Source of the DNA: an uncultured Chloroflexia bacterium
GTDB lineage: Bacteria; Chloroflexota; Anaerolineae; JAAYZQ01
Length of the DNA stretch: 64,000 bases
Reading direction: 5' to 3'
NCBI GenBank assembly: GCA_963700285.1
Contig: CAVOXA010000010.1
Location: forward strand, 672,001-736,000
Shown: positions 1 through 64,000 of the stretch, one piece after another
Position numbering within the stretch: the first letter of the stretch is position 1
How the letters are laid out: each line of letters begins with the position of its first letter
Notes under the pieces: model-generated
What the model was told of the DNA's origin: nothing
The model's database searches: none
What the model saw: the letters and a program-made list of their open reading frames with translations, nothing else
Program-made: the position numbers and the translations under genes

Positions 1-623
1 TCCATCGTTTTCCCTGCGTCCACCCTGGTCAGAAGTGAAGTGGGGTTGTACCGGATCCCATGGGATTCGTACCGGGCGCCGACCATCCGAACGTAGAGCG
101 TCTCCAGGTTGGCTAGGCTCTTGCCCTCAACGCCAAGCTCGCCACCGGCTATCGTGCGATCGACCAGCAGATTCTTGTACTTGGGCGGGAACGCCCGGCC
201 ATAGCCGCCCAACCATTCATAGTCCTCCGAGTAAGGCATCAGCACGCGGGCGCGATAGATGTCACCGTGGCGCATGGAGGGCGGAGCGCACAATGTTTCG
301 AGACTGATCCTGAGAGCAGCTTCGCAGGTATTTGCTACAGCAACATCGTATTCATCCCCATACACGTCCTTGACGACAGCTCGTAACTCATCCTCGATGA
401 CGCGGACGGGCAAGGTTCGACCACCCCTGTTGGCTTCGATGATCTTGTCCAGGACATAGTTGGGCAGATTGCCAGGCCGGGATGAGCTTCCCGCATAGAG
501 CCCGATATCGGTACCCAGTTTCCTGGCGCCAAGGCTATCGCCAAACTGGCGGGCCTCCTCCAAGATCTTGGGGGTGTGCTCGTAGATCTGCTGGTACCAT
601 TGGTAGCGGTATTTTAACTTCAT
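1..623 (-). CDS. conserved hypothetical protein, 3'-truncated by window edge (possibly PLP-dependent fold-type I)
   Basis: Own translation, not in the ORF track: ATG 623 after GAGGA; open to base 1 (MKLKYRYQWYQQIYEHTPKILEEARQFGD...VVKDVYGDEYDVAVANTCEAALRISLETL...). The product guess is weak. Confidence 0.6.
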   Translation of the reverse strand, partial: MKLKYRYQWYQQIYEHTPKILEEARQFGDSLGARKLGTDIGLYAGSSSRPGNLPNYVLDKIIEANRGGRTLPVRVIEDELRAVVKDVYGDEYDVAVANTCEAALRISLETLCAPPSMRHGDIYRARVLMPYSEDYEWLGGYGRAFPPKYKNLLVDRTIAGGELGVEGKSLANLETLYVRMVGARYESHGIRYNPTSLLTRVDAGKTM

Positions 624-897
624 ATTCCTCGATCCTTCCTACCCGGTGCAGCCTGCAACCTGCCGCTCAGGGGCCAGTGCGGGATCTGCGAACCCAGGGG
701 TATCCCCAACTTGTTCTGCAAGGAAAACTCAAAAAGCCAGCTGGCAGCGCTGACATCCAGGGCCGTCAGCCCAATGGCATTGAAATAGATCAACTCATCC
801 CGCTCCCTGACCGGTACCTTCCAGGGAGGATGTCCCTCAGGTTGGCATAGAATTGGTCCCGGCCAATGAGCCCATCAATCAGATCCCGAATTTTCAT
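620..897 (-). pseudogene. C-terminal fragment of an ornithine cyclodeaminase/mu-crystallin family protein, one frameshift
   Basis: MKIRDLIDGLIGRDQFYANLRDILPG, then a missing base at ~820, then (K)VPVRERDELIYFNAIGLTALDVSAASWLF. This resembles the OCD C-terminal pattern. The stop overlaps the next ATG (ATGA). Confidence 0.5.
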
Positions 898-949
898 GAA
901 CTCGCCCTCCTGCACAGCAAACGATAGCATCCGGTGATTTGGATGCGTC

Positions 950-1951
950 TCAACAGACCGGCTCGGTTGGAAACTCCTCCGATGGGACTATTGTACGGCG
1001 CTCGGCAATGGACTTTTTCAGAGCCGCCTCAAACTGCAGTTCAAGGAGTCCGGCGTACCCTGGAACGGGAGGTGGGGCGCCGTTGCGGATTGATTCGAGA
1101 TAGGCATCGACTGATTTCTCGAAGGATTCCTCGTATTTCTTCCAGCGGGAGGTTTCGCGACTTGGCCGGTAAATTTCGTGGACGCTATCGCCATAGTCCA
1201 GTATCTCCATATCCTGGTCCAGACCCCGGAAGTGAACACGCCCGCGCTCAAAGCCAATGATCAATTCGAATAGTGGAAAGTCCCAGTTGATTGCGCTGGT
1301 TCCGAGAATGGTACCCGTAGCATTCTCACCAATAAGGTACGAGGCTACAACGTCCGGTACATCTCCGGCATCAAGAAAGGGGTAGGTTTTCGCGCCCACT
1401 TGGGCAGAGATTTCGCGCAGCGGGCCGGCGAACTGGAGGATCAGGTCAATGCAGTGGCTCCAGGTAGCGAAATGAGACAAGGCGACGACATTCACAGCAG
1501 CGCCAAACCTGCGCTCCTGAATCAGCCGTTTGGCCCGCCACGTCTGGTCGAAAAACCGATAGTTGAAAACCATCGCCACCTCGACTCCAGCCTCTTGGGC
1601 TTGCTGAAGCAGTGTCTTTCCGTCCCAAAAATCCTCCTGAACAACGTTTGCCTGTCCTCTCCGCGCAACCAAGGGTTTCTCCAGGAAGAGACGTCTGGGT
1701 TTGAAGGGAAGCAGTGCCTGTGTCGCTTCCAGACGCTGCTCTTCGCCGGTCAGCACAAAAATCGTGTCGGGTCGCCGTTCGCATAATTCCTCTGGCGAGT
1801 GGACGATTCGTACTCCGAACTTCCGTCCAACCATCTCCGCCCGCTCTGGTGTCCGGGAATAGCAGGTGAGAGATACGTCCCTATGCCGCAGCAAGCTCGG
1901 GATGTAGTTCTTTACAGCCACTCTGCCTGTGCCGACAATGCCGATTTCCAT
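950..1951 (-). CDS. Gfo/Idh/MocA family oxidoreductase
   Basis: MEIGIVGTGRVA Rossmann start, FLEKP motif, NYRF, HCID; start re-called at 1951 after GGGAGGG. Confidence 0.85.
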   Translation of the reverse strand: MEIGIVGTGRVAVKNYIPSLLRHRDVSLTCYSRTPERAEMVGRKFGVRIVHSPEELCERRPDTIFVLTGEEQRLEATQALLPFKPRRLFLEKPLVARRGQANVVQEDFWDGKTLLQQAQEAGVEVAMVFNYRFFDQTWRAKRLIQERRFGAAVNVVALSHFATWSHCIDLILQFAGPLREISAQVGAKTYPFLDAGDVPDVVASYLIGENATGTILGTSAINWDFPLFELIIGFERGRVHFRGLDQDMEILDYGDSVHEIYRPSRETSRWKKYEESFEKSVDAYLESIRNGAPPPVPGYAGLLELQFEAALKKSIAERRTIVPSEEFPTEPVC

Positions 1952-2049
1952 CGTGTCCCTCCCATACTGCCCTGCAAAAGCTGAATACGTCAAACCTCCA
2001 CAGACCCAAACGTGCGTGATATCCCGCTGGATCCCCCGGCATGCGTAGG

Positions 2050-2982
2050 CTAAGCCCCGAGAAAGCCACCGATCAGGCCCTGCTGCCCCCGCGCAAATAG
2101 ATCGCTCGCCATTGGTTTCTTTCCGGCCATCTGTACCACTTGCAACTCCAAGAGCCCACTGCCCGTCGCCACTCCCAGGCCACTGGAGAGTGCAATTATC
2201 TGTCCGGGCACCCCTTCTCCCCGCCAGTCCGCCAGGGGCTTTGCCCTGAGTACCTTGAGCCTGCGCCCCTCCCACATCGTGAAGGTTCCGGGCCATGGAT
2301 CATAGGCCCGTATCTGGCGGTCCAGGTACTCGGCTGGCTGGCTCCAATCCAGCAGCCCATCCTCTTTCTTCAGTTGGTCACAATAGGTGGCCAGCGCCTC
2401 GTCCTGTAGCTGCGCCTGGATCTCGCCCGCTAACCAGCTGGCAAGCATCTCGATCAGCAACTGCGCCCCTTGCTCGGCGAGCTTGGCCGTCAGCGAACCG
2501 GTCGTATCGTCCGGTGTGATGGGGCACTCCCCCTGGGCCAAGATGGGGCCCGTGTCCAGCCCTTCGTCCATGCGCATGATCGTCACACCGGTGATGGGCT
2601 CGCCAGCCAGGATCGCCGCAGTGACGGGTGCTGCCCCCCGGTATCTGGGCAGCAAGGAGGGATGGATGTTCAAACAGCCATGGGGTGGCAGCTCAAGGAC
2701 AGGCCGTGGCAAGAGCTGGCCATACGCAAAGACGGCGATCACCTCTGGCCGCCAGCTGGCAATATAATCTAGTGATTCAGATGCCTTCAGGGTTGCTGGC
2801 TGGAAGACTGGCAGCCCTCGCAGCAGCGCGGCCTCCTTGACTGGCGACGATACCACTTTCCTGCCCCGGCCAGTCCGTCTTTCTGGTTGGGTGACCACGC
2901 CCACCACCTCGTGATCTTTGTTCAGTGCATCCAGGGTCGGAACCGCAAACTCCGGAGTTCCCATAAAAACCACACGAGTCAT
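2050..2982 (-). CDS. fmt: methionyl-tRNA formyltransferase
   Basis: MGTPEFAVPTL, NIHPSLLPRYRGAAP, MDEGLDTG. Confidence 0.97.
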   Translation of the reverse strand: MTRVVFMGTPEFAVPTLDALNKDHEVVGVVTQPERRTGRGRKVVSSPVKEAALLRGLPVFQPATLKASESLDYIASWRPEVIAVFAYGQLLPRPVLELPPHGCLNIHPSLLPRYRGAAPVTAAILAGEPITGVTIMRMDEGLDTGPILAQGECPITPDDTTGSLTAKLAEQGAQLLIEMLASWLAGEIQAQLQDEALATYCDQLKKEDGLLDWSQPAEYLDRQIRAYDPWPGTFTMWEGRRLKVLRAKPLADWRGEGVPGQIIALSSGLGVATGSGLLELQVVQMAGKKPMASDLFARGQQGLIGGFLGA

Positions 2983-3261
2983 CCTTCACCTCGCTATCGC
3001 GCAATGCGTACTGTATCAGACACGCTAAGAATTGTATCACACTTCGAGGTACCGGCCAAACACTGGGTTCTGACCCATAACTCTGAACACTATCTCATGT
3101 GATGTTCAGTACCTGGCTCTGGGGTGATATGGTCTGAACGAAATATGTCCTCGGCGAGATCTATTCTGTCACGAGGTGTTGTCCCTGGCCAGGCCGCGAC
3201 GCTGGACAGTTCGCCGCGGTTGTTGTATACTCAGATCATAGTGGTGGAAAGGAGATCTCAG

Positions 3262-4404
3262 ATGCAAGTAAAAGATGCCAAACCCACGGTCCGTACCGCG
3301 GTAAGGCGCGCGCGCGCCGAAACCTACCTGCTGATCTCGCTCGTTGCTTTGGCAGGTTCTGTGATCGCCACCCGCCTCTTCTTGGAAATCACCGGCTACC
3401 CGCAGCTTGGCAACAGCGAACTGCACATCGCCCACGCCCTGTGGGGTGGGCTGCTGCTGCTGGCAGCGGCGCTCCTGCCACTCATCGTGGCCAACAGATG
3501 GGCCTTCATTACGAGTGCCATCTGCAGTGGAATAGGTGTCGGTCTATTCATTGACGAGATAGGCAAGTTCATCACCCAGAAGAACGATTACTTTTTCCCC
3601 GCAGCCGCCCCCGTGGCCTATGCCTTTTTCCTGCTCATGGTTCTGCTGTTCCTGCTTGTAAGGCGGCGGAGCGCCCACAGCCCCCGGGCAGAGATGTACC
3701 GGGCACTGGCTGGTCTGCGAGAGTTGCTGGACAACAACCTCGACACCCATGAGCTGGAGATGCTACTGGGACGACTAGAGGCTGCGAAGCAAGCAGACCA
3801 GACCCACGTAGCTGGGTTGGCAGCAACGTTGTCCACCTATCTCCAGGAAACGCATATCCCGCTCGTGCCAGCCAGACCCAGTCTCTGGAAGCGAAGCCAT
3901 GCCGAGCTTGAGCGCTGGGGCCATCGAGTTGGACGCCGCCCACACCGTGTCCTAATCCTGTTATCCATGGCCGTGCTGAGCGTGGGCATGATCCTTGCTG
4001 TCGTGCTGCCGATCTTTGTGGTCGCAGCGCCAGAGACCACAGGGCAGAGACTGCTGACCTGGCTGGTGACGCAGGATGATGTTCAGACGGCAGGCAGCCG
4101 ATTATGGTTTTATGCGCGCGTCCTGCTGCAAGGGATCGTCGGGTTTTTTGCCCTGAGCGCAATCTACTACTTTTCCCAGGGCCGGGAGCTACGGGGCGCC
4201 TATGCAGCGCTTCTCGCGCTTCTGATATCGTTGACCGGTGTCCTCCTGCTGTCTTTCTACCTGGATCAGTTCAGCGCCACGGCCACGGCCTTGCTTCAGT
4301 TCGGCGTGTTGCTCCTCGTCATTGCCTACCGCCGCTGGTATCTGGAAACAGGACCAGCCCTTGACCAACGGGCCAAGTACAACGTGCGTACAGAATCGAC
4401 GTAA
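3262..4404 (+). CDS. uncharacterised polytopic membrane protein
   Basis: About 9 hydrophobic segments; HIAHALWGG and GLFIDEIGKFIT...DYF motifs; ATG 3262 after AAGGAG. Confidence 0.75.
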   Translation: MQVKDAKPTVRTAVRRARAETYLLISLVALAGSVIATRLFLEITGYPQLGNSELHIAHALWGGLLLLAAALLPLIVANRWAFITSAICSGIGVGLFIDEIGKFITQKNDYFFPAAAPVAYAFFLLMVLLFLLVRRRSAHSPRAEMYRALAGLRELLDNNLDTHELEMLLGRLEAAKQADQTHVAGLAATLSTYLQETHIPLVPARPSLWKRSHAELERWGHRVGRRPHRVLILLSMAVLSVGMILAVVLPIFVVAAPETTGQRLLTWLVTQDDVQTAGSRLWFYARVLLQGIVGFFALSAIYYFSQGRELRGAYAALLALLISLTGVLLLSFYLDQFSATATALLQFGVLLLVIAYRRWYLETGPALDQRAKYNVRTEST

Positions 4405-4546
4405 AGCTTGTACAGCAATCGCCTGCAGAGTTCATGCGGATCAACTGGAAAGGAGGTGCATCCAATAGCCAGAGCGTTGTTCCTGCAAAGGCAGTTCTCG
4501 AATCAGTACCTGATCTTCAATTCTCAATTGAAACGAGGAGGACAAA

Positions 4547-4822
4547 ATGTGTGACCTTTTTGGCTGGATCATTGTTGGCGGTCTCATCGGCTGGCTGGCG
4601 AGTATCATCACCGGGCGCAACCAGCGACAAGGCTGCATGATGAACATCATCGTTGGTGTGATTGGCGCAGCCCTCGGAGGGTTGGTCTACAACCTAATTA
4701 CCGGCCGCGGCTTCGCCTTTGACTTTGGCAGCTTTGACATCACCAGCATTGGCGGCGTTGTGGTGGCCCTGATCGGCGCTGTGGCTCTGCTTGCCATCCT
4801 CAACTTTATCCAAAGACGGTAG
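4547..4822 (+). CDS. GlsB/YeaQ/YmgE (transglycosylase-associated) small membrane protein
   Basis: WIIVGGLIGWLASII...NIIVGVIGAALGG...ALIGAVALL; GAGGAGG RBS. Confidence 0.9.
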   Translation: MCDLFGWIIVGGLIGWLASIITGRNQRQGCMMNIIVGVIGAALGGLVYNLITGRGFAFDFGSFDITSIGGVVVALIGAVALLAILNFIQRR

Positions 4823-5123
4823 GCGAACCTGGAGACTGGCAACGCTTGGCCACCTCCCTTTTTTAGGCAATAGCTCCCAATGTGACCTGCCAGGTATCCA
4901 AACGGTGTGGAACCTGGCAGGTTGTTGAATGACAGAACCCGCAAAGTATGGTACACTGTCACTGCGAGTTCCCCGGAGGCCGGATGTGTCTTTTACAGCA
5001 TCTTTTCTACGGGCTCGACAGAACAACAAACAATGCCTGTTACTGGTGCATGGTTGGCACTGTGACTTACCATGGTCGTCCGTTGAGCGAAGAAACAGGC
5101 AGCGGTTTGAGGGAGGTTGAATC

Positions 5124-5510
5124 ATGAGCAAGGTCTATCTGCACAGAGCTGGCGCGCCAGACAGACTACTGGGGAGTGTCAGATCGGATGGTCGTGTCTA
5201 CAGAAGCTACCCCGGCCCCGACGACTATGTTGGGCGCGTGGACCTAGAGACCGGCAGGGTACATGCCCAGCGATTGGGACCCGACGAGTATATCGGCCGG
5301 ATAGATCTGGACAGTGGCAAGGTCTGGCGAGACGTGGAAGCTGGTCTCGACGAACACCTCGGTTGGGTGGACGAGAAGGGTGAGATGCGCTACGATGTTG
5401 CTGGCTGGACGGATGAGTACATCGGCCGGATTGAACGCGAGGCATCCCTGGCTGAGGCTGGCGCCGCCTTCCTGTTGCTGGTCTGGCCTGCATTTGCGGC
5501 ACATCAATAA
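5124..5510 (+). CDS. small beta-repeat hypothetical protein (beta-flower-like)
   Basis: About five 21-22 aa repeats D(E/D)Y(I/V)GR(I/V)D..G.V followed by C-terminal AGAAFLLL; GGAGG RBS. Confidence 0.7.
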   Translation: MSKVYLHRAGAPDRLLGSVRSDGRVYRSYPGPDDYVGRVDLETGRVHAQRLGPDEYIGRIDLDSGKVWRDVEAGLDEHLGWVDEKGEMRYDVAGWTDEYIGRIEREASLAEAGAAFLLLVWPAFAAHQ

Positions 5511-5608
5511 TCTGACTTTCGTACAAGGTGTGGTATCCTACGCTCAGTCCGACCCACAGCGTACACCACAAGACAACGGCATGGAGTTTCGACACAAGGA
5601 GAGTTCAT

Positions 5609-6094
5609 ATGTCATACTTGGTTGTAATCACATTTCAAGACTCCGACGAAGCCAAAGAGGTCCGAGATGCTCTGGAGCAGGCGCAACACGAACACACAGT
5701 GCGCCTCGACGATTCAGCCGTAGTGGTCAAGGATTCAGGTGGCACAGTCCACGTACACAATGAGGTATCCCGTGGCGTAAAGGTGGGGGCACTCGGCGGC
5801 GGCGCCATTGGTCTTTTGGCTGGCTTTCTGCTCGGTGGACCCATCGGTGGCCTTGTCATCGGAGCACTTGGCGGCGCGCTGGGGGGAGACCTGGCTGGCT
5901 TGAGTATTGACGGGAGGTTCATCCACGACGTGAGCGAGGCCATACAGCCAGGCACATCGGCCCTGTTTCTCATGATCAAGGAGGAAGATCCTGGATCTGT
6001 CATCTCTGCCCTGGATCCCTACGAGGGACAAGTGTACCACACATCATTGCCGCCGGACGTCGAGGAGAAGCTCCGCCAGGTGCTGAGTGACTAG
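5609..6094 (+). CDS. DUF1269 family membrane protein
   Basis: [13 protein letters not shown], Gly-rich hairpin [26 protein letters not shown]; ATG after AAGGAG. Confidence 0.85.
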
Positions 6095-6209
6095 GTTGAG
6101 AATCCGATGAACACACTCCTCCAGGAGTGAGTGGCGGAGGTGATCGCCGGTCGAGACAAAACGATCGTCGCTGGCTGGATGGCAAAATGAAGGAGAGATC
6201 AGAAACAGA

Positions 6210-7634
6210 ATGAGGATTCTTTTGGTCAGCCCTAAATCGACCGTGTGGAGTTCCCGCACGCACATCCACATGGGCTTGGGCTATCTGGCCGGGGCGCTCA
6301 TCGACGCTGGCTACGACAGTGTGACACTTTTTGATGCTGCGGTAGAGGATGAGGACCTCAGCGTGCACTTGACGCGGGAGCGCTACGACGTTGTGGGCAT
6401 CTCCAGTCCCACCCCCCTCATCTACGAGGCATGGGAGGCGGCAGCTCAGGCCAAGGCGCAGGAGGCCGTTACCATCTTGGGCGGCCCCCACCTCACGCTC
6501 ATGCCCGAGGAATCCATACAACGGCCAGAAGTGGACCTGGTCGTACGTGGCGAGGCGGAAGACACCCTTGTCGAGATCCTGCGAGAAATCGAGCAGCACG
6601 GTGGTCCCAACACGCAACTTGAAGCCTGCAACCTGCAACCGATCCGCGGCCTAAGCTGGAAGGATGCTTCAGGCCGAATCATCCACAACCCCGAACGGCG
6701 CTTGCGCAGGGACATCGGGGCCATCCCCTGGCCAGCTTACCACCTGTTCAAGATCGACCGCTACACCAACCTCCAGCCCCTGACGGACGGGCTCGATCCC
6801 AACGCCCGGACCTATACCCTGGTGACTAGCCGTGGGTGCCCCCACCAGTGTATCTACTGCTCCAAACCCATCACCGGCAATACCTGGCGCCCGCGTTCAC
6901 CGGAAGACGTGGTGGCAGAGTGGCGCTATCTGGTACAGGATATGCGGGCCACCGAAATCGGTATCACCGACGATGTCTGGAACCTGAACCTGGATCGGGC
7001 CAAGGAGATATGCCGGAACATCATTGCCGAGGGATTGAATCACGTGCCCTGGGTCACCGTCCACGGCATGCGCGTCGACAACACCGACGCTGAACTATTC
7101 GAACTCATGAAGCAAGCCGGCTGTAAGCGGGTCGGTTTTGGCGTGGAGAGCGGCAACCAGGCTGTATTGGACGCCATCAAGAAACGGCAAACGCCCGATG
7201 ACGCGCGGAAGGCTTTCAGGGAAGCCAAGGCGGCCGGGCTCCAAACTATGGGATTCTTTATCTTTGGCCTTCCTGCCGACACCGAAGAATCCATGGAGGA
7301 TACCATCCGCCTGGCGTTGGAGTTGGACCCCGACCTGGCCAACTTTATGCTCGCAGCACCCTATCCCGGCACGGAGCTTTGGGAAATTGCTCAGCGGGAC
7401 GGCCGCCTGTTCAGCATGGACTGGCGCGACTATGCCATCCACGATGAAAAAGCCCGCTACGAGCTGCCGTCATTGCCACCCGAATTGGTGGAGCGCAAGT
7501 GGCATGAGGCCTATCGCCGTTTCTACCTGCGTCCTGGCCGCATCTGGCGTAAGGCAATCGCTCCTGATACATGGCGCCGATTGCCGGAATACGCCAGCAA
7601 TTTTGGACGCTTCTTTCTGGGGCGCAAAACCTAG
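6210..7634 (+). CDS. cobalamin-binding radical SAM protein (class B methyltransferase-like)
   Basis: N-terminal B12 domain (GLGYLAG, LGGPH, VVRGEAE); TSRGCPHQCIYC CxxxCxxC; FGVESG; PYPGT. Confidence 0.92.
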   Translation: MRILLVSPKSTVWSSRTHIHMGLGYLAGALIDAGYDSVTLFDAAVEDEDLSVHLTRERYDVVGISSPTPLIYEAWEAAAQAKAQEAVTILGGPHLTLMPEESIQRPEVDLVVRGEAEDTLVEILREIEQHGGPNTQLEACNLQPIRGLSWKDASGRIIHNPERRLRRDIGAIPWPAYHLFKIDRYTNLQPLTDGLDPNARTYTLVTSRGCPHQCIYCSKPITGNTWRPRSPEDVVAEWRYLVQDMRATEIGITDDVWNLNLDRAKEICRNIIAEGLNHVPWVTVHGMRVDNTDAELFELMKQAGCKRVGFGVESGNQAVLDAIKKRQTPDDARKAFREAKAAGLQTMGFFIFGLPADTEESMEDTIRLALELDPDLANFMLAAPYPGTELWEIAQRDGRLFSMDWRDYAIHDEKARYELPSLPPELVERKWHEAYRRFYLRPGRIWRKAIAPDTWRRLPEYASNFGRFFLGRKT

Positions 7635-7642
7635 GTCACGGG

Positions 7643-7670
7643 TTGACATTTCGAACAGGATGGGTATAAT
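7643..7670 (+). promoter_or_regulatory. sigma70 promoter of tRNA-Tyr
   Basis: TTGACA-16 bp-TATAAT. Confidence 0.85.
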
Positions 7671-7699
7671 ACGGCATAATAGGTGTTTGGTAGCGCTTT

Positions 7700-7784
7700 G
7701 GGCAGGTACCCGAGTGGCCAAAGGGGGCGGACTGTAAATCCGCTGGCTCAGCCTACGGAGGTTCAAATCCTTCCCTGCCCACCA
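7700..7784 (+). tRNA. tRNA-Tyr(GTA)
   Basis: GGGCAGG/CCTGCCC acceptor stem, CTGTAAA anticodon loop, long variable arm, GGTTCAAATCC, encoded CCA. Confidence 0.97.
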
Positions 7785-7786
7785 AC

Positions 7787-7816
7787 AAGGTCCCTCCAAG
7801 AGGAGGGACCTTTGAT
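7787..7816 (+). terminator. intrinsic terminator between tRNA-Tyr and convergent rlmB
   Basis: AAGGTCCCTCC-AAGA-GGAGGGACCTT hairpin followed by a T-rich tract. Confidence 0.75.
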
Positions 7817-7912
7817 ATTTCATATCTTCAGCGCATGCCGGGAGTCTCCCTAGTAGGAACGGAACACTACATCGAGACAGGAGGCCAGAAAATGCGTAGT
7901 GGCGCTCTATGC

Positions 7913-8659
7913 CTATGCCTGGCCTCGTTGGCGCAGAACCTCGTATAGTGCAATCGCCCCCGCGACGCCCGCGTTCAACGACTCCACCTGCCCATGCATC
8001 GGCAGCCGGATGAGATAGTCGCAGGTCTCCCGGACCAGTCGCGCCAGCCCCTGGCCCTCACTGCCCACGACCAATCCCAGTGGCCCCCGCAAATCCGCCT
8101 GCGTGTGCAACTGCACACCGGGCACTGCTTCCAGCCCGGCCAGCCATACCTCTTTTGATTTCAGCCATTCCATGGCCCGCACCAGGTTGGTCACTTGCGC
8201 CACACGCACATGTTCGGCTGCGCCTGCCGAGGCCCTTACCGCGGCTGGCGTCACCCCCGCCGCCCGTCGCTCGGGGATCACCACACCGTGAATTCCGGCC
8301 GCCTCAGCGGTGCGCAGCAGAGAGCCCAAGTTCTGGGGGTCCTGCACATGGTCCAGCAGCAGGAGAAAGGGCGGCTCGCCGCTTTGCTGGACTGTTTCTA
8401 GTAGGGCCTCCAGCTCTACGTAGGGGTAGCCTGAAACCTCAGCGGCGAGGCCCTGATGATTGACCTCGCCGCCCCCTTTATCCAGATCCTTGCGTGCCAC
8501 CATCTGGACCGGTATACTGGTCCGATCAGCCAGTCTGAGAACCTCTCCCACGAGCTCCGTGGTCTTGAACTCCCTGGCCAGCAGCAGTTTAAATATCTGT
8601 CGCCGCCCAGCCCGGACTGCCTCGCGCACCGGCTGGCGCCCGTAGAGAATCTCGTGCAT
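7913..8659 (-). CDS. rlmB: 23S rRNA (Gm2251) 2'-O-methyltransferase, TrmH/SpoU family
   Basis: NHQG, LDHVQDPQNLGSLLRTA, GSEGQGL, ESLNAGVA; follows cysS. Confidence 0.93.
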   Translation of the reverse strand: MHEILYGRQPVREAVRAGRRQIFKLLLAREFKTTELVGEVLRLADRTSIPVQMVARKDLDKGGGEVNHQGLAAEVSGYPYVELEALLETVQQSGEPPFLLLLDHVQDPQNLGSLLRTAEAAGIHGVVIPERRAAGVTPAAVRASAGAAEHVRVAQVTNLVRAMEWLKSKEVWLAGLEAVPGVQLHTQADLRGPLGLVVGSEGQGLARLVRETCDYLIRLPMHGQVESLNAGVAGAIALYEVLRQRGQA

Positions 8660-8675
8660 CCGTACTCACCACACT

Positions 8676-10145
8676 CTACTGGCCGAGTCGCCAGCGCGTA
8701 CCCTCCGGTCCATCCTCCAAGGCAATGCCCATCTCACTGAGCTGGTCGCGGATCGCGTCGGCCCTGGCCCATTCCCGGGCCTGGCGTGCCTCCTGGCGCA
8801 TGTCGACGAGCATCCGTACCAGGCCATCCACCACATTATGATCTGCCTGGGATGTGCTGCCTGAACCTGTCCCTTCATCGAAAAGGATGCCGAGCACATC
8901 GCTGCCCAGGGTCCGGTAGACCTCGTCCATCGCTTCCAGCGTCGCCCGGCTCACTGGCTTGCCGGAGTTGAGGTGAGCGTTCACTTTATGGCTCAGATCG
9001 AACAACGTCGCAATAGCTCGAGGCGTACCAAAATCGTCGTCCATCACCTCCTCAAACCGGGCCCTGTGCTGCTCCAGTTTGGTCAGCCATGCTTCATCGA
9101 CCTCGTCGCCCTCGGCATTCCGCAGCCGTTCGCGGATCAGGCCCACGGTGCTGGTCAGCCGCTCCAGGCCCCGCCCCGCAGCCGCTATGGCTTCTTCGCT
9201 GAAATCGGTAGGTGAGCGATAGTGGCTGCTCAACACAAAGAAACGGATCGTCATGGGACCGTGCCGGGACAGCATCTCCTTAATGGTAATGGCATTGCCT
9301 AGACTCTTGCCCATCTTGACGCCGTCTACGGTGACCATGTTGTTGAGCAGCCAGTAGTTGCAGAACGACTCGCCGGTGGCAGCCTCGATCTGGGCAATCT
9401 CGCACTCGTTGTGCGGAAAGATATTCTCCAATCCACCACCATGGATGTCAAAGGGCTGCCCCAGGTATTTGGTGGCCATCACCGAACACTCCACATGCCA
9501 GCCGGGATAACCCCAACCCCACGGGCTGGGCCAGCGTAGAACATGTCCCCTCTCGGCCTTTTTCCAGACGGCAAAGTCCGCCGGGTGGCGCTTTTCCAGG
9601 TTGATCGCGACTCGAGCGCCCTCCTCCAGTTCGTCCACCCTACGCCCAGACAGCTTGCCATACTCTGGCCAGTTGGACACGTCAAAGTAGATGGAACCGT
9701 TGGCTTCGTAGGCGTGTCCCTTTTCCAGCAAAACCTCTGCCAGACCTATCTGCTCGGTAATATGGCAACTGGGTCGCGGTGAGATGTTGGGCCGCACCGC
9801 ATTCAGAGCGTCCATGTCCTCAAAGTAACTGCGCATGTAGGTCTCGACCAGCTCCATAGGCTCGACACGGTCTGCCGCAGCCCGTTTGAGGATCTTGTCT
9901 TCCCCCTCGTCGGCGTCATCGGTCAAGTGGCCGACATCGGTGATATTTTGCACGTAGCGCACCTTGTAGCCTTTGTAGCGGAGATAGCGAACGATTGTGT
10001 CGAACGAGAGATAGACCTTGGCATGGCCAATGTGTGCGTGGTCATAGATCGTAGGCCCGCAGACATAGATGCTGACAAATCCTTGGTGGATGGGCTTGAA
10101 TTCTTCTTTTCGACGCGTCATATGGTTGTACAAAGTTAGTGTCAT
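8676..10145 (-). CDS. cysS: cysteine--tRNA ligase
   Basis: [28 protein letters not shown]. Confidence 0.98.
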
Positions 10146-10309
10146 TTGTGTGTCCCCTTGGTGGTTGACTTGGATCAGGCATCAATGCCAACTGAAGCTC
10201 CAATTGGAGCCCTTGCCGTAGGATGCTGCCATACTCACTGACAGCACCTCCCAGTACAGATGCAGATCCGCGTCCAACCCCAGGGTGCTCTTGGCGTATC
10301 TTGCATATT

Positions 10310-11050
10310 TCACTCAGCCGCCTTACTACTCTCTGGCGGTTGCACGTTGGCTTGCTGCGCCACGACGATCAAGGTTACCGCTGTATCGACGGATACTCGT
10401 CCACTATTGATAACTAGGTGATACAAAGTGGGGTCCGAGCGGTCTACGCCGTGATAGCGGCGCACATAGTCGCTCCTGGCCCGGTCACTAGCTCGTACCC
10501 GGCTCTGTGCAGCCCGCCACGCTAGACCCTCACGGTCCGCCACGGCTCTGATCCGATCATCAAGAGGGGCAACGATCTGTACGTGCAGGGCGTCTGGATG
10601 CTTTCTTAGCAGGACTTGGCCTCCACGCCCAACGACCAAAACATTGCCTTCTCGGGCCGAACCCCGGATCACCAGACCAACCATGCGCACATAACTCTCC
10701 AATGAGGCGCTGATAGGCGGGACCGTGAGCGAAAACAACCCAGTAAGGGGAATGGACAGGCTGGAAGGTTCGCTGTAAGGCGTGTTGAGCTCGCCAGCCG
10801 GTGGTGCCGAAAAGGCAGAGGCTCTCTGCAAACTGGGCATGGCACGCAAGGCGTTGAGCATCCGGTCAGCTAGCCCCCGTTCCCCCTCATGCTCCAATTC
10901 GGCCAATGCAACCTCTGGCACACCTGCTCTTTGCGCTGCTCGATGGATCGTTGCAGCGTCGATCAGCCGCAGGTCCAGCTCCCGGGCCACCTTGGCAGCA
11001 ATCTCCTCACCATGACTGCCTAGCTGGCGAGATAGGGTAATCACGGGCAT
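10310..11050 (-). CDS. cytidylate kinase-like family protein
   Basis: VITLSRQLGSHG, VVGRGG, YHLVINS. Confidence 0.85.
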   Translation of the reverse strand: MPVITLSRQLGSHGEEIAAKVARELDLRLIDAATIHRAAQRAGVPEVALAELEHEGERGLADRMLNALRAMPSLQRASAFSAPPAGELNTPYSEPSSLSIPLTGLFSLTVPPISASLESYVRMVGLVIRGSAREGNVLVVGRGGQVLLRKHPDALHVQIVAPLDDRIRAVADREGLAWRAAQSRVRASDRARSDYVRRYHGVDRSDPTLYHLVINSGRVSVDTAVTLIVVAQQANVQPPESSKAAE

Positions 11051-11057
11051 TTTTTGC

Positions 11058-12107
11058 TCACCTATTCAAATCTGGCTGGGCAAAGACCAAACGCCCTTCC
11101 GTCTTCTGCAGCACCTTTTTCACCAGGACAGGGATTGTGCGGCCGATATATGGCCGTCCTTCCTCGACAACGATCATGGTACCATCATCCAAATACCCAA
11201 CCCCTTGCCCTAGCTCTTTGCCTTCCTGGATGATTCTGATCGAGATCGTCTCCCCCGGCAGCAATACAGACTTGACGGCGTTGGCCAGTTCGTTGATATT
11301 TAGCACCATCACCCCCTGAAGTTGAGCCACTCGGTTGAGGTTATAGTCGTTGGTGACCACGGGGCATCGGAGGGTCTTGGCCAGCATGATGAGTTTGTCG
11401 TCCACTTCCCGGGCTTCTGGGGCGTCCATATCCGTGGTACGCACCGGCACGACCGACTCCTCCTTCAGCCGGTTAAGCATTTCAAGCCCCCGACGCCCCC
11501 GGTTGCGCCGCAGGCTATCGGAAGAATCGGCAATATGCTGCAGTTCATTCAAGACAAAGCGAGGAACCAGCATCGTTCCTGAGATGAAGCCAGTCTGGCT
11601 GACATCGGCAATACGTCCATCTATGATGACGCTCGTGTCGAGCAAAACTACTTGTTCATCCTGGGGAGCTTCAGCGCTTTTGGAGAAACGGCTACTGAGG
11701 AGCGCAAAAAGGTCTTTCCGGCGCATCGTTGCCACCATTACGCCCAGATAGCCAAACAGGATCGCACCAACGAACGGCATGACATCGCCAAAAGGCGACG
11801 GCAAGTTGGCCAGAACAGGTGACAGCAGGGCGGCAACGATCAAACCCACAATCAGACCCACGATAATAGCAAAGAGTTCTTTGGCCGGTAGTTCCTGGAT
11901 TTTGTGCCGCACATATCGGATCGGCTTGATCGTCACCCATGGTGCCACCAGCGCCCCAATTGCTGCCCCTGCCAGCGTCAGAGCCACCACCGAATATCGA
12001 AGATAGGACTCCGGTAGTGCAGTACTGGCCAGGTATTCTCCAAGACGCCAACCAGCTGCTCCCAGGAGGATCATTCCAAACAATCGCACCGCAATTTCCA
12101 AGATCAT
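11058..12107 (-). CDS. membrane-anchored PIN/TRAM domain protein (YacL-like)
   Basis: 4 TM helices, LDTSVIIDGR, TNDYNLN, GVGYLDDGTMIVVE; downstream of radA. Confidence 0.93.
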   Translation of the reverse strand: MILEIAVRLFGMILLGAAGWRLGEYLASTALPESYLRYSVVALTLAGAAIGALVAPWVTIKPIRYVRHKIQELPAKELFAIIVGLIVGLIVAALLSPVLANLPSPFGDVMPFVGAILFGYLGVMVATMRRKDLFALLSSRFSKSAEAPQDEQVVLLDTSVIIDGRIADVSQTGFISGTMLVPRFVLNELQHIADSSDSLRRNRGRRGLEMLNRLKEESVVPVRTTDMDAPEAREVDDKLIMLAKTLRCPVVTNDYNLNRVAQLQGVMVLNINELANAVKSVLLPGETISIRIIQEGKELGQGVGYLDDGTMIVVEEGRPYIGRTIPVLVKKVLQKTEGRLVFAQPDLNR

Positions 12108-12360
12108 GGAATCTAACCTCCCAAGTTGTTATTCACTTTCCTAGGCTTGGGTCCCGCACGGCTCGGTGCGAGCAACCAGCCAACTGCCATACAAGATTCT
12201 ACATAGGGCCTCCTCCTTGGATTCCGGCCGAACCACATGGTACATAGTTCTTGCCGGCACGTTGTCGATTCCGTCTGCCAACAACTAGAAATGAAAACTC
12301 GACATTGTCTCAAGCGCTACTTCACGAACAAGGATAAATGGTCCTTCACCAACTGCCCCT

Positions 12361-12389
12361 ATCTTAACACATTCCAAAGCAAATGTCAA
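12361..12389 (-). promoter_or_regulatory. sigma70-like promoter for the PIN/TRAM gene
   Basis: Minus strand TTGACA-17 bp-TAAGAT. Confidence 0.6.
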
Positions 12390-12396
12390 TGAGATT

Positions 12397-13809
12397 TCAT
12401 AGACGACTGGCAGATGCGCTAGCCGGTCCCAGCGCGACGGCTAGCGCATCTGCCAGAGAACGTACTGGGATCGGTTCGATACCATCCGGAATATCCGGAA
12501 TCCGGCGATGGGTACCCGGTACAACGCACCGGCCAAAGCCCAACTTGGCTGCCTCATGCACGCGTCGCGACAGCTGACTTACAGTACGCAATTCACCAGA
12601 CAGGCCAATCTCTCCCACAGCCGCCAGGTCACTTGGCAGCGGCATGTTCTGAAAGCTTGAGGCGATAGCCAGGGCCAGTGCCAGATCGGCCGCAGGCTCG
12701 CTAATCCGCAACCCACCAACCACGTTCACAAAAATATCCTGGTCGGCCAGGCGCAGCCCCACCCGTTTCGAGAGGACCGCTGCTAGTAGCAACAGCCGGT
12801 TAAAGTCCACGCCATTCGCCGTGCGCCGCGGAAGCCCGAAACTAGTCGTACTGGCCAGTGCCTGAATCTCAACCAAGAGGGGCCGCGTGCCCTCCATCGT
12901 TACAGCAATCGCTGAACCCGCCGCATCCGGCAGTCGCTCAGCCAGGAAAGCTTCCGAGGGATTGGTTACTTCGACCATGCCCTCCTCTGTCATCTCGAAC
13001 ACCCCTACTTCGTTGGTCGAGCCAAACCGGTTTTTCACGCTTCGCAACAAGCGGTGGGCATGAAAACGGTCGCCCTCCAGGTAGAGCACGGCATCCACAA
13101 TGTGTTCTAACACACGCGGTCCGGCAATAGCTCCTGCTTTGGTCACGTGTCCTACCACAAAGATCGGTATCCCACTTACTTTAGCCAGGCGTAACAAAGT
13201 CGAGGCGCAGGCTTTGACTTGGCTCACGCTCCCTGCAGCCGAGTCCAATTCCTCGGAAGAGATGGCCTGGATCGAGTCTACCACAACCAACTGCGGCCTC
13301 AACTGCTCGATGTGAGCCACAACCTGGCCCAGCAATACCTCTGAGACGATATAGAGACCCGGCTGCTGCAAGCCCAGGCGGTCAGCTCGCAGTTTAATCT
13401 GGTGTACCGACTCCTCACCCGAGATGTACAGGACTACAGGTGTGGTACCTAGTCCAGCACTATCCTCTTCGGCCAGTTGTGCCGAGACTTGTAGCAACAG
13501 AGTAGATTTGCCGATACCCGGATCCCCTCCGATGAGTACCACAGAACCCGGAACAATGCCGCCCCCCAATACCCGTGACAGCTCATCGTTGGCCACCGGC
13601 AAACGCTGTGATTGGTCAGCTTTGATTTCCGGCAATGATTGCGGTTGACTGGCCAACATCGAGGCATGTAGACCTGGCCGGGCCTTGCGCGACTCGATCA
13701 CAGTCTCTGCGAGAGTATTCCATTCACCACAAGCATTGCACTGCCCAGTCCACTTCAGGGCCGTTGCCCCGCACGACTGGCATACATACCGGACACGTGT
13801 TTTGCTCAT
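12397..13809 (-). CDS. radA: DNA repair protein RadA/Sms
   Basis: C4 zinc finger, GGDPGIGKST, KNRFG, Lon-like C-terminus. Confidence 0.97.
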   Translation of the reverse strand: MSKTRVRYVCQSCGATALKWTGQCNACGEWNTLAETVIESRKARPGLHASMLASQPQSLPEIKADQSQRLPVANDELSRVLGGGIVPGSVVLIGGDPGIGKSTLLLQVSAQLAEEDSAGLGTTPVVLYISGEESVHQIKLRADRLGLQQPGLYIVSEVLLGQVVAHIEQLRPQLVVVDSIQAISSEELDSAAGSVSQVKACASTLLRLAKVSGIPIFVVGHVTKAGAIAGPRVLEHIVDAVLYLEGDRFHAHRLLRSVKNRFGSTNEVGVFEMTEEGMVEVTNPSEAFLAERLPDAAGSAIAVTMEGTRPLLVEIQALASTTSFGLPRRTANGVDFNRLLLLAAVLSKRVGLRLADQDIFVNVVGGLRISEPAADLALALAIASSFQNMPLPSDLAAVGEIGLSGELRTVSQLSRRVHEAAKLGFGRCVVPGTHRRIPDIPDGIEPIPVRSLADALAVALGPASASASRL

Positions 13810-13874
13810 CCTTGCTCCTGCTCGCTCAACGTAAGCACCCCTCTTGTGAGAACGGTCGGAGGCGAAACCCTTTT

Positions 13875-13911
13875 AAAAAAGAGGTCGATTTCTAATACCA
13901 GAAATCGACCT
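13875..13911 (-). terminator. intrinsic terminator after clpC
   Basis: AGGTCGATTTCT-N6-AGAAATCGACCT hairpin with a T-tract on the minus strand. Confidence 0.8.
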
Positions 13912-13967
13912 TCCAGTTCACTACGGTGTTGCCACCGATCTTTATGCTACCATATTAGCTTGGCGGC

Positions 13968-16484
<2,517 letters not shown>

Positions 16485-16753
16485 GCTGTCTTCCTCTCAC
16501 CAGAAGAATTGCATCCAGGTTCTGGGCTCATTATATCCGGGCACTGGCCGAAAGTGGGTAAGCCGTGTCACACAGAAGATGTGTTCACGAAGCGTAGAAG
16601 AGCACCCTCTGTGACGACAACTCTCCGCAGTGATGCAGATTCTCGACAAGGCGCGTAGCAGGCGGCCTACAGACAAAAATGCGATAGATCTACGATGCTT
16701 GGTCTAAAGAGTCGATCCAAGCGCCAGTTGTAAGGAAAAAAACGCCAGGAGAT

Positions 16754-18193
16754 CTAGATATCTTCACTGGGTTCTGAGGCGTCGCCTTCTTCGATCTCTT
16801 CCGGTACTAGCATCTCGGTGAGTCCGTCCACCTCTTCTAGCGCCTCATCAGGCACGCCCACCTCTGTAGGCTCTGGTACCTCGGCGAACTCGTCCATCTC
16901 CGTGGGCGTTTCCGCTTCCTCGAGTTCTCCCTCTGCCTCGAGTGACGCCTCCGCCTCCTCAAGCTCAGCACGCCAATCCAGATCAGCATACGCCGGATCT
17001 GTGACCCGTATGAGACTCAGCCCCATCCGCCTTCGCTTAGGGTCAATACGGATGATCCGCATTACGTGCTTCTCACCCTCGTGGACGACCTCTTGGGGAT
17101 GGTTGATCCGCCTGGCGCTTAGCTCGGAAATGTGGATGAGCCCTTCGATCTCGTCGTTGACCAGTGCAAAAGCGCCAAAATTGGTTAGCCGCGTAATGGT
17201 CCCTTCCACCAACTGCCCCTCGTAATAGCGGCTTTCCACGGTTGACCAAGGCTCCGGCTCCAGTCGTTTCAGACTCAGGGCAATGCGCTTTTTCTCCCGG
17301 TTGATGCCCAGAACATAGACGTCGACTTTCTGGCCCACATCCAGGACATCAGCCGGCTTGGCTGCACGGTCCCAGGACAACTCTGAAAGATGTACAAGGC
17401 CGTCAGCCCCACCCAAGTCAACGAAGGCGCCAAAGTCGGAGAGACTGCTGACCACACCGGAGCGGACTTCACCCTCACGCAACTCGTCCAGCAGTGTCTC
17501 TTTCTGCGCATCGCGCCACTGTCGCAACGCCGCTCGCTCGGACAAGATCAGACGTTTGCGCCGTCGGTTGATTTCGATGACCTTGACCTGTATGGGCATG
17601 CCAACCAGTCTCGCCCACCGCTCCTCTGGTTGCTGGTTCTGGCGACCTTGGTGCTCGCGAGACAACTGCGAGGCTGGAGCAAAGCCTCTGAGTTTACCCA
17701 GTCGCACGATCAGGCCGCCCTTATTGAAGCCAGCCACCTGGCTCTCAAACCAGTCGCTTGCTTCGTACAACGCTTGGGCGCGACGCCAATCGGTCTCTTC
17801 TTCGGCACGACGGATCGACAATACCAGGCTTCCATCCTGGTCTTCGGGACGAACGATGTAGACCGGGATGGTATCCCCAACCTGCATGTCATCCAACCCT
17901 TGTCGCCCCAGACCTTCCAGTTCCTTGCCCCGGACGACACCCTCGGACTTGGCGCCGACGTCGATCAGGATCTCAGTTGGGCTTACGCTAACGATTTCGC
18001 CGTCAACGGTGTCACCCTGCCTCAGTTTCCTGAAACTGAACGCCTCTTCCATCAGATTGCTCATTGGATGCTCGGCTGGTTCTTCCTGGGGCATGCCGCC
18101 ATCCACGAAATTGCTCATCAGATTTTCGGTGATTTCTTCCTGGGCCGCACCGTCATCCATGAGTCCTTCCTCGTTGCTCTGCTTCTCCTCCAT
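16754..18193 (-). CDS. rpsA: 30S ribosomal protein S1 (4 S1 domains plus acidic tail)
   Basis: Repeated FGAFV..G..GL(V/I)H(L/I)SELS; start re-called at ATG 18193. Confidence 0.9.
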   Translation of the reverse strand: MEEKQSNEEGLMDDGAAQEEITENLMSNFVDGGMPQEEPAEHPMSNLMEEAFSFRKLRQGDTVDGEIVSVSPTEILIDVGAKSEGVVRGKELEGLGRQGLDDMQVGDTIPVYIVRPEDQDGSLVLSIRRAEEETDWRRAQALYEASDWFESQVAGFNKGGLIVRLGKLRGFAPASQLSREHQGRQNQQPEERWARLVGMPIQVKVIEINRRRKRLILSERAALRQWRDAQKETLLDELREGEVRSGVVSSLSDFGAFVDLGGADGLVHLSELSWDRAAKPADVLDVGQKVDVYVLGINREKKRIALSLKRLEPEPWSTVESRYYEGQLVEGTITRLTNFGAFALVNDEIEGLIHISELSARRINHPQEVVHEGEKHVMRIIRIDPKRRRMGLSLIRVTDPAYADLDWRAELEEAEASLEAEGELEEAETPTEMDEFAEVPEPTEVGVPDEALEEVDGLTEMLVPEEIEEGDASEPSEDI

Positions 18194-18886
18194 AAAGACG
18201 GAAACTCCCCCTGCATCAAGTTTATCAACCACACGACGGAACCAGCATCAATGACGGTTCCACCTGGATGATAGACCAATTATACCGCCTTTTTTCCCAA
18301 AAGGCAAGAACGGATCTGGCTAGGCTTTCGCAGCAGGTCAAAAGCTGTGGGTACAATATGTGGAGATGCTCTGCCCCACCTGCCAGACATCGTGGCAAAG
18401 GACACAGAGGTATGGGTTGTACGAGTTCGTGAACAATTTTTGGGCGGCAATTGCGCGGCAGTGAGCGTCCTGTGCGCAATGGGTGAGTCCTCAACGCACA
18501 GCGGAGAGCGGTCGCCTCGCGAATGAGACGGACCAGGATGCGCTGTTGAAGCTCTGCCCAACGAGATCGTACAGGGCACTTGTCAGTTCCTGATCGAGTT
18601 CCTCAGCAAGGTCCGGCATGACATTCGTTGTTGGCATCTCCGCCAAGAAAACTTCGGTGTCTCGGCCCAGTTCCTGGCCCCGGCGATAAACCTGACGCCC
18701 CCGCGACAACTGCTTTGACTGGGAAAGTACGGTATGCTATAATTGGCAGGGCATTGGAGCCTCGTGGGTGCTGTTGAAGCCCGCTGGCGTGACAGAGAGA
18801 CGGAAAAGTGGCTATGGTTAACGGGCCTTGTGTGGACCGGAACGAGGCCAGCTTCCAGGAGATCTGCGCCCTTCCAGTTCTCTGAG

Positions 18887-19105
18887 ATGGCTCGCGAGCT
18901 GCAGCGGAGGGGTACAGGCATGCACGGCGATGAGACTGCGATCCTGAAGCTCTTGTCTCAGGGGGCGACGAACACGGGATTGCGCGGGAAACCCACTGGA
19001 GCGAGGTCACGGTCAAGCGCAAGCTACAGATCATCTTTGACAAGCTGGGCATCGAGGATCGCACCAGTGCCTCAGTCGAGGCCGTCCGCTGCGGTCTTGT
19101 CCAAG
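18887..19105 (+). pseudogene. LuxR/NarL-type HTH domain fragment with a frameshift
   Basis: ETAILKLLSQGATN, shift at ~18978, then IARETHWSEVTVKRKLQIIFDKLGIEDRTSASVEAVRCGLV. Confidence 0.7.
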
Positions 19106-19310
19106 ACCCCGCAGGCAACTCTGCTCCTCAGAATAGCCTACTCTACCCGTTCCGCGTCGCGGCCAAAAGGGCTGCGTGGTCCGCAAACTGATACTAAACA
19201 GGACCTGAGATCTGGGATGTTATGTGACATGATCGGCACAATGCGGGAGCCAATTCCTAGTGCACCACACTGTGCAGAGGCAGATCTTCTAGGCAAGGAG
19301 CAACCAGCTT

Positions 19311-20345
19311 ATGAAGGTGACTGTATTATCGGGCGTCGAAAAGCTGACGATTGAAGACAGGCCGATCCCCAGCATTGGCCCAGGCGAGGCGCTTGTGAAA
19401 GTAGAGGCATGTGGCATCTGCGGCACGGATGTGCACGCCTATCTGAGCGGCAGCCTCTACCCTCTCGGTACGGTGATGGGGCACGAACCAACTGGAACCC
19501 TGATCGACGTTGGATCAGAGGTAGAGGGTTTTCAGCCGGGAGACCACGTCGCCCTGTACGGCCTTGCCGCCTGTGGCACATGCCCTGCCTGCAGGCGCGG
19601 GCTGGACTACTACTGTACCAACAAAACGGAGTTGGGCAGTAGCAACCAACTGGATGGCGCCTATGCCGAGTACGTCAGGATCCCCTACGCTGATAGGATG
19701 CTGGTCAAGATGCCGGACCAACTTACATTCGAGGAAGCCGCATTGGCCGATCCTCTTGCCACATCACTGCACGCGATCCGTTGCTCACGCTTCAAGCCAG
19801 GCGACACGGTGGCGGTGCTTGGCGCCGGACCCATCGGCCTGTTGGCTGTCCAATTGCTCAAGATCAGCGGCGCCAGCCTGGTCATTTGCACCGAGGTCTC
19901 GCCGCAGCGGTCAACCATTGCCAAGGAGCTAGGAGCTGACTGCGTCTTGAATCCTGTCGAGGAGGGCGAAGCATTGACCACTCGAGTTGCAGAGATGACG
20001 GGTGGGATGGGCGTCGATATCGCCTTTGAGTGCGCCGGTATGCCAGCCGCCTTCCGACAGTCATTCGATGTTGTCCGGCCGGGTGGGCAGGTGATGGCTG
20101 TGGGTGTGATCGAACAGGAAACCCCTGTGAATCCCTTGGGCATCGTGATCAAGGAGATCGATCTAAGGGGCTCACTGGCGTGCAACAAGTACGAACTTGA
20201 ACTAGCCGTCGGATTGCTTGCTCAGGGAAAGGTGAATACCGAGCTAATGCTCTCGGACACCATCTCCCTGGATGATATCGAGGCGCGAGGCTTCAGACGG
20301 CTGTTATCATCTCCTGAGGTGGTCAAGATCCTGGTCAAGCCCTGA
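19311..20345 (+). CDS. zinc-dependent MDR alcohol dehydrogenase (sorbitol/threonine/butanediol DH-like)
   Basis: CGICGTD, GHE, CxxCxxC-x7-C structural Zn site, GAGPIG. Confidence 0.93.
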   Translation: MKVTVLSGVEKLTIEDRPIPSIGPGEALVKVEACGICGTDVHAYLSGSLYPLGTVMGHEPTGTLIDVGSEVEGFQPGDHVALYGLAACGTCPACRRGLDYYCTNKTELGSSNQLDGAYAEYVRIPYADRMLVKMPDQLTFEEAALADPLATSLHAIRCSRFKPGDTVAVLGAGPIGLLAVQLLKISGASLVICTEVSPQRSTIAKELGADCVLNPVEEGEALTTRVAEMTGGMGVDIAFECAGMPAAFRQSFDVVRPGGQVMAVGVIEQETPVNPLGIVIKEIDLRGSLACNKYELELAVGLLAQGKVNTELMLSDTISLDDIEARGFRRLLSSPEVVKILVKP

Positions 20346-20450
20346 GTGGGGAGAACTACAGAGACACCGAGGGTTCTGGAGCAAGGGCTTGCGGGTGCTG
20401 TGTTCTCTAACTCTGTGTCTCCGAGGATCCGTGTCCGGAGCTGGTTTCCC

Positions 20451-21032
20451 TCAGGCTCTGACCTCATCCGCGCAGAGCTTCTGACCCAGAGCATAGGCTT
20501 GGGCGATAATCTCCGCGTTCTCCTGTATATCGCCAGCAGCGTCGGCGCTGCCGTAGACCATGTCCACGATCTCAGCGCCCACATACCTGTAGGCATCCTG
20601 AAAGGTCCTGAACGCATTCACGGCGCCAGAATCGAAGGGGTCCGAGTCTCCGTAGGTCATGACGATTCCGATCTTTTTGCCTCTCAGGAGGTAGCCGTCA
20701 GCATCGACCAGGGCGTAGCAGCGATCCATGAACAGCTTGGTCTGGGCCGAAACCGTGAACCAATAGACGGGGCTGACAATCACGATAGCATCGGCATCCA
20801 GGATCCTCGGATAGAGCAACTGCATGTCATCCGAGACAACACAGCCTCCAAAGGGCTCCGTGTGACAGGCATCACAGGCGTCGCAGGGACTGATATCCAT
20901 GCCATGGAGGTAGAAGCTTTCGACATAGGCCCCGGCGGCTTTGGCACCTTCGGCCACCTTGTCCGCCAGGATGGCACTGTTGCCTTTCTCCCTGGGACTT
21001 CCCTTGACAATGACGATCCTTTTGCTTGCCAT
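20451..21032 (-). CDS. iron-sulfur flavoprotein (Isf / multimeric flavodoxin family)
   Basis: GSPR..GNS, CDACDAC...C, SPVYW, K.FMDR. Confidence 0.88.
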   Translation of the reverse strand: MASKRIVIVKGSPREKGNSAILADKVAEGAKAAGAYVESFYLHGMDISPCDACDACHTEPFGGCVVSDDMQLLYPRILDADAIVIVSPVYWFTVSAQTKLFMDRCYALVDADGYLLRGKKIGIVMTYGDSDPFDSGAVNAFRTFQDAYRYVGAEIVDMVYGSADAAGDIQENAEIIAQAYALGQKLCADEVRA

Positions 21033-21150
21033 ATAAACCTCCGCGTCAGTCTTGTTCACGCGCATCCGTTAGGCCAAATGTCCAGCCCGGATTCTGTACT
21101 GCCTGATTGTACCATCAGTCATCCAGGGAGCCAAACAGGGCCAGGCCAGG

Positions 21151-21594
21151 CTACTTTGCCTGCAGGCCAGGTTCGTAGACAAGGATGGCATCTCGCCAAG
21201 CGCCGGGCATGGGGATCGAGCCTTGTTGGGTATAGTCATAGCAGACCTGAATGGTCTTTCCGGTAGCAATCTCGCCACCCTCGGTTTCCAATACATACGC
21301 AAAGTGAAAGCTCTTGTTGCCCAGGTAACTGACACGCACCCAGACGGTCACTGTCTGTCCCAGATAAGCAGACGCTTTGTAGCTGCAGGAAGCATCCGCC
21401 ACGATCATGCCAATTGACTCAAAATCGTTGTCCTGCCACAAGCCTGCCTCGCGCAGGTACCTTACGCGGGCGTGTTCCATGAAGGTGAAATAGGCCACAT
21501 TATTGAGATGGCGCTGGGCATCGATGTCGGCGTAGCGGATGGGAATATCCACAGAACAACGGAATTGTTGGCGATCATACTCGTTGTCGGGCAT
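21151..21594 (-). CDS. hot-dog acyl-CoA thioesterase (YbgC/FadM-like)
   Basis: IRYADIDAQRHLNNVAY..FMEHAR. Confidence 0.9.
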   Translation of the reverse strand: MPDNEYDRQQFRCSVDIPIRYADIDAQRHLNNVAYFTFMEHARVRYLREAGLWQDNDFESIGMIVADASCSYKASAYLGQTVTVWVRVSYLGNKSFHFAYVLETEGGEIATGKTIQVCYDYTQQGSIPMPGAWRDAILVYEPGLQAK

Positions 21595-21633
21595 TCATGC
21601 ACCTCCCAAAGCCCTGCCTGGCATGGATTGCTG

Positions 21634-22974
21634 CTAGGCGAGATCGTGTTTCTGGCAAAAGTCCTCGAGCACTTGTTCCAGGTCTGGCCGGCCGATCTCC
21701 TGCAGGTTGTAGTACACACGGGTTGACGGCTTGTCGATGTTGATAATGCGGCTCAGGTCAATGGGCGTACCGATAACTACGGCATCGCACTCGGTGGCGT
21801 TGATGGTTGCCTCCAGATCCCTGAGCTGCTGCTCGCCGTAGCCCATGGCCGGAAGCAGGACGCCGATGTTGGGGTAGGTCTCAAAGGTTTCCTTCAACCT
21901 GCCCACCGTATAGGGTCGCGGATCTACAAAGCCGGCCGCGCCAAACTTTTGGGCGGCAACCATGCCAGCCCCGAACTGCATTTCGCCATGGGTCAGGGTT
22001 GGCCCATCCTCGACCACAAGGACCTGCTTGCCTTTCACTACCGAGGGATCGTCCATGTCCAGCGTCGAGGCGGCATCCACCACGATGGCATCGGGATTCA
22101 CGGCGGCGATATTCTTGCGTACGGCGTCAATGCCGGCACGATCGGCGCTGTCCATCTTGTTGATGACCACCACGTCAGCCATGCGCAAGGTAATCTCACC
22201 GGGATAATAGGTCAGCTCGTGTCCGGGTCGGTGGGGATCGACAACGGTGACGTGCAGATCTGACTTGTAGAAAGGAAAGTCGTTGTTGCCGCCGTCCCAA
22301 ACGATTACGTCACAGCCGTCGGGATCGTTCTCCGCAGCCCGCAGGATGGCTTCATAGTCGACACCAGCGTAAATTACGTTGCCCCGCACGACGTGCGGCT
22401 CATACTCTTCCATCTCTTCGATGGTGCAATGGTGCCTGTCCAGATCCTCGATGGTGGCAAAACGCTGTACGCGCTGGGCAACCAAGTCACCGTAAGGCAT
22501 AGGGTGGCGGATAGCTACCACGTTAAGCCCCTTTGCCATCAGGAGTTCGATGATGCGGCGCGATGTCTGGCTCTTGCCGCTTCCTGTGCGCACAGCCCCC
22601 ACCGAGACGACCGGTTTTGTGCTTTCGATCTGGGTGTCCTTGGGCCCGAGCAGCAAGAAACTGGCGCCGGCTGCCTGGGCAATGGCGTTGACGGCCATCA
22701 CGTGCTGGTAGGGGATGTCGCTGTAGGAAAAGACACACTCGTCCACGTCAAGGTCTTGGATCAATTGTGGCAGGCTAGCTTCGGCGTGGATAGGGATGCC
22801 CTCTGGGTAGACCTTACCCGCCAGTTCCGGTGGATAGCGCCGGCCTTCGATGTCGGGGATCTGAGCCGCCGTGAAAGCCACAACGTTGTAGGCATTGTTG
22901 TCCCTGTAGTAGGTGTTAAAGTTATGAAAGTCCCGTCCAGCCGCGCCAAGAATGATGATATTTCTCTTGTCCAT
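21634..22974 (-). CDS. arcE: ArcE-type arginine synthetase (COG2403; often annotated as GTPase or cyclic 2,3-diphosphoglycerate synthase-like)
   Basis: IILGAAGRDFHNFN, AVRTGSGKSQTSR P-loop, RHPMPYGDL, TIEE.EEYEP, WDGGNND, VEDGPTLTHG, LPAMGYG; start re-called at 22974 after GAGGAG. Confidence 0.8.
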   Translation of the reverse strand: MDKRNIIILGAAGRDFHNFNTYYRDNNAYNVVAFTAAQIPDIEGRRYPPELAGKVYPEGIPIHAEASLPQLIQDLDVDECVFSYSDIPYQHVMAVNAIAQAAGASFLLLGPKDTQIESTKPVVSVGAVRTGSGKSQTSRRIIELLMAKGLNVVAIRHPMPYGDLVAQRVQRFATIEDLDRHHCTIEEMEEYEPHVVRGNVIYAGVDYEAILRAAENDPDGCDVIVWDGGNNDFPFYKSDLHVTVVDPHRPGHELTYYPGEITLRMADVVVINKMDSADRAGIDAVRKNIAAVNPDAIVVDAASTLDMDDPSVVKGKQVLVVEDGPTLTHGEMQFGAGMVAAQKFGAAGFVDPRPYTVGRLKETFETYPNIGVLLPAMGYGEQQLRDLEATINATECDAVVIGTPIDLSRIINIDKPSTRVYYNLQEIGRPDLEQVLEDFCQKHDLA

Positions 22975-23047
22975 GTTCTCCTCTGCTTTGTCGAATTGGG
23001 GCCGCTCTGAGGAACCTGCGCCCCCAGCCAGATTTTCAGTTGAGCTT

Positions 23048-24190
23048 TTAGTAGCCCGGAAGCTGCTTGGGAAAGTAATCCTCCAGTATCCCCTCTCGGT
23101 AGACATCGGCCGTAGCGCAATGCAGGCCGCCGCCAAAGGCTCCCACATCCCAGAAGGGCACTGGGATGACCTCAAAACCTAGCTTGTCAAACTGCTCCAT
23201 CTGCGCTGTCTCGCTGGCTTCCACGCAGATGGTATTGGGATCGAGCATGAGGGTGTTCATCGATAGCCAGACACTGCAGTAACAGAGCGGCGGTTTCTTG
23301 TCAAGCGCAGGGGCTGCGCACTCGACAATCTCCCAATCGTTCTTTCTGAACAATTCTACCATCTCGTCGTAGAGCGGGGCGCGCTCGCGGTTGCTGAGGG
23401 CCAGTCCAGGCCGCAACAGCACAAAAGTCGCGTCAATATGTGTGGGATCGGGCTCACGGAATAGCACCTCGTGGATGCGGTGATTGGGAAAGTGACGGCG
23501 CAGCCATTCGATGCCTGCCGCGTTTGTGGTCAGGGATCGTTGGGCAAAAAGGTCCTTGCCGGCGCGCCCCACGTCAGCCGCGTCGAAGAGGGGTTCTTTT
23601 TCAGTGAGTGCCCACGATTTTTTGCAGGTATAGTCTCTTATCTGCTCTTCCGCTATCTTGGTCTCGAACTCTTGCCAAAAACCGAGGTTGTAGGAAGCGT
23701 CGCTCAGCCGGGGCTTGGGAGCCGATTCCCATCGAAAGTTAGGGTCCTCATCATAGTACTGCTGAAGGAGCGGCCGGTAGCAGAGGTATTCGAACCAACG
23801 GCTGCGGTAGGACATGGTTGCTTCCAAGATTTCGTTGCCCACCGTGAGCAATACGTCCCGGGGCGGCATACAGCCGCTCATCGAGTCCTGGACCCAGTCC
23901 GGGGTCTGTACTTTCTGACTGAAATCCAGCGGCGTGGGCCGGTCCACCCGGATCCCACGTTTCTGCAGCAAGGCTGCAAAGTTGTCCATCTGCTCATTGG
24001 CCCTATCTTCCATTTCCTGGGGCAGCAATCCATAGGTACCCAGGGGAAAGCCGTATTCGGGCCAGTCACGCTGAACCGCGGGCTCGGGCGCCTGGACCAT
24101 CGCCCCCGTAGCCACGCCGATAATGACGTGCTTGAGGGGGTCCCATTCGTTCCAAGAGTTCACCACTGTCGGGTTCTTTTCGGTTTTCAA
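23048..24190 (-). CDS. amidinotransferase (AGAT/StrB-like, pentein fold)
   Basis: NSWNEWDPLK, PPRD, RSRWFEY, FDAAD, HIDAT, GGGLHCAT (Asp-His-Cys triad); TTG start after GGAGG. Confidence 0.9.
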   Translation of the reverse strand: MKTEKNPTVVNSWNEWDPLKHVIIGVATGAMVQAPEPAVQRDWPEYGFPLGTYGLLPQEMEDRANEQMDNFAALLQKRGIRVDRPTPLDFSQKVQTPDWVQDSMSGCMPPRDVLLTVGNEILEATMSYRSRWFEYLCYRPLLQQYYDEDPNFRWESAPKPRLSDASYNLGFWQEFETKIAEEQIRDYTCKKSWALTEKEPLFDAADVGRAGKDLFAQRSLTTNAAGIEWLRRHFPNHRIHEVLFREPDPTHIDATFVLLRPGLALSNRERAPLYDEMVELFRKNDWEIVECAAPALDKKPPLCYCSVWLSMNTLMLDPNTICVEASETAQMEQFDKLGFEVIPVPFWDVGAFGGGLHCATADVYREGILEDYFPKQLPGY

Positions 24191-24258
24191 GCTATCCTCC
24201 CAGAAGGGCCAGAAAGATGGTGGGCGCCCCAGACCGGCACAAGATCCAATTGTTCCCT

Positions 24259-24423
24259 ATCATGGATCAAGTCACGCATCCTGTCAAGTACTGGATGGTA
24301 TCAGCTACTGTGCCAAAGGGGCCCAAGGGATCTTTTTTCCCTGCGGGCACGGAGAGGGGCTCGATCTTGTTTTCAGAAGTGACCGAACTGGGACTTGACA
24401 GCCTACCCCCTATGAGCGATACT
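24259..24423. promoter_or_regulatory. back-to-back sigma70-like promoters for the amidinotransferase and aminotransferase units
   Basis: Minus strand TTGACA (24287-24282)-17-CATGAT; plus strand TTGACA (24395-24400)-17-GATACT. Confidence 0.55.
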
Positions 24424-24566
24424 AGAGCAGCAGTGATTTGCTGGCTGTCCCTTGCACAGCCTGGAATGCGGAGTCCAAGAGATGTATTCTGTAGCGTTTC
24501 AGAGGCGTACGGGACTGCAATTGCAGATGCTGTCCCATCATTTGACCAAGTTGAGGAGGAGGAACG

Positions 24567-25836
24567 ATGAAGGATCCCAAGGAAAGTCTATGTCCTATCT
24601 TGAGCCACTACACGTCTATTGAGGTCGACCGGGGTGAGGGACCATACCTGTATGCGACCAATGGCCGTCGGTATCTGGATCTGACGACTGGCATCGGCGT
24701 AACCAACACCGGGCACTGCCATCCCCAAGTTGTGGCAGCCGCCCAGGCTCAGGTTGGCAAGCTGATCCATGGCCAGGCCAATATCGTCTACCACAAGCCG
24801 GCGTTAGAGCTGGTACAGGAGTTGCAGCAGATCCTGCCACCGCACCTGGATGGTTTCTTTTTCGCCAACTCCGGGGCGGAGGCCATCGAGGCAGCTATGA
24901 AACTGTCGCGACATGCCACGGGCCGGACCAATATGGTTGTCTTTCAGGGGGGATTCCACGGCAGGACCATCGGGTCCGTGTCTCTGACCACGTCGAATCC
25001 TATATACCATTACAAGTACCAACCTCTCATGTCGGGCGTGTACGTGGCGCCCTTTCCCTATAGCTATTACTATGGTTGGTCGGAGAAAGAGACTGAGGCC
25101 TTTTGTCTCAAGCAGTTGCGCCATTTGCTGGCCTCACAGACGGCGCCAGAAGAGACGGCAGCCATGCTCGTTGAGCCGGTGCTGGGCGAAGGCGGCTACG
25201 TCGTACCGACACCCGGCTTTCTTGCCAGCGTGCAGGGGATCTGCCGCGAGCACGGCATCCTGCTGATTGCGGATGAGGTTCAATCTGGATTCGGCCGTAC
25301 CGGAAAATGGTTCGCCCACCAGCACTTTGGGGTCGAGCCAGACATCGTAGTGATGGCCAAGGGTCTGGCCTCTGGTTTCCCGCTAAGCGGCATCGCGGCG
25401 CGGTCGGATCTGATGAGGCACTCGCCGGTCGGCTCCCAGGGAGGCACCTATGGCGGAAACGCGGTCGCCTGCGCGGCCGCGGTGGCGACCTTGCGCGTGT
25501 TGGGGGAGGAAGGCTTGATCGAGAACAGCGCAAGGATGGGAGCCAAGCTTGATGAATCAGCTCAAGGCGCTGCAGGAACAGTTTCCCGTCATTGGTGAGG
25601 TGCGCGGCCTTGGCCTGATGGTGGGCGTCGAGTTCACCTCGGCAGACGGCAGTCCGGATTCGGCAACGGCTAAAGCAGTGGTGAAAGTATGTCTGGATGA
25701 GGGTCTGATCTTGCTTACTTGCGGTACCTATGGCAACGTGATCCGCTGGATCCCGCCTCTGATTATCAATGATTCTCAACTGGATGAGGCATTGAGTATT
25801 TTCGCAGGGGCCCTGAATGCAGTCGTAGCCGTTTAG
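24567..25836 (+). CDS. class-III PLP aminotransferase (4-aminobutyrate aminotransferase-like), one frameshift at ~25549
   Basis: NSGAEAIE, GGFHGRT, EPVLGEGG, DEVQSGFGRTG, MAKG, GTYGGN; continues in another frame as EVRGLGLMVGVEF...NVIRWIPPL. Confidence 0.88.
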
Positions 25837-25959
25837 CCTGCGTCCTTTTGAGGTGATAGAACCTGGTGGGAGCACAGTGCGCGTCTTTCTCGTGCTCCCA
25901 TCGAGAGAACGCCGCTGGCCCAAGATCCAGAGGCGCCGCACTTGAGGTGAAATGGGACA

Positions 25960-27213
25960 TTGACGATATTCAATCTAGCCTACGGCGACACGCAATTGGA
26001 TGTAGATATGCCAAGCGCCAACGTGCTGGGGGTGCTTGAGCCCCTGAGCAGCGGACCACCGCGGGACGAAGCGGAAGTGGTGCGACTCGCTCTCGCTCAG
26101 CCCATCGGCTGCCCCTGTCTGCGGGATCTGGTGCGTGCTGGACAACGCGTGGCAGTCATTACCAGTGACCTGACGCGCCCCTGCCCGTCGGAACGGCTAC
26201 TTCCCTTCCTATTGGACGAGCTGGCAGAGGCTGGCATCCGGGATGAGGACATGACCATCGTCCTGGCCCTGGGCCTCCACAGGCCAATGACGGAGCCAGA
26301 GATTATGGCGGCAGTAGGACCGGCTGTCTACCAGCGCGTACGGGTGCTCAATCACGATCCGGCGGATGTCATCCGGCTGAGCATTACCTCACGGGGTACT
26401 CCTATCGATGTCTTTCGTGCGGTGGTGGAAGCCGATGTGCGCATCTGTGCTGGGAACCTGGAACTGCACTATTTTGCCGGCTACTCTGGCGGGGCCAAGG
26501 CGATTCTGCCTGGCTGCGCCTCCAAGGCGACGATCCAGGCAAATCACGCCATGATGGTCATGCCGGAGGCATGCGCCGGGCGTCTGGACGGTAACCCAGT
26601 TCGCGCGGATCTAGAAGAGGGGGCGGCGATGGTGGGGATAGACTTTATCCTCAACGTTGTGGTGGACAGCGAGCATCGCATCGTAGCCGCAGTTGCGGGC
26701 GAGGTGACTGCTGCCCACCGGCGGGGGTGTGAACTGGTGGCGGAGCAAGGGATTGTACCCGTGGCTGAGCTGGCTGACATCGTGCTGGCCAGCGCTGGCG
26801 GATTCCCAAAAGACGTGAACTTGTACCAGGCGCAGAAGGGGCTGGACAACGCGGCCCACGCCGTACGGCATGGGGGAGCCATCGTCCTGGTGGCGGAATG
26901 CCGCGAGGGCCTGGGTAATGCCACCTTTGAGGCCTGGTTGCGGGAGGCAAGCTCACCGGATGAAGTGCTGGAACGAATCCAGAAGGAGTTTGTCCTGGGT
27001 GGTCACAAGGCGGCGGCTGTAGCTTCCGTGCTGAAGAAGGCGGATGTCTGCTTGGTCTCCTCCATGCCGGCGGACTTGGTCAAAAGCTGTGGATTGATCT
27101 CCTTTGATGACGTCCATCAGGCCGTACGGTCCGTGCTTGACCGGCAGGGAGAATCTGCTCGTGTCCTTGTCATGCCACAAGCGGGATCTGTTTTGCCGGT
27201 TCAGACTGTCTAG
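25960..27213 (+). CDS. LarA-family nickel-pincer-dependent 2-hydroxy-acid racemase/epimerase
   Basis: DLTRP, ALGLH, HYFAGYSGGAK, NH, YQAQK motifs. Confidence 0.88.
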   Translation: MTIFNLAYGDTQLDVDMPSANVLGVLEPLSSGPPRDEAEVVRLALAQPIGCPCLRDLVRAGQRVAVITSDLTRPCPSERLLPFLLDELAEAGIRDEDMTIVLALGLHRPMTEPEIMAAVGPAVYQRVRVLNHDPADVIRLSITSRGTPIDVFRAVVEADVRICAGNLELHYFAGYSGGAKAILPGCASKATIQANHAMMVMPEACAGRLDGNPVRADLEEGAAMVGIDFILNVVVDSEHRIVAAVAGEVTAAHRRGCELVAEQGIVPVAELADIVLASAGGFPKDVNLYQAQKGLDNAAHAVRHGGAIVLVAECREGLGNATFEAWLREASSPDEVLERIQKEFVLGGHKAAAVASVLKKADVCLVSSMPADLVKSCGLISFDDVHQAVRSVLDRQGESARVLVMPQAGSVLPVQTV

Positions 27214-27281
27214 CAACGATGGGTTCTGGCTGAGTATGGCATGGACAGAGGCTGCACTTGTTGTCCGTCTTGCCCTTCCAT

Positions 27282-27310
27282 TTGACCGTGCCCAAGATTT
27301 GAGGTATAAT
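27282..27310 (+). promoter_or_regulatory. sigma70 promoter of tRNA-Pro
   Basis: TTGACC-17 bp-TATAAT. Confidence 0.75.
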
Positions 27311-27325
27311 CGTGAGTTGTAATGG

Positions 27326-27402
27326 CGGGGCGTAGCGCAGTCCGGTAGCGCACTTGAATGGGGTTCAAGTGGTCGCCCGTTCAAATCGGGCCGCCCCGAC
27401 CA
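27326..27402 (+). tRNA. tRNA-Pro(GGG)
   Basis: CGGGGCG/CGCCCCG acceptor stem, CTTGA-ATGGGGT-TCAAG anticodon arm, GTTCAAATC, encoded CCA. Confidence 0.95.
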
Positions 27403-27562
27403 CGAAGAAGATGGTCGATGGCGTGTTGCTGTCGGCCATTGCTTTATCCCGAGCACGGTCCCTCCGTGCCCTGCGAGTGGAGATAGCGTCGTCGAAGCAG
27501 AGATGCAGACAGCTTCGTCATGGACGAGACCTGGCTGGCGCTTTCTCGGAGTTGAGAAGCAG

Positions 27563-29066
27563 ATGGACAGCGTTGTTCATGCATGTGAGGATCTAACAGA
27601 AGAGGATATCGCGTTTCTGGAAGAGATCGAGGGGAACCTGGGCATCCTGGCTGACTCTGAGCCGGGCCGACGTCGCTCATGTATTGCCCTCTCGACGCTG
27701 AACGAGCGGTGGTGGTGGCCCAAGCCAGGCCTCACTCGATCCTGCCCATCTACAGCGAGTCGCTGGTTGGGCGGCAGGTAGGCTTTGCCGACGAGCCTGA
27801 CGTGATGCGGGCGCTGACGGAGGGCCGCCGGGGCTTCACCGAGGTTCGCCGTGGCGATGGCAGGCGGCAGTCTCCAGCCAAGGGAGCGCCTATCGTTCAG
27901 GAGACCTATCCGATCTGGGACGACGATGGGCAGGTGATTGCGGCGATCTGCATCGAGACGAACCTGATCGAGCGGGAGCGCCACCGGCGTCGCAGCAAGG
28001 TCTTTCAGCGAGCGCTGAAGCAGTTTCAGCGCGATGGTGTTGGCCGGGCAGTTGCAGGGCGCCGACCAATTGACGCCCTTTGCCGAGCACGATGGCGTCA
28101 TGGTCGTGGATGCCCAGCATCGCATCCAGTACGTCAGCGGCATTGCCACCAGCCTCTACCGCAAGCTGGGCTACGTCGGCGACCTGCTGAAGCGGCACAT
28201 CGAGGATCTGGAACTGGATGATCAGCAGCCTGGTCCTCGAGGCCCTGGAACAGGGCGACTGCTATCGAGCGCGAGATACAGGTCGGCGATCTGGTCTGGG
28301 TCAAGAAGGCGATCCCCTGTTTGCTCCCGCGCAAGGGGCTGCGCCGGCTGCTCACGCCAGGCGATAGGCGCCCTGGCGGCTGGAGGGCGCTCTGGTGACC
28401 ATCCACGACGAGACCGACGCCCGCCGCCAGGAGGAGGAGCTCCAGGTCAAGGTGGCCATGATCCAGGAGATCCATCACCGGGTCAAGAACAACATGCAGA
28501 CCATCGCCTCGCTGCTGCGGCTCCAGTCGCGCCGGGCCGAGTCGGAAGAGGTCCGGCGGGCGCTGCAGGAGGGCATCAACCGCATCCTGAGCGTGGCCGT
28601 GATCCACGAGTTCCTGGCCCACCAGGATGCCCGGGTCATCAACATCCGGGATGTGAGCCAGCGGATCATCAACCAGATCCGGGAAGGGGTGCTGGATCAG
28701 GAGAGGGGGATCCGCCTGGACTTGCGCGGTCCCAACATCTACCTGCCCACCCAGCCAGCCACCGTCTGCGCTCTGGTGATCAACGAGTTGCTGCAGAATG
28801 CGCTGGAGCATGGCTACGAGCGCCAGGAAGGTGGTACCGTCACCGTCAACCTGCAGGACGATGGCGAGCAGATCACCATCTCGGTGGACGACGATGGAGT
28901 GGGGCTGCCAGAGGACTTTGACCTGGCACAGACCAGCAGCCTGGGCCTGCAGATCGTCCAGACCCTGGCCGAAGGTGATCTCAAAGGCAGTTTTGAGCTT
29001 CACGGCAGGGACAAGGGCGTCTCGGCTGTCGTAACGTTCCCCAAACACAGCCAAGGAGGTAAGTAA
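27563..29066 (+). CDS. PdtaS/EutW-like cytoplasmic sensor histidine kinase (GAF-like, PAS, HisKA_2, HATPase), multiply frameshifted
   Basis: ILADLSRAD N-terminal motif across shifts, DGVMVVD PAS, EIHHRVKNN H-box, NELLQNALEH, DDDGVGLP, SLGLQIV; at least 6 indels between 27650 and 28400. Confidence 0.82.
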
Positions 29067-29669
29067 TGGCAGAGCGGACACGAGTAATCATTGCCGATGA
29101 CGAATCCATCATTCGCATGGACCTGCGCGAGATGCTGACCAACCTGGGCTACCTGGTCGTCGGCGAGGTGGGCGATGGGCGGAGCGCGGTCAACCTGGCC
29201 CGCGAGCTCAAGCCCGACGTCGTGGTCATGGACATCAAGTTTGAGGGAGACGAGTTTGATGGCATCGACGCTGCCCGCATCCTGACCGAAGAGAAGATCG
29301 CCCCGGTGCTGCTTCTGACAGCGTACAGCCAGCGGGAGTTGGTGGTGCGGGCCAGGGAGGCGGGGGTGGTCGGCTACCTGGTCAAACCTTTCCGCGAGGC
29401 GGACCTGGTCCCGGCCATCGAGGTGGCGCTGGCGCGCTTTGACGAGTTCCAGGCCATGGAAAAGCAGGTTGGCGACCTGGAAGAGGCCCTGGAGACCCGC
29501 AAGTTTGTGGATCGGGCCAAGGGCATCCTGATGGACTCGCAGGAGCTTGACCGAGGCCGAGGCCTTTCGCAGGATCCAGAAGATGAGCATGAACACCCGC
29601 AAGCCGATGAAGGATGTGGCCGAGGCCATCATCCTGGCCCACCAGACCCAACAACAATCGGTTTTCTAG
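29066..29669 (+). CDS. PdtaR/EutV-like REC-ANTAR response regulator, frameshift at ~29546
   Basis: IADDE, MDIK, LTAYS, YLVKP; RKFVDRAKGILM, then shifted LTEAEAFRRIQKMSMNTRKPMKDVAEAII; TAATG overlap with the kinase. Confidence 0.88.
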
Positions 29670-29690
29670 CGTGCTGTCAGTAGGCATGTC

Positions 29691-29730
29691 AGGACCCAGC
29701 CCCGAGCAAGAGACTGGGTCCTTTTTGTTT
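29691..29730 (+). terminator. intrinsic terminator
   Basis: AGGACCCAG...CTGGGTCCT followed by TTTTGTTT. Confidence 0.75.
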
Positions 29731-29920
29731 GGTTTTATTGAGCCGCGGAAGACGCCCGGATCATCCGATTCCTGTTTCGAACACCCCAGGAATCGCTGAT
29801 TTGTAGTTCAGTCGATTTTCAGGTATAATAACGCTGTTCAGAGTGAGTTGTGCGGAAATTGCTGTATCCAGATCCCGTTTGGCCACTGGTCGATCAGCCA
29901 GCTAGGAAGGACCCGCTCTG

Positions 29921-30940
29921 TTGGCATCCCAGCACGATGCGCCGAAATCTCATGATGAGCAGATCGCAGCACTCATGGAGCGGGGGCGGGCCGCCGCCCA
30001 CGCCGGCCAGCAGGCTCGCGCCCAGCGCTACTTTGCCGCTGTGATAGAGATCGATCCATCCTACGAGGAGGCGTGGCTGGAACGGGCCGCCGTCGTCGAG
30101 GATCCTCAGGAGGCGATGGCACATCTGGCCCAGGTGTTGATGCTCAATCCTGGAAACGAGCTGGCCCGGCAAGAGCTGCGTTCTTTGCGGCAATCGGCTG
30201 GCAACCTGCCACCCTACCGTGGAATCCTCCCAACAGCGGTTGCCCACTCGCCCGTGCCAGCTTCCAAGCCCCTGTTGCCGCGCCTGCTTACCTTTGCCTG
30301 GGTATTGGTGGCGATGGTACTCCTCCTTCTGCTCGTAGGTGGTGCTCTGTGGGTAGATGCACCCCAAGCTGTGGTGGCAGCGCTGATGCCCACAGATACC
30401 CCCACTCCTACGCCGACATTCACGCCTACCTCCACGCCAACGTTCACGCTGACGCCTACATCAACCAACACGCCCACCTCTACCGCGACCCCGACGCCCA
30501 CGACAACGCCAACTGCAACGCATACACCGACATTCACACCAACGCCGACGCGACGTCCCACAAAGGTTCCGGCCGACCAGAGCGAGTCGGAGAAGTGGAT
30601 CGAGGTCGACCTATCCAAGCAACGGCTCTGTGCCTATGAGGGACAAAAGACAGTTTTCTGCGCTCCTGTATCCACGGGTACGAGCCGCTACCCCACGGTG
30701 AAGGGCAGGTTCGAGATCTATGCCAAGTACAGTTCTACCCGGATGCGCGGGCCTGGCTATGACCTGCCCAATGTCCCCTGGACCATGTACTTCCACAGGA
30801 GCTATGCCATCCACGGCACCTACTGGCACAACAGCTTTGGGCGGCCCATGAGCCACGGCTGCGTCAACATGAAAACATCCCAGGCCAGGCGACTTTATCA
30901 GTGGGCCCCCCAAAAGACGCTGGTGGTCGTCCATCGCTAG
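29921..30940 (+). CDS. L,D-transpeptidase (YkuD) with N-terminal TPR, TM helix and Pro/Thr linker
   Basis: WIEVDLSKQ, VSTG, AIHGTYWH, SHGCVN catalytic motif. Confidence 0.9.
   Translation: MASQHDAPKSHDEQIAALMERGRAAAHAGQQARAQRYFAAVIEIDPSYEEAWLERAAVVEDPQEAMAHLAQVLMLNPGNELARQELRSLRQSAGNLPPYRGILPTAVAHSPVPASKPLLPRLLTFAWVLVAMVLLLLLVGGALWVDAPQAVVAALMPTDTPTPTPTFTPTSTPTFTLTPTSTNTPTSTATPTPTTTPTATHTPTFTPTPTRRPTKVPADQSESEKWIEVDLSKQRLCAYEGQKTVFCAPVSTGTSRYPTVKGRFEIYAKYSSTRMRGPGYDLPNVPWTMYFHRSYAIHGTYWHNSFGRPMSHGCVNMKTSQARRLYQWAPQKTLVVVHR
30391..30560 (+). repeat. low-complexity (PT)n coding repeat
   Basis: PTDTPTPTPTFTPTSTPTFTLTPTSTNTPTSTATPTPTTTPTATHTPTFTPTPT. Confidence 0.9.
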
Positions 30941-30970
30941 AGGGCGCGCTGGGGAGCGTGGGAGAAAGCC

Positions 30971-31315
30971 ATGATCACTCCTGCTGGTGTGGAATGTCGC
31001 TACTACTATGCCGATTACTATCGGGGGCGCGAGCGCCAGGAATGCCGCCTCCTTGACCAGAACCCGCAGTCGGAAGCCTGGCGGCCGGAGCTGTGCAAGA
31101 ATTGTCCGGTGCCCGGCATTCTTCGGGCCAATGCCTGCCCGAACCTGGTACTGGAGGGCCGTGTCGAGAAGCGCTTCTTTGGGTTGTCGCGTCAGGTTGC
31201 CGCCAGGGCCGTCTGCTCCAAGTACCTGGTGGCAGTTCCCGAGCCGCAGATTGGCTGTGGCCACTGCCACGAGGAACGCTCTGGCGCGGCCTTGTTCAAC
31301 TCCTCTGAACGATGA
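30971..31315 (+). CDS. small Cys-rich hypothetical protein
   Basis: 8 Cys including CKNC and CGHC; GGGAG RBS; follows the transpeptidase. Confidence 0.7.
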   Translation: MITPAGVECRYYYADYYRGRERQECRLLDQNPQSEAWRPELCKNCPVPGILRANACPNLVLEGRVEKRFFGLSRQVAARAVCSKYLVAVPEPQIGCGHCHEERSGAALFNSSER

Positions 31316-31331
31316 ATCCTGCGTGACCACT

Positions 31332-34300
31332 TTAACCCCTTGCGCCTCGTAACCACGAGACCGACGATCGCCAGACATGGAATTCGGCGATCCCCCAGCT
31401 GAACTGCTCAGAAGCCCTGGTGGTTCTTACGCGGATCTGGCTTGCCAGCTTGGATGGGAACTGAACATCCACCTCGCCCCAGTTGTCATTACTCTGTCCC
31501 ACTGGCTCCCACGCCTGACCGTCGGGAGAGATCTCGACGACAAAGCCCCGGGGCAACTCGTTATTGGGGTGCTCCAAGGTCACCCGTTCTATGCGACGCG
31601 GGCTGCCCATGTCGACCACAAACCACATCTCTGGTTTCTGCTTGACCGCTCGCGTGCTCCAACTGGTTGACAGTCGCGCGTCGATCGCTCTGTACGCGTC
31701 TTTGCTATAGTGACTGGCCTGAGCCCCAATCCAAGGTCGCGTTGCACTGACAGCAATCTCGCTGATCATCCAAGTAGCCGGCCAATCAGGCTGCCCCGTT
31801 TGCTCCACGCGCAGATAGCGGGCGCCGACCGGTGCAAAGGCCACATCGATGTCGGTCCAATTCTGGGCTTGTTCGGCCACCAGACGCCAGTTGCGGCCGT
31901 CTTCTGATAGTCTGACCCGGTAGCCGACGGGAAAACCCCGGCCGGGACTGGAAACCCTGGCCCGATCCAGAACCAACACCTGACCCAAGTCGAGCTGAAA
32001 CCACATGCCAGGTTCTTGATCCACCTTGCTGTCCCACGCCGTGGTTGGGTCACCATCGAATGCCAGCGCCGCCTCCTGGGTATTGTGACTCGCCCGGGTT
32101 GACCAGGGAACCGAGAGTGACCTCACCCCTTCCACAACTGCCACGGCGACTCCTAGTGGCGCCCCACCCCGGCGGAAGAACCAGGTCTGGCCCTCTTCTA
32201 CCAGATCCCAGCGCAGGAGATAGTATCCTGGCACGGCAGGCGTCTTGAAGGGTACGTCGGTCAGGTCTACGGAATCCCCCGAGGGCACATCCTGCGGCAG
32301 TTGGGTGCGGAAGGTGTCCCACGGTTCCGAGAGTCTGCCATCTTCGGTAAACCAGTTGTAGGCCAAATGAACAGGAGAGCTTCCACCGGAGGCCCAGAGC
32401 TTTGTCCCGACATTGCGCAGTCGCAGGCTGGCACGCAGTTCCTGTCCGGGCAGCATTTGGGCCGACCAAGGCTCCAGCGCATGCCACTCCACCAGGTATT
32501 CGGGCGGAAGGATCTGAACGGGATACTGTGCCACAGCGACACCTTGGCTGGAGAGCCAGATGCCAGCCTGATTCAGGTCCCACACCAGCCGGTAGGCGCC
32601 GGGTATCTGTGGGGTGACAAAGGCCACATCCGGCAAGGTAGCCACCTCGCCCGAACCGATGGTATTGGGCAGTGGCCAAGTTGGGTCATCGTCCACGGGT
32701 ACTTCCCCATCCTGCGTATCTAGCCAACGATAGCCCAGGCGGACCGCCTCGGGGCCAGAGTGGGGCCAAGGCTTGGTACCGACGTTCTTGACCTCGATAT
32801 AGGCGCTGCTCAACTGACCAGCGACCAACCGGTCGGGAGTGAGGGCCTTGAGCCACTCGGCCGCATAGTCTGGCAGGGCGGATGCGACCGTCACGTCAAC
32901 CTCGTAGACGGGCGAGCCCTTCCACTGGAACCAGACGACGAATTCGTGTACCATGTCCATCTGCAGGATATAATGGCCCGGTTCTGCCGGAAACTGAAGA
33001 TTGGCATTGAGCAAGATCGCCTCGAGGGGTGCCACCTCCTGGCCGATGGGAGTCCGTAGACCGTCAGCCACGACGACGTTGTGATTGATATCTAGCCACT
33101 TGTACGCGAGATTCACCGGGTTGGGTCCGCTTGGAGGCCAGGTCATTGATCCCTCATTACGTACCTGTACAGGAAAGGTCATCGTCTCGCCGGCTCTTCC
33201 CTCTGTAGGTGCATCTACGCTGAGCCAGGCCACCCGGTAGCGGGCCCCGACTCGAACCTCCTTTCTCTTCCAGGTTGGGGAGCCTTGGTCAGCAAACCAA
33301 CCATGCTCGCCTTCGACCAGGTCGACTTCTAGGGTGTAATAGCCAGGAACGGAGGGCGCCCGCACACGCATGCTCGGTACCGTAACAGTTTGCCCTGCGG
33401 CGACCGTCTGGGGCAGGTTGGTACGCATACCCTGGATGATACTGCCATCGGCCGTATACCAGCGATAACCCAAACGGACAGCCTGGGTGCCGGTGTTTGC
33501 CCACGTGTGGCGTCCATCGTTGCGGATCCTGACTTTGAAGCCGACGCTCTTCCCCGGGTTGCATCACGGTAGGTGCGTTCACTTCCAGCCAAGCCACCAG
33601 GTACTCGGGCTCGGTCTCGGGCAATACGACCCGGTACTGATTGTTCATCGCGTCGCGAAAATCGTCTTGCACGCCCGGCTTGTTCTCGATGGCCCAACCA
33701 ACCTGTTGGGGATCATTTGGATTGCCGATGATCCAGCGGAAAAGGATCAAGGCCTGGATGGGTTGTTCCCCAGTACTCTGGTTCCAGTCATTGATCTCCC
33801 GGTAGGCATTGCGCACCCAGCCCGTATTCTGGTTCCGCCAGGATACGTACTGGTCCGTTTCGGTAATATACACAGGACGGTTCCGCAGCGATTCCGGGAT
33901 CGCGCCCATAAAGTCACGATAGGCGCGAAAGTGCCAGTGATGATTGGCAAAAGGGGGATTCATGGTGGCATTACTGAACACATAATTGGGGTCCTGGCCG
34001 TGGGTGTAGGTGTGGATAGATATGCCATCGACCGCGCTACCCAGCAGGTTCAGGATATCGGCGAAATACTTGACCCAGTCACCGTTTTGATTGGTAGGGT
34101 ACGTGGTCTGGGTGTTCCACGGGCCCACAGCGCCGACAACGACCTGGTCATCACTGTGTCCGGGGCGGCGGTGGATCTCGCCCCTGCACTTTCGGAAGCA
34201 CTCGGCGTAGAGGTCCGGTGTGATCACCTGGCCATCGGGTCCGCCAGGCCGCTCCCAGGCCAGATTCATCTCATTGCCAATGATCCAGATGTGGCAGCCA

Positions 34301-34578
34301 GGGCTGGCCTGCACAAAATTCCCGCAGCGCCGGGCAAAATCATCATACTGGGCAGAGAAGGGGATGGTGCCACCGGTCCCATAGCCATTGTTCAGACGGG
34401 CCATGACGCCCAACCCCTTGTTGGTCAGATCGGTATAGTTGCTGCCGCTGTGGTTGTTGGGATCGGACCCCAGCGCTTCTGTGACCAGAACCCAGCCACG
34501 CTTGCCCTTCTCCAGCATCAGGTGCTCGCCACCGCGGTCATGCATCCCGAATATGTATGGGGGATAGATTTCAGGCAT
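31332..34578 (-). CDS. clan GH-A-like glycoside hydrolase plus four NBR1-type Ig-like repeats plus two F5/8C (discoidin/CBM32) domains; one frameshift at ~33553
   Basis: WIIGNEMN and VYITETD glutamates; repeats (R/K)N.G...W......V.L.Y.W...P..PG.Y.L..D; FDGDPTTAW, WFQLDLG. Removing one G from the GGGG run joins ORFs 33289-34578 and 31332-33473 into ~1080 aa. Confidence 0.75.
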
Positions 34579-34699
34579 CCTTCACCTCCTGCACCGTTGG
34601 TATCGGCCCTTCGAATCTCTAGTATTGTCTATTATACCCTCAAACGCACAAAGAGGCAAGGTGTTTTTCTGTCTGCCGGAGGTATGGTATACTGGCGCC

Positions 34700-37612
34700 A
34701 TGCAAGCGCCAGCACGGTGGCGGACGACGCCGACTGACAGGTCACGCAGGTTGAGAGCACAGCACCTTGTTCTGGGGACACTGATCTTGGTGGCCCTGGG
34801 TCTGCGGCTGGCTTATCTCAGGTTTCAACCCCTCTGGTGGGACGAAGGCTGGAGCGTCTACTTTGCCACCACCGACCCGGGGGCGATGCTTGGCCTTACG
34901 GCCGTAGACATCCACCCCCCTTTCTACTATGTTCTTCTCTATCTGTGGATAGCGGTCCTGGGATCCAGCGTCTTTTCTGTCAAACTCCTGTCGGTATTGA
35001 TTGGCACGGTCACTGTCCCCCTCCTGTTTGTCACAGGGCGACGGCTTTCAGGCGGAATCGCCGGGCTGGTAGCCGCAGGCCTGCTGGCCATTTCACCGTT
35101 TCACATCTACTACTCCCAGGAAGTACGGATGTATGTGCTGGTCACACTCCTGAGTCTGGTGGCCTTCGACTCCGCTTTGCGGTGGAGGTTGGCGAGTGGT
35201 GAACGGATAGCGGATCTCAGGTATTGGGGTTCAGGGCTGGGGTATGTGCTGGCCGCGACGTTGGCGCTGTATACGCAGTATTACGCTGCGTTTGTCCTGC
35301 TGGCACTGAACATCAGTATGCTCATCTGCTGGCTTCGAGGCCGGCGTGGGGTTCGCAAGATCCTACCCTGGCTGGGCGCACAGGCTGCTGTGGCGCTGCT
35401 ATACCTGCCGTGGCTGTGGTATGCAGGACCCAAACTGCTCACCTATGTACGCTTCAAAGTCAGCGTCGAGGGGGATCCGTCGCTGGGCTTTCTCAACTAT
35501 GTGAGCAGTCACCTAAGTACCTTCAATTGGGGACACGCCGAAGGCTTCCTGGCAGGTTGGTGGTGGCTGGGTCTGCTGTCCTTGATTGTGCTCCTAGTGA
35601 GCTGCGCTGTTCTTGTGTGGCGGAAGGCACGCCAAGACGGCCTTGGTCATGTGCTGTTGGGGATTTGGGATTGGGTATTGACCGTTGGTCATTGGCCACT
35701 GGTGATAGTCCTGGTTGCTCTCATGTGTGGCTTTCTCGTCAATCGTGTTTTTCCCTTCAATCCTCCTCGGAGCGAGCGGTTGCTGCTGCTGGCCCTGCCT
35801 GCCTACTTGATGCTTGTGGCTTCCGTTCTGCTTGGATTGTGGCGCGAGCGACACTCGCTGGCCATTCTTCCTGCTGTGTCGCTGGTGGCTGTCGCGATTC
35901 TGTCACTTGTCTTCTTCTACACTGTGCTCCGCTATCCCGATGACGACTATCGCCCCCTGGCTGCCCAGGTACGAGCCCAGGCTCGACCCACGGATGCCAT
36001 CATCGCCGTCCACCCCTGGCAGGTGGGCTATTTTCAGGCCTATATCCCTGATGACGATGCCCGTCCCAGTCTCATTCTGACACCCCGTCAGGTACTGCCC
36101 CGTGAGCGCCAGCTCTGGGCCGATGACCCGGCGCTGATGGCCGCTGGCCTGGACGCCCTGCTGGCCGAGAATGACAGGGTCTGGCTGCTGGATCATCAGG
36201 CCATGGCTCGAGTGTTAGAACGCCAGATCGAGGCTTACTTGGTCGAGCAGGCGTATCCTGTCTTGAGCCAGTGGTACGGCGAAAACTCCGTTCTGTCCTT
36301 GTTCACCGCGGGAGAACAGGCCGCACTGCCGGTATCTGCCCGGTTTGGAGAGTGGCTTGCCCTGGAAGAGGCCACTCTGAACGCCGATCCGATCCAGGCC
36401 GGCTGGGGGATCGTCACCACTGATCTGGCCTGGCGGCTGTTAGAGCGTCCTGGAGAGCGGTACCACATAGGTTTGCGTCTGGTCGATGGGATGGGGCGCG
36501 TCTGGGCGCAACGTGATAGTAATCCACGGGGCGGGTTGCAGCACTTTTTCGAGTGGCCGGTGGGGGACGCACGTCTGGACCGCCATGGTCTATTGGTACC
36601 GCCTGGCACACCACCGGGCAATTACCACGTCACGCTGCGGGTCTATCGCAGCAAAGATCTGGAGGTACTGCCGGCCACATTCAAAGGGGGTAGCGGCGGC
36701 GAAGTGGTGCTGGGGACAGTTCGGATCGTCCGGCCCAACCCCTCGCCGCCCGTGGAGGCCCTCGCAGTCGACAGGCCACTTCTTGCTGATTTTGGCGACC
36801 GCCTGAGGCTGCTGGGCTTCTCGATGGATAGTGATGCGGTACTACGGCCCGGTGAGGCCGTGGAAGTTGAACTGTTCTGGCAGGCTCTGGGTGACCCAGG
36901 GGAGGATTTCCTCCCCCAGTTGCGGCTGCTGGACGCCGATGGTACGAGCGTAGCTGAGCTGACGGAAAAACCTGTAGCGGGCACCTATCCTACGGCGTGG
37001 TGGCGGGATGGAGAGATGGTGCGTGATCCCCATGCTCTCCCTGTTCCGGCTCTGGTACCGGCGGGTGGCTATCGCCTGGCGCTTGGCCTGATCCGCGCCG
37101 CCGGTGACGTGCCGGTGGAAATGCAGGATGGGGCAACAACCGTAGATTTGGGCAACGTAGAGATCCAAGACCGTGAGCACCTCTATTGGCCATCATTTCC
37201 AGCTCACTTCCAGCAAGCACAGTTTGGTCCGTCTGTTGAGTTGATGGGCTACGATGTTCGCGAAGCCATACGCGCCCCCGGCTCGCCTCTAGAGGTGACG
37301 CTGCATTGGCACGCGCTGGAAACGCCCGACAAAGGCTACTATAGCTTTGTCCATCTGTTGGACGAGGAAGAGGAGATCGTCGCCCAGCACGATGGACCTC
37401 CAGGTGAGAGTGAGTTGCCAACTTTGGGCTGGCTGCCGTCCGAGTACCTGACCGATACCCACTTGCTTCAGCTTCCCTTTGACCTGGATGACGGGATCTA
37501 TCGGCTGGCTGTGGGGCTCTATGATCCGATCACTGGTCAGCGCCTCGGGGAACGACTCTTGCTCGACAAGCCTGTACCGGTGAAAGCCAATGGGGGCTGC
37601 AACTGCCGATGA
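34700..37612 (+). CDS. GT-C glycosyltransferase family 39/83 (PMT/ArnT-like) with C-terminal Ig-like domains
   Basis: LWWDE, DIHPPFYY, YSQEVRMY, many TM helices, three C-terminal repeats with (P)G.Y.L..GL; start re-called at 34700. Confidence 0.85.
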   Translation: MQAPARWRTTPTDRSRRLRAQHLVLGTLILVALGLRLAYLRFQPLWWDEGWSVYFATTDPGAMLGLTAVDIHPPFYYVLLYLWIAVLGSSVFSVKLLSVLIGTVTVPLLFVTGRRLSGGIAGLVAAGLLAISPFHIYYSQEVRMYVLVTLLSLVAFDSALRWRLASGERIADLRYWGSGLGYVLAATLALYTQYYAAFVLLALNISMLICWLRGRRGVRKILPWLGAQAAVALLYLPWLWYAGPKLLTYVRFKVSVEGDPSLGFLNYVSSHLSTFNWGHAEGFLAGWWWLGLLSLIVLLVSCAVLVWRKARQDGLGHVLLGIWDWVLTVGHWPLVIVLVALMCGFLVNRVFPFNPPRSERLLLLALPAYLMLVASVLLGLWRERHSLAILPAVSLVAVAILSLVFFYTVLRYPDDDYRPLAAQVRAQARPTDAIIAVHPWQVGYFQAYIPDDDARPSLILTPRQVLPRERQLWADDPALMAAGLDALLAENDRVWLLDHQAMARVLERQIEAYLVEQAYPVLSQWYGENSVLSLFTAGEQAALPVSARFGEWLALEEATLNADPIQAGWGIVTTDLAWRLLERPGERYHIGLRLVDGMGRVWAQRDSNPRGGLQHFFEWPVGDARLDRHGLLVPPGTPPGNYHVTLRVYRSKDLEVLPATFKGGSGGEVVLGTVRIVRPNPSPPVEALAVDRPLLADFGDRLRLLGFSMDSDAVLRPGEAVEVELFWQALGDPGEDFLPQLRLLDADGTSVAELTEKPVAGTYPTAWWRDGEMVRDPHALPVPALVPAGGYRLALGLIRAAGDVPVEMQDGATTVDLGNVEIQDREHLYWPSFPAHFQQAQFGPSVELMGYDVREAIRAPGSPLEVTLHWHALETPDKGYYSFVHLLDEEEEIVAQHDGPPGESELPTLGWLPSEYLTDTHLLQLPFDLDDGIYRLAVGLYDPITGQRLGERLLLDKPVPVKANGGCNCR

Positions 37613-37686
37613 TTAGATCTGGATTGGCCAGCCTTTGTGGGGCCAACTACCAGACTCTGAATGGTGTCGATCGAAAGGATGGAGAA

Positions 37687-39150
37687 ATGAAAAAAGATGG
37701 TCGCCTTGAAATTCAGAATGTGAGAGGGCAGATCGTGGGGGTGGATGTCCAGGTGCCGCTGTTGGATGGGTCGCACCGGCAGTATGTGAACTTTGACAAT
37801 GCTGCCAGCACGCCTGCGCTTCGGCCAGTTTATGACAAAGTGAACGAGTTCCTGGCCTGGTACTCTAGCGTCCATCGGGGAACCGGTTTCAAGAGCCAAA
37901 TTGCTACCGAAGCTTATGAGCTTGCACACGAGTGTGTAGCCTGTTTTGTTGGCGTCGAGCCTGAAACCAATACGGTCATCTTTGGCAAGAATACTACGGA
38001 GGCGATCAACAAGCTGGCCCGCCGCTTCCCCTTGAAAACACAGGATGTAGTGCTCTGTTCCCTTCTGGAGCATCATTCCAACGATCTGCCCTGGCGCCAA
38101 CGGGCTCAGCTTGTCCACGTGGCGGTCGACGATGAAGGGCGGCTGGACGAAGAAGACTATGATCGCCTATTGCGCTTGTATGCTGGCAGGGTCAAGCTGG
38201 TCGCAATCAGCGGCGCGTCGAACGTGACCGGCTATCTGCCACCTGTCCACCACCTGGCAGAGAAAGCACATGCCGCGGGGGCCAAGATCCTGGTGGACGC
38301 GGCCCAAATGGCTCCACACCGGGTGGTGCGCATGCTCCCTGACGACGATCCGGGGCACCTCGATTTCGTGGCCCTGTCAGCACACAAGATGTACGCACCC
38401 TATGGCACAGGGGCGTTGATCGGCCCGATATCGGTCTTTGAGAAGGGTACGCCGGACCAGGTAGGTGGGGGTACGGTAGATATTGTGACCGTGGATGACG
38501 TCTGGTGGACCAGCCCGCCGGACCGAGACGAAGCGGGCAGTCCCAACGTCGTTGGCGCGGTGGCCCTGGCCCAGGCGATTCTCAGCCTGGAGGAAATCGG
38601 CATGGAGGCCCTGGCCACACATGAGGCAAAGCTGACCGCCCACGCGCTTCGCCGCCTGCAAAAGATCGAAGGCGTGGAGGTTTATGGTTTGACTGATCCC
38701 GAGCACGCCAGTGAGCGGCTGGGCGTCATTCCCTTCAATGTGAAGGGAGTGGACCACTACAAAGTGGCAGCGGTGCTCAGCTTTGAGGGGGGCATCGGCG
38801 TGCGGAATGGTTGCTTCTGCGCCCATCCCTACATTTTGAGACTAATGAACGTGTCTGCAAAAGAAGCACTGCGCCACCAGCAGGACATCGTGGACGGCAC
38901 GCGGGTGGGTCTGCCCGGGTTGGTACGCATCAGCTTTGGCTGCTACAATACCATCGAGGAAGTCGACCACGTGATAGAGGTCCTGGCCCGGATCGCGGCT
39001 GGCGAGATCCACGGCGATTATGAGCAAGATCTGATTTCGGGTGCCTGCTGGCCACGGGGCTTTGAGCCCGATTACGAGCAGTACTTTGCCTTTCAATGCG
39101 GCTTGCGAGCGCGGCCTCGAGCACAGCGCCAGCCTCATTGTGGTGTATAG
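37687..39150 (+). CDS. class-V PLP enzyme, SufS-like cysteine desulfurase/selenocysteine lyase family
   Basis: FDNAAST, EHHSNDLPW, DAAQ, SAHKMYAPYG, EAGSPN, RNGCFCA. Confidence 0.88.
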   Translation: MKKDGRLEIQNVRGQIVGVDVQVPLLDGSHRQYVNFDNAASTPALRPVYDKVNEFLAWYSSVHRGTGFKSQIATEAYELAHECVACFVGVEPETNTVIFGKNTTEAINKLARRFPLKTQDVVLCSLLEHHSNDLPWRQRAQLVHVAVDDEGRLDEEDYDRLLRLYAGRVKLVAISGASNVTGYLPPVHHLAEKAHAAGAKILVDAAQMAPHRVVRMLPDDDPGHLDFVALSAHKMYAPYGTGALIGPISVFEKGTPDQVGGGTVDIVTVDDVWWTSPPDRDEAGSPNVVGAVALAQAILSLEEIGMEALATHEAKLTAHALRRLQKIEGVEVYGLTDPEHASERLGVIPFNVKGVDHYKVAAVLSFEGGIGVRNGCFCAHPYILRLMNVSAKEALRHQQDIVDGTRVGLPGLVRISFGCYNTIEEVDHVIEVLARIAAGEIHGDYEQDLISGACWPRGFEPDYEQYFAFQCGLRARPRAQRQPHCGV

Positions 39151-39190
39151 CAGTCTTTCTCAGGCTGTCGTGCAATGAGTCCTGACGCAA

Positions 39191-39217
39191 GAGACCTCAC
39201 CACTGCGGTGAGGTCTC
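39191..39217. terminator. hairpin between convergent genes
   Basis: GAGACCTCACC-ACTGC-GGTGAGGTCTC. Confidence 0.7.
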
Positions 39218-39253
39218 CTCTCTGTCTGCATGGGTAGGGTGAGAGCGGACTGG

Positions 39254-40654
39254 CTACTTTTGGATTCCCCCCTCTGTCATTCTACGGGCATCGAGGATGC
39301 GATCCGCCTCAGCCGCAGTCAAGTAGCCCTTTTCCACGACGACCTCTTTGATGGTCCGGCCTGTGGCCATGGCTTCCTTGGCCACCTCAGCACCCTTGAG
39401 ATAGCCAATGACGGGATTGAGGGCGGTGACCAGGATGGCGTTCTTGGCCAGCCAGCCTTCCGCTTTGTCTCGGTTGGCCGTGATTCCGACCACACATTTG
39501 TCGGTAAAGGCTCGCATGGCGCCGATGAGTACCTGCATCATCTCAAAGAGGTCGTGGGCGATAATAGGCATCATCACGTTCAGTTCAAGCTGGCCCGCCT
39601 GCCCGGCCATCATGACCGTCAGGTCATTGCCCAAGACGTGGAAACAGGCCATGTTGAGCATCTCGGCCAACACAGGGTTCACCTTGCCGGGCATAATGCT
39701 GCTGCCCGGCTGCACAGCAGGCAGGTGGATCTCGTCCAGGCCCGTGGACGGTCCGCTGGACAACAGGCGAAAGTCGTTGGCGATGCGGTTCAGGGTGACA
39801 GCCAGGGTGCGCATCGAGGCCGAGAAATCCACGGCATCGGCCAGGCTCTGCATCGACTCAAAGTGGTTGTCTGACTCGTAGAGTTCCAAGCCGCTGATTT
39901 CCGAAAGCTTGACCACCATGCGGGCGTGGTACTCGGGATGGGCGTTCAGGCCGGAGCCAGTCGCCGTCCCGCCGATACCCAGGCGCCGGAGTCCCTCGGC
40001 TCCTCGCCTCAGGCGTACGGCGTCACGCTCAACGGCGCGGGCATAGGCCCCAAACTCTTGCCCCAATCGCACCGGGACGGCGTCCTGCAAATGGGTACGC
40101 CCCGACTTGACGACGTCGTCAAACTCGGCGGCCTTGTTGAACAATTCGCCAGCCAACCGGTCGGCCTCGCCAGTCAGCTCGTCCAATCGCCATAGGCAGC
40201 CCAGGCGAATGGCCGTGGGGATGGTGTCGTTGGTGCTCTGGGCCATGTTCACGTGATCGTTGGGGTGCACCGGCTTTTGGGAGTCATCAACCTGGTAACC
40301 CAGGATCTGGTTGGCACGGTTGGCGATCACCTCGTTGATGTTCATGTTGTGGCTGGTACCCGCACCGGCTTGGAAGGGATCCACCACAAACTGCTTGTCC
40401 CAACGGCCTTGGACGACCTCTTGCGCTGCTTGAACGATGGCCTGCCCATGCTCGTTGTCCAGCAGGCCCAGGTCCATGTGGACCATGGCCGCGGCCTGTT
40501 TGATGGCGGCCATGCCCCAGATAAAGGCACGATAGGGCTTCATGCCGGAAACGGGAAAGTTGTGGACAGCACGCATGGTCTGAGCACCATAAAGGGCATC
40601 GGCTGGTACTTGGATTTCGCCCAAAGAGTCTTTTTCGATTCTGATATCGCTCAT
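39254..40654 (-). CDS. aspartate ammonia-lyase / class II fumarase family
   Basis: EKDSLG, QAGAGTSHNMN, QSTND, GRTHLQDA, GSSIMPGKVNP; AspA and FumC cannot be separated by eye. Confidence 0.92.
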   Translation of the reverse strand: MSDIRIEKDSLGEIQVPADALYGAQTMRAVHNFPVSGMKPYRAFIWGMAAIKQAAAMVHMDLGLLDNEHGQAIVQAAQEVVQGRWDKQFVVDPFQAGAGTSHNMNINEVIANRANQILGYQVDDSQKPVHPNDHVNMAQSTNDTIPTAIRLGCLWRLDELTGEADRLAGELFNKAAEFDDVVKSGRTHLQDAVPVRLGQEFGAYARAVERDAVRLRRGAEGLRRLGIGGTATGSGLNAHPEYHARMVVKLSEISGLELYESDNHFESMQSLADAVDFSASMRTLAVTLNRIANDFRLLSSGPSTGLDEIHLPAVQPGSSIMPGKVNPVLAEMLNMACFHVLGNDLTVMMAGQAGQLELNVMMPIIAHDLFEMMQVLIGAMRAFTDKCVVGITANRDKAEGWLAKNAILVTALNPVIGYLKGAEVAKEAMATGRTIKEVVVEKGYLTAAEADRILDARRMTEGGIQK

Positions 40655-40738
40655 CACTCCTCCGCGAATGCTGCCAGCTATCAGCTTTTAGAGTGCCCCA
40701 AGGAGGATAGCTGACAGTTGTAGGTCGAGAGCCTCTGC

Positions 40739-41656
40739 TCAGGCATTCAGATAGGAATCGGCATAGATGACCTGGTTGGTGAGTACCTGCACGGTCCTGT
40801 AAAGATTGACATGTTCGGGATCCGACTGATCAACCGAGGCGCTATCCAGCTCTATGTCGGACTTGGTCACGTCGTACAGGCGCAGAAGCAGCCGGTCGTA
40901 GGAGGTAGTTGCATCGCGCTCTCGTACCAGCCGGATGACCTCCATCAACTCAGGATCCAGGGGGTTGGCCACCAGAACATCTACGCCGGCTGCCAGGAGC
41001 ATGGTCGCGTAGGCCTGGGTGATGTAGGCCTTGGCTGCGTCGGCGGCGCCATCGGCCACGTCATCGAGGTGGATCAGGGTGTTAGGCGCAGGATCGGCAG
41101 CCACCTTGAGCAAGCGTAGTGTCTCAACCGTGGCTGGGATCATGGGCTGGTCACAAGATAAGGAAGCGACCAACGGATCTATGTAAACGTCGGCTTGGGT
41201 GAGGCCGGAACCAAGCGCCTGGGGCAAGAGCGTTTCGCTGGTCAACGTCAGTCGCTCCTCCGTCGTTGTCGGCAGCCCGCCTGGACAGGCAGAGATGACC
41301 AGCTTGGCCCCATAGCGCCTTGCCAGCGTGACATAGGGGGCCAGGTCGACGATCCCGGGCAAGGTGGCATCTATCATACTCTTTACCCTGGCTGCCTGGA
41401 GGCCCGCCTCCAGTGCGACCGGGTCATCGCTGCGCAGGACCAAGGGGATGGATACCTCGTCGTGAATGGCCTCCACCAACCAGGCTAACTCCTGCGCGGC
41501 GTTCTTGCGTTGGGGTCCAAAGTCCACCAACAGCCAGTTGGCACCAGCCTCCACCTGCTGGCGAGCCAAGGTCTTGAACAGCGACTCACGTCGCTGCGTG
41601 ATGGCAGCCGCCAATATCAGCCGCCCTACTCGAATCTGATTTCCAATCAATATCAT
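40739..41656 (-). CDS. AcsE/MeTr-like pterin-binding TIM-barrel protein, degenerate
   Basis: MILIG start, ARQQVEAGA, YIDP, C-terminal IYADSYL typical of long AcsE proteins. Confidence 0.72.
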   Translation of the reverse strand: MILIGNQIRVGRLILAAAITQRRESLFKTLARQQVEAGANWLLVDFGPQRKNAAQELAWLVEAIHDEVSIPLVLRSDDPVALEAGLQAARVKSMIDATLPGIVDLAPYVTLARRYGAKLVISACPGGLPTTTEERLTLTSETLLPQALGSGLTQADVYIDPLVASLSCDQPMIPATVETLRLLKVAADPAPNTLIHLDDVADGAADAAKAYITQAYATMLLAAGVDVLVANPLDPELMEVIRLVRERDATTSYDRLLLRLYDVTKSDIELDSASVDQSDPEHVNLYRTVQVLTNQVIYADSYLNA

Positions 41657-41749
41657 GGTTGTCCTCCAGGATCAAGATCTCGGTTGGGTCTCGACCTCGA
41701 GAGGACGACCGCGGTGTCGCAACAGTGAAACGTAAAATGTGAACCGGGC

Positions 41750-41778
41750 GAGAGGCATTGCACAGCGCAATGCCTCTC
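41750..41778. terminator. strong hairpin downstream of the ferritin-YyaL gene
   Basis: GAGAGGCATTGC-ACAGC-GCAATGCCTCTC; T-rich tail only on the plus strand. Confidence 0.55.
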
Positions 41779-41824
41779 TTTCCTTATCGATCAGAAAGGG
41801 GAAAAGCCCATAGCGGCATCTACT

Positions 41825-44134
41825 TCAGTCACTTTTTTGCTCCAGGATCAGCTCCTCTTCGCCTTCCGCGCGCAGGTCAAGCAGCCAATTGTCAAGAGTA
41901 CTGCCGGCCAGACCATCGTCGATCTTGGCTTGGATGTGCTCGTGGCCTTTGGCGCGCAGGATCTCTTGCAATTCAGTGCGACCTGCCTCGGTACTCAGAT
42001 CCAGCTCGGGCCAGCGAGCTCCGACTGCCTCTTTTGAGGTCCAGACACAGTAGCGGAAGATGCGTTCATCGCCCTTGAGCACCCGGAAAAAGTACTGGAA
42101 CCTGTCGCGGGGCTCCGGTTTGAAACCCTCGTCCGTCGTGTAGCCTTTGTACTCCCATGCCCTGCTGCGCCCTTTGCGTTCATGCCCGACCATCGCTTGG
42201 GCCTGAGCCAGGACTTCTTCAGGGTCAGCCGTCGGGCGGGCACAGAGGTTGCCCAGACAGACATAGGCAACAGGCGCCGGTTCGGCTGGATAGCCCAACC
42301 TCGCCAGCCGGCTTGGTTCCCACACCGGATCCACCGCCTGTACGGTTTTGTTGGGGGCGTAGGCGCGCTGACCCGCCCGCAGCAGCTCGGCGCGGGCTGG
42401 ATCCTCGTTCTCGCCCACTACGGTGACAAGGAGAGGGCGCCTCAGAAAACGATCCACGGCCAAAGCAAATCGCGCAGCCTCAAAGCCCATCCCGGCCCGA
42501 TAAGGTACCAGTGCTTCCAGGGTCTGCCGCGCCGACTGGCGATACTCTTCGCGGCCGGTCAGGCGGAAAAGGCGCAGATTGGCCTCGGCGGCCGAGACGT
42601 TCTCGTTGAAGGGTTTTTCCCGGCGGCGGAGCCTGCCGACTGCCTCTGGGGCGGCGATGGTGTCATAGTAACGGCCATCGTCGTCGCGAAGGGCATTGTG
42701 AATGAAGCGCACCAGAGTCTCAGCGCGCTGGAGATAGACTTCGCGCCCAAAGTGCTCGTATGCATCGAGCCAAGCTTGGGCCATTCCGACCTGATCAACC
42801 AGCAACCCGGGCACATGGGGTCGGTTATCAAAGTAGTGATACATTCCCAGGCCTTCCTGGTAGCTCCTCTGCCAGACGAACTCAAGGGCACGGATTGCCA
42901 GGTCGGCGTAGCGTGGTTCGTTGAGTACAGCGCTGGTCAGCATATAGGCTGAGGCAACAACAGCGTTGCGTTCAGTAAAGGCTGTCTTGTCCACATAGGG
43001 AGTTTTGTGTCCCGGCCTCCCCTGGGCATCCAGGGCATAGTAGCCGGAGTCGGCTTCCTGGCTGCTGTAAAAGTACCCCCTGTCACGATCCCAAAGGACG
43101 CTGTCAATGTAGCCCAGGATCCCTCGAGCCGTTTCCAGGTATGTCTGCTGGCCCGTTGCCTGGTAGGCATGCAGATAGAGGCCGAGCAGCAGGGCCTGGT
43201 CGCCGCTCATCTTTTCATAGTGGGGCACGCTCCAATCGGAAGTTGTCGAGTAACGGAAGAATCCACCATCCACCCGATCGTAGAGCTTGCCCTGGACCAT
43301 GGCGGACAGTGACTTGTATACCACATCAAGGAGTGCCTCGTCACCGGTACGATGTGCCATGGCCAGCACAAACTCCAGTACGTCTGCATGGTGGAATTTG
43401 GGGGTCGAGCCGAGGCCGCCGTGCTCTCGGTCATAGGCTTCCAGCACGGCCTGGGCGGTCGACTCGGGCAGTTCAGGGGCCAAAGCGCCAACAGGCTCAG
43501 GGCGTTTCTCCATTTCGGCGAACTGCCCGCCTGGTCTAACTGCAATGGTTGGAGCGAGAGGCTCCTCCTGACCCTCGTACCGCGCGTTGATCCTGCCCAA
43601 GGCCAACAACATCTGCTCCGTAGTCAGAAAGTTGTGTCCTTCCAGGACCTCGCCTTCGGCATTGAGAAAAGCGGCGGTTGGCCATCCACCCTTGTTGTAG
43701 CGGCTGTCAACATCGGGTCGCTTGTCAGCATCGACAAGGATGGGGATGAAGCTACCGTTGATGATCTCCACCACTTGCGGGTCGGCCAACGTGGTCTCCT
43801 CCATCAGGTGGCAGGGCTCGCACCAAGGAGCAGTGATATAGAGCAACACTGGAAGCTCCAGAGTACCAGCCAATTCAAACGATTCTTCGTCCCACTCGTA
43901 CCAGGTGATGGGCAAACGTTCCCTGGCCAGTTCCAGGTCGGGCTCAAAAAGCCGGCGATACTCAGCCTCCAGGATGGCAAAATGCTGTTGCTCCTGCTTG
44001 ACCAACATTTCGAACAGGGACCGGGTACCCTCATCAACAGCCGCCTGGGCCATACGTGTGTAGAATTCCTCCGCCTCTTTCTCCTTCTGCATCGCCAGTC
44101 GCCAGGATTCGGGAATCTCGTTCAAGGCTTTCAC
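41825..44134 (-). CDS. YyaL/SPATA20 (DUF255 thioredoxin plus alpha/alpha barrel) with N-terminal half-ferritin and an extra C-terminal domain
   Basis: N-terminal AMQKEKEAEEFY...EQQH; ITWYEW, WCEPCHLME, RPDVD, GGWP, GGFFRYS...W.VPHYEKM, YVC...C. Confidence 0.88.
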   Translation of the reverse strand: MKALNEIPESWRLAMQKEKEAEEFYTRMAQAAVDEGTRSLFEMLVKQEQQHFAILEAEYRRLFEPDLELARERLPITWYEWDEESFELAGTLELPVLLYITAPWCEPCHLMEETTLADPQVVEIINGSFIPILVDADKRPDVDSRYNKGGWPTAAFLNAEGEVLEGHNFLTTEQMLLALGRINARYEGQEEPLAPTIAVRPGGQFAEMEKRPEPVGALAPELPESTAQAVLEAYDREHGGLGSTPKFHHADVLEFVLAMAHRTGDEALLDVVYKSLSAMVQGKLYDRVDGGFFRYSTTSDWSVPHYEKMSGDQALLLGLYLHAYQATGQQTYLETARGILGYIDSVLWDRDRGYFYSSQEADSGYYALDAQGRPGHKTPYVDKTAFTERNAVVASAYMLTSAVLNEPRYADLAIRALEFVWQRSYQEGLGMYHYFDNRPHVPGLLVDQVGMAQAWLDAYEHFGREVYLQRAETLVRFIHNALRDDDGRYYDTIAAPEAVGRLRRREKPFNENVSAAEANLRLFRLTGREEYRQSARQTLEALVPYRAGMGFEAARFALAVDRFLRRPLLVTVVGENEDPARAELLRAGQRAYAPNKTVQAVDPVWEPSRLARLGYPAEPAPVAYVCLGNLCARPTADPEEVLAQAQAMVGHERKGRSRAWEYKGYTTDEGFKPEPRDRFQYFFRVLKGDERIFRYCVWTSKEAVGARWPELDLSTEAGRTELQEILRAKGHEHIQAKIDDGLAGSTLDNWLLDLRAEGEEELILEQKSD

Positions 44135-44258
44135 AGGCTACTCCTTTCTACTTCCACATTGTCATCGCCCTAGGTTCTTACCAATGCGAAATGGCTCCCT
44201 TCCCTTCCTCGGGAGCTTGAGCGAGCTTTGCACCGCAACCTAGATCTCGCATCTGGAG

Positions 44259-44810
44259 TCACGGAGCACTACTGCTTTCTATCCCTTCGAAGATTCTGCC
44301 GGCCAGCTTCTCCCATTGGGTTCGCAGTTCGTCATAGTGCCGGGTCTCTTCCTGAACCAGTACTTGGTAAGCATCCCGGCCAGCAGGCTCTTTTGTTATT
44401 TGGGCTTGCAGGCCATACAGTCCGATGGCTTCTTGCTCCATCTTGATGCCGAAGGCCAAAGCCATCAGATCATCGGCGCGGCGGTCTATGATTTCTCCTA
44501 CAGATTTTTGCACAGGAAAAAGGGTTACTTTGGGTCCGCTGTCTGGGAAACTGATTGCCGTGATATCTACCTCTGTAGTGCTTGCCCGTGCTGTCTCAAG
44601 ATCGATCCAACGGCCTCGAGTCTTCAGGGCTTCGTATTCTATCAGCAACAGGCGGGTGTGCTCCTCTTCCTCCCGGGCCAGAGTTGCAAAGATGTCCTTG
44701 GCCCACAGGTCAACGCAGTAGTAGGCCGCATCGTCGTAAAACTGCTGACCGACGACTTCGTTGTAGATGGCACGTTGGAGCGCGACCAGAGCCCCCTCCA
44801 TGTCCTGCAT
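44259..44810 (-). CDS. ferritin-like (rubrerythrin di-iron domain) protein
   Basis: Two E...EExxH halves: AIYNE...EEEEH and GIKME...EETRH. Confidence 0.88.
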   Translation of the reverse strand: MQDMEGALVALQRAIYNEVVGQQFYDDAAYYCVDLWAKDIFATLAREEEEHTRLLLIEYEALKTRGRWIDLETARASTTEVDITAISFPDSGPKVTLFPVQKSVGEIIDRRADDLMALAFGIKMEQEAIGLYGLQAQITKEPAGRDAYQVLVQEETRHYDELRTQWEKLAGRIFEGIESSSAP

Positions 44811-45115
44811 AACTTCAACCCTCCTTGCCCTCGTCTCCCAAGCTTACTGGCCTCATCACAATAGTACCAGTGCCATTGTTTAATACCAGGCTTGGAACGC
44901 TCTTCTTCTCGATCGGGCATGGTCCGTGATATGGCCAATTCCTGCGCAGCAGGATGCGGCGGCCTTCTGGAGGGTGAGTCCTGATCTAGAACAAGCAGGG
45001 AGCAGGTCCTGATGTGCTCCCTGCTCCCTTCTGTCACCAAGTCGGATTGCTCGCTTGCACGATCTCCACCCTCTGCAGAGTATAGCACAGAATCGCTACG
45101 CGAGGAAGAACAGAA

Positions 45116-45778
45116 TTACAGGATCCCTCCAGCCTCTAACTGCAAACCCTCTCGGTCCAGCAATGTCAACTGCCTGCGGCCGGAGGCAACCAATCCCCGT
45201 CGCCTAAAGTCTTGAAGCGTCTTGCTGATCGTCTCGCGCCAGGTACCAAGCATGTCAGCCAACTCCTGGTGAGTGACGCGGACGATGCCTAGGCTATCAT
45301 CTTCTCCTAGCTCCAACAGAAGCGCCGCAAGGCGCGAGGCAATGGTGCTGTACGCCATCTGCTCCAGCCGGTTCTCAGCCTCCACAACCCGCTGGCCAAT
45401 GGCCTGCATCAAACCGAATCCAAACATGGCTTCGGTGGACGACAACTCCATGGCCTGTTGGGCAGGCATGACCCACACTGTCCCTGATTCCAGGGCGACC
45501 GCGCGGGTGTCAGGCCCCTGCCCGCCCAGCAGTGATGCCTCGCCGAACATGGAACCAGGTCCCAGCGTGGCAATCACGAAACGGCGGCCATCCTGCGAGG
45601 TACGGTAGAGCTGCACACGTCCACTGGCTACCAGAAACAGGGAACCGACCATTTCATCGCCCTCACACACGGTCTCTCCCGCCCGGAAAGAGCGAACCAT
45701 GAACGAGTCACCCACGGTCTCGTTCTGTTGGGCCAATTGGTCGAATATCGTTGTTGCGTTTCTATCTTCAAGATCCAT
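45116..45778 (-). CDS. Crp/Fnr family transcriptional regulator
   Basis: SGRVQL, GSMFGE, THQELADMLGTWRETIS; no Fnr Cys cluster. Confidence 0.92.
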   Translation of the reverse strand: MDLEDRNATTIFDQLAQQNETVGDSFMVRSFRAGETVCEGDEMVGSLFLVASGRVQLYRTSQDGRRFVIATLGPGSMFGEASLLGGQGPDTRAVALESGTVWVMPAQQAMELSSTEAMFGFGLMQAIGQRVVEAENRLEQMAYSTIASRLAALLLELGEDDSLGIVRVTHQELADMLGTWRETISKTLQDFRRRGLVASGRRQLTLLDREGLQLEAGGIL

Positions 45779-45875
45779 TTAACACTCCCCCAGTACATAC
45801 TATCGCGGCCGGCCGGGGGACTTCTTTGTCACCGCACTTTTACCGACTCGATGTTCGAGATGGCACGCTACACCT

Positions 45876-46076
45876 TCAGTTTGATGCCTCCAGTTTCTTT
45901 TCTAGCTTTTCGTATTCGCCTTCCAAGAACTGGGCATGGAAAGCCTCTTCGTCCCTCAACCTCTCGAAAAACTTTTTCAGATCCTTGTCCTCGGCCAAAT
46001 CCATGGCCAATTGGTACTTGGCCCGTGCTGCGTGTTCCTCCATAGCCATGATCTTTAGAAAGCTGAGCCAGTCCAT
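45876..46076 (-). CDS. 66-aa half-ferritin (two-helix rubrerythrin-like) protein
   Basis: AMEEHAARAKY...LRDEEAFH; GGGAGG RBS. Confidence 0.8.
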   Translation of the reverse strand: MDWLSFLKIMAMEEHAARAKYQLAMDLAEDKDLKKFFERLRDEEAFHAQFLEGEYEKLEKKLEASN

Positions 46077-46139
46077 TCTTACCCTCCCTGTGATTGAGTT
46101 GCCGTGCCTGTTCCATGCTCTTTGTGATTTGTATGCCCT

Positions 46140-46550
46140 CTAGTCTGCCACACGAATGGGAATACGCCTGGGCTTGACCTCTTCGATCTTGGGCATGGTC
46201 ACCATCAAAACTCCATTGGTAATGGCGGCCTCGATCCGGTTGCGGTCGATCATCTCTGGCAGTCCAAAATGACGATGATAGTGACCCACATCGTACTCTC
46301 TATAGAGGACATAATCGTCCTCGTCCTCGCCATGGCCGACGTGTCCCGTTACTACGAGTTCGCCTTCGACGATATTCACGTGGACGCAGTCGAGACGCAC
46401 CCCAGGCATGTCCATTACAAGCAGTACCTTCTCCGGTGTTTCGTAGACGTCGGTTGCCGGTACGAACCAATTACCGCTGCGCAACTCCTGGTGAACGCTA
46501 GTGTCCACTTTATGCTTTTCTGTGATTTCAAGTTCCTTGCTCTCCGCCAT
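46140..46550 (-). CDS. Hsp20/alpha-crystallin small heat-shock protein
   Basis: PATDVYE, DMPGV, NGVLMVTMPK, PRRIPI. Confidence 0.92.
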   Translation of the reverse strand: MAESKELEITEKHKVDTSVHQELRSGNWFVPATDVYETPEKVLLVMDMPGVRLDCVHVNIVEGELVVTGHVGHGEDEDDYVLYREYDVGHYHRHFGLPEMIDRNRIEAAITNGVLMVTMPKIEEVKPRRIPIRVAD

Positions 46551-46571
46551 GTTGTGTCTCTCCCCCGTCTG

Positions 46572-47024
46572 TTAGCCTTCAGATACCTTGACGCGGATTT
46601 CTTTTGGCTTGGCTACTCCCTTGAGGGGCAATGACACTGCCAATACCCCGGCGATATAGGTAGCCTCGGCTTGGTTTCCATCCACCTCAGCCGGGAGCCG
46701 GATAGCTCGGCTAAAGCTCCCGCTTTCCCGCTCTCGCCGGTGATACCATCCGTTTTCCAACCCTTCGCCCGTTGAGCGTGTGCCCTGTACTGTGAGCGTA
46801 TCGCCAGATACGCTGATATTAAAATCCTCCAAGTCCATACCTGGTACCTCAGCCCGCACGATCAATTTGCCTTCGGTAGTCGAGATGATGACACTGGGGA
46901 AAATGCGTGCTCCCCGTCGTGCAACCGGGCGGCGGACTCTTTGCCTCAAGTGGTCCATCTCTCTCTGAAGCCGGACCAGATCCTGTCCGGGATCCCAGTC
47001 TCCTTGACTGACAACATTGGCCAT
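46572..47024 (-). CDS. Hsp20/alpha-crystallin small heat-shock protein
   Basis: AEVPGM, RRERESGSFSR, GVLAVSLP, PKEIRV. Confidence 0.92.
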   Translation of the reverse strand: MANVVSQGDWDPGQDLVRLQREMDHLRQRVRRPVARRGARIFPSVIISTTEGKLIVRAEVPGMDLEDFNISVSGDTLTVQGTRSTGEGLENGWYHRRERESGSFSRAIRLPAEVDGNQAEATYIAGVLAVSLPLKGVAKPKEIRVKVSEG

Positions 47025-47093
47025 TGTTCAGCCCTTCCTCCTTGTGCAATCTCTGCGCGGCCCAATCTGCCGACCAGAATAGAATCAGCCCTA

Positions 47094-47158
47094 ATTATAC
47101 CCTAGTTTTGTTAGAATAACCTTAAGAAAGCCTAAACAGAACGTTAAAAATCCATTAG
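47094..47158 (-). promoter_or_regulatory. hsp20 operon promoter: TATAAT plus five 11-bp-phased TTAA-like repeats
   Basis: -10 at 47099-47094; plus-strand pentamers GTTAG, CTTAA, CTAAA, GTTAA, ATTAG at 47110, 47121, 47132, 47143, 47154. Confidence 0.6.
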
Positions 47159-48396
47159 GGTTTTGTAATATCCATCACTGTAGAGCGCGGCGCTTGGAAT
47201 GTTGATGGTTTTGTGATCTCGTTCAAAAGAACCGTGGCATAACAACCCGGCAGCAGCCAGAATCGGAGCATCAAACCATCGTCATACCACAGCTCCGGAT
47301 CGTGGATCTTGAAACGCAGCGCTCTGCGCTGGCCCTTGACCTTGATGCCACCGTCAGCTCGGAAATCCTCTAGCGTCAACCCCTCGGCAGCCAAGATATC
47401 CGCCTCGAGGTCTCCCTGCTGCCCAAGCGGTTGGATCATTTTATAGCCAAAGATTGGGCCAGTCGGGCTGATCTCAAAGCGCGCTGCGCGGGGCTGCTCA
47501 GCGATCTCATCCTCTACCCGAAAGACTGACCGCCCGGGGTGCTTTATGGCCAGATCACCAGCATGGACACGATCCAAAGTTTGCAGTCGGGAATCGAGGA
47601 CTTGGTTGAACAATGCTGATTGATAGGCAGACAGCAAAAAGACCTTGAACCGCTTGGGCACCGCTGCATAGGCCCGATCATAGTCGCCTCGAGTGCGGAT
47701 CAATGCGCACAGCGTTCTGCGCTCGTCTGCCATGCTATAAGGCAGCAGGCGCAGTGCCTCCTCCCACTGATCCGCATCGAATCGGGACCGCGCGGCCTGC
47801 ACCGCCTCGCTCTCGCCGCGGTGAGGGACGCCCAAGAAGCTCTTAACAAAGCCCCGAGCGTCGCGCCTGACCACTGCCTTTCCAAGCTGGGCTGAATTGC
47901 CCCGTTGCCCGAAGCGCTGTGAACCGTAGCGATTGGGTACTCCCCGCTGGACCAGTACATCCAAGATGGCCTGGCATGGAACCAGCGCTGATCGGGCTAC
48001 CCCACGAATGCGAATGGTGAAATGGTTTCCACGCAGGTGCCCGATCTTGAGTTTGCTGTTGTGTCGCTTCGCCCACACTACGTCGATATTCGACAGGTCC
48101 AGCGCTGTCACAACTTCGGGAGGCACGCCGTGTACCGACAAGACCTGGTAGGTAGTGGCCCGCGCATCTTTGAGCCCAGCGTAGCCGATGTGGTTTGGTG
48201 GCACACCTAATGCCTGGGCAATCACCCGGAGTGCCTGGAAGGTGGAGACGCCGGTCTTTCTGATCTCAAAGAAGGTATGTTCCCCCTTGCCGCTTGGCGG
48301 ATACAGGGGCAGCTCTTCCACCCGAAAGTCTTCCACTTGTTCCTTGATTGTCCCGCCAATACCAGGCAGATCGTCAGTCACGTATCGCTCTGTCAA
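47155..48396 (-). CDS. truD: tRNA pseudouridine(13) synthase
   Basis: EDFRVEE, GEH, YAGLKD, GHLRGNHF, PN.YG.QRFG, GCYAT; start uncertain. Confidence 0.93.
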   Translation of the reverse strand: MTERYVTDDLPGIGGTIKEQVEDFRVEELPLYPPSGKGEHTFFEIRKTGVSTFQALRVIAQALGVPPNHIGYAGLKDARATTYQVLSVHGVPPEVVTALDLSNIDVVWAKRHNSKLKIGHLRGNHFTIRIRGVARSALVPCQAILDVLVQRGVPNRYGSQRFGQRGNSAQLGKAVVRRDARGFVKSFLGVPHRGESEAVQAARSRFDADQWEEALRLLPYSMADERRTLCALIRTRGDYDRAYAAVPKRFKVFLLSAYQSALFNQVLDSRLQTLDRVHAGDLAIKHPGRSVFRVEDEIAEQPRAARFEISPTGPIFGYKMIQPLGQQGDLEADILAAEGLTLEDFRADGGIKVKGQRRALRFKIHDPELWYDDGLMLRFWLLPGCYATVLLNEITKPSTFQAPRSTVMDITKP

Positions 48397-48536
48397 GTGC
48401 GCCCCGCCAATTCCTGACCAGGTAACCGCTATGGCCGCCTCCCAGATTTCATTGCCTATTCGATTATACAGCAGGAGTTCGAAAAAGGGAAAGGCCATGT
48501 GCCAATTTGCTAGACCTTCCCATAAGCAGGGTCCGT

Positions 48537-48565
48537 TTGCTGTTTGACCCTTTTTGCGGTATAAT
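48537..48565 (+). promoter_or_regulatory. probable recA promoter
   Basis: TTGCTG-17 bp-TATAAT. Confidence 0.55.
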
Positions 48566-48697
48566 GTGCGAGTATAGGTCGCTTACGGAAAGTTGCGCTG
48601 TATCGCGATGGATCTACTGCCGTGCTTTACCATAGCCCTTGGGCCAGAGTTGGCTCTTTGGAACTGAGCGTTGACAATCGACTTTTGGAGAACATGA

Positions 48698-49738
48698 ATG
48701 GCTGGAACCGGAAAGACCAAAGCGCTGGAGACTACATTAGCTACCATTCAGAAGCGATATGGCGAAGGCGCGATCATGCGGCTGGGGCAAGCCACACACC
48801 TGCAAATAGAGACCATCCCCACCGGATCCCTGGCACTGGACCTGGCCTTGGGTGTGGGTGGCGTCCCGCGGGGCCGCGTCACCGAGATCTATGGTCCTGA
48901 AGGTTCGGGCAAGACTACGGTCTGCCAGCACATTGTGGCGGAAGCGCAGCGTATGGGGGGCGTGGCGGCATTCATCGACATGGAACATGCGCTGGACCCA
49001 CTGTATGCGGCCAAGTGCGGTGTGGATGTGGATGAGCTGTACATCTCGCAGCCAGACACAGGCGAGCAAGCCCTGGAGATAGCGGAAGCTCTGGTACGAA
49101 GCGGGGCCGTGGACGTCATAATCGTGGACTCGGTTGCAGCCCTGGTACCTCGAGCCGAGATCGAAGGGGACATGGGGGACAGCCACCCCGGGTTGCAAGC
49201 ACGGTTGATGAGCCAGGCGCTGCGAAAGCTGAGCGGGGCGATCAAGGCCAGCAATACGGCAATGGTGTTCACCAACCAGCTTCGGCACAAGATTGGCGTG
49301 ATGTTTGGCAGTCCGGAGACGACGTCGGGCGGGATGGCGCTCAAGTTCTACGCATCGGTACGGTTGGACATCCGTCGGGTCCAGGCCATCAAGGAAGGTG
49401 GAGAGGTGACGGGCAATCGGACGCGGGTGCGTGTCAAGAAGAACAAGGTAGCGCCGCCATTCCGAGAGTGCGAGTTTGACATCATGTACGCTGAGGGGAT
49501 CAGCAAAGAAGGGGATGTGCTAGACCTGGGGGTGGAACTGGATCTGATAGAGAAACGGGGTTCGTTCTACTCGTACAAAGAGGAGAGGCTGGCGCAGGGG
49601 CGAGAGAATGCCAAGCAGGTACTGCGGGAGAATCCGCGCCAGTGCATTGAGATTGAGAACGCCATCCGCCGCGAGTCAGGTTTGAAAGAAGTCCCTGTCC
49701 CCATTGGTACGGGCGACATGGAGGAGGAACAGGAATAG
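48698..49738 (+). CDS. recA: recombinase RecA
   Basis: [33 protein letters not shown]. Confidence 0.99.
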
Positions 49739-50321
49739 GCTCTCTGGCTCCAGATGAAGCCAGAGAAGGGAATTGTTGCGGTTCTTCAGGCCGGGGTTGT
49801 TCACAAGTGAATAGCAAGCTGAGATGCTTGATAGTCGCTAGCATTGGACTGCATCACAGCCGTAGAGTAAGCCAGAAAAGGTACGCCGAAAGAGAGTCCG
49901 GGTTCTGGGACCTGCTTGTCCGAGTTCTGGTGGTACTCCAACGCTCTCAATGGGGGTGCGCAGCGCGCACCCAAACAGCACAGGGCGAGGCCACAAGAGC
50001 TTTGATTCTCTTCATGTACATGAGTGCCAGTTGAAACGGAGTTTAGTGATAAAGTGGAGACAGGGTCAAAGAAGCTGGCAGCTATACAATGTGGTGTTTC
50101 ATGTGCTCCACCGAAACTCCATGGTTATGGCAGAAAGCCAGAGAACCCCTGGGTTGAGTTTAGGGAGAATGTCTGCAGCGTCTAGTTAGTAAAGGGGATG
50201 GCTAGCACCTACTTGTCTAATTCCACTCTCCGCTTGATAACTGGTTAGCACTCCAAATCGGCTTGGGCCGGGAGTTACTCGGCTACTCTATTCCGCGGGA
50301 TAACATCCCTGATGGGCATTT

Positions 50322-50360
50322 GCGGCTGTGGTGAAAGCGTTCACCATGGCCGTTTTGTGT
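50322..50360 (+). terminator. terminator-like hairpin just upstream of recX
   Basis: GCGGCTGTGGTGAA-AGCG-TTCACCATGGCCGT followed by TTTGTGTTT. Confidence 0.7.
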
Positions 50361-50382
50361 TTCCCGAGTATTGTGTGGTGAC

Positions 50383-51012
50383 ATGGCAGGCAAGATTACG
50401 GCGCTCAAATATCAAAAGAAGAACCGGGATCGGGTAAGTGTTTTTGTAGACGGTCGTTTTGCCTTCGGCATACCAGCCATCGTGGCCGCTAGCCTGAGGA
50501 AAGAGCAGTTTCTGTCTGATGCCGAGATCGAGTCACTGCAGGAGCAGGGAAGTACCGAATCAGCCTACGGCAGAACCTTGAACTATCTGTCCTATCGGCC
50601 TCGCAGCCGGGCCGAGACTGTTGAATACTTGGAAAAGTATGGGTTATCCGGAGCCCAGGTTGAAGCCATTGTTGGCAGGCTGGAGAGAGCCGGATTGCTG
50701 GATGACGAGGCATTTGCACTGTACTGGGTCGAAAACCGAGAGCGATTCCGGCCACGTGGAGCCCGCGCCTTGCGTTACGAGTTGAGGGCCAAGGGTATCG
50801 TGGATGCCCAGATCGATCAAGCTCTGGCCTCGATCGACGTTTCAGCAAGCGCCCACCGTGCAGCCTGCAGGAAGGCCCAGCAGTTGAGTCACCTGGATCA
50901 GCCAACATTCAAGCGGACGCTAGTTGAGTATCTGGCACGACGGGGGTTTGACTATGGAGTGGCGCAGGAAACTGCAGAACGTCACTGGGAAGCCTTGATG
51001 ACGGACGACTGA
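50383..51012 (+). CDS. recX: regulatory protein RecX
   Basis: LSYRPRS, LLDDEAFA, PRG...LRYELRAKG, LARRGF; downstream of recA. Confidence 0.92.
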   Translation: MAGKITALKYQKKNRDRVSVFVDGRFAFGIPAIVAASLRKEQFLSDAEIESLQEQGSTESAYGRTLNYLSYRPRSRAETVEYLEKYGLSGAQVEAIVGRLERAGLLDDEAFALYWVENRERFRPRGARALRYELRAKGIVDAQIDQALASIDVSASAHRAACRKAQQLSHLDQPTFKRTLVEYLARRGFDYGVAQETAERHWEALMTDD

Positions 51013-51099
51013 AGGTCCGTCTGAAATCAGTGGCCCGAATGCCCCAAGAGGCAATCGGTTGAAATAGTGAAACGAAATGTGGAAAGGATAAAAAAGGAT

Positions 51100-52641
51100 A
51101 TGACTACAGCGAGCGTTGCGATCCTGGTAGCTTTGGTAGCTTTGGCCGCATTGGCTCTGGGCGCGGTTGGTGGGTATTCCTACCATCGGCACAGAAGCCA
51201 ACAACAGGTCGACGGCGCCGAGCGCCAGGTAGAGCGTATCCTGGCGGACGCGGAAACGCAGGCCAAGGAGCAGGTGGTCCAAGCCCGGGATGAAGCTCAC
51301 AGAATGCGAAGTGCGGCCGAAAAAGAGATCAAGTCCAGGGAACAGGAACTCCGGCGGGAAGAAGACCGTATTCAAAAGAGGCGGGCGTCTCTTGACGAGC
51401 GATTTGAACGCATGGACAAGCAGGAGCGTAGCCTGAGTCAACGCCAGAGTGCGCTGGACAAAAGACAGAACCAGCTGGAGCAGTTGGAGCACGAACGGAT
51501 GGTCGAGCTGGAACGGGTGGCCAATATGACACAGGACGAGGCCAGGAGCCTACTTCTTGACACCGTCAAGCAGGATGCACGACAGGACATGGCCCGGGTC
51601 ATTCGCGAAGTCGAGGCCGAAGCAAGAGAGGAAGGCGAACGCCGGGCGCGAAAAATCGTGACTCTGGCGGTTCAACGCATCGCTTCGGATCAGGTGTCTG
51701 AAATCTCGGTTTCGACCGTGCCCCTGACGAGTGACGATATGAAGGGGAGAATCATCGGCAGACAGGGCCGCAACATCCGCGCCCTGGAGAAGGCGACCGG
51801 GGTAGATCTCGTGGTGGATGATACCCCCGAGGCTGTCCTTTTGTCTTGCTTTGACCCTGTACGGCGTGAGGTGGCCCGGCTAGCGCTCACGAGGCTTATC
51901 GTCGATGGGCGCATCCACCCAGCGCGCATCGAAAGTGTGGTGGCTGCTGCAAAGACGGAGGTCGATCAGATCATCCGAGAGGCGGGTGAGCAAGCTGCCA
52001 TTGAGGCGGGTGTACCTGGTTTGCGTCCCGAGATCCTCAGGCTCATGGGCCGGCTGAAATACCGGACCAGCTATGGGCAGAACCAGTTGGATCACGCTGT
52101 CGAAACCACCCACTTGGCAGGTATCTTGGCCTCGGAATTGGGCGCCAACGTGCGAGTGGCCAAGGCGGGCGCGTTCCTCCACGATCTGGGCAAGGCGGTG
52201 GACCACGAGGTGGAGGGCCCACATGCACTCATTGGGGCTGACCTGGCCAAGCGCTATGGTGTCTCAACGGCCGTCATCAACTGCATTGCAGCGCACCACG
52301 GCGAGGCCGATACCGAATCTCTGGAGGCTGTCATTGTCGAGGCAGCGGATGCTATTTCGGGAGCGCGTCCGGGAGCAAGACGAGAATCACTCGAAGCCTA
52401 CGTCAAGCGCATCAAGGCGCTGGAAGAGGTGGCTAACTCTTTTGACGGCGTGGCTGAAACGTACGCCATCCAGGCCGGTAGGGAAATCCGCATTATCGTC
52501 AAGCCTGAGCAGATCGATGATCTAGCTTCTATCCAGCTCTCAAAGAATGTAGCCAAAGCCGTGGAGGAGAATCTGCAGTATCCTGGACAGATCAAGGTTA
52601 CCGTCATTCGCGAAACGAGGGCCGTGGATTTCGCAAAATAG
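51100..52641 (+). CDS. rny: ribonuclease Y
   Basis: N-terminal TM helix, coiled coil, KH domain [16 protein letters not shown] domain RTSYGQN...HDLGK. Confidence 0.97.
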
Positions 52642-52848
52642 GCATTCGCCTCCTGTTGGCACAGATCACAAATATCGAACCGAATTGGGGGTTGTGTTTT
52701 GGGGGAGGATCGTGTAGAATAATAGAGACCAATGACCTAGTCTCCTCGGTGTGTCATCTAGGCCAGTGTATCGGTTCAGTCGCATTGGACACAGTCAAGG
52801 GCCGTTTGAACAAGGCCTTCCCCGCAAAGAGGTCCAGGAGGCATCGAG

Positions 52849-53112
52849 ATGGCAGAGATAGTCCGGGTTTCAGCAAAGTCCAGGGCACCTGCAGTTGCCG
52901 GAGCCATTGCCGGAGTTGTCCGTGAGAACAGCCGGGCGGATGTCCAGGCAATCGGCGCCGGGGCGGTCAATCAGGCTGTGAAAGCCATAGCCATCGCCAG
53001 AGGGTTCCTACTTCTCGACGGCCTGGACGTGGTATGCACCCCCTCTTTCGTAGATGTGGAGATTGACGGGCTAGAGCGAACAGCGATCCGATTCGCAATC
53101 GAGGCCCGCTAG
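52849..53112 (+). CDS. spoVS: SpoVS family protein
   Basis: VAGAIAG, QAIGAGAVNQAVKAIAIARGF, ERTAI. Confidence 0.95.
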   Translation: MAEIVRVSAKSRAPAVAGAIAGVVRENSRADVQAIGAGAVNQAVKAIAIARGFLLLDGLDVVCTPSFVDVEIDGLERTAIRFAIEAR

Positions 53113-53152
53113 CCGGCCCACACCGGCGCAGCCAAACCGGACAGAGAAGTGA

Positions 53153-54019
53153 CTAACGGGGTCTGGATCGCCGCCTGCGCCGTCCTCGCTTGAGAGACGG
53201 GAGTTCAGGCTGCGGCTGGCTCATCTCGATCAGTTCCTGCTGTGTTACCTCAACCCGAACCTGGTTCTCTAACTCGACCTGGACCGCCTCCTGCATGACG
53301 TTGACCTGAATGACCTTGCCACGGCCATGAGGCGTGTTGATGATGCTTCCCCGTCGGGGCAGGTTGCTTCTGATCGCCGTGTACTGGTCGTTCTCGTAGG
53401 CTAGACAGCAAAGCAACCGCCCACACACGCCCGAGATCTCCATCGGGCTGAGAGGCAGCTCTTGTTGCTTGGCCATTTTGATCGAGACTGGATTAAACTC
53501 TGTGAGCCAGGTAGCACAACAGAGATTGCGGCCGCACTTGCCCATGCCCCCTATGAGCTTGGCCTCATCGCGTACTCCGATCTGGCGCAGCTCAATGCGA
53601 GCCCTGAACGAGCGGGCCAAATCCTGGACCAATCTGCGAAAATCCACTCTTTTCTCTGCAGTAAAGAAAAAGACCAATCGACTGCCATCATAGTTGTACT
53701 CGGCCCGAACGAACTTCATCGGCAGGTTATGCTCTTGGGCTCTATCCTGGCAGCGGGCCAGGGCGTCCCGCTCCTTGTACTGAAAGTAGGCCATTTGGGC
53801 AAGGTCCAGAGCGGATGCGCGGCGCCTGGCCTTTTTGAGTTGTCCTACTATCTCCTTGTCACTCACCTCACGAGGAGAGAAAAGAACTTTTCCGACTTCT
53901 TCGCCACGAGACGTTTCTACGACGACATATTCCCCGGCCATCAGATCCTCTAGGGTACCAGGATCAAAGTAGTACACTTTGGTCGCCGGGTTGAATCGAA
54001 CTCCAATTACCAAGGCCAT
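53153..54019 (-). CDS. ricT: RicT/YaaT (PSP1 domain) protein
   Basis: RVDFR.LV, RIELRQIGVRDEAK, CGR.LCC, ISGVCGRLLCCL; follows holB. Confidence 0.93.
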   Translation of the reverse strand: MALVIGVRFNPATKVYYFDPGTLEDLMAGEYVVVETSRGEEVGKVLFSPREVSDKEIVGQLKKARRRASALDLAQMAYFQYKERDALARCQDRAQEHNLPMKFVRAEYNYDGSRLVFFFTAEKRVDFRRLVQDLARSFRARIELRQIGVRDEAKLIGGMGKCGRNLCCATWLTEFNPVSIKMAKQQELPLSPMEISGVCGRLLCCLAYENDQYTAIRSNLPRRGSIINTPHGRGKVIQVNVMQEAVQVELENQVRVEVTQQELIEMSQPQPELPSLKRGRRRRRSRPR

Positions 54020-54139
54020 CTTGATCCTTTCCAGGAAAACCTGATCTCATAGGGTGCTGCGGTCTGCAGTCTGTCGCTGTACCGCGCACTCGTAGATTGG
54101 TTCTCAAAGAGCCGCTGTCCTGCCTTCAAGCTCTTTGGG

Positions 54140-55132
54140 CTAGCTCTGAGGTAGCAGATTGCTCTGCGGCAACTGGAGGAGCAGTCCTTCAACGGCCAGT
54201 CTGGCATTCACATTTGACTCCACCTGGTCGGCTGTTGCCTGCAAGGATTGCAGCCCAGCCACTGCCTGTGCCAAGGTTAGCTGCGCTGATAGTTGGCGGA
54301 TCTCGTCCAGTCGGTCTACATTCACGATCCCGGTCTCATTTCGACTGCATAGCAGGAGCAGGTCACGCCACCAAGAGATCCACAACTCGATGTACTGACG
54401 AACCATTGCCGGCTCACGGCTGGCCCTGGAAGCATACTCAAGCCGCCCCAACCGATCCTCCTGCAAGAGTCCAATCAGGGTATCCAGACCCTGTTGGCGG
54501 AAGCGCAGTATGGCATCGTCCTCACTGGCACGTAATGCCCATCCCACTCTTCCACCCGAGAGCTTGGACAGGAGTTTTGCTCTAGGTGATGGGACTCCCT
54601 TTTCGCGCAATGCGAGTTCAACGATATCATGGGCAGTTGGCCTCAGGTCCAGACGTTGGCAGCGCGATACCACCGTTGCGGGCAGCGCCTCGGGATCCAA
54701 CGCTGTCAGGACCAGTACTATGTGACCTGGCGGTTCCTCCAGAGTCTTGAGCAGGCTGTTGGCCGCCTCCACGCTGGCTCGGTCCATCTGCCGTAGGACA
54801 AAGACCCGATATCGTCCCTCGTAGGGCGCCAACATCGCTTCCCGCTGAAGTGCCCGGATCTGCTCGATTTTGATGCTGTCCTTCACACCCTCCCCCTGGA
54901 CCAGCTGAACATCTGGGTGAACACCCCTCGCGATCCGGAGACACGAAGGGCACTGGCCACAGGGTGGATCGGCTTGTGTGCAGTTCAGGGCCTGAGCCAG
55001 GGCCAGCGCCAGGGTAGTCTTGCCAACCTGGGACGGGCCAGAGAAAAGATAGGCATGCGCCACCCGGCCTACTGTCAAGCTGCGGCGCAGCAAGTCCACT
55101 GCCCAGTCGTGTCCGATGATCTGCCAACCCAT
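54140..55132 (-). CDS. holB: DNA polymerase III subunit delta'
   Basis: HAYLFSGP, C...CGQCPSC, HPD, AANSLLKTLEEPP, SRC. Confidence 0.93.
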   Translation of the reverse strand: MGWQIIGHDWAVDLLRRSLTVGRVAHAYLFSGPSQVGKTTLALALAQALNCTQADPPCGQCPSCLRIARGVHPDVQLVQGEGVKDSIKIEQIRALQREAMLAPYEGRYRVFVLRQMDRASVEAANSLLKTLEEPPGHIVLVLTALDPEALPATVVSRCQRLDLRPTAHDIVELALREKGVPSPRAKLLSKLSGGRVGWALRASEDDAILRFRQQGLDTLIGLLQEDRLGRLEYASRASREPAMVRQYIELWISWWRDLLLLCSRNETGIVNVDRLDEIRQLSAQLTLAQAVAGLQSLQATADQVESNVNARLAVEGLLLQLPQSNLLPQS

Positions 55133-55307
55133 TCCAGTTGCCTATGCCTCTCAGGCCTTTCGTCCCAGGGCAAAACCAGACATAATGAATCTACGAATTT
55201 CATTGACGCATTGCATTGTACTCGAAAAGCCCATGGCTGGCAAGCAAGGCTGGAACAGGGATAACGAACCAGACAGGATCCCGGGTTCGGGGTACAGCCG
55301 ACTTGGA

Positions 55308-56378
55308 TCACATGCCGGGGGGGACTGCTCCCAGCACTGCGGCCCAGTCACTAGGTGATACGCCCGGCGACTCGATATTATGGATCCGGTAGAATTCCTC
55401 AACGACACCCAGGATCTCGTCTGAATTGGCGCCGAGAAGGTCCTTCTCCAGCTCGGCTAGCTGATTGGCTGGGTAGAAGAAAAAGTCGCCTGACAATGCG
55501 ACAGTAGCAATCTGCCCTTGGTACATCTCGACCGTGGCCCGCATCAGACCCCCGGGGGCCTTGTGCATTCGCTGCGTCACCTCCACGCCCTCGGCGATCT
55601 TGACTGTCCGATCTGTATTCTTACGTTCGGGGAAGCGTTTGCCCGATTTGAGCAGCCAATCGTCTGAGGTGTGTGTCTGGGTCAATTCGGCTACCTGGGC
55701 TCCCAAACCCTCTGGTAGTGGTACTGGGGTCAAGTCTCCCAATGCCACCGCAAAGTTCCGGATCAAGGTAGATGTCATCGTATTCCACGCCGGCATTTGA
55801 TCCAGTTCACGACGCAGGGTGGTCAAGTTCTCGCGCATGCTCTTGAACACCTTGTCACGGAATTTGGCATCTGGCACAAGGAGCACACGAACCATCGTCT
55901 CATAGTCAAAATCGGCAATGAGGTTGCCCACCAGGATCAAATAGTTGCCTATCTCAGCCGCACCATTTCCCGAGATCTTGCGGCCTGCTGTGGTAATGAT
56001 GTCATTGACAGGCCGGTAGCGTACCTCAACGCCCAGATCTCGATAGGTCTGTACCACTGGGGCCAGAAATCTGCGATAAAACTCGTCCTTATCCCTGGAG
56101 GCTAGCGGGTTATCGCGATGGATTACCAACTGGTAAAAGATCTGTTGCCCGTCCAGGTAGACCGCGCCGCCTCCCACTTCCCGACGGAAGACAGGGATGC
56201 CCTGCTCCCGGCAATAGGCCAGGTCAACCTCACTTTCGGCGTCCTGGTGATAGCCAATACATACGTATGGTTCAGCCGGCGCCAGCAGGATCAATCCTTC
56301 CATCTCCAGGCGGGGAAGGGCGTGATAGATCAACTGTGAATCGAGCCAGGGTACGTGACCTAGATCGTATAGATTCAT
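55308..56378 (-). CDS. lipoate--protein ligase A family
   Basis: RREVGGGAVYLD, PVND, RKISGNG, C-terminal GDFF domain; start after AAGGAGG. Confidence 0.9.
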   Translation of the reverse strand: MNLYDLGHVPWLDSQLIYHALPRLEMEGLILLAPAEPYVCIGYHQDAESEVDLAYCREQGIPVFRREVGGGAVYLDGQQIFYQLVIHRDNPLASRDKDEFYRRFLAPVVQTYRDLGVEVRYRPVNDIITTAGRKISGNGAAEIGNYLILVGNLIADFDYETMVRVLLVPDAKFRDKVFKSMRENLTTLRRELDQMPAWNTMTSTLIRNFAVALGDLTPVPLPEGLGAQVAELTQTHTSDDWLLKSGKRFPERKNTDRTVKIAEGVEVTQRMHKAPGGLMRATVEMYQGQIATVALSGDFFFYPANQLAELEKDLLGANSDEILGVVEEFYRIHNIESPGVSPSDWAAVLGAVPPGM

Positions 56379-56743
56379 CTGTATTCGCAACCTCCTTCGG
56401 GCTCCTCTAGTCCTGACCACGGCCTTGACCTCAGGCCTGCCGTTGACCTTTTGCCTCACTCATCGGAAAGCTACTGTGTTGCGACGAAAGCTCTGCGCCC
56501 AAAGCCATAACAGAGCGGAAACGATGGCCCAGAATCTCGAACTCAGCAGGAATACCAGTCAAGAACTAACATAGATCACGTCTGCGCTCTGACCAATGAC
56601 CAGTACCAGAATAGGCAGGACGTGATGGGCCCGTGAGACGACACGCTTCAGGGCCCCACCAGCAGGGATTATACCACACTCAAGCCGTTGGCCAAGCTGG
56701 TCGACTTCAGAAGTGTGGGCAAGGGGCCAGGAGAAGATGCGAT

Positions 56744-56772
56744 TTGACACTCGGGGAGGGCTAGCGTATAAT
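56744..56772 (+). promoter_or_regulatory. consensus sigma70 promoter of the ABC-F gene
   Basis: TTGACA-17 bp-TATAAT. Confidence 0.85.
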
Positions 56773-56916
56773 CCTCTCGCTCTCCAAAGGAATGCAGGAA
56801 TGTGATATACCTACTCGCAGGTCAAGCACAAAGAATCCTGCCCAATTGCATGGGCTACCGCAATGGATATCCTGTTGGGAGTAGTGCGTCCTAATTCTGG
56901 ATTTTATGTCATTTTC

Positions 56917-56955
56917 AAGCCGTGGGCGCACTTGCATCCGCGGCTTTTTCTTCTT
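56917..56955 (+). terminator. leader terminator (attenuator) upstream of ABC-F
   Basis: AAGCCGTGGGCGCA-CT-TGCATCCGCGGCTT followed by TTTCTTCTT. Confidence 0.72.
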
Positions 56956-57106
56956 AGACTTACCTTGCCTTTCAGTTCGTGGGTGTAGAATTCTCACGGT
57001 TTGTGAACCTGTGGAACAGTGCAACGAATGGGGAATCAAACCCGTGGCCGGGTGAGGGAGAAATCGATGCTTTCCCAATCCGCTGCGGAGCTGGGGAGGA
57101 GATGCC

Positions 57107-58774
57107 GTGATTGTCATCAATCTGGACAACATTGGGCAGAGCTTCGGTACCCAGACGGTATTGGATGGAGCAAGCTGGGAGATCCAGGCCGGACAGAAGG
57201 TCGGTCTGGTGGGGCCAAACGGTGCGGGCAAGTCTACCCTGCTGCGAATCATCGCAGCGGAGATCAAACCGGACAGTGGTTTTGTCTATCGCCACAAGGA
57301 AGCGCGCATCGGTTACCTGGCCCAGGAGCCTGTCCTGGACGCCCACCAGACCGTTTGGCAAGAAGTGCTCAGTGCGGCGGAAGAGCTGTCCTGCGTAGAA
57401 ACTGAGTTGCGCCGGTTGGAGGCGCGCATGGGAGCCCCAGAGGTTTATGGCGACGAGCCTGCGCTGGCCCGGGTGTTGAGCGCTCACAGCCGGGTTCAGG
57501 CTGAGTTCGAGCGGCTGGATGGCTACCGTTACCAAAGCAGGGCGCGGGAGGCGCTGCGGACCCTGGGTCTGGAGGATACCGATTTTGATCTGCCCGTGGG
57601 CGCCTTGTCCGGCGGACAGAAGAAACTGGTGGGCCTGGCCAAACTGCTGGCCGTTGGCGCCGATCTGCTCCTCCTCGATGAGCCGGACAATCATCTGGAT
57701 CTGGCGGGCAAGGCTTACTTGGAACGCTTTATTGTGAACTTTTCTGGAACGGTGGTCATTGTCTCCCACGATCGTTACCTGCTGGATGGAACTGTGAACC
57801 TCATTGCCGAGGTGGAGGATCATCGCCTGACGGTTTATAAGGGCAACTATTCGGCCTATACCGTGGAGAAGCAGTTGCGCCTACTGCGCCAACAGCAGCG
57901 GTACGAGGCCCAACAAAAAGAGATCGCACGCATCGAGGCGGCTATTGCCCGTTTTGAGCTGTGGGCGAGCCTCGTCGTGGATGAGCGGCACGCCCGCCAG
58001 GCCCGCAGCCGGCACAAGATGCTGGAGCGAATGGAAAAGATCGACAAACCGGTGCTGGAGCGGCGACAGATGGGGCTGGCTCTCAACGGCTGGCGCGGGT
58101 CGCGCAAGGTACTCGAGATCGCGGATCTGGACAAAGCCTTTCCCTCTGTCGTGGGTGATGACAAGGGGGAGAATATCATTCTCGCCGGGCTGAACCTGTT
58201 GATGTGGCACGGCGAGCGGGTGGGACTGTTGGGGCCCAACGGCGCGGGCAAGAGCGTGCTGTTCCGCTGCATCCTGGGTTTGGAAGAGCCGACGGGCGGC
58301 AGCGTCAAGATCGGTCCCAGTGTACGAACTGGTTACTATGCTCAAGAGCACGAAACCCTGGATCTGAACAAGACCCTCATCGAGGAAGTACGAGGAACCC
58401 GGCCCATGTATGAACAACAGGCGGTGAGTTTTCTGGGACGGTTTTTGTTTCCCTACGAGATGGCCCGCAATCAGGTGAGCCACCTGTCGGGCGGGGAGCG
58501 GAGCCGGCTGCAACTGGCCAAGCTGATGCTATCAGGCGCCAATTTCCTGCTGCTGGACGAGCCAACAAATAATCTGGACCTGCCCTCCTGCGAAGTGCTG
58601 GAGAATGCCCTGGACGAGTTCGAGGGTACGGTGCTGGTCATCTCTCACGACCGCTATTTCCTGGATCGCATTGTGGACCGCATCGTGGAATTAGAGGATG
58701 GCGCACTGAGTGAGTACCCCGGCAGCTATAGTTACTATGTGGAGGAGAGGGCGCGGCGAAAGGGTGAAGCCTAG
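57107..58774 (+). CDS. ABC-F family ribosome-associated ATPase
   Basis: Two NBDs (GPNGAGKS, LSGGQ/LSGGE, LLLDEP.N.LD, SHDRY), helical linker, no TM domain. Confidence 0.95.
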   Translation: MIVINLDNIGQSFGTQTVLDGASWEIQAGQKVGLVGPNGAGKSTLLRIIAAEIKPDSGFVYRHKEARIGYLAQEPVLDAHQTVWQEVLSAAEELSCVETELRRLEARMGAPEVYGDEPALARVLSAHSRVQAEFERLDGYRYQSRAREALRTLGLEDTDFDLPVGALSGGQKKLVGLAKLLAVGADLLLLDEPDNHLDLAGKAYLERFIVNFSGTVVIVSHDRYLLDGTVNLIAEVEDHRLTVYKGNYSAYTVEKQLRLLRQQQRYEAQQKEIARIEAAIARFELWASLVVDERHARQARSRHKMLERMEKIDKPVLERRQMGLALNGWRGSRKVLEIADLDKAFPSVVGDDKGENIILAGLNLLMWHGERVGLLGPNGAGKSVLFRCILGLEEPTGGSVKIGPSVRTGYYAQEHETLDLNKTLIEEVRGTRPMYEQQAVSFLGRFLFPYEMARNQVSHLSGGERSRLQLAKLMLSGANFLLLDEPTNNLDLPSCEVLENALDEFEGTVLVISHDRYFLDRIVDRIVELEDGALSEYPGSYSYYVEERARRKGEA

Positions 58775-58865
58775 CACCCTGGAGGATGCCGCCGTGACCG
58801 AAAAAGGGACGCACGGCGATGCGCCCCTTTCCAGTCAGGAGTATGGCAGGCCACCACCCTCAATG

Positions 58866-59972
58866 TCAGCGATGGACGCAGGCTCCAAGGTCGGAAGTCC
58901 TGGGATCGCCCCCCAGTTGAACGATCATTTCGTCCGCGAATCCGCTGTCGCGAAGCGGGACCACGATATCCTGAAACAAGTCCGGTACCCAGGCCTTGAT
59001 GGCCACGAAAGGCATGTCTCCAGCCTGTAGCTGGTACTGCTGGATGGCAGCGGGTACCAGCACCGAATCCCCCTGAGCCAAGTTTACCTCCTGTGTCAGG
59101 GAGGGACCGTAGCGTACAGATCCCGAGCCCCCCAACACGGTCAGAACGTGAAAGCACTCGCCGTCAGGCATCTCCAGAACCTGCGATTCTACCTGGAGCC
59201 TCTCGGCGGCAAAGTACCGGCAGGCGACCAGCAGGGTCCGGGTACATCCGGGCTCCAGCAGTACCACAGGATCTACCTTGTGTTGGTCCAGCGGCACCAG
59301 ATCCGCGACGTCCAACGATTTCTCGATGTGCAGTGGCCGGTTGGGGTCGTTGCGATCCCAATCGTAGAGCCGGTACGTCAGATCCGAGGATTGCTGGATC
59401 TCGTACAGCAGGAGCCCTTCGAGCAGGGCGTGGATGGTGCCTGCGGGATTCATGTACACGTCTCCCGCGGTGACCCCTACATCATGCATCAGGTCCCGCA
59501 GCGTGCCGGTCTGGATGGCCTGGGTTGCCTCTGACCGGCTCAGGGGCGTCTTGACCCCATGGATCAGCCGGGCACTTGGTTCAGCGTCGAGGATGTACCA
59601 TGCCTCGGCCTTGCCGAAAGGCTCCCCTTCGTACGCCTGGGCATAGCCGTCATCGGGATGGACCTGAACCGACAGAGTATCCTGTGTATCCAGGAGCTTG
59701 ACCAGCAGCGGAAATACGGGAGGTAGCCCAGCGAATCTCCCGCCCAGGAGCTGTTGGGAATGGGCGCGAACCAGACTGGCCAGCTTCTGACCGCGGAGAG
59801 GGCCGTTTTCGACAAGGAGTTGGTCCCAAACGGCCCAGACTTCACCTATCAAGCGGCCGGCAGGCGCCTCCAGGTGGAGCATCCGGGACAGTTTGTGTCC
59901 ACCCCACACCTTTTCCACTGCCAGGGCAGAGAATCTGAGAGGATACAAGTCGATGTCGTTTTGATCTGGCAT
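58866..59972 (-). CDS. manA: class I mannose-6-phosphate isomerase
   Basis: KVWGG, FPLLVK, LSVQVHP, GKAEAWY, GTIHA, EIQQSSDLTYRLYDW. Confidence 0.92.
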   Translation of the reverse strand: MPDQNDIDLYPLRFSALAVEKVWGGHKLSRMLHLEAPAGRLIGEVWAVWDQLLVENGPLRGQKLASLVRAHSQQLLGGRFAGLPPVFPLLVKLLDTQDTLSVQVHPDDGYAQAYEGEPFGKAEAWYILDAEPSARLIHGVKTPLSRSEATQAIQTGTLRDLMHDVGVTAGDVYMNPAGTIHALLEGLLLYEIQQSSDLTYRLYDWDRNDPNRPLHIEKSLDVADLVPLDQHKVDPVVLLEPGCTRTLLVACRYFAAERLQVESQVLEMPDGECFHVLTVLGGSGSVRYGPSLTQEVNLAQGDSVLVPAAIQQYQLQAGDMPFVAIKAWVPDLFQDIVVPLRDSGFADEMIVQLGGDPRTSDLGACVHR

Positions 59973-60053
59973 GAGGGCTTTTTCCCCTTTCTCTTCAGAG
60001 AGGTGGCGAACCAGTTTTTGGGTACCGGCAGACTGGTTTCGTTCCCTCCACAG

Positions 60054-60887
60054 TCACACGTCGGTAGGACGCCGTCCTGCTTTCACCGCCAGACGATAGA
60101 TTTCGCGCCGGGGCCAGCCAGACTCAGCAGCCAGTTGGCGGCTGGTCTCCTTGGCCCCTAGACCTTGCTCCAGGCGGGTCTGAATCGCGGCATGTAGGCG
60201 CATCCCATCCCAGGGTTGGGCGTTTTCTCGGGCGCCGCCGATGACCAGAACAACCGGAGCCTCCGCTGGCCGGTCAGACACGTACTGCGATGCCCCAGCA
60301 ATGGTACCCCGCCAGGTTCCGGTTGGGTGCTGGTCAGATGATGTCACTGCCAGAGGGCGGTCCCCCAGCGTTTCGTTCAAATCAGACAGAAGACCAAGGA
60401 TATGCTCCGGCGATTCTGTGACAACGAGGGTACGGCGTTGGGTGGCTATGGAACTCAGGAGTTCCCTGCGTACAGCCGGTTGCCGAGGCAATTGGCCAAG
60501 GTAAACAAAGCTATCGGCCGGCAACCCAGAAACGACAAGCGCCGTGAGCGATAGTGTGGGGCCAGGTACGGGTACGACGGGAAAGTTGCGCTCAAGGGCG
60601 GCGCGGATGGCTACCTGGCTTGAGCTGGTGGGACCAATGAAAGCGCCCGCGCATAGAATCGCTACATCCGCCTTTGCCAGCAAGCCCAAGATACGGCTGA
60701 TAGCGGCTGGTTGGGCCGGATCGGAGAGGGCAACGTGGGGTACGGCGATCGCGTGGTAGGCCAGCAACTGCTGTACGCCAGAGCGGTTGCCGACGACGAG
60801 GGCTGCCTCTCCCAGGATGCGCTTGGCCCGGAGGGTGAGGTCGTCTGGATCGCCGGTTGGCGCGCCAACAATATACAGGGTCCCCAC
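60054..60887 (-). CDS. rsmI: 16S rRNA C1402 2'-O-methyltransferase RsmI-like (diverged)
   Basis: GTLYIVGAPTG..DDLTLRA, VPVPGP, SGLP, ESP; several motifs degenerate. Confidence 0.8.
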   Translation of the reverse strand: MGTLYIVGAPTGDPDDLTLRAKRILGEAALVVGNRSGVQQLLAYHAIAVPHVALSDPAQPAAISRILGLLAKADVAILCAGAFIGPTSSSQVAIRAALERNFPVVPVPGPTLSLTALVVSGLPADSFVYLGQLPRQPAVRRELLSSIATQRRTLVVTESPEHILGLLSDLNETLGDRPLAVTSSDQHPTGTWRGTIAGASQYVSDRPAEAPVVLVIGGARENAQPWDGMRLHAAIQTRLEQGLGAKETSRQLAAESGWPRREIYRLAVKAGRRPTDV

Positions 60888-60967
60888 AGTTGGAATGGCT
60901 TCCTTGCCGGGTAGGATACCCGGCCTATCAGGCTAAATCGTCAAGTGGCTGTAAGATAGTGGACAAG

Positions 60968-61040
60968 TACCCCTGGCAGGAATCGAACCTGCGACACATG
61001 GTTTAGGAAACCACTGCTCTATCCTCTGAGCTACAGGGGC
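60968..61040 (-). tRNA. tRNA-Arg(CCT), CCA not encoded
   Basis: GCCCCTGTAGCTCAGAGGATAGAGCAGTGGTTTCCTAAACCA...GGTTCGATTCCTGCCAGGGGTA. Confidence 0.95.
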
Positions 61041-61199
61041 AGACCGCCGCCAGTATAACACAGGACTGGCTGGCTGACAAACCGCCTGGCTGTTGACGAA
61101 GGTCCGTGGCTATGCTCTGTAACACATCGACACTTTGATCGGTTGCTCGGTAAGGCCGAATTCTTACAGATCAAGGCCCTGGCTTTTCCGATCTGGCAT

Positions 61200-61594
61200 A
61201 AGGGCCGACCCGGAATCGCAATTCAAGACGATGAAGTATCGTGCCGATTTCCCGGAGAGATTTGGCTGCATCGAAGATGCCCGCGCCTGGGCTCGTCCCT
61301 TCTTCCAGTGGTACAACCACAACCATCATCACAGCGCCTTGGGGCTGATGACCCCCGCCACAGTTGACTTTGGTCAAGCACAACGAATAACGAACCAGTG
61401 CCAACAGGTCCTCCAGGTAGCCTATGCAGCACATCCAGAACGCTTTGTGGTGGCGAACCCAAACCGCCATCCTTACCGGAGGAAGTCTGGATCAACGGGC
61501 CGCAGTCGTCGGAGTGGCCGTGGGCGCAATCAAGACCCAGCGATTGCGCCCTAAATTCTGAAGCGAGTTGTCTCACATTGATTGACACATTCCG
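61200..61594 (+). mobile_element. IS3-family transposase C-terminal remnant with probable right end
   Basis: ESQFKTMKY...FP.RF, WYN..H.HS.LG..TP; frameshifted tail; TGTCTCA...TTGACA end-like sequence; N-terminus absent. Confidence 0.8.
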
Positions 61595-62133
61595 ATGCGC
61601 GTCGCTACTACGCGGCCAATCTGCCAGATGCGGTAGCCTTGGTTCTACGGTCACCGGGTTGACTTTGCAACAGCCGTAGGACGCGTACTATCGAAACTTG
61701 ACATGGTCTGGGGGACCGCTTATAATTGTAAGCTAGAATGTGGGATGCTTTGAACCTGAATACCTTCGGATACAAGGAGTGAATGCTTTCCAGTTGCTTG
61801 GGATGATGCCGAGGAGTGAAGAGGATCCACATCGCCGTAGCTCTGTTGTACCCATTCCTGTCTTCCCAACACCAGTGTCAGAGTTGGCCAGAGAGGCCAC
61901 AATAGCGTTCTGCCTGGCAGAGTCGAGGGTAGGCCAAAGATCAAAAAGCGTTCGTATGGAATAGCATCCCAAAGTACTCCATTGCCGATCTTGCGCAACG
62001 ATCACATGCCCCTTCTCTATTGCCAGATTGGTTCTTCAGGCTAGCAGCCTTCCATTAGGCGATACTCGTTTCCCAGGAGCAGTAATAAGTACTGGATCCG
62101 GGCAGCTGCACAGCGGCTGGCACATTGCATTGA

Positions 62134-63552
62134 TTGGTCCAGGAAGGAATTGGATGGATGTTCTCGAGCAACGATTCGCTCGACGAAACGAGCAGCAGCT
62201 TCCGTGATGTGGATCCAGTCCCTCTGGCACAGCCGACTGCGGAGAGAGCAAACAATCCAGTAGTCAATCTCAGTCTGCTGCAGGTAGAGTTGGATCTACT
62301 AGATGAAGCTGAGAAGTCAGCGCTGCAGGATCCGGACTTGCCCCTGCGCGAGCGACTTGAGCTTGTGGATTTTGTTCGAGAGCGGCGAACCGGGTTGGCG
62401 AAACAAGTTGGCAGCTTGAGGGCCACGGCAGCCGAGCGTGCGGCAGATGCAGACCTGTTGCCTACTGCACTGCCTGACCAAGATACCCTATCCAGGTTGC
62501 AGCGGGAGATGCAACGACAGGAGAAGGACTTGGCGAGCATCGAGGCGCGGATGCAGGCGATGGAATCTCAGAGGAACTCAGGCCCTTGGGCACTGCTGGA
62601 TCTAGTGCCGACCTTGCTTGTACTGTTGGTTCTAGCGGTTGTGGGCTTGGCCGGGGTTCTACTGCCCAGCCAAGCAGGTCTCAGCACGGATGCTCTTGTC
62701 GACAAGGGATTGCTTTATCAGGCCGCCGGCAAGAGAGAGAAGGCTATCGAGGTACTGGAGCGAGCAGTGCAGGCTGGCATTGATGACACTGAAACCCTAG
62801 CAGACGTAGGCGAGGCGTTTCGTCTGTCGGGGGTGCCAAGACAAGCCATTGAGGTGCTCGAGCGAGCAGTAGAGCAAGCAGAAGGCGTGGAGTCCTACCG
62901 TCTGAGTCTGGCAAGGAGTTATGCAGATGCAGGACAGAATTCCAAAGCCGTTGGACAGTACAAGACTTTGATTGAAGATGACCCGACCAACGTCTGGTAC
63001 TATGCAGAGCTAGGTCATCAGTTCAGAAACCTGGAAGACTATGGCAAAGCCTTGGCACAGTATCGAAAGATGGAGGAACTCAACCCCAGCGCTTGGGAAG
63101 CATACCATTATCAAGGCGAGGTGTATCTGCGAGATCTCGAACAATGTGCCCGGGCATTGCCGCTGCTCCAACAAGCCCTCGAGATCAACCGCAGCAGCTA
63201 CTGGACCCATCTACGGCTAGGCGAAGCTTACGCCTGTGAGAACCAGTACGTCGATGCCTTTCGCGAGTTTGCAGTCGCAAGAGAGATCAATCCGGGTGCA
63301 CCAGAGACCTATTACTATATGGGTGAGGCTTACGCGGCACAGGGACACTGGACTCAGGCAACAAGGTCTTATGAACAGGCACTGATGAGGAACGGCAGCT
63401 ACGCCGATGCGTATGTCGGTCTGGGAGACGCACATGCTGCTCAAGGCGATTGCTCAGAAGCAGTTATCCAGTTTGCCAGAGCACTCCGGCTCGATCCCGA
63501 CCATTCTGAGGCTCAGGAGGGTCTTGAGTCGTGTGCAAGGAGTAACAGGTGA
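62134..63552 (+). CDS. membrane-anchored TPR protein with N-terminal coiled coil
   Basis: Coiled coil, one TM helix, about 8 TPR repeats; start uncertain (62134 or 62158). Confidence 0.85.
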   Translation: MVQEGIGWMFSSNDSLDETSSSFRDVDPVPLAQPTAERANNPVVNLSLLQVELDLLDEAEKSALQDPDLPLRERLELVDFVRERRTGLAKQVGSLRATAAERAADADLLPTALPDQDTLSRLQREMQRQEKDLASIEARMQAMESQRNSGPWALLDLVPTLLVLLVLAVVGLAGVLLPSQAGLSTDALVDKGLLYQAAGKREKAIEVLERAVQAGIDDTETLADVGEAFRLSGVPRQAIEVLERAVEQAEGVESYRLSLARSYADAGQNSKAVGQYKTLIEDDPTNVWYYAELGHQFRNLEDYGKALAQYRKMEELNPSAWEAYHYQGEVYLRDLEQCARALPLLQQALEINRSSYWTHLRLGEAYACENQYVDAFREFAVAREINPGAPETYYYMGEAYAAQGHWTQATRSYEQALMRNGSYADAYVGLGDAHAAQGDCSEAVIQFARALRLDPDHSEAQEGLESCARSNR

Positions 63553-63691
63553 ACCGAAAGCGGCTCAGGACAGGCGCCCCGGTCCTACTGCTTCTCACGG
63601 ATGAGCCGCGGATGCGGGATTCAGGCGCCTGTCGGTATCTTGTTCGTGAGGATGGCCATCATCCGAACCTGTGGCCGTTGAACAGTCACAG

Positions 63692-64000
63692 ATGGTAAGT
63701 ACAGAAGCAACGAGACTGCTGATAGAGCACGGATTGGGACTCTGGCGCAGGCGCGCTGTGCGCCAGGCAGGCTGGCTGGTGGCTGCAACCATACTCAGTG
63801 GCGGGTTGAACTACCTGACGAATGCAGCGTTCGGACGCATACTGGGTCCTGCCGAGTATGGTGTCTATGCCGCGGTGTTATCATTGTACACAACTTGCAT
63901 AGCCCTGACAGGTGTGGTCCAGATCGTTGTAACCAACTACGCAGCCAGACTGGCCGCAGCCAATGACTGGCCCGCAATGCTCGGTATGGCACTGAGCATT
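63692..64000 (+). CDS. Wzx-like oligosaccharide flippase, truncated by window edge
   Basis: Own translation: ...GWLVAATILSGGLNYLTNAAFGRILGPAEYGVYAAVLSL, matching the R.LGP..YG signature. Confidence 0.8.
   Translation, partial: MVSTEATRLLIEHGLGLWRRRAVRQAGWLVAATILSGGLNYLTNAAFGRILGPAEYGVYAAVLSLYTTCIALTGVVQIVVTNYAARLAAANDWPAMLGMALSI

Follow-up and report, generated by a model that had tools for sequence, protein, structure and literature searches.

A linked amidinotransferase and ArcE-type gene pair in an uncultured Chloroflexia bacterium as a candidate entry to an ATP-conserving amidino shuttle

Why does an amidinotransferase gene lie next to a COG2403 gene of the ArcE type? The question is raised by two genes in the window, by which we mean the whole stretch of 64,000 nucleotides analysed here (contig CAVOXA010000010.1, positions 672,001 to 736,000, of an uncultured Chloroflexia bacterium). 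A sequence-only reading had described them as an intact pair with characteristic motifs, and both open frames were present. The amidinotransferase gene (24190-23048, minus strand; 380 aa) starts with TTG at 24190 behind GGAGGA and stops at 23048. The ArcE-type gene (22974-21634, minus strand; 446 aa) follows in the same orientation, with an ATG at 22974 behind GAGGAG and a stop at 21634. The spacer of 73 bp (22975..23047, minus strand) carries the arcE ribosome-binding site, and in a pattern scan the minus strand of this gap showed nothing resembling a terminator. For the pair, a sigma-70 promoter is predicted at 24259..24287 (minus strand; TTGACA-17-CATGAT); it is a consensus match only, with the same hexamers in the sister genome G263; the scan found four promoter-like sites vs 2.3 +/- 1.3 in shuffles, which is weak evidence alone. 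Rfam found only a tRNA in window positions 20000-28000, and there was no riboswitch in 8 related loci. NRPS, PKS and aminoglycoside genes had been reported as absent nearby. The Pfam scan agreed, and a secondary-metabolite cluster was ruled out, none being seen among 7 + 34 window ORFs. The locus also holds no importer, arcB or arcC. An RNA run gave short contigs only, of which one of 238 bases was identical inside arcE, and shows no transcript. The sequencing runs contained small shares of the stretch, and we therefore claim no habitat.

The upstream gene encodes the motifs FDAAD, HID and GGLHC, and its product matched human AGAT at E 1e-84 (phmmer). Asp203, His251 and Cys358 align with the human triad Asp254, His303 and Cys407 and were invariant across 48 aligned relatives; equivalents of Asp170, Asp305, Arg322 and Ser355 are present, as in AGAT. 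The structure model (pLDDT 93.7) gave a TM of 0.88 to AGAT 4jdw, and of 0.81-0.88 to seven transferase entries vs 0.54-0.60 to ADI and DDAH (Foldseek). By alignment and model, the window enzyme is an AGAT/StrB1-fold amidinotransferase, with a predicted five-fold propeller nearer the transferases than the deiminases or DDAH. It shares the fold and the Asp-His-Cys triad with AGAT/GATM (1JDW), AmtA, CyrA/AoaA, StrB1, HsvA and SxtG. Unlike in AGAT, the flap has Asp248 and Thr250 at the positions of human Asn300 and Met302, residues tied by published work to acceptor choice. The window enzyme lacks the Asn300/Met302 flap of glycine amidinotransferase proper (EC 2.1.4.1). Glycine may nevertheless be an acceptor, since CyrA also lacks this flap yet uses glycine. 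In a residue survey, Ser105 stood where 118/119 relatives have Phe. The enzyme departs at 8 conserved columns, against a median of 4 and values of 7-12 in its five closest relatives. The family is large and unannotated (3173 matches at E <= 0.001).

The downstream protein contains GAAGRDFHNFN, RTGSGKSQT and DGGNND. Databases name such proteins cDPGS, and the ESM Atlas offers 'putative GTPase' or cDPGS only. The COG2403 protein does share a superfamily with cDPG synthetase (8ORK, 8ORU, 9SXB). We rejected that label, as full-length similarity to archaeal cDPGS was seen neither in sequence (a match of ~100-160 residues only, E 1.7e-7) nor in fold (13-15% identity, TM 0.42-0.47, nonetheless the best Foldseek E-value). 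The LpxK structure 4ehy matched at E 1e-6 and TM 0.48/0.67, as described for ArcE. These comparisons uphold the claim that the protein is of the ArcE type rather than a cDPGS. It resembles the enzyme of the T. kodakarensis ArcE-ArcB-ArcC pathway (TK2200; PMC11032458, PMC13260591), which these papers present as a COG2403 P-loop protein with an LpxK-like fold and low cDPGS similarity; the PNAS supplement sets TK2200-type similarity at E < 1e-100 and > 380 aa. In the tree, the window protein falls in a clade of arcB-arcC-arcE clusters, and it matches 162 of the 172 columns that are conserved among 60 distant homologs. Met188 occupies a position where 59/60 distant ArcE have Arg. The changes on its branch (Arg188->Met, His89->Tyr and Asn262->Thr) are common to a sister group without an amidinotransferase. 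The gene, of which a single copy was found in the genome (tblastn, one match), is likely, judged by homology and predicted fold, to encode an arginine synthetase (ArcE).

What could such a pair do? We lean, with just over even confidence, towards the pair being the entry of a catabolic amidino shuttle that works with ArcE, ArcB and ArcC and yields up to 2 ATP. The amidinotransferase would catalyse guanidino-X + ornithine -> amino-X + arginine. ArcE would then convert arginine, with ADP and Pi, into citrulline, NH3 and ATP, and ArcB and ArcC would follow. The predicted net reaction is guanidino-X + 2 ADP + 2 Pi -> amino-X + 2 NH3 + CO2 + 2 ATP, with ornithine catalytic. The amidinotransferase would be needed as an adapter because the tested ArcE rejects agmatine and guanidine. 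As in the T. kodakarensis pathway, relatives are clustered with arcB and arcC, and two ATP would be gained per amidino group. Unlike in that pathway, an amidinotransferase entry is added, so the proposed substrate is a guanidino compound other than arginine and ornithine would be recycled. In the PNAS text and supplement on ArcE, an amidinotransferase is named only for creatine synthesis. We infer the direction and the donor from gene neighbours; for the window subfamily, an omega-guanidino acid (4-guanidinobutyrate, for example) or agmatine is the likeliest donor. Human GATM takes GABA, beta-alanine and taurine (PMC9772407).

The proposed breakdown of guanidino compounds has parallels in the arginine and agmatine deiminase pathways and the ureohydrolases (agmatinase, guanidinobutyrase, creatinase), and the deiminase routes likewise end with a carbamoyltransferase and carbamate kinase. 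Ureohydrolases release urea and give no ATP; the yield of deiminase routes is one ATP, and in them every substrate requires its own carbamoyltransferase. The shuttle, unlike these, would yield two ATP through one shared back end. Biosynthesis is, to our knowledge, the recognised role of amidinotransferases in bacteria, and for guanidino compounds beyond arginine and agmatine the accepted view is loss as urea with no gain of ATP. An amidinotransferase-ArcE shuttle was not found in the literature searched. If the proposal is true, a single adapter enzyme lets anaerobes of several phyla save two ATP from each amidino group, a large unannotated amidinotransferase family gains a role, one widespread ArcE clade is explained, and a nitrogen-cycling route is added in anoxic habitats.

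The remaining steps had been predicted to be encoded elsewhere in the genome, and profile matches over cut-off were found for both arcB (OTC; C1:203760-204731) and arcC (carbamate kinase; C1:205124-206029). A second OTC on contig C22 is split over two frames. The expected absence of arcA did not hold, as the genome has two copies, one inside an arcB-arcC-arcA cluster. In having arcA, and in having arcB and arcC unlinked to arcE, this genome differs from the T. kodakarensis system. ArcE homologs with arcB and arcC mostly replace arcA, a pattern found in the clade with this genome as an exception. An agmatine deiminase-family gene and 6 ureohydrolase-family matches were also present; together with the two arcA copies, these indicate that the genome has cheaper routes. 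Both argG and argH are present, and for genomes of this kind PMC11032458 interprets ArcE as catabolic. Among 30 related genomes, carbamate kinase was found in 29/30 (a count in these genomes alone, with no baseline), arcA in 3/30 and the phosphagen kinase family in 0/30. Phosphagen synthesis was rejected on the basis of no PF00217 match in this genome (89% complete) or in the 30 related ones. Creatinine is not favoured as donor for the window enzyme, since the genome has no TIGR04448 match over cut-off and creatininase-linked amidinotransferases form another subfamily.

We compared the locus with its counterparts elsewhere. Among 80 amidinotransferase loci of GTDB genomes, arcE was downstream and co-oriented in 10, directly in five and with arcB, arcB-arcC or creatininase-arcB in between in five. 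An ArcE 74-82% identical to that of the window was carried by 21/49 genomes (49 of those 80), and an amidinotransferase lay <=10 kb from this close ArcE in 18/21, in 8 of them as another copy than the query-recruited one. In the control of 300 other genomes of the class, an ordinary ArcE match was common (238/301); 6 had a close ArcE and 6 a close amidinotransferase, of which one is a remnant, with 4 having both. The control of 250 genomes from the phylum of genome G302 gave no amidinotransferase, no close ArcE and 53 with a distant ArcE. In the ArcE tree, an amidinotransferase was nearby in 20/43 of the window clade (support 0.93) vs 2/95 outside. Three amidinotransferase subfamilies are paired with this one clade, namely the window's (12/22), a Trp-flap subfamily (4/13) and a third (6/7). 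The Fisher values of 7e-7, 0.03 and 3e-15 are overstated, because the compared relatives are kin and not independent and 14 deltaproteobacterial genomes were assigned to their group by record title; for several sets, moreover, one gene of the pair was the selection criterion. Recurrence across loci plus the genome controls led us to reject chance adjacency. The survey proposed earlier thus showed the pairing in several phyla, with arcB and arcC frequently clustered alongside. The partner had no trace in 70/80 amidinotransferase loci and 76/80 metagenome ArcE loci, many on short contigs, and the closest amidinotransferase of the family (79%, genome G048) has no arcE within 10 kb.

Unlike AGAT, AmtA, CyrA/AoaA, StrB1, HsvA and SxtG, which are biosynthetic, this amidinotransferase occurs in catabolic clusters. 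A GABA-type or omega-aminotransferase was a neighbour in 9/22 loci of the window's subfamily, a creatininase in 5/13 Trp-flap loci and a sodium symporter in 3/7 loci of the third subfamily. Further neighbours of paired loci were aldehyde:ferredoxin oxidoreductase, alanine dehydrogenase, and ABC and ECF transporters. The linked OTCs retain STRT, DxxxSMG and HCLP, and that of locus L018 scores above the OTC cut-offs, in keeping with citrulline being formed. At L039, L056 and L226, divergent amidinotransferases stand in tandem arrays. With confidence just short of even, we extend the proposal to a general modular guanidino fermentation, in which exchangeable amidinotransferases would take different donors and serve one mobile ArcE-ArcB-ArcC back end with two ATP per group. 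The window subfamily would load ornithine from omega-guanidino acids or agmatine, and the creatininase-linked Trp-flap subfamily would use creatine or guanidinoacetate from creatinine-type rings. If true, this would be the first catabolic, energy-gaining use of amidinotransferases, among which there could be an undescribed creatine:ornithine amidinotransferase.

The module varies within its own lineage. In the sister genome G263, ~830 bp are missing from within the amidinotransferase, and arcE is retained. The amidinotransferase is therefore dispensable in this genus, and the module is accessory there and possibly being lost. In the related strain X1 (run X1, about 93-95% alike), contigs cover both genes and span the junction with no listed indel within; the amidinotransferase gene is open, with 13 synonymous vs 11 non-synonymous listed changes. 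The dN/dS was ~0.23 for the amidinotransferase vs X1 (162 codons) and 0.06 for arcE vs G263. The pair could be a relic in this lineage, with ArcE an ordinary arginine-catabolic enzyme replacing the usual copy of the class and the amidinotransferase an inherited partner, weak or inactive. The deletion in G263 with arcE kept fits this, as do Ser105, the higher dN/dS, the presence of one arcE only although most genomes of the class have one, and a locus without importer, arcB or arcC. We consider it unlikely, given that the gene retains its frame, its catalytic triad, a ribosome-binding site and a promoter-like site, that the changes in X1 still indicate purifying selection on an open gene, and that close relatives of the window enzyme depart at as many conserved columns.

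A biosynthetic cycle would run the same genes the other way. From arginine, the amidinotransferase would form a guanidino metabolite that serves as an osmolyte, a nitrogen store or a small natural product; the ornithine set free would be turned back into arginine by ArcB and ArcE at the cost of ATP. The amd-arcB-arcE gene set is symmetric, ArcE is reversible and forms arginine from citrulline in vivo (PMC11032458), and the bacterial amidinotransferases characterised so far are biosynthetic (PMC2242806, PMC4887976). However, the clusters hold carbamate kinase, which, according to PMC13260591, is unable to supply carbamoyl phosphate in T. kodakarensis. The genes around them encode importers and degradative functions, not tailoring enzymes, and the tandem arrays better fit a donor panel than a single product. 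With argG and argH present and the phosphagen kinase family absent from the genomes searched, such a cycle appears improbable. Amidino groups might instead be captured mainly for arginine and nitrogen supply, or the donor be hydrolysed, with ArcE merely buffering the arginine pool. Relatives in SAR11 and Photobacterium loci are consistent with this, arcE being found in 0/6 Pelagibacteraceae and 0/5 Vibrionaceae/Endozoicomonadaceae genomes, as are the donor hydrolysis seen in an AmtA variant (PMC4887976) and the near-equilibrium of ArcE. The fold and sequence of transferases (TM 0.88 vs 0.55-0.58 for deiminases) and the tight linkage of arcB and arcC, which points to full breakdown, make this quite unlikely. 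For the catabolic shuttle itself, the gene identities, the OTC and carbamate kinase, the recurrence and the catabolic neighbours stood in its favour; the presence of arcA and the G263 deletion did not. We also counted against it the possible reverse operation, Ser105 and the other departures of the window enzyme, its higher dN/dS, the changed residues of the window ArcE, the cheaper routes in this genome, the unpaired loci and the missing importer.

Two further genes flank the pair. A class III omega-aminotransferase, GABA-aminotransferase-like (24567..25836, plus strand; NCBIfam/Pfam), is divergent and has a predicted sigma-70 promoter at 24395..24423 (plus strand; pattern scan, consensus match only). 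Its frame is broken by one extra base near 25550, which the X1 contig lacks. In G263 the ortholog is a single frame of 422 aa, and its best PDB matches are 4-aminobutyrate aminotransferases (E 1e-90), and a 60% ortholog sits in the amd-arcB-arcE cluster L044. The divergent aminotransferase likely belongs to the module. A 4HBT-type thioesterase gene (21151..21594, minus strand; Pfam) is co-oriented and lies 39 bp after arcE. Among the loci compared, it adjoins arcE in this genome and G263 only, and it is probably a passenger.

Two adjacent ORFs on the minus strand, each behind a Shine-Dalgarno site, encode an amidinotransferase of 380 aa (24190-23048) and an ArcE-type COG2403 protein of 446 aa (22974-21634). 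The sequence-only reading had reported this pair, and the ORFs, the motifs quoted for them and the 73 bp gap were all present. A promoter-like site was predicted 5' of the pair (24287-24259, minus strand), and the site scan showed no terminator-like site between the genes. Among the 41 window ORFs scanned, there were no NRPS, PKS or aminoglycoside genes, as that reading had held. The nearest named relatives were Anaerolineae proteins, and the host was assigned to this class accordingly. The host genome, G000 (7.05 Mb, 89% complete, 6.5% contaminated), holds several frameshift-split genes, including argG, argH and an ornithine carbamoyltransferase (OTC, arcB) gene on contig C22. Elsewhere in the window, 25960-27213 scored over the cut-off as a LarAH6-family nickel-dependent malate racemase, and a tRNA gene is next (27326-27399).

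The amidinotransferase matched human AGAT (E 1e-84), and its model (pLDDT 93.7) gave a TM of 0.88 to AGAT versus 0.54-0.60 to deiminases. Arg270 and Ser306 occupy the positions of Arg322 and Ser355, which we take to be arginine/ornithine-binding residues. Asp203, His251 and Cys358 aligned with Asp254, His303 and Cys407, the catalytic residues named in the accessible part of PMC3684758. In the flap, Asp248 and Thr250 replace Asn300 and Met302, positions linked to acceptor choice in the available text of PMC4887976, which also reports that ornithine served as acceptor when AmtA ran in reverse. At position 105 the enzyme has Ser, whereas Phe is found in 118 of 119 relatives; the Ser codon was also found in an identical contig of sequencing run X2 and in a related strain from run X1 (~93-95% alike), against which dN/dS was ~0.23 (from 24 of 29 differences). 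At C5:68534-70485 (L234), G000 carries another amidinotransferase that is only distantly related (35%), with a dimethylargininase-like gene after it.

No NCBIfam model matched the COG2403 protein. Its match to cyclic 2,3-diphosphoglycerate synthetase (cDPGS) covered ~100 residues (E 1.7e-7), with 13-15% identity by fold, and LpxK 4EHY was a fold match. An LpxK-like fold and low cDPGS likeness are shared with ArcE as described in excerpts of PMC11032458; there, ArcE catalyses Arg + ADP + Pi <-> citrulline + NH3 + ATP, is inactive on agmatine and guanidine, and has homologs in Chloroflexi and Desulfosarcina. The window protein keeps 162 of 172 conserved ArcE columns, and its Arg188->Met change is common to its whole branch. 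Its probable assignment to the ArcE family rests on fold, context and the conserved columns kept. ArcE-like genes are near-universal in the class (238/301 genomes), usually in housekeeping surroundings; G000 has the mobile-clade copy only.

The neighbourhood survey proposed in the sequence-only reading found that the pairing recurs. GTDB genomes gave 586 amidinotransferase loci; of the 80 best, 10 had a same-strand arcE downstream, with record titles spanning Anaerolineales, Chloroflexia, Desulfosarcina, another deltaproteobacterium, Acidimicrobiia, Holophagae and Saprospiraceae. The gene orders were amd-arcE (5), amd-arcB-arcE (2), amd-arcB-arcC-arcE (2) and amd-creatininase-arcB-arcE (1), where amd is the amidinotransferase gene and arcC encodes carbamate kinase. 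Whole-genome search of 49 of the 80 genomes revealed ArcE in 26, with a copy 74-82% identical to the window's in 21; the class copies listed were mostly 60-66% identical. An amidinotransferase lay within 10 kb of the close ArcE in 18 of these 21 genomes, in 8 as a copy other than the first-found one. Within the class, 6 of 300 genomes had the close ArcE type and 5, plus one remnant, the close amidinotransferase (overlap, 4). In G261 and G284, a close arcE was accompanied by arcB and no amidinotransferase was found; 250 genomes from the phylum of G302 yielded neither an amidinotransferase nor a close ArcE, and 53 had a distant ArcE. In a tree of 138 ArcE proteins, the window protein fell in a clade (support 0.93) with an amidinotransferase nearby for 20 of 43 members, partly collected through the amidinotransferase, versus 2 of 95 outside. 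For metagenome loci alone, many of them short, an amidinotransferase was seen in 4 of 80 (3/17 inside the clade vs. 1/63 outside). The amidinotransferase-arcE link is real and old. The family also has roles without ArcE, since the G048 copy (79%) is apart from arcE and no arcE was found with the SAR11 and Photobacterium relatives.

A tree of 103 amidinotransferases contained three subfamilies linked to this ArcE type. In the window's subfamily, arcE lay within 7 kb in 12/22 and a GABA-type or omega-aminotransferase occurred in 9/22. The Trp-flap subfamily had arcE in 4/13 and creatininase (E 4e-62 to 1J2T) in 5/13, and the divergent subfamily had arcE in 6/7 and a sodium symporter in 3/7. The L026 creatininase was over the TIGR04448 cut-off. 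Further neighbours were aldehyde:ferredoxin oxidoreductase, alanine dehydrogenase, polyamine and other ABC systems, ECF transporters, and agmatinase-family and glycine cleavage genes. OTCs linked to the clusters keep ornithine-type motifs. The gene divergent from the window pair is a class III aminotransferase; for its intact ortholog in G263, the sister genome, the nearest matches are 4-aminobutyrate aminotransferases, and cluster L044 carries a 60% ortholog. Given this GABA-type aminotransferase and its orthologs, our best guess for the donor is an omega-guanidino acid or agmatine. Human GATM takes GABA, beta-alanine and taurine, according to the accessible part of PMC9772407.

The gene set could work in either direction. 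Transamidination is near equilibrium, and arginine removal can pull the reaction (PMC4887976, available text, and general knowledge). The accessible portion of PMC2242806 handles prokaryotic amidinotransferases as biosynthetic, and that of PMC13260591 reports that carbamate kinase cannot supply carbamoyl phosphate in T. kodakarensis. Catabolism is favoured because carbamate kinase is present (29/30 related genomes), importers and degradative genes are neighbours, no phosphagen kinases were found in G000 or the related genomes searched, and G000 has argG and argH. Thus, a predicted arginine synthetase pathway with amidinotransferase entry is most likely catabolic, at slightly better than even chances. 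Urease gave no match over the cut-off in G000. According to PMC12623156, the usual fate of guanidinoacetate, creatine and guanidinobutyrate is breakdown to urea.

As the sequence-only reading expected, OTC and carbamate kinase are encoded elsewhere in the genome, by arcB-arcC on contig C1. Other results weigh against the catabolic reading, among them Ser105 and the amidinotransferases that occur without arcE (above). The sequence-only reading also expected no arginine deiminase gene (arcA), and here it failed: G000 has two, one in a complete arcB-arcC-arcA cluster (C1:202070-207363) and one at C1:191965-193227. Neither the cluster nor the second arcA was found in G263, and one arcA query detected the gene in 3 of 30 relatives. 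G000 encodes an agmatine deiminase-family protein as well, and the ureohydrolase family gave 6 matches. ArcA and ArcE together in one genome, as in G000, are rare. G263, of the same genus, keeps the whole neighbourhood at 88%, but ~830 bp are missing inside the amidinotransferase; for this reason, among others, the link is accessory in the genus. Strong purifying selection acts on the G263 arcE (dN/dS 0.06), yet an indel close to codon 66 splits the gene. Of the earlier account, the observed pair stands. Its candidate energy-conserving amidino-shuttle is supported in part, with the recurrent pairing, catabolic neighbours and carbamate kinase for it and arcA against it, and we lean slightly towards the catabolic interpretation.

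Compared with the known arginine synthetase pathway, the amidinotransferase would be an added entry step, as predicted from genes. Neither a catabolic amidinotransferase pathway nor an amidinotransferase with arginine synthetase was found in the literature searched, whose scope excluded subscription journals, bioRxiv supplements and PNAS supplement figures (S2B clusters, S10-S11 trees). The parts seen of PMC13763154, PMC12371840 and bioRxiv 10.1101/2024.12.10.627767 held nothing on the pairing.

Several loci had other arrangements. Two or three divergent amidinotransferases stood in tandem beside transporters or creatininase (L039:10013-13627, L056, L226), suggesting a panel of donor specificities. 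The order amidinotransferase-OTC-GABA-type aminotransferase-L-2-hydroxyglutarate oxidase (L052:10001-14679) may point to a series of five-carbon (5-aminovalerate/glutarate) donors. In SAR11 loci (L068:8772-12159 and other Pelagibacteraceae, L066-L095), a creatinase homolog (E 3e-160 to PDB 1CHM) lies directly 5' of a 60% amidinotransferase relative, and in many a threonine-aldolase-family gene comes next. ArcE was found in 0 of 6 such genomes searched, and the block could serve glycine/sarcosine scavenging. In a further set (L058:5803-11140; L045, L046, L049, L060-L064), the amidinotransferase adjoins glycine/sarcosine/betaine reductase genes and a sodium symporter in Parendozoicomonas, and EamA, a sodium symporter and an AraC regulator in Photobacterium and Vibrio.
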